This document shows, piece after piece, positions 1-64,000 of a DNA stretch of 64,000 nt (position 1 is the first letter of the stretch; each line of letters begins with the position of its first letter). Origin of the DNA: Iphione sp. A-MEVVRFRX5. Lineage: Eukaryota. The DNA lies in the NCBI GenBank assembly GCA_976226885.1, contig OZ320322.1:49228001-49292000 (forward strand), in the 5' to 3' direction. The translations under genes were made by a program, and so were the position numbers. The notes under the pieces are model-generated. The model ran no database searches and was not told the origin of the DNA. It was given only the letters and a program-made list of their open reading frames with translations.

Positions 1-2
1 CG

Positions 3-3000
3 GAAGATGAGACCGGCGTGGATAGCAGGCGTGGTAATGGTCAAGAGGACGATGACGACGACGATGATGATGATGATAATGGTGACGATGACAACAGCAT
101 CGACATGGACAATGACGATGGCAACGAGGGTGACGTGGCATATGAGGATCCTGACAGACAAATGTTAAAACTAATAACTAAGGTATCAGAAAGATTCATG
201 CATTACATAAGAGCCCTACCTGTGTTGGGATTCAACTCAGGAAAGTATGACATGAACGTGATGAAGGGTGCGCTGCTCAGACGTCTGAAAAAGGAAGAGG
301 ACGAAGACGAGAGAGAATTATTCGTCATTAAGCGAGCAAATACATATGTGACGGTCGACAATGGAGAACTGAAGTTCCTCGACATTTCACAGTACTTGAC
401 ACCGGGTGTATCGTATGCAAAATTCTTAAAGGCATACGGTGTGGAAGTTCAGAAAGGTGTCTTTTGCTACGAATACCTAGACGGGCCAGAGAGGTTGTCA
501 GAGACGCAACTACCCCCTCACGAGGCATTCTATTCGTCGTTGAAGGGGACAAATATATCGAAAGAAGAATATGAAGACTTGCAGGCGACTTGGATTCGGG
601 AAGGCATGCAATCATTGCGCGACCTGTTGATCCACTACAATAAGCTAGACGTTGGTCCGTTCGTAGAGGGAGTGACACGTCTGCAAGAATTCTACTTCGA
701 TCGAGGAATGGACGTGTTTAAAGTTGCAGTCTCAGCACCGGGTGTGGCTAGGAGACTTCTGTTCCAGTCCGCTCTAAGCAGGGGAGTGAGATTTCCAACC
801 TTCGGACCCAATGAAGAAGACATTTATCAGACATTCAAGAAGAATATAGTAGGCGGTCCGGCCATCGTATTCACAAGAGCACACGAAAAGAACGTAACGT
901 ACATCAGAGACTCGACCAATAAATGTCAATCAATTATTGGTCTCGACGCAAACTCGCTGTATCTTTGTTGCATTGGCAAAGAACATGCAACAGGCACTTA
1001 CGTGAGAAGGAGAGCGACCACGGGATTCAGACGAGAGAAAGCCCCACTCTCTATGACAAGCGTGATATGGATGGAATGGGAGGCGAGGGCCAGACAAGTC
1101 AGCATCTCACATGCCCAAAACAGATACGAAGGTGAAGTGTGGGTGGGTCCATACAGAGTAGACGGAATTGCAACTGCGGCAAAGACTGTGTTTGAGTTCA
1201 ATGGTTGCTATTACCACGGGCATGAATGCTTGAAGGGAAAGACAAAGGAAACTGAGAGAAAGAGGCGTGAAAAACGAACGGAAGTCAGAAAGAAATACAT
1301 AGAGCGTCTAGGTTACTTAGTGGTGACAATGGAAGAGTGCCGCTTCGAAAACATGTTACAAGAAAACGAGGAACTCAAGGAGTATGCCGAACGTTTCATG
1401 CCCTCATTCAGCGCAGCCCACAGAGACAAAGTAACAGAGCAGGATATCATGTCGGCCGTATGTGATGGATCTCTGTTTGGGGCAGTGGAAGTAGACATAC
1501 AAGTGCCCGAGACATGGCCGATGGGAAGGGAACGCAACATGAGTCCTGCCTCTTACTTTGGAGAGATGTGCCCCCTGTTCGGGAATACCATGGTAAACTT
1601 TGACGACATAGGAGAGCACATGAAACGTCATGTGAGGGAACAACGACTGTCCCAGAGGCCGAGACGGTTATTGGTTGCCACCATGAAAGCTAAGAAGACT
1701 CTGGTCATGACACCATTGCTAAAGTGGTATGTCGAGCATGGATTAGTAGTCACGAAAGTACATCAGTCAATCGAGTTTGTACCTCGTGAGTGTTTCAAGT
1801 CATTCGTCGACGATGTTACAGATGCAAGGAGGCGAGGCGACTGCGATGTAGACATGACAATCATAGCCGACACAATGAAACTGATCGGAAATTCTGCCTA
1901 TGGTGGTATCATCATGCAGAAAGAAAAGCAGCATGCCGTAAAGTATTATTCGACCCCGAACCAAGCAGTATTAGCAGTGAACTCGCCTCGCTTTAGACAG
2001 ATGGTGGAACTGAAAGGTCTCTATGAGGTGGAGATGGCGAAGACGCGGATAACCCTGGACATGCCCGTATACGTGGGATTTTCGATCCTGCAATATGCAA
2101 AGTTGGTCATGCTGTCATTTTATTACGACTGCATTGACAGGTTAATGGATCGTTCTAGCTTCGAGTACGTGACGATGGACACGGACAGCGCTTATATCGC
2201 CTTGGCTAGCCCTTTAATCACTGGGGCGATGACAGAAGAAGGACGACGGATATACGAGAGAGACACGATGGGTAATTGTGATGATAATAAGCATCCAAAG
2301 TGGTTCATGAGAGACTGCTGTCCGTCCCACCGCAGGTTCGACCGACGTGTACCAGGAATCATGAAGGAAGAGGCAAAGGGAGAAAAGATCATCGCGTTGA
2401 CCAGCAAGACATATGTATTGGTGAACAGGGAGACAGATCCACCCACAATAAAGATGAGCTGCAAAGGCATATCAAAGGCAAACGTACTGGACCCCATACA
2501 GACATATGAGAGTGTGCTGCAGTCACGTCGAAGCAAAACAGGTAGGAATATTGGTTTTAGACCATGGTTAGGAACAGTATGCACGTATGAGCTGACACGA
2601 GAAGGTTTCACTTATTTTTACGCCAAGCGGAGAGTGCACGAAGATGGCGTACACACATCACCTCTGGATCTGACCCTATGTCCGTGGGGAGACAGTGTGG
2701 GTGACTATTGCATCATCAGTCGACCATGGCATGTGTTGAACCCGCTGTACGAATGTTACTTAGAAGATGGTTTCCTGTCGGCAGAGCACGTGTTCCTATA
2801 TCGTATGGCAGAATTCCATGCAGCACACGACATTGCACGGGCGATTAAGATGAGTGCCAATAGGAAGGAATTCTTAGTACACGCCAACAAAGTGAAGAAG
2901 AGTAAAGAATGGAGAGACGGTGGTGGACAGTTTAGAGCAATGAAAGAAGTGACCAGATTAAAAGTGAGGGCTCTAGGAGAAGTCGTCTCGTCGGCCCTGA

Positions 3001-3155
3001 ACCACACGAAACACATCGTGTACGCGAACAAGGATAAATACTGGGGAGCCGGTATGGACGAGTCGATGGTGGTGATATCGAGCCCTGAAGAGTTCAGAGG
3101 GAGGAACAGAATGGGAGAGATTTGGGAGGACGTCAGACGCGAGCTGAACCAATGA
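3..3155 (+). CDS. polB: Protein-primed family B DNA polymerase (5' part outside window) with Vsr/PD-(D/E)xK-like insertion and C-terminal NADAR-like domain
   Basis: Frame open from position 3. ExoII LGFNSGKYD, ExoIII YNKLDV, pol motifs GLDANSLY, KLIGNSAYG, MDTDS. Insertion YRVDG..VFEFNGCYYHGH. After the usual Polinton end (KRRVHEDGVHTSPL) the frame continues ~155 aa with SAEH, DKYWGAG, GRNRMGEIW motifs. Confidence 0.96.
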   Translation, partial: EDETGVDSRRGNGQEDDDDDDDDDDNGDDDNSIDMDNDDGNEGDVAYEDPDRQMLKLITKVSERFMHYIRALPVLGFNSGKYDMNVMKGALLRRLKKEEDEDERELFVIKRANTYVTVDNGELKFLDISQYLTPGVSYAKFLKAYGVEVQKGVFCYEYLDGPERLSETQLPPHEAFYSSLKGTNISKEEYEDLQATWIREGMQSLRDLLIHYNKLDVGPFVEGVTRLQEFYFDRGMDVFKVAVSAPGVARRLLFQSALSRGVRFPTFGPNEEDIYQTFKKNIVGGPAIVFTRAHEKNVTYIRDSTNKCQSIIGLDANSLYLCCIGKEHATGTYVRRRATTGFRREKAPLSMTSVIWMEWEARARQVSISHAQNRYEGEVWVGPYRVDGIATAAKTVFEFNGCYYHGHECLKGKTKETERKRREKRTEVRKKYIERLGYLVVTMEECRFENMLQENEELKEYAERFMPSFSAAHRDKVTEQDIMSAVCDGSLFGAVEVDIQVPETWPMGRERNMSPASYFGEMCPLFGNTMVNFDDIGEHMKRHVREQRLSQRPRRLLVATMKAKKTLVMTPLLKWYVEHGLVVTKVHQSIEFVPRECFKSFVDDVTDARRRGDCDVDMTIIADTMKLIGNSAYGGIIMQKEKQHAVKYYSTPNQAVLAVNSPRFRQMVELKGLYEVEMAKTRITLDMPVYVGFSILQYAKLVMLSFYYDCIDRLMDRSSFEYVTMDTDSAYIALASPLITGAMTEEGRRIYERDTMGNCDDNKHPKWFMRDCCPSHRRFDRRVPGIMKEEAKGEKIIALTSKTYVLVNRETDPPTIKMSCKGISKANVLDPIQTYESVLQSRRSKTGRNIGFRPWLGTVCTYELTREGFTYFYAKRRVHEDGVHTSPLDLTLCPWGDSVGDYCIISRPWHVLNPLYECYLEDGFLSAEHVFLYRMAEFHAAHDIARAIKMSANRKEFLVHANKVKKSKEWRDGGGQFRAMKEVTRLKVRALGEVVSSALNHTKHIVYANKDKYWGAGMDESMVVISSPEEFRGRNRMGEIWEDVRRELNQ

Positions 3156-3306
3156 TAGTCACACACACACACACACACACACATATAAGAAGCAGCAGCG
3201 ACAACGAGCAGCAGCAGTAGTGGTGGCAGTGGTGCTGGTAGTGTAAAGAAAAAAAAAAGGAAAAGGGAAAGACTCCCTAGAGAGAGAGAGAGATATAGCA
3301 GCGATC

Positions 3307-3942
3307 ATGGAAGTAGAAGTCCCCGACTATACGTTTGCCACCCCGTCCACGATAATGGTGAGCGGGGCCACCTCCTCGGGCAAGACGAGCTTCGTCATAC
3401 AACTGATCCAGAACAGGCAAGCAATGCTACAGTCACCAGTACCAGAAAGGGTAATATACTGCTATGGAGTATGGCAGAGTGCCTTCGATTCATTGATGGA
3501 CCAAGTAGAATTTCGTGAAGGACCCAACATCGATGATGTAAAACACCCCGGAGGCACACTACTGATAATAGATGATCTGATGGACGAGGTCGTTCAAAAC
3601 GAGAAGATCAGGAACCTCTTCACACGTGGCTCACACCATGATCGGATCACGGTAGTCTACCTCAATCAGAATGCGTTCTGCCAAGGCAAGTGTGCCAGGT
3701 CCATCTCATTGAATTCGCAGTACATGGTTTTGTTTAGAAACCCACGAGACGTTCACCAAATCGGACGGTTGAGTAGTCAACTAGGTATGCCAGAGGTAAA
3801 GGCTGCATACGTAGATGCAACAAGGGAACCATACGGTTATTTGGTGATTGACTTACACCCACGCAACAATACAGAAGTGAAGTTGACCAGCCACGTGCTT
3901 CCCGGAGAGCAAGACCGCCCACTCGTGTGGTATAAAAAGTAG
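3307..3942 (+). CDS. A32/FtsK-HerA-type genome packaging ATPase (211 aa)
   Basis: Walker A GATSSGKT, Walker B LLIIDD, GSHH and RSISLNSQY motifs typical of Polinton ATPases; homolog at 62037. Confidence 0.93.
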   Translation: MEVEVPDYTFATPSTIMVSGATSSGKTSFVIQLIQNRQAMLQSPVPERVIYCYGVWQSAFDSLMDQVEFREGPNIDDVKHPGGTLLIIDDLMDEVVQNEKIRNLFTRGSHHDRITVVYLNQNAFCQGKCARSISLNSQYMVLFRNPRDVHQIGRLSSQLGMPEVKAAYVDATREPYGYLVIDLHPRNNTEVKLTSHVLPGEQDRPLVWYKK

Positions 3943-4124
3943 TTGACACATACATTACATACACACACACACACACGTGCGCAGAGAGAGCGAGAGAGTC
4001 AAAACCCAAACCAACCAAGCAACCCAGCCAGACCAACCAACCAACCAACCAACCAACCCACCCCCCATCCAGTCAGTCAGTCAGTCTGTCCATCTGTCAC
4101 GTACATATACATTTATAAAAACAG

Positions 4125-4580
4125 ATGTCAAGTCCACTGTTAAGAGAGCATGCCAGTTTTGTCCGGCTCGTGCTCACTAGCCCGAGTCGCAAACAGGTAG
4201 AGGCTCTGTTCGATACAGCCACACCGGGTCAGCTGGATGCTCTGGGAGAGATTGCACATAACTTGCTCGTGTTGCCGGTGAAGGAAGACATCAAGAGATA
4301 CGCGTGGAAGAGACGGGGTCTGTTATCGCAACTGGGCGGTCGTAAGCTGTCCTACAGAGCCAAGTCGGCACTCGTCAGTAAACACTATCGTCAGTTGCTA
4401 CACTTACTCTCTTCAGTTGAAAACGAGTTGTGGAACCTGACGGAAGGGTCTCGTCCGTCCTTCCCTTCAACAACAACAACAACACGTCCACCAACACCTC
4501 CGTCACCCTCTTTGTTGTCGTCTCAGTCTGAGGAAGAGGAAGAGGAAGAAGAAGGCTACGACACGGTAGATAATTCATAG
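4125..4580 (+). CDS. Conserved Polinton small helical/basic protein with acidic tail (151 aa), possible virion core protein
   Basis: About 105-aa N-terminal region (EHASFVRLVLTSPSRKQVEALFDTAT.GQLDAL.EI.HNLL...KSA.VSKHYRQLLHL) conserved in 62699..63253; tails diverge. Confidence 0.8.
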   Translation: MSSPLLREHASFVRLVLTSPSRKQVEALFDTATPGQLDALGEIAHNLLVLPVKEDIKRYAWKRRGLLSQLGGRKLSYRAKSALVSKHYRQLLHLLSSVENELWNLTEGSRPSFPSTTTTTRPPTPPSPSLLSSQSEEEEEEEEGYDTVDNS

Positions 4581-4627
4581 TAAAAAAAAAAAAAGAAGAA
4601 GGAGGGAGGAGGGAGGGAAGGAAGGAT

Positions 4628-5272
4628 ATGAGAAAATTGGTCTGCATACCACACGAACGTTATCTGTCTCTGCTGAACCAATGGGAGGGAAATACAGCAG
4701 ACCCAATGACTTCTGTACCACCACTACCGACGACGGCGGCGGCGGCGGCGGCGCCGCCGACGACTCCGGCGGCGCCGCCACCACCACAATCGAAGACCAA
4801 TGGCAACAACGAGGAGGAGGAGGCGATGATGATGCGAGGAGGAGTAGTAGGAGGAGGAGGAACAACAACAACAACAACAACAACGCGGGAGAAGCGGAAG
4901 CGGAAGCGACAGGGGGCCCCCGGCGCGCGCGCGTCGCGCGTCGTGCAGCCGCCGCTGCTGCAGCTGCTGCAGCACGCCGACGCCGTCACCGCCGCAGCAG
5001 CACCAGCAGCGACAGCGCCGCCGCAGCCACCGCCGTCGCGCACCGTCGTCGCCGTTCCCGTCGCGCACCGCCACCGTCGCAGCCGCGGCCGCGGCGGCGC
5101 CGCCCGCGCCGGTCATCATCGCGTTCCAACAACCACCAAAAACACAGCAGCAGCAGCAGCAGCAGCAGTACCTCCTCCAGGCGTTCCAATGGACAACAAC
5201 AACAACAACAATACCAACAACAAGAAGAATCTGGTACTGCTCGATTGGACCGGGGGATGGACGAGTATCTGA
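4628..5272 (+). CDS. Low-complexity conserved Polinton ORF preceding the integrase (214 aa)
   Basis: Only the N-terminus MRKLVCIP.ERYL and the C-terminal PPPG(V/I)P...LDWT.GWTSI are shared with 63250..63687; stop overlaps the integrase start by 16 nt in both copies. Confidence 0.7.
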   Translation: MRKLVCIPHERYLSLLNQWEGNTADPMTSVPPLPTTAAAAAAPPTTPAAPPPPQSKTNGNNEEEEAMMMRGGVVGGGGTTTTTTTTREKRKRKRQGAPGARASRVVQPPLLQLLQHADAVTAAAAPAATAPPQPPPSRTVVAVPVAHRHRRSRGRGGAARAGHHRVPTTTKNTAAAAAAAVPPPGVPMDNNNNNNTNNKKNLVLLDWTGGWTSI

Positions 5273-6438
5273 GCGGGATCTACTACGACCCTCGTGAGCC
5301 TGTTGCATTTGGTGGCGCTCGTGAACTGTACAGACGTAGCCAAGCGGACGGACGACCATACACCGTCCGCCAGATCAAGGAGTGGTTGCATGCTCAAGAG
5401 GCCTACACGCTCTTTGCCCCTTCGCCCACTGGTCAAGCAGTGAAGCGACCGCGTGTGGTCGTGTCCGACAAATTCGATCAGTTCGATGCAGACACGGCCA
5501 ACATGACTGCGTGGCGCGATTCAAACGGAGGTATGAGTCATTTCTTAGTCGTAATTGATATCTTCACTCGCTATGCCTGGACCAGACCATTGAAGAGTCT
5601 TACCGCCAACAACGTCCTGGTCGCATTCCGCTCGGTGATGGAGAATGAAGAGGACGGGCGCGTCTGTCGTGTGTTGCGAACAGACGGTGGAAGCGAGTTC
5701 AACAACCGCTATTTCGATCACTATCTGAAGAGTATCGGGGTCAAACACGTCGTTACACGGAACGAGGTCAAGGCCAACTATGCAGAGCGCCTCATCAAGA
5801 CGCTCAAGACTCGCCTCCTGCGCGACATGTACCATCGACAGTCGCACGCATGGGTAGACCGTCTCGCTCCTTTCACCGAGGCGTATAACCACCGCCGTCA
5901 TAGCGCGATCGGGATGACCCCTGCACTCGCCGCTTCGAACAAAACGGATAAGGTGGACCTATGGCGAAGACAATACGCTACGGACAAGGACCCAGCTGCT
6001 CGACGTCGTCATCCTCCCCACCGTTTCCCGTATCGCTTACAAATTGGGGACATTGTGCGACTCGCTCGCTTTAGGCGACCTTTCACGAGGGCTTATGACG
6101 AACAGTGGACACACGAGCTCTTCATGGTCATCGGACGCACCAGACAACGACAGGGTATACCCCAGTACACTATTAAGTCGTGGAACAACGAAAAAATAGA
6201 CGGTCGCTTCTATGGCGAAGAGCTGATCAAGGTCCATGTGGATGACCAGACACGCTATAAGATTGAGAAGGTATTGCGCAAGAAGAAGGTGAATGGTGTC
6301 AGTGGGTACGTCGTGCGCTGGCTCGGTTGGCCCGCACAGTACGACTCGTGGATTAGTGCACGACAGTTGCAGCAGATCAATGCTCCTCCACCAGGACGGG
6401 GAAAAGAAGAAGAAGAAGAAGAAGAAGAAGACAGTTAG
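5257..6438 (+). CDS. int: Retroviral-type (rve) DDE integrase with C-terminal chromodomain (393 aa)
   Basis: ATG at 5257 (MDEYL..IYY) is conserved at 63672. DDE in FDADT, RTDGGSEF, AERLIKTLK. Chromodomain YKIEKVLRKK...YVVRWLGWPAQYDSWI. Confidence 0.95.
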   Translation: MDEYLSGIYYDPREPVAFGGARELYRRSQADGRPYTVRQIKEWLHAQEAYTLFAPSPTGQAVKRPRVVVSDKFDQFDADTANMTAWRDSNGGMSHFLVVIDIFTRYAWTRPLKSLTANNVLVAFRSVMENEEDGRVCRVLRTDGGSEFNNRYFDHYLKSIGVKHVVTRNEVKANYAERLIKTLKTRLLRDMYHRQSHAWVDRLAPFTEAYNHRRHSAIGMTPALAASNKTDKVDLWRRQYATDKDPAARRRHPPHRFPYRLQIGDIVRLARFRRPFTRAYDEQWTHELFMVIGRTRQRQGIPQYTIKSWNNEKIDGRFYGEELIKVHVDDQTRYKIEKVLRKKKVNGVSGYVVRWLGWPAQYDSWISARQLQQINAPPPGRGKEEEEEEEEDS

Positions 6439-6475
6439 ATCTACTACTACTACCACCACCTAAACCCAACATCTC

Positions 6476-6964
6476 ATGGATGTCTATCTACTGGCCACTC
6501 CTCTCTCTAACAAGGACGTTCATCCAAACAACACAGCGGCCGACTTTGTGGTCGAGCTCGCTCGTCCACTCGACCTCGTCGGGGAGTGGGAGTGTGCCAT
6601 GGTCGAAGCGTACTTCTCTACCCGCCTCCGCAACAACCGAGACGTCGTCGTTTGCTGTGACCTGGTGGAGAGCAACTACATGCTCGGTGACTTGCGACCT
6701 GTGGTACGTGTTGTTTGTTTGTCATCCGTGGAGTTCAAACACCCTTGGTACATGCGGGTGAGGGCGAGCCGGATAGAACGATTCCGGGTCTACTGTTCTG
6801 TTCTACACAAAGAGGCTTCTTCCTCTTCCTCCTCCACCACCACCACCACCACCACCACCACCCCCACTACCACCACCACATCCAGTGCAGACGTTCCACA
6901 TATCAGGCGTGCAGTGTTTCACCTGAGGCCAGTTCGAGCAGTCGTGTCATCGAAGCTGGGATGA
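6476..6964 (+). CDS. Minor capsid protein (penton, single jelly roll), compact form with poly-Ser/Thr insertion
   Basis: PNNTAADFVVELARPLDLVGEWECAMVE and VCCDLVE...GD...VVRVV...F..PWYMRV...FHLRP match the two halves of Polinton minor capsid proteins. Confidence 0.8.
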   Translation: MDVYLLATPLSNKDVHPNNTAADFVVELARPLDLVGEWECAMVEAYFSTRLRNNRDVVVCCDLVESNYMLGDLRPVVRVVCLSSVEFKHPWYMRVRASRIERFRVYCSVLHKEASSSSSSTTTTTTTTTPTTTTTSSADVPHIRRAVFHLRPVRAVVSSKLG

Positions 6965-7335
6965 ATTATGTGCCGTATGTCCCCCGATCGGATGCCTTCA
7001 CTCACACTGTGCGTAAACGAACGCATTTCATTGGGAGAGGACCGCCCTTGAAACTAGTTACGCCCGTACAGCAGTCGGTGGAGCGCGCCAAGGCCAACCT
7101 CACAAAGAACGTGTCTCCTCCCGAACCACCTATTGCCACAACAAGCATCAGTGCCGGTGTTCGGCAGAGACCTACCACCTCCATCACCCCCTCCCGAAAG
7201 CGAAAATCATCATCGACGTCATCACGTGTTTCACAAAAGAAACGGAAAAGGCCGACAGCTCCACCACCTGCATCGAAGACAAAGAAGGGAAAGAAGAAGA
7301 ATAATAATACTAAACGTAAGTTCCGAAAATACTGA
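6961..7335 (+). CDS. Small Lys/Arg-rich protein (124 aa), candidate DNA-binding core protein
   Basis: ATG at 6961 overlaps the penton stop (ATGA). YVPYV, IGRG and LVTPVQQSVERAKA motifs recall Polinton small basic ORFs; highly basic C-terminal half. Real start is 6961, not 6715. Confidence 0.7.
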   Translation: MNYVPYVPRSDAFTHTVRKRTHFIGRGPPLKLVTPVQQSVERAKANLTKNVSPPEPPIATTSISAGVRQRPTTSITPSRKRKSSSTSSRVSQKKRKRPTAPPPASKTKKGKKKNNNTKRKFRKY

Positions 7336-7349
7336 GCAGAACGTGGAAA

Positions 7350-8783
7350 ATGGCACATGTCCTTCAAGGTTCTGAGGATGGATTCGGGGTGGATCTCGGA
7401 CTGTTCCAAGTTCCACCTACACAGACTGGCATCCGCGAAGAATACGTCAAAGAATTTCTCCCCGTTGGTGATGTGGTCAGTGATGGGGTGGTGGAATTCA
7501 ACATTCCTAATGACTCTCTTGATTACATCGTCCTCCACAAGACCCGCATGCGAGTGGACGTACAAATTCTGAAGGACGACAATACTCCAATCGGTTCTGT
7601 GGACAAGGTAGGCTTCATCAACATGGGCGCCTCTACCATATTTCAACGCATGGACCTGTCTCTCCAACAAACAGTGATGAACACGGGAGTCGGTGGAGCA
7701 TATCCATACAAGGTCATGTTTGACACGTTACTTCGAGCTGGTCTATCTGATGAGACTGGTTGGTTGAAGGTGTCTGGTTTCTCCAAAGATGATAGTCTGT
7801 TTATGGACGAGCCTATCCGCAATTCCGGTGTAGCAGCACGTTCAGCGAAGACTATCGATGGATCTATTGCCCGTCTCATGACACGTCTCTTCTCCGGTAT
7901 CAGTGATCAGCAGCGACCTCTACTCAATGGCGTACCCGTCAACCTCAAGTTGTATCCCTCGAGCGATGTGTTCCGGCTCATGTATCCCGAATTTACATCA
8001 GCTGGAGGGGGTGGTGGATCATCATCATCATCAACAACAACAGCTGATGGTGGTGGTGGTGGTGGTGGTGGTAATGGGGGAGGAGGAGGAGAAGGAGGAG
8101 GAGGAGGAGAGAAAAGACCGGTCCGCACGTCCAGGACATATCATTTGCGATTGGTGAGAGCAGTGCTGTTCGTCACGTTTGCTCGTCTTCATGAAGGTCT
8201 CATTTTGCACCACCGCACGCAGTTAGACAAGTCGCCTGCTCTATACCCGTTCATACGAAGTGATTATCGCTCCTTCACTCTCCCATCAAACAGTTACGAG
8301 TTTGTTGTTGAAAACGTGTTTCAGGATCGCGTACCCCTTCGACTCGTGACAGCATTGGTGCGAGCATCTGCTTATGCTGGTCATGCTCAAAGAAACCCGT
8401 TCAACTTTCGTCACTTCTCCGCCAATTATATTGCCTTTGAGGTCGATGGGGAGTCGCGCCCTGGTCGCCCCTTTCAACCGGACTTCAATAGGAGCCATAT
8501 AGCTACGCCATATGCTGCCTTGTTCGACGCCTTACCTGCGTGGGGACATCATCAATTCCCCGATATCACAGAAGCCGACTTCAAGAGTGGTTACACCATA
8601 TTCGTCTTCGATTTAGATAAGTGCCGCGAACGAGACTTGTTGTCACCACTTCGCAGAGGCAATACACGTCTGACTATAAAATTTGCCATTGGACTTCCTG
8701 AGACGTGCGTCGCTGTGGTGTGTGGTTCCTTCCCAGCACTCATGAGTATCGACCTGGCTCGAAATGTCACCGTTACAGCCTAA
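7350..8783 (+). CDS. Major capsid protein, double jelly roll (477 aa)
   Basis: N-terminus LGLFQVPPTQTGI...VEFNIP..DYIVL, LLNGVPVNLKL, RNPFNFRHF, F..GYTIFVFDL, GNTRLTIKF as in Polinton PY/hexon-like MCP. Confidence 0.93.
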   Translation: MAHVLQGSEDGFGVDLGLFQVPPTQTGIREEYVKEFLPVGDVVSDGVVEFNIPNDSLDYIVLHKTRMRVDVQILKDDNTPIGSVDKVGFINMGASTIFQRMDLSLQQTVMNTGVGGAYPYKVMFDTLLRAGLSDETGWLKVSGFSKDDSLFMDEPIRNSGVAARSAKTIDGSIARLMTRLFSGISDQQRPLLNGVPVNLKLYPSSDVFRLMYPEFTSAGGGGGSSSSSTTTADGGGGGGGGNGGGGGEGGGGGEKRPVRTSRTYHLRLVRAVLFVTFARLHEGLILHHRTQLDKSPALYPFIRSDYRSFTLPSNSYEFVVENVFQDRVPLRLVTALVRASAYAGHAQRNPFNFRHFSANYIAFEVDGESRPGRPFQPDFNRSHIATPYAALFDALPAWGHHQFPDITEADFKSGYTIFVFDLDKCRERDLLSPLRRGNTRLTIKFAIGLPETCVAVVCGSFPALMSIDLARNVTVTA

Positions 8784-9273
8784 CAACACCGCTTCTGGTC
8801 GCGCATTGTCAAGCGAGGACATTCGTCGCAACATGTCTGCCTACGTGGATGTCCCCTGGGTCGACTCCTTTGAACGATTGCCTGGTGTTCCGCTTCCTCC
8901 TCGTACAACACCCTATGTGTTTGTCGTCAATACAGACTTCGTTGAGCGACCAGGACTACATTGGGTAGTCATTTTACTACCACCATGCAATAAACAGGGC
9001 GAACCCGTACCTGCAGAGTTCTTTGATTCCCTAGGGAAGTCACCCGAAGATCACCAACCTCGTATACGCGATTTCTTAGTGGCTAATTCTCATAGTTATA
9101 CTTATTCTGTTGTTCGGTTGCAAGGCGATCGTCCTGTATGCGGTCATTACTGTTTGGCCTACCTACGTTCTAGGATGAGTGGTTATACTTTTAGTGAATT
9201 TGTGTTGTCGTTTGGTTTAGATCGGAACGAAAATGACCGTCTTGTTCTCTATTATTATTTGCATAATAAGTGA
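8764..9273 (+). CDS. Adenain/Ulp1-like cysteine maturation protease
   Basis: VVNTD...GLHWV, EFFDSLG, RLQ...VCGHYC (His, Asp, Gln, Cys). Start 8764 overlaps the MCP end by 20 nt; alternative ATG at 8833. Confidence 0.92.
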   Translation: MSPLQPNNTASGRALSSEDIRRNMSAYVDVPWVDSFERLPGVPLPPRTTPYVFVVNTDFVERPGLHWVVILLPPCNKQGEPVPAEFFDSLGKSPEDHQPRIRDFLVANSHSYTYSVVRLQGDRPVCGHYCLAYLRSRMSGYTFSEFVLSFGLDRNENDRLVLYYYLHNK

Positions 9274-33600: not shown

Positions 33601-36600
33601 TTTTTTCTTATGGAGACCCAAAGCTAGTAGAGCTCATAAGGGAAGAGGGGAGGCTCTTGTTGTAAAGTTCGGTTAAATGGGCCTAAAGAGAGATTGTCAG
33701 AAAATCAGTTTCGAACGATGGAAACAGAGGCGAAAAGCGCTTGAATTTCGTTCCTCTTGTGACATTCTCTGCAGGCTAAAATATAATGAGAGTATAACCG
33801 CCCAAAATCTTATTTAATTAGCAATTTGTGTCAGAATGTGGCCATTTTATAAAATTAGGCCTAATTGACGGAACGGTAGGGGGGCCTTTTAACGACCAAG
33901 AAGGAAACCAAATGCCCCCAGGGGCCCCGTTGTTTCACTTTTGGTCCGAGTGTCAACGCAAACCAAGCGCAAGCGAAGACAACGCCCACTACAGGCGATA
34001 ACGAGCAACGGGGAGCAATTATGGCGGTGTTCCGTCGCTGGTAATTAGGCCGAAAATCATTTCGAATATGTTATAATTAGCATCGTGGAGAAGGACGGGC
34101 TGATTAGTGGCCTGGCAGGGGCCGGTGTAAGATGGATGAGCGTGGAGGGCCTGTCGCACCTGTGACCTGTGGCTTCTGCTTTGCGCCAATGTTGCCAACT
34201 GCCTGCTGATAGCCTAGAGGCAAACGGTCGAGTTGCTCCTTGCATCCCAACCCCCTGACGATTCCCTTCAGCTCCCTACGCTTCAAGCCAACCTTTAACT
34301 GATGGCAGTTAAGTGTTATACCCCTAGCGGCATAGATGTATCTGTACCCCTTACCTTACCTCAGCCCCCCTCCTCTACCCACCATCCATCTCATCTCCAG
34401 GAAGTGGACCCCTGCCGAGCGTTGTCGGCTCACATCTTTACATGTGAGCTGCTCGGACCCGGGGCGCGACCTGCTCGACCGCTGGACGGCCCGAAATGAG
34501 TTCCTACTCCTGATTCAATCACCTCAAGGCGTCAAGCTTAGAGGGGGCTGTCAGTGAACGGAGGGGCGTGGCGGCGAGCCGTACAGGAAGCGAGACGCGC
34601 CGCCAGAGGTCGCGTCGACAAGCGCGCAGTCGGCGGAAACGGAACCCCCCAGGCGCCGGATCGATTCCACACCAATTGCGTACGCGTCGCTTATTGCCCC
34701 TCTCTCTGCTGAGGGATATTAAGGAGCCGGAGGGGAATGAAGTTGGAGGTCGTATACGGTCGGTGGGGCGGCTCGCGGTCCTCCCCGTAGATAGAGCCTG
34801 AATCACTCACCTTGGTGTAAAGGATTCCAGCAGGTCCGGATTAAAATAGCCCCTCGGGGAGAGCCAAATAGCCGCTGTCGGCCGCAGGCCAGCAGGCAGG
34901 GAGGCCCGCAGGCAATCATGTACCGCCACTAACCAGATTTGTTTTGACTTTGGGATCGCTTTTAATTATGTCGTCCCTAGTAAATGGGGGGAATTTTGCA
35001 TCCGTTTCCTGATGATAAATCAGGTTCCTTATTACTTCGCTCTCGCATGTTTCTATACTTATGCGCTCTGGCTTACCCATCCCCTCCACTCCTACCCCAT
35101 TCCCCCCGGTCAAAGAATCAAATATTGCAGGAGAAAGTAGAGTGAGTTCCAAATAAACTGACGCCAGAATCAGATGGTTTCATAATTTTTCTCGTTTTAT
35201 GAAGTCTGTTCATAGAATTGTCAAAGTTTCTTCGATAGCCATAATTCAGAACTCGAGGTAAAACTGCTTAATCCTACCAATTACAAGATATAAGTCCATC
35301 CGGTTTCGGATCCCTGGAATATTTACACAAGGTAATGATGTATTTGGTAAATACTTGTGATTTTCGCTCCTTGGCTGGAGCTCCCCAGGGGTAACAGCAC
35401 TTCATCTGGCAGAAACAGGAGGCTATCGCACCTTTGAAAGGCCGGGGAGGGAAGGGGACTTAATTTAATAACCACCGTCTAAGGCTGCCCGTTGATAAAC
35501 ATCCTTGGCTGCGTACACATTTTCTTTTCTTATCGCCCCAAATCACCCGAATGAGGCGCACAGTCGTCGTCACTATCTGAAATAACGAGCCTCGCCATTT
35601 GCACAGCACCCTTCGATTCAAAGCGCCGCCTATCTCTCGCGAGATAACGAGCGCTGCCGAGCGATCTCGCGAGATCTGTGCTGGCGTTTTTGAACAAACT
35701 ACGTCTCGCCAGGCGAAGCGGCTCCTCTCATCAGGCGCGCCTGGCTCTCGGCCGAGGCTGTGGCGTGACCGTTTAGTCTAATTAATTGTATAATCAGCCA
35801 ATTTCGGACGAGCAGGCTAACCTAAACAAATAATGAGAGAATTAAGATAAGCCCCGACGACTCGCGGCTCATATGGGATACGAGGATAGGCAGACCACGC
35901 TAAATGAGCAACATCGGAAATTACAGTCGTTTTTTATGTTATTTTTACGCACCCCTCAACGTTAGACTATTGTTTAAGCATGGGTGTTTTGATATTGGTT
36001 TATACTTGTTCAATTTTTAGCTCAGGAATTTGTAATATATCAAAGGGATAAGATACTGTAAGTGGTTTTCTTTTATTAATGTGTATATTGTATTCGTGCA
36101 TGTTCGCTATAAGACTCGAAATATGGAAATATGTACATGTAGATTTGAATAAAATCATTTCCACAAATGAACATTCATGTCTGGGAAAATTGATCCCGGT
36201 AAGAGGAGATCCCATCGTTGTGTTGCAGTCGTACTGTAGGTGTCAGATGTACAGTCTAATCTCAATTAAAAACCAGATTGACTGAAACAGAGACCAAATA
36301 TACAGTCGATACCCTCTTAAAGACCAACTCACAGGGAAAACCAACCCTGGAGAGGGACCAACATCATCTAGTCCCAAACTGGCTGTTGACATTAATTAGT
36401 GATCAACTCACAGGGGAGACCAATCCTGGAGAGAGGCCAAAATCCCCAAATCCTCAGGTTGGTCTCCCACCCAAGTTTCATATGCAGTACCATACACCCA
36501 CGTTTCTTTCTAGAAAAAAAAACCACAGAGGACACCACGCCACAGCAGAGACCAGATTTCTCAAATCCGAGAGGTGTCTCCTTGGCTGTATACTGGTTCA

Positions 36601-39600
36601 TAAACGTGTACTTGAGACATTCCTTCTAGACCCAAATGTCAAATTTCATCTACGAGTAAGAAATGGGGCTGATACCGTTGATGAAAGAAAGTGTTGGTGG
36701 ACTGTTCGGGTGAATTATACGCCCGACACAGTGACGTTGGCAATATGCTTTGTCTAAAACACATGCGGATTGATTTCTTTCTCAGGCCTAATACTGTGTA
36801 TTCCTCGTGTGTTTGCGCCGTATGGGTTGCATGGTCCAGTGAAAGGCATTTTTAGCTATCCTCACCGTTCCATTGAGCAGACTGTTGTACATAGTCGTGG
36901 TGCATACACACATGAAAGTAACGGTAGTTTGGAGACTCAGACGTACATGAAGTCACTAAGAGGTCTGGGGATGAACAGTCTAACAGCCCCTGGATGTATG
37001 TGTGTATGTATAATGTGTTTTTCTTACCTGTTATCACACATTTTCTCTTTATATCCACATATTCTGAAAACTGGGACAGTGCCCCGGTTTGTACATTATG
37101 GATAGATAAGTTAAAACATGAATAGTGATGTTCAGCCTGTGATGTGTAGTGTTTACTTCGATCACTCGTGCATTAATGCACAATGGATACCTAAATCTCG
37201 GAAAATGGCTTTTTGGAAGTGTTTGTTCTGCTGTTAAGTTTACTATTCTGCCCATAGTACTCATACACAAGAGACAAATAAGCATGGACTATACTCCTTG
37301 GTGATGCAGTATCTGCAAGCAGGGTGTATGTCACGGACTGCATGGTGTTTCTATTTGACTTGATCGTAGTTTTGAAACTTTAACAGCATATACTTCCACC
37401 GACTTCCTTTCTCTGAAATCGCCCCTTCCCACTCCCAGTCCCCCCCCACCCTACCCCCAAGGACGCTGGCGTGTCATGCCTGACAGCAACGTAATCAAAG
37501 ATGGGCCTCTAGATGTATATGACTAACGTAAACACGCTCGGCCGGTATATGCAGACATACATTTTGTGTTTTAGCGATGGCCATAGAGATCAGTCCCCTA
37601 AGCCAAACCGATGGCCGCTGCTGGTCGCTGCGGAGAGTTTCAGGGGGTCGAGCAGATGGGCGCCCAGCATGGGAGCCGCTGAGCACCTCATCGCTTCTCG
37701 CGCCTCTCACCACGTGGCGCCCCAAGTCGCAATGACGCTGAGCCCCTGGTACCAAGAGGAGAAACCCCGCGCGCAGCACGTGGTCATCGCCGACCAACCA
37801 ATTACGACCGCGCATGCGTACCTAAAGGATAGTACTCTACGCATCAATGACGGTGAGGGTGGTTTTGCAATTGTCCACCAAGAATCGCTGGAAATGATAT
37901 TCGTGTTGTGTTAACTGGTATTTGTGGTAAATCTGTATAGCATCTTCATATATTTGACTGATGCCACCGGTCACTTGACTTTTAGAACTTAATGCATTTT
38001 CCAGGGTGATGTTCAGTATACATGGTCAGAGGTGTTCTAAATTCAGCCACCCTTTTAACACAGGGACCCCTTCTTAATTTAAAATAAAATCTTGCTACAT
38101 CCCTTCAGGAAAATGCTTCCATCCATTTTTTAGATTGACCTTCATGAACACATCTTTATCTTTGGCTGATTGTACAGTTTCTAAGCTTTAAATTCATCAT
38201 CTCATGTTGCACATTACTTCTACGTTTAAACCAAAACATAAAGTGCAAGTGCAGCCACTTTCTCTGTTATGTTATGAACAATTGTAACTACTTAGTCGTT
38301 AGGCTACACTATGTGATGTCTATGGTCAGCTCAGTTAAACACAAGTACGTGTATATGTATGTGTCATTTTATCAATTTCAAATATTTAATTATATTTTCC
38401 TCATGTAGGTATACTTGTTTCATGTTTTAACCCCCCCCCCCCTCCCACGGTGACATGAGGCGAAGTATTAAGCAATGGTGACAAAAATTCTAGGAATATA
38501 CTTGATAGTGACAGAAACGACACTTTTTAAGGAATTTATGAACGAGACGATATCACATCTTTAGGCAAAAGCTGGAAAACCAATCCCTGTAATTGACCGA
38601 TAAATGCATCGTGTAATGAAATCAAAATGACACTGTACTGCAACACTTTCCTGACTGCTGCCCAGAAAAATGTAAACAGTGTCAGACCATCATTTTAATG
38701 ATGCAGAGATTGGTGAATTTTATAACTGTATGTGAGGGGTTGCTTCTGGATGCAGCAGCTAGGAGGATGTCTGTTTACCGTTCATTGTATAAAACTTGCC
38801 AAGGTCATCCACCTGCAGCCGGCAAAAACTGCACAGATACAAATCACATGCAAATCATTATGGAAGTCCATTTGGAGGTGGTTATTCGATACTCAGCCAT
38901 GTATTTGTATATGCACAAACCAATCTTAGCAGTTATAAACGTATATGTAAGCCAAATTTCTCTAAGTTTCTGATAATTTTGTATGAAATTCTGTAAAGTA
39001 GAATAAAATGATCACAGACTATTCAAAGCAAGACCCATGTTTGCCCTGTCCCTTGGTTCTGAAACTCACATTCTGCAACAGCAGCTCCTATAGTGGTGAT
39101 GTGGTCCAAGGCAATTGGTGTTGTGTTCCTAACATGACATCTATAGGAGGTTCAAAGTCCCCCATCCAAGCACCTATAATCATTACAGTTTTGTAATGGT
39201 GTGCCAGAATAGCAGTACAACATAGTGCTATACTGTCCTCCGCTTAATTTGTTCCCTTCACGTACCCCGTGGCGAGGATGGATCCTAGCTGCTGCTTGTA
39301 GAACAATTAACCCTGTCTTGTTGATGATGTAGATTTCATTAAGCTCATATTCATGCAGAGCTCCATACAGCCACTCAGAACCAAACGTCCTGAAATGTAG
39401 ACATACAATACATGTATTTTGTAATAGACCCTTAATTAAGATTTCCAAGGAGTCCATATCTGAATGTACATTTTACCGTCCTTTTGTAGAACCAAACATA
39501 ACAAAGGTTGTGATTTTGAATAGTTTAATGGAGGCCAGGAGACTGGATGTACAAAACCGAATTCTAATTTGAATAAATGAATGATGGAATGATTTATAAT

Positions 39601-41210
39601 CTCTGACATGATGAACTTTTCTTTCATAACAAACTGGAAAACAGTGCATTTGCTGTGTATACAATTTTCCTTAACTAACTAAATATTATTCCTTCTACGA
39701 ATAACATGTTCTCCAGAATAATCTAAGGAGGAAAAGATATTTAAAAGAAAGTGCCATATCTGTAGTTTACTTTATGTTCAGAAATTGAAATGTGATCTAG
39801 GTACATCATTTTATGAATATTGTTTATGGAAGTTTCTGGATCAGTGGCATTCACAGAACCTTGTTCCAATGTGAACAATGTTTGCCCATCATTGCGTCTT
39901 GTCTGTCGAGTCTTTCAAACTCTCATGTTTTTTTCATGAATCAGGAGTTTTATCCTCTTTTTTTTTCTGAATATTGAGCAATACTCAGGACCACACAGAG
40001 TCAACAGGAAATATATTAAGGTCTAAATGTTCAAGTGTGTTAGAGTTTGTTTCTAAGTATGCCTGTTAAATTGACCGCGGAATTGTGTTGCACTCCAATT
40101 GACCTTGTTACAAGACCAATTCATGCACTTTGGTGGCGAACCTTTTGATCGGAGCAGTTCAATAATGCCTTGGTGAATGATTGCTGTCATGGCCTCACAC
40201 AAACTCCTGTTGTTCCGGTGCCTGGTGACAAATGGTACCCTCACGTAAAGCTACAATCTACGTCTACGGTACACTTGATAGTGATTTAATCACGATAAAG
40301 GCCATCGACAGGCAGTTTAAAATTGGTTCGGCCAGCAGAGACCGCGCGCATGGTTTGAAGTGGGGGCACTCGAGTATAATTGGACAAGCTATATGGTATT
40401 CAAACTTTATGCTTTATTAACTCTGCGTGTCAACAAATAATTGCCCTTGGAGCTGTCTGATATAAGTTGTGATTGCGGTGAAATATGTCCATACAGGTGG
40501 TATGATACCATTTATCAGCCGCCGGGGTTGGGTTTCTGGTGGGCACTACTCCTGGAGGTCCAACGCAGCTCGCATTTCGTCCATTTTGAATTCCAAGCCT
40601 GACCCTCCACACAATACGTGATAAATGCTTTAACGATCTCCGACTATTGTGGGAATGTTGAGGTGCATATAATAGGATTGTGCTTGTTAACCATTTCACA
40701 ATGCTCATGACCTCGACCAAAGTGGACAGTATATTATTATGGACTTTTTAATAATCAGCTGAGAATGCACATTTTTCAAGCGAGATATAAATCTCTTATT
40801 GATCGTTTCAATTGCATACCCACAGAGAAATATCCCCAACGGCTTCGTCGGCCTAATTGTGCAAGCGTAACTTTGTATAGCTTGAATGTGGCAGGAAACC
40901 GCATGATCAAACTGTATTCATTGATGATTAATTCTCATACATACTCTTGTATATAGGTCTATTTCATAAAAAGTCCTTCTACACCAAGGTTAAGACAAGA
41001 ACATTTCTATAACGATATTCAGACTTCTGAACTGAATACAAGATATTGCGGTATTCTCGAGATGATTCAATTGAGTCCCTAAAACTTACCTATACTTTAT
41101 TTTTGATCAGTTTTCCATTACAGTTACAAAAATTACCAATAATATACACAAATGCAGCAGGATGGGGACAGGTTTTGCTGGAACCAAGCCTTTTATCCAT
41201 ACTTTATGTA

Positions 41211-41446
41211 CAGTCGACTCTCCCAAATGTGGACACCCACCGTTTAACCCCAGACTGTCCTCATTTTTGACACATCAACATTGTAGATCAGTAAGTAGGG
41301 TATGGGATGGGGCCGGCCAAACCTGGAAATGTTATCCCTTTCTCCCTCTCTCTCTACAAAGTGTACATCCTAAAAGCGCAGAATTTAATACGTAAGAGTC
41401 CTAACAATTTTTAATTTGAGGAGTAAAAGTCCATCTTGGAAAACTG
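41211..41446. mobile_element. Degenerate CAGT-TIR MITE
   Basis: TA|CAGTCGACTCTCCCAAATGTGGAC ... GTCCATCTTGGAAAACTG|TA; TIRs only partly match. Confidence 0.35.
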
Positions 41447-44400
41447 TAGACACCACTTAATCTAGGACACTTCCACTGGGAAACAAGGCCGTTCTATACC
41501 AATTAAGCGAGGCTTTACTTTGCATGTGGTTTAACTTTATCTACTTCAGGTTCATGTGGTGTTTTTTAGCACTTGCATGTCGAGTGATATTGGGGTTCCG
41601 TGTGATCGCCTCAGTCAATTACATGTACTCTATTCATATGAAAAAAGAGGAATAAAAAATCGAAATAAAAACGATGCAGTGTTTCCTTTCGTGACGGTAA
41701 CACTTAGCCTGAGTGACCTATACAACTTAGTAATACCCCTTCTTCTAAAACGCATGTAATAATTAAGCTATTGTTAATCTCTGTAAAGCGCCGCGCTTAT
41801 ATAGTATATAAAACCAAAAGTTCATCGGTTATGGAAAGTATTGCTTCATCTAAATATATCATGCTTATTGTCTATATGAAAACAAACTTAAGGAGCACTA
41901 ATGTGTGTCCTCGGAGATCAAACAGTGGAACCTGTCTACTACAGACAGCAAAGAGACTGAAAGTGAACCGTCCATAAAATGGGATGTGCTTAATAGCAGG
42001 AATATTTAAACATAAATATATATAGATTTGGTTCTGTTTCCAGTCTGTCCATAACATGGGGTGCATCCTAAACAGAGAATTGTCCGCGATGGGGGGGGGG
42101 GGGGTTCTGTGCAGTGGAGAACAATTTTTGTTGCTGCTGGTCGTATACTGTATGTGATCTTTTATCCTGTACCACCTTCCTTTGAGAAGTGAAGACTGAT
42201 AAGTGAGAGCTGCTGTAAGGCCCCATAGGATAGACTTCGTGATTTGTCAACTGAGTGACTGTTTCAGTGTTTTCGTACTTTTTCTAGACATTATATCGTT
42301 ACTATCAGATTGCTGTGACTAGGCACGGGACACTGGCCGCGCCTTGTCTCAACCAGTCAACAGTAGGTGGCACTGCAGTTCTTCTGACCTCGTGACAGGC
42401 CATTTTCACACGTGACCATTTGTTACTAAAATGTGCGGCGGCGCTTTGCCGCCAAAGAGCCGTTCAAGGAAGCCCAATAGTGATTTTCCCGCCGATTCCG
42501 GGCCGGTTGTCGTCTGCTGCCGTTCCTGCTGATGTCGCGCGTCTGTTTCCGATCGCCGCCGACTGCGGCTGACACAGGCCACGATAGCGATGCGTGACAA
42601 GGAGGCGGCCGACATGTTGGCCAGTGCTTGGCCCGTCTCGTCATGGCGTCTCCAGTGCTTCTTCAGTGTCGTCTGCTGCACACACCAACATGCATCTATC
42701 ACCGCCGCGCCCGCGCCCCTTACGTACGCACCGCACTTACGTACATGCCTACGGCAGGACGTCATTGGCCGAGGTTCAAGTGGGGAAAACAAACGAGATC
42801 CCTGTCCTTCAAGTACGCAGTTCGCACCGACAAAAGAATGGATGAATGTCAGGAATACACTTCCTTGGTTTTGGGATTTGTTGCGCCATGTTTTCGCTCA
42901 ATCCTAACAGCTGCTAAAGTAAATGATTGGTGTAACGTGGTTGGAAGTACTTTCCTTGCTTCGTGTCGTTGGTCAAGAGTGTTTGACACTCAACAACCGT
43001 TAAGGGGAAAACAGTCACACCAATGCTTGTATTGGAAAAAGAAAATTGTTCTTACGCTTTATCCTACAGTGGCTGTCTTTTAACTCGAAACGACACTCCT
43101 GTCTCCAGAAAATTGAATCACATGTACTCGTATTGATCCCGTTATCTTTCTGATCGCTTCACTTTTGGTATGCTAATCGTAAACGTATAAGTTGCAATTC
43201 AAACTAAACCGAAGCGAGAAAAAAACAACCCCCAAGTTAGTGTCATATGGATACGTATCGGTAAAAGGGAAATGGGTCAAGAAGGATACAGATACCGCTT
43301 TTAAACACTTCCCAGAGGGTGTACCTTTTTCCTCGTTTCCTTTGAGCTGTCTCTGCAACCTGTGCACTCAGGAAATGTCTACCAAACAGGTTTAAATTCA
43401 CGGTTTCAGAGAAGGAGGGGTACACTAACCCGACAGTTAAGTTAAAGGTGAGGCTATGTGGTAGATATACCCTGCAGTCGCGGCCACGGTAAGCAGACTG
43501 ACAACACGCCCCCCCCCCCGCTCCCCCCTCCTTCAACATCTCCTCTATGAGGGCTGCTGGTGGGATGTGGCGACGGGGGCGGGGGGGGGGTAGAGAAAGG
43601 GGGAGGGGGAGAGAGTCGTAGATCACGACCTGCCGGACGGACTAATACACACATTACAAGCTCAATTGAAGAGCGCTCCGCTGCGAGTTGACAATAGCCC
43701 GCAGTTATGTCTTCAAGTCGCGCCGTTGCATGAGGATATATCATCGGCCTTTTGCAACGGTCTGTCTCCTGCCTTCCCTCCCCCCACCTCCATCTTTTTC
43801 AGGTGAACGGGATAGGGGTGGGCGCAAACCCAAGGCTGAGGAAGCTTACTGGGTTAGGAGAGGATGAGGGTGCAGTTTAAGAGACAGTAAGGGGGGGGGG
43901 GTTAGGGAAAGGGACCAACGAATCGGGAATGGACGAACCTACAAGCCAGAAGCGATATGAGCCGGTAGGGTAGGCCGAGGACAGAGGGCAAACGTGTTGA
44001 TGTCCCAACTACCACCATCCATAGCCATTTTTACGCCGTGTATAACTGAAGGGTACGGGCTTCAGCGGAGAGCTCCCCCTGGAGACAATCACTGTAACCA
44101 GTAAAGATACAGGCCACTTTATAATGGCCGGTGATTTTCATGTCACATAAGCACGTGCGGAATATTTCATGTTAAATGAGGCGTATGTAATAAAATATGA
44201 CCTAGTTCATTTTGGGGTATCCATATTACCAATGCATTTGATGACTAGAGATATATCAAATCTTCTCACTGGATGCATCATAAATTGTGCCTAAGGATCA
44301 ATTTATACACACGTCAGGTTTCTCGTCTGCTTTTGCCTTGAAGCAATGCCGATTTCTTGTTTCTTTGATTGGTGCTTGTTAAACAGAACAAAGAGGGATT

Positions 44401-45665
44401 CCATGTTACAAAATAGTCAGGCACAAATCAGAAGTATATGCACACGTGAAGCTGAGGAAATAGGCACTGAGCTCCATCCTCCTATGTGAGCATGCTTTCC
44501 TCTGTGTTCCTCTGGTTTGAACAGGTCAAAAGTCTAGGTACTTACAGGCATGCTGAATACATGAGGTATTAGTCGGATTGGTAATGAGGGGTTACTGGAT
44601 CTGTATAATATAAGGACTCAATCCAGCACTGTCAGGTTGTGTAACAAAAATCCACTAAAAACATCATATATGCATGTATTTGTCATGTACCAAAGTTGAA
44701 TGTGGGCAATTGCGCTGTACAATTTCAGAATGTTTTATTAGGTGAAGGAGAGGGAAACAGATACAAAGAGAGAGACAGGGAAAGAAACTAGAGAGTGAAA
44801 ATGGTAGAAAAGGGAGGAAAAACTCTCTTCTCCTTTCTATCCTCCCTTCTGTCTTCATTCCTCTCTATCTTCTTCCCTTTCTGTTTGACTCTCTAATTTT
44901 CCGTTTCATCCCCATTTTAATATATTTTATATTCAAACTTTTAATACAATTGTTGTGTAAAAAAAAACTGGACAAATGACAAAAATGGAAATTCTTGAAT
45001 TGTTCAGACCTTTTCCGAAAATGTGCTGCACAATTCAAAAATTGTATAAATTTTACTTTGGCGCATAGCACACAGTAGCATGCATACCCATGCACCATAG
45101 CTCAGTGTATCACTTGTGGCAGTGTTATCAGACATGAGCATCACAGACAACATAATTATGGATGATAGATGCCAAAGTGGAATTTGCGCAGTTTTGTAGT
45201 CGTTCGGTGCCTGTTGTGAATGTGAACACTTCCACAGGTATTATTTCAGTTTTATCAACTGTGTATAGGGGTTCAATATTCATAGACATATGGCTCAGTG
45301 TAAAATCAACATTACCCCTCATTTACTTAGCATGTCACAATTTGCTAATTACACATGGGCAGTATGCAGTATACCTTTGCTTAAGGTGGGTTCAAATTGG
45401 CCATGCAAATAAAGTAAATAAAAGTAAACAAAAGCGGGTCTTCTACACATTTTTATTGACCTCAACTGATATGTATGATATGTATACTCATTCAAAGTCA
45501 ATTAGTTAAGAAACTATCACAACTGACAACAAGACAAGTATAACGGTGAGCAGTTGGAGGACTCAAGAGGTGACTATAGGTACCATGCATTTGCATGGAT
45601 GTATGGTGTACTCAATAAAACATCTAAGTGGACAGTACACAATTTCATAGACCTCAGCTGATATA

Positions 45666-45842
45666 CAGTGGAGCCTGTATTACCGACCACATCAATTACC
45701 GACCATTCTCAATTTGAGACCAACTGAGATGGGAACAAAAATCATATTTTCTATGGGAATTGTGATCAATTTACGACCAAATTCACCAATACGACCACTT
45801 GAGCTTGGTCCCAAGTGGTGGTCAGTAATAGAGACTCCACTG
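45666..45842. mobile_element. MITE family CAGTGGAG, copy 1 (177 bp)
   Basis: TA|CAGTGGAGCCTGTATTACCGACCAC ... GTGGTCAGTAATAGAGACTCCACTG|TA; related copy at 54078. Confidence 0.8.
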
Positions 45843-45947
45843 TACATACATTGTACCTGTAAGAAACTTATGCTAAAGATCAATGATGAGAGTACACAAT
45901 AGTGAACTGTACCAAAAGTGTATATGCTCTAATAATATATTGTATAA
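45826..45947 (+). repeat. 122-bp direct repeat, copy 1 (flanks the Ngaro element)
   Basis: Identical by eye to 48746..48867. Confidence 0.9.
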
Positions 45948-46212
45948 TAACAGTTCCAACAACGGACAAACACAGTAATGGGGTTGAACATAGTTCTCTT
46001 TATTACATAGACACAAAGCTAAAAATTTTTCTAGTTGAATGACGCGATCCTACAACGGGCGTCAGAGGAACATATGTAACCTAGCAACAATGTATACAAT
46101 GTAGCTGAGCCAATGAGAACCGTTAACTTATATACATATACAGATCGTATATTACATATAATAACAGTTCCAACAACGGACAAACACAGTAATGGGGTTG
46201 AACATAGTTCTC
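45943..46212 (-). repeat. Split direct repeats: 56-bp B repeat at 45943..45998 and 46157..46212 around a 158-bp spacer
   Basis: TATAATAACAGTTCCAACAACGGACAAACACAGTAATGGGGTTGAACATAGTTCTC occurs twice. Confidence 0.85.
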
Positions 46213-46220
46213 CAATCCAA

Positions 46221-47156
46221 TTAAAGGAGAGAAGAAGAAACACACTCGTCATTGTCCACTAAAACTTGCATTGATGGGCAAATGTACTTGAACACTTCAT
46301 TAGAACGCCAATTCCCCCTGGCCTTAATGTAGCTCACTGGCATCCCCAAACTAGCTAGATAAGTCGCACCCCCTCTCCTTAGAGAATGAGAACTCACATA
46401 ACCTGAGATACCCGCTTTAAAAGAATAAGACTTTAGTTTCCCCTGAAAAGAAGCATAGGACATGCTAACCCTACCTTCACCAGATGGGTACGAAAACAAG
46501 AGATCTTCTCCATGACCATCAAAAGTATCAATCAAAAGTAAAACAAGTGAAGCCGCACAAAGCCTTAGATCTTTACAGAACCTAAGCACCACATCAAAAG
46601 GTCTGAAACCGTACTGGTCATTTTTTGATTTACGAACCCTCAAACTCACTCCCCAACTGAATCTTGTAACATCATGCCTCCTAAACCCATCATCGGAAGT
46701 GAACCTATATTTCCTGAACAGACCTCTGAAGGCCAACACCAATGCCGTCCAAAATAAAAAATCATCTCTACTTGACATATCCACAAACTTAAAAATGCTT
46801 TTAATCTCCTCCAAGCTTAACGCCTTGGCTCTCTTAGGAGTCCTATCCAACTCCCTCTTCACACCCTGTAAAAATTGTTTGACCATGAAGCAACTGACAT
46901 TAGGCGGTTCAAAACCTTGAATCTTATGAGAAAAAACAACTCCTGAAAAATAATTCTGTATTGAACTAGGAACCATCCTCTTTGCTAGGAAACTACCAAA
47001 AACACATAATTGACTTGCCGAACAGGGATAAGCTTCAAGACGATAATCAGAGCAGAACTTCTCATACACCTTCCGTTGCCTATCTCTTGTCTTCAGAGTA
47101 TTAGGAGCCGATCCCGACCAGATGAATTCCTTAGCTCTCTTGCTCAGATCCTTCAT
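46221..47156 (-). CDS. Tyrosine recombinase of the retrotransposon (311 aa)
   Basis: ATG 47156 (track start 47198 is TTG). LFRK, SKND, HSLRRGGAT, GNWRS, FKYI give the R-K-H-R-W-Y catalytic set. Confidence 0.9.
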   Translation of the reverse strand: MKDLSKRAKEFIWSGSAPNTLKTRDRQRKVYEKFCSDYRLEAYPCSASQLCVFGSFLAKRMVPSSIQNYFSGVVFSHKIQGFEPPNVSCFMVKQFLQGVKRELDRTPKRAKALSLEEIKSIFKFVDMSSRDDFLFWTALVLAFRGLFRKYRFTSDDGFRRHDVTRFSWGVSLRVRKSKNDQYGFRPFDVVLRFCKDLRLCAASLVLLLIDTFDGHGEDLLFSYPSGEGRVSMSYASFQGKLKSYSFKAGISGYVSSHSLRRGGATYLASLGMPVSYIKARGNWRSNEVFKYICPSMQVLVDNDECVSSSLL

Positions 47157-48744
47157 ACCTCCTATGAAAAGAGAGAAACTTGTCTTTACAACAAGCAAAT
47201 GACGACCACTCCAAGTTCAACAACCTATCGAGACATTTTCTAGAGTCCAGTCTAGATAAACAGTCAGCTACCACATTCAAATCTGTTTGGATATATTCAG
47301 CCAATATATATATGTTGAAGATTGAACAAAGCCAAAAAATCTCCCGCAACCAGCTCATACACATCATATTGCTACTCCGACCGGTCCTCAACATATACAT
47401 CACTTGTGTGTTGTCCACATGAGCCAAGACCACCGAGTTCCTCCACGAATCTTTCCATCTTCTCAGAGCCACGACTACTGCCCACAACTCCTTGACGTTG
47501 ATGTTTTCCTCCACCAACTCGAGGCTAGGTTTACATTCCTCGTGTTGACATTTTAAGTCTTCAGACACACCGTGACACCAAGAACCACAAAACCAATCTG
47601 CGCCACAGTGTCCCCCAAAGCCAACTGTTGAAGAATCTGTGTAAAATTCTGCCGAGGGAGCTCTGACATCCAAGATTTTGGCCTTTCCATTGAAAACACT
47701 AGAGAAGGTACGCCACCAGCGGAGATCTTCAATAACACCCTCAGGAATATCAACCCTCTTCTTGACACCTTTAAGAGATTTTAGGAAATCATACACATTC
47801 CTTGTGTATGTCCTGCCCCCTCGAATCACAGTTGCACAATGAGCCAAAAGGCCTCCAATTTTTTCCACATCCTTCAAGCCAAGCCTCTTCCTACTCAAAG
47901 CCTCCTCCACTTTTTCCCTTAATAATTCCAATTTCCCTTCTGGAAGTCTCAACTCCATATCTAGCGAGCTGATCTCAATGCCCAGGAAAATGCAAATCTG
48001 CTTAGGCCAGACCACTTTGTTCATAGCAATCTCAAATCCAAGATCCTTTATCCTCCTCATCAGAGTCTCCAGACCAAACAGACAATCTTCTTCAGTCCCT
48101 CCAATCACAATAAAGTCATCCAAGTAATTTACCACTTGACAACCAGTATTGCAAGAGTCAAAAATCCTACTGACAAAATCAGAAATTCTAGAAAAAATGT
48201 ATGGGGCACACCTTAACCCAAATGTCAATGTGTTATTGATGAAAAACTTTTCTTCTCCATTCATCTCCCAACGAAAACCTTGGTACTCCCTATCCTGGAC
48301 TCTAACTGGGACTGAGCGGTAAGCACTTCTAATATCGGCTATACCCATGAAGTCACCTCTTTGTAAAACGTCTGCAACATTGTTCACTGAATTATACGAA
48401 AATTCATCCAAGCAAGATTCCATGTGGTTATTGATTGATCTACCTAATGGGCGGGAGCAGTCTGTAATAGGCCTAAGGGAACCATCCGATTTTTCCACCC
48501 CCCCCATAGCATGGATACATCTAGGCTTATCAGACACAATAGAAACATAACCTTTTCTCAACTCATCCGCGACCTTCGTATCCATCTGAGACTTGAAATC
48601 CTGGGTTAAAATAGATTTATAATTCCTACAATCATAGGAGATTTCGACATCATCATCCACTATTTTAAAACCCTCAACGACCCCATTCCAAATGAAACTC
48701 GAATTTTCATCTTCCAGGTAGTCCCCAAAACAAAATTTCTATTT
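47131..48744 (-). CDS. Reverse transcriptase-RNase H ORF, N-terminally truncated at the junction
   Basis: LRPITDCS, DIRSAY, LTFGLRCAP, YLDDF; RNase H FYTDSS, INVKEL, VDNT, ADCLSR. The frame stays open up to the insertion junction with no ATG. Confidence 0.92.
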
Positions 48745-61956: not shown

Positions 61957-62036
61957 AACCAATTAAAAAAAAAGAGTGAGTGAGAGCATTGCATCAGTCA
62001 TTCAGTGTGTTTAGATGGAACAACACCTGTAGAAAT

Positions 62037-62696
62037 ATGGAGATAGCGATTCCGGAGTACGTATTTGCAACCCCGTCCACCATTATGATCAGTGGAGCCA
62101 CATCATCGGGTAAAACCCATTTTGTTAAAAGAATGATTGAGAAGAGAGAGGAGATGTTTCAGGCTCCTATACCAGAGAGGATCATCTATTGCTATGGAGT
62201 ATGGCAGAGCGCATTCGAAGACCTATTAGGTGTGGTCAAATTTCGTGAAGGTCCCAACATAGATGACGTAGGAGGAGGAGGAGTGGGAGGAGAAGGTGAT
62301 GGTGGAGGGGGAACTCTGCTTATATTAGATGATTTGATGGATGAGGTTGTTCAGAGCGCCAAAATCGCCAAGCTGTTCACACGCGGATCGCATCACAAAC
62401 AGATCACAGTCGTCTATCTCAATCAAAACGCATTCTGTCAAGGCAAGTGTGCCAGATCAATCGCTCTCAATTCACAGTATATGATTCTCTTCAGAAATCC
62501 TCGGGACGTCCATCAGATAGGTCGATTGAGCAGTCAGTTGGGCATGCCAGAGGTGAAGGCGGCCTATTCAGACGCTACCAAGGAGCCATTTGGATATCTG
62601 GTGATTGACTTGCATCCACGTAACAACACAGAGGTGAAACTGACTAGTAAGGTCTTTCCGGGAGAACTTCTCATTTGGTATAAATCGTTGTCATAG
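62037..62696 (+). CDS. Packaging ATPase of element B (219 aa) with Gly-rich insertion before Walker B
   Basis: ATG 62037 aligns with 3307; GATSSGKT, LLILDD, GSHH. Confidence 0.93.
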   Translation: MEIAIPEYVFATPSTIMISGATSSGKTHFVKRMIEKREEMFQAPIPERIIYCYGVWQSAFEDLLGVVKFREGPNIDDVGGGGVGGEGDGGGGTLLILDDLMDEVVQSAKIAKLFTRGSHHKQITVVYLNQNAFCQGKCARSIALNSQYMILFRNPRDVHQIGRLSSQLGMPEVKAAYSDATKEPFGYLVIDLHPRNNTEVKLTSKVFPGELLIWYKSLS

Positions 62697-62698
62697 CC

Positions 62699-63253
62699 AT
62701 GTCAAGTATCAGACTGTGGGAACACGCCAGTTTTGTGCGTCTCGTGTTGACTAGTCCTAGTCGAAAACAGGTAGAGGCGCTGTTTGATACGGCGACAACA
62801 GGTCAGCTAGACGCGCTCACAGAGATCATTCATAACTTACTGGTGTTGCCAGTGCGGGAGGATGTCAGACGATATATGGACAAGAGAAAGAGCCTTTTGG
62901 TTAAACTGGTGAGTCACAACCTGTCATATAGAGCCAAGTCGGCAATTGTGAGTAAACATTACCGTCAACTATTGCACTTGATCAGGTCAGTCAAGGACGA
63001 ACTCTGGAAGTTGTCAGAAGGTTCCAGCCGACCGTCAACACCGTTACTAGTGTCAGACTCTGAAGACGAAGAAAAAGGAGAAGAGGGGGAAGGAGAGGAC
63101 ACGGTGGACATAGTGGGCAGTGGCGATGGTGGTGACAGAGGTGTTGCTTTTGCCACAGTTCTACCAGACATAGAAGACACCCATTCGGTGGACACGACGG
63201 GGAGTAGAAGAGGAGAAGGTGTTGCTTTCGCCGCTGTTCTACCGACGGTATGA
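62699..63253 (+). CDS. Homolog of 4125..4580 (184 aa) with internally duplicated acidic tail
   Basis: Shared N-terminal ~105 aa; tail has GVAFA(T/A)VLP twice. Confidence 0.8.
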   Translation: MSSIRLWEHASFVRLVLTSPSRKQVEALFDTATTGQLDALTEIIHNLLVLPVREDVRRYMDKRKSLLVKLVSHNLSYRAKSAIVSKHYRQLLHLIRSVKDELWKLSEGSSRPSTPLLVSDSEDEEKGEEGEGEDTVDIVGSGDGGDRGVAFATVLPDIEDTHSVDTTGSRRGEGVAFAAVLPTV

Positions 63254-63687
63254 GGAAACTGGTCTGTATTCCATATGAACGCTATTTAGTTTTAGTACGT
63301 CAGTATAAGGAAGAAGAGCAACATAGGAAGAAGAGGGGGGAGGAGGAGGAGAAGGAGGAGGAGGGGGATGGTTTGGTGACAGTAACACAATCACCATCGA
63401 GCACTACAACACTGTCTGCGACTGCGACTGCGTCGCCTTTACATAAAGAAAAAGATCGGGTGCGCGGAGCTGGTACAGCGCCGGTGGAGTCCCTCACTTC
63501 GAGTGAGCAAGCGCTTCCACGATGCGAGGCGGGCAACGGCGACGCCAGCGTCAACACCATGAGCGGCGTAAAAACAACACTAACCCGCCCAGGAAAGCAA
63601 CAACAACCGCCACCTCCAGGTATTCCGGCAAAGAAAAGACAAAAGAAGAGGAAGTTGGATTGGACAGAGGGATGGACGAGTATTTGA
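63250..63687 (+). CDS. Homolog of 4628..5272 (145 aa)
   Basis: MRKLVCIPYERYL ... PPPPGIP ... LDWTEGWTSI; ATGA overlap with the upstream ORF. Confidence 0.72.
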   Translation: MRKLVCIPYERYLVLVRQYKEEEQHRKKRGEEEEKEEEGDGLVTVTQSPSSTTTLSATATASPLHKEKDRVRGAGTAPVESLTSSEQALPRCEAGNGDASVNTMSGVKTTLTRPGKQQQPPPPGIPAKKRQKKRKLDWTEGWTSI

Positions 63688-64000
63688 AACGAATTTATTA
63701 CAATCCAAACGAACCAGCTGCATTCGGTGGAGCACGTGTGCTGTACAGGCGCGCCCGCTCGGACGGTCAATCATACACATTGGGACAGATCGAGGACTGG
63801 TTGCGTGCCCAAGAAACCTACACGCTTTTTGCCCCTTCTACCACCACCGGTACAGTCAGGCGTCCGCGTGTGGTTGTATCTGACAAGTTTGATCAGTTCG
63901 ACGCCGACACAGCCAACATGAGTATGTGGCGACGTTCTAATGGTGGTGTGGGATATTTCCTGGTTGTCATAGACATCTTCACTCGATATGCATGGACTCG
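63672..64000 (+). CDS. int: Integrase of element B, N-terminal ~109 aa (cut by the window end; absent from the ORF track)
   Basis: Manual translation MDEYLKRIYYNPNEPAAFGGARVLYRR...KFDQFDADTANM...FLVVIDIFTRYAWT aligns to 5257 onward. Confidence 0.93.
   Translation, partial: MDEYLKRIYYNPNEPAAFGGARVLYRRARSDGQSYTLGQIEDWLRAQETYTLFAPSTTTGTVRRPRVVVSDKFDQFDADTANMSMWRRSNGGVGYFLVVIDIFTRYAWT

Follow-up and report, generated by a model that had tools for sequence, protein, structure and literature searches.

A Polinton polymerase with a NADAR tail

The protein-primed DNA polymerase (pPolB) of a Polinton from contig OZ320322.1 (Iphione sp.) is fused in frame to a C-terminal domain with the NADAR fold, and the active site of this domain is degenerate. 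In the 64-kb window, by which we mean the whole stretch of DNA analyzed here, the frame at 3-3155 (+) opens with N-terminal zinc fingers and continues without a stop past the C-terminal motif usual for this pPolB group (KRRV..DGVHT.PL; 2625-2666, +, from the frame and the alignment of its relatives). It then crosses a short linker (2667-2705, +), which has an L.PW motif kept in fused relatives, and enters a domain of about 150 residues (2706-3152, +) delimited by Pfam, a structural model, and a residue map. Pfam and genomic matches support the whole frame: the same fusion recurs in at least 150 scored matches in the genome (identity 53-100%), often within open frames some 1,580-1,680 codons long, and in dozens of unrelated public proteins. 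It is also carried by a second Polinton in the window, whose 1,583-codon pPolB frame, located by genomic match, lies at 57205-61956 (+) and whose NADAR domain (61480-61953) is 66% identical and has the same Met and Tyr at the sites discussed below. These genomic matches, together with the selection on the domain, rule out an assembly artifact or a chance read-through.

The first-pass annotation had read the polymerase as running past the usual Polinton end into an extra, NADAR-like domain, and both parts of that reading are borne out, by the uninterrupted frame and by the profile and structural comparisons that it had suggested. The tail matches the Pfam NADAR profile (PF08719) with 47.9 bits (E 2e-12; cut-off 35.1). 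Its AlphaFold2 model (pLDDT 92.9), folded from an alignment that took in 15 free NADAR rows, has the alpha+beta fold of YbiA, and superposes on the Phytophthora nicotianae NADAR 8BAU with TM 0.78 and Z 16.8 (158 residues, rmsd 2.8) and on E. coli YbiA 2B3W with TM 0.66 and Z 14.1, the next chain having Z 2.5. Other searches gave less: PDB searches with the single sequence and with a Polinton-only profile missed NADAR, Atlas searches with the domain returned generic NADAR clusters, and a word-index search with the NADAR domain alone gave no match, though fusions exist among public proteins.

Judged by its sequence, the element is a complete Polinton/Maverick with a polymerase of the marine pPolB2-VSR type. 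It combines pPolB and a retrovirus-type integrase with terminal inverted repeats, is flanked on each side by a 6-bp target duplication, and spans 21.7 kb between 99-bp arms with AGTAGT-type termini, Polintons being about 15-25 kb in size. The right arm lies at 17893-17991; the left arm, which it matches at 97%, is outside the window, 3.7 kb upstream. The polymerase contains a VSR-like endonuclease insertion (1062-1436, +, bounds approximate; alignment profile against 1VSR/1ODG, E about 1e-4). Downstream of it are a packaging ATPase-like gene (3307-3942, +; weak, below-cut-off Pfam matches to A32/FtsK/IVa2) and the integrase with a chromodomain (5254-6438, +, start approximate; Pfam rve and Chromo above cut-off). 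Two further frames without Pfam matches are probably the genes for the major capsid protein (7350-8783, +), judged by size, position, and motifs, and for the maturation protease (8764-9273, +), judged by His/Cys motifs. No DarT1-type transferase adjoins the fusion gene, its neighbor being the packaging ATPase-like gene, and no transferase gene was recognized among the ORFs of the element that were scanned.

A half-retained active site

Alignment to 8BAU places a Glu (2784-2786, +) at the ribose-binding site (E43 of the Phytophthora NADAR, E88 of E. coli C7), and the equivalents of D130 and W133, which make phosphate contacts, are likewise kept (3033-3044, +). The essential phosphate-binding Lys site (K50/K95) is occupied by Met (2805-2807, +), the pyrophosphate-binding R79 site by Asn (2886-2888, +), and the catalytic acid site (E125 of 8BAU, D171 of the DarT1 antitoxin, E167 of SCO5665) by Tyr (3021-3023, +). 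The Glu, Met, Tyr, and Asp thus stand where they were first described, and the two positions behind the early caveat, the Lys and the last residue of the LVE motif, are replaced in all 42 genomic copies examined. The proposal that the Glu and Asp 3033 form the catalytic pair fails: Asp 3033 corresponds to D130, a water-mediated phosphate contact, and it is Tyr 3021 that aligns with the catalytic acid.

The catalytic residue varies among NADAR subfamilies, being Glu, Asp (DarG1), or His (phage NADARs), and Arg at the phosphate-binding Lys site is tolerated in vitro. Here, the Lys site is Met in 22 of 22 copies and the catalytic site Tyr or Phe in the same 22, with Ile throughout at the DarG1-type Asp position two residues earlier. 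A further 20 copies all have Met/Leu and Tyr/Phe at these sites (Phe in 12), so that neither essential residue is present in any of the 42. The ribose-binding Glu is present in this copy and in 37 of the 42; one genomic family has lost it, as have most external relatives (kept in only 30% of 53 external rows). Half of the pocket (the E43, W89, D130, and W133 sites) is nearly invariant in the main families of the genome. In published NADARs, substituting the catalytic Glu/Asp (PMC11543638, PMC12945103) or the phosphate-binding Lys (PMC11543638) abolished activity, and K50 and R79 contact the phosphates of ADP-ribose (PMC11543638).

Selection and descent of the fused domain

The domain is under purifying selection, with a dN/dS of about 0.1 (0.09-0.12, vs 0.045-0.08 for the polymerase parts, between families whose synonymous sites are near saturation). 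Its net charge ranges from -9 to +4 (27 genomic rows), and a basic DNA clamp is ruled out since the domain has no net positive charge.

Among 150 of the 988 matches of a profile search, the full triad occurs in 3 of 29 external fused domains vs 77 of 121 unfused ones, and a count under a looser rule gave 3 of 53 vs 93 of 131; these counts are phylogenetically non-independent, and as the profile was seeded with degenerate copies, intact fusions may be under-ranked. The external fused relatives that keep the full triad include P0007 and P0010; no locus turned up in IMG/VR for P0007, and a metagenome scan for P0010 gave one unrelated 27% match. All sites are kept in the ybiA-like gene of the host, while the LINE-type NADARs keep the Lys in 14 of 14 and the Glu in 11 of 14. 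A quick domain tree, rooted at its midpoint and containing long branches, puts every fused domain in it (15 genomic, 27 external) to one side of a single branch (SH-aLRT 99); the first of them to split off are the intact P0010 and P0007. The LINE and host NADARs of the genome fall outside this branch, which excludes them as sources of a recent capture.

The survey of Polinton polymerase C-termini proposed at the outset found the fusion in 23 of the 120 relatives listed; a further 19 have a remnant that retains only the C-terminal motifs, 3 have another tail, and 75 have none, stopping at most 60 residues after the C-terminal pPolB motif. The relatives range from intact (P0007 and P0010, basal) through degenerate forms and a trimmed remnant of about 130 residues to tail-less polymerases. 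The tail is not a general feature of the Polintons here: none of 17 loci of other polymerase groups matched, two of these being broken before their end.

Function of the tail and its relation to known systems

We favor, with some reserve, the reading that the tail is a non-cutting module brought to the site of replication, where its predicted task is not the erasing of ADP-ribose but the binding of a ligand or partner. The absence of both the catalytic acid and the phosphate-binding Lys makes the tail likely to be non-cutting, as does Phe, which has no reactive group, at the catalytic site of 12 copies; the near-invariance of half the pocket in the main genomic families favors a retained binding role. 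This binding role is uncertain: the loss of the K50 and R79 residues should also weaken ADP-ribose binding, the domain is not net basic, and in the external rows it is mainly fold-forming Gly/Asn/Trp positions that persist. A nucleotide-like ligand would be our first guess. The history that we infer is a single capture of an active YbiA-type hydrolase by the ancestor of one marine pPolB2 lineage, probably serving to clear viral DNA of ADP-ribose marks set by the host before the polymerase reached them. Catalysis would then have been lost in most descendants, with the domain trimmed to about 130 residues in some and dropped in many.

The original proposal, an active polymerase-tethered eraser of ADP-ribosylated guanine or other DNA bases, is not supported for this element, since both essential residues are replaced in all 42 copies. 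Two residues before the catalytic site, at the alternative position, there is neither an acid nor His, and the NCBIfam N-glycosidase score (41) is below the cut-off of 73.7, which the intact relatives pass. The fold, the retained E43, W89, D130, and W133 sites, and the strong selection would all suit such an enzyme. So would a group of clustered, intronless helicase-PARP genes in the host, potential writers of such marks; the presence of DUF4326, also predicted to process ADP-ribose, at the corresponding place in one related polymerase; and the reported use of NADARs by phages against DarT1 (PMC11257639). Even so, we regard it as very unlikely here; for the ancestral fusion and the triad-keeping P0007 and P0010, eraser activity is plausible. 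A search of the host genome for Pierisin/Scabin-like families gave no match, and its control matched nowhere either.

Given how variable NADAR catalytic residues are, catalysis by an unrecognized rewiring is possible. An enzyme acting through the kept Glu-His pair (Glu in 22 of 22 copies, His in 21 of 22, with Asp, Lys96, and Arg143 invariant) on another substrate, such as damaged nucleotides or DNA-protein links, would have a parallel in the NADARs that work on riboflavin-pathway intermediates (PMC11125620). The alternation of Tyr and Phe at the catalytic site, the loss of the Glu in one genomic family and most external relatives, and the 19 relatives with C-terminal motifs only make this improbable. 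A ligand-free, dead domain that merely stabilizes or caps the polymerase C-terminus would account for the shortness of the linker, the persistence of trimmed remnants in large families, and the best-kept positions of the 53 external rows, namely the linker L.PW and the fold residues G, N, and G. We hold this, too, to be unlikely: the 75 tail-less relatives among the 120 listed indicate that the tail is unnecessary for the polymerase fold, the Glu, Trp, and Asp that face the pocket hardly vary in the main families, and the two-domain model (pTM 0.64, with confidence lowest in the linker, despite pLDDT 93) hints weakly that the two parts do not pack in a fixed way.

On the meaning of the capture we can be only tentative: it may have been a counter-defense against host ADP-ribosylation of viral DNA, with P0007 and P0010 still active and the present domain a non-cutting reader or decoy. 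If true, it would suggest that marine invertebrates defend themselves against DNA viruses by an ADP-ribosylation directed at DNA. More generally, the fusion suggests that, in invertebrates, ADP-ribose chemistry operates, or formerly operated, where viral DNA is being replicated, and the natural intact and degenerate domains bear both on that idea and on non-catalytic roles for NADAR folds. It also gives Polinton polymerases a domain not previously described in them, and within one lineage this domain passes from intact enzyme through remnant to loss.

The tail shares its fold and the E43, W89, D130, and W133 sites with the YbiA-subfamily hydrolases (8BAU, 2B3W, and S. coelicolor SCO5665), but differs from them in its fusion to a viral DNA polymerase and in the replaced catalytic Glu, K50, K75, and R79 sites. 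The polymerase is of the same type, with the same VSR insertion, as those of the marine pPolB2 Polintons (Jeong et al., 2023; PMC10748475), whose text and text supplement do not mention NADAR; its closest named relatives are mollusc proteins that have no NADAR tail. In agreement with the first-pass annotation, which knew of no described pPolB-NADAR fusion, the literature we searched contained none. An extra domain on a protein-primed polymerase does have precedent in the SF1 helicase, a different domain, found C-terminal to pPolB in Tlr1-like and Oxyrrhis PLVs (PMC11161782, PMC12721341), the former source mentioning neither NADAR nor YbiA. The DarT1 antitoxin (DarG1) and an orphan phage NADAR belong to the same superfamily and exemplify a counter-defense logic like that proposed for the ancestral fusion, but the tail has neither the Asp nor the His that they use for catalysis. 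NADARs likewise occur inside replication-related proteins of retroelements, such as the Ectocarpus Gypsy Pol and the oyster Tx1 LINE ORF1 (PMC12477816), and of RNA viruses, in their replicase polyproteins (PMC9503650); many LINE-type ORF1-NADARs are present in this genome as well. In most of these the catalytic residues are kept, and they fall outside the branch of the polymerase-fused domains. NADAR fusions were already known in RNA-virus replicases and retroelements; the partner here is the DNA-dependent DNA polymerase of an animal virus-like element.

A NADAR domain at the end of a Polinton polymerase

The pPolB frame at 3-3155 (+) runs for 1,050 codons without a stop, past the usual end motif of its polymerase group and into about 150 extra residues (the tail); extended upstream of the window, the whole frame comprises 1,658 codons, with zinc fingers at its N-terminus. 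The tail matches the Pfam NADAR model with 47.9 bits (cut-off 35.1). Its AlphaFold2 model (pLDDT 92.9), built from an alignment of 15 Polinton and 15 free NADARs from the genome studied (30 rows), superimposes on the Phytophthora NADAR 8BAU with 158 residues aligned at rmsd 2.8 (TM 0.78, Z 16.8) and on E. coli YbiA (TM 0.66, Z 14.1), the next-ranked chain falling to Z 2.5. The open frame, the Pfam match above cut-off and the fold matches thus uphold the proposal of the first-pass annotation that a NADAR domain is fused to the polymerase. In a two-domain model (pLDDT 92.9, pTM 0.64) the linker is weaker, which weakly suggests that the tail is tethered and not packed in a fixed position.

The Polinton/Maverick that carries the fusion is complete: it spans 21.7 kb, is bounded by terminal repeats of 99 bp and a target duplication of 6 bp, and has genes for an integrase with a chromodomain and for an ATPase-like protein; two further genes, neither with a Pfam match, we take to be the probable capsid and protease. 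Its cargo ORFs lie at 9880-10755 (-), 11318-12088 (+) and 12231-15083 (+), and Pfam gave no informative match for them. Two are probable membrane proteins whose N-termini are rich in Cys, and the other is a long frame rich in Ser/Thr/Pro; all three have a counterpart in a second element at 57205-61956, which bears the same fusion and whose probable capsid gene (L023 1641-2237) is broken after ~155 matching codons. Among the best 120 of 488 polymerase relatives listed, the nearest named ones are mollusc proteins, from which a mollusc-like host may be surmised. A VSR-like insertion inside the polymerase places it in the marine pPolB2 group of Jeong et al. (PMC10748475).

The polymerase-NADAR architecture is real and widespread, and apparently undescribed so far, as had been suspected: no such fusion was found in the literature searched, which took in neither De Souza and Aravind 2012 nor papers under subscription, nor the annotations of Repbase. 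It is absent from the available portions of PMC11543638, PMC11125620, PMC12945103, PMC12477816, PMC11161782, PMC9503650, PMC12721341 and bioRxiv 10.64898/2026.10.13.758929 and 10.64898/2026.07.01.735732, and from the accessible text and text supplement of PMC10748475, whose alignment figures could show the tail unlabelled; none is apparent in what is available of PMC11257639 and PMC8502044.

Erosion of the active site among fused domains

With the register set by profile alignment to 8BAU (chain numbering that of its paper plus two residues) and by alignment A2, the tail retains E43, W89, D130 and W133, while K50 is replaced by Met, K75 by Leu, R79 by Asn and the catalytic E125 by Tyr; two residues ahead of the E125 site it has Ile, where DarT1 antitoxins carry Asp. 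The Asp at codon 3033, earlier read as catalytic, aligns with D130 and is not the catalytic acid. Published mutagenesis describes loss of efficient hydrolysis in the E. coli C7 NADAR upon change of D171 or K95, a minor in vitro effect of E88A (PMC11543638), and abolition of SCO5665 activity even by Glu-to-Asp or Glu-to-Gln (PMC12945103).

The replacements at the K50 and E125 sites are fixed among the copies examined: Met and Tyr/Phe, respectively, in 22/22 of a first set, and Met/Leu and Tyr/Phe in all 20 further copies (Phe in 12). The host's own ybiA-like NADAR gene, a single exon (L045 1360-2346), retains every active-site residue; LINE-borne domains keep the Lys in 14/14 and the Glu in 11/14. 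The NCBIfam N-glycosidase cut-off (73.7 bits) is passed by the host and LINE domains and by two fused relatives, P0007 and P0010; the element's tail scores 41.

Searching 1.84 billion representatives with a profile yielded 988 hits; among the best 150 listed, pPolB lies immediately upstream of the NADAR in 29. The Glu-Lys-Glu triad occurs in only 3 of these, as against 77 of the 121 unfused; with His allowed, the figures are 3/53 fused rows of a hand-picked set versus 93/131 free domains. P0007 and P0010 are intact under both counts; the status of P0061 and P0028 varies with the rule applied or the alignment. A quick tree was built for 170 domains, leaving aside two fused rows that were truncated and 8 unfused ones that were short. 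In it a single branch (SH-aLRT 99) sets apart every fused domain, 27 external and 15 genomic, together with 5 short fragments; under the tree's midpoint root, and with long branches, P0010 and P0007 branch first among the fused domains. Among the best 120 of 488 polymerases, 23 tails are NADARs, 19 trimmed, 2 acidic and 1 DUF4326, with 75 lacking any; the trimmed tails (~130 aa) still match free NADARs over their last 34 columns (HH probability 96.8). Tail states cluster on the polymerase tree and most tail-less rows nest within tail-bearing lineages, which fits gain followed by loss, although deep support is weak.

What the tail may do

The tail is clearly under constraint. Among 231 pairs from 22 copies, pooled and not independent, its dN/dS is 0.115 (20 pairs, pS 0.5-0.7) or ~0.09 (200 near-saturated pairs), compared with 0.045-0.082 for parts of the polymerase; in 11 close pairs tail and neighbouring polymerase end are alike (0.32 vs 0.29). 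What selection now keeps is uncertain. In the main genomic families the Glu, Trp and Asp that face the pocket hardly vary, which favours ligand binding, and we consider the tail to be probably a non-cutting binding module; a purely structural role, to which the constraint might also be put down, appears unlikely given that pocket. A rewired chemistry would be somewhat less likely still. Least probable is the working eraser of ADP-ribosyl-guanine originally envisaged, which the retained E43 would suit but present evidence does not bear out, two essential residues being replaced.

For a non-cutting binding module, we would argue that the ligand is probably neither ordinary ADP-ribose nor bare DNA, as the phosphate-binding basic residues are gone, the tail has no net positive charge and the site is eroded elsewhere. 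An active hydrolase may have been captured once, long ago, most simply for clearing ADP-ribosylated bases that block replication, and catalysis may later have been lost in most branches. Circumstantial backing for an ADP-ribose theme comes from P0206, a related polymerase with a C-terminal DUF4326 in place of NADAR (a single sequence, maybe a read-through into a neighbouring gene), DUF4326 being predicted in PMC9503650 to process ADP-ribose phosphates. Equally circumstantial is a set of intronless host genes of ~2,000 codons (L155, L156 and L157, lying in the C4 cluster and on C15) that join cold-shock-like and ZNFX1 domains to an SF1 helicase and a pair of PARP domains, and whose products are candidate nucleic-acid-sensing ADP-ribosyltransferases.

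NADARs across mobile elements of the genome

At least 150 tail matches were scored out of 1,582 candidates (identity 53-100%, many frames full-length), and a second query recovered additional families of the fused domain. Polintons of two other polymerase groups have normal polymerase ends, with a NADAR match at 0/17 fetched loci, 2 of them broken before the end. In one Polinton family (L135, L141, L145, L146 and L152, with many more copies) the polymerase-NADAR gene is split at ~5 common positions, one within the catalytic motif, by short GT...AG segments resembling spliceosomal introns (boundaries read in L141), and the E43-type Glu is also lost. Beyond Polintons, P0088, a BEL/Pao-type retrotransposon polyprotein, has a C-terminal NADAR. 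LINE-like ORF1 proteins with a terminal NADAR are very abundant in the genome: from 4,416 candidates, at least 150 were scored and the sequences of 30 loci were read. In L046-L074 these domains are mostly intact and are followed by a probable SGNH esterase-like ORF. This placement of NADAR at the end of ORF1 is the same as that reported for oyster Tx1 LINEs (PMC12477816).
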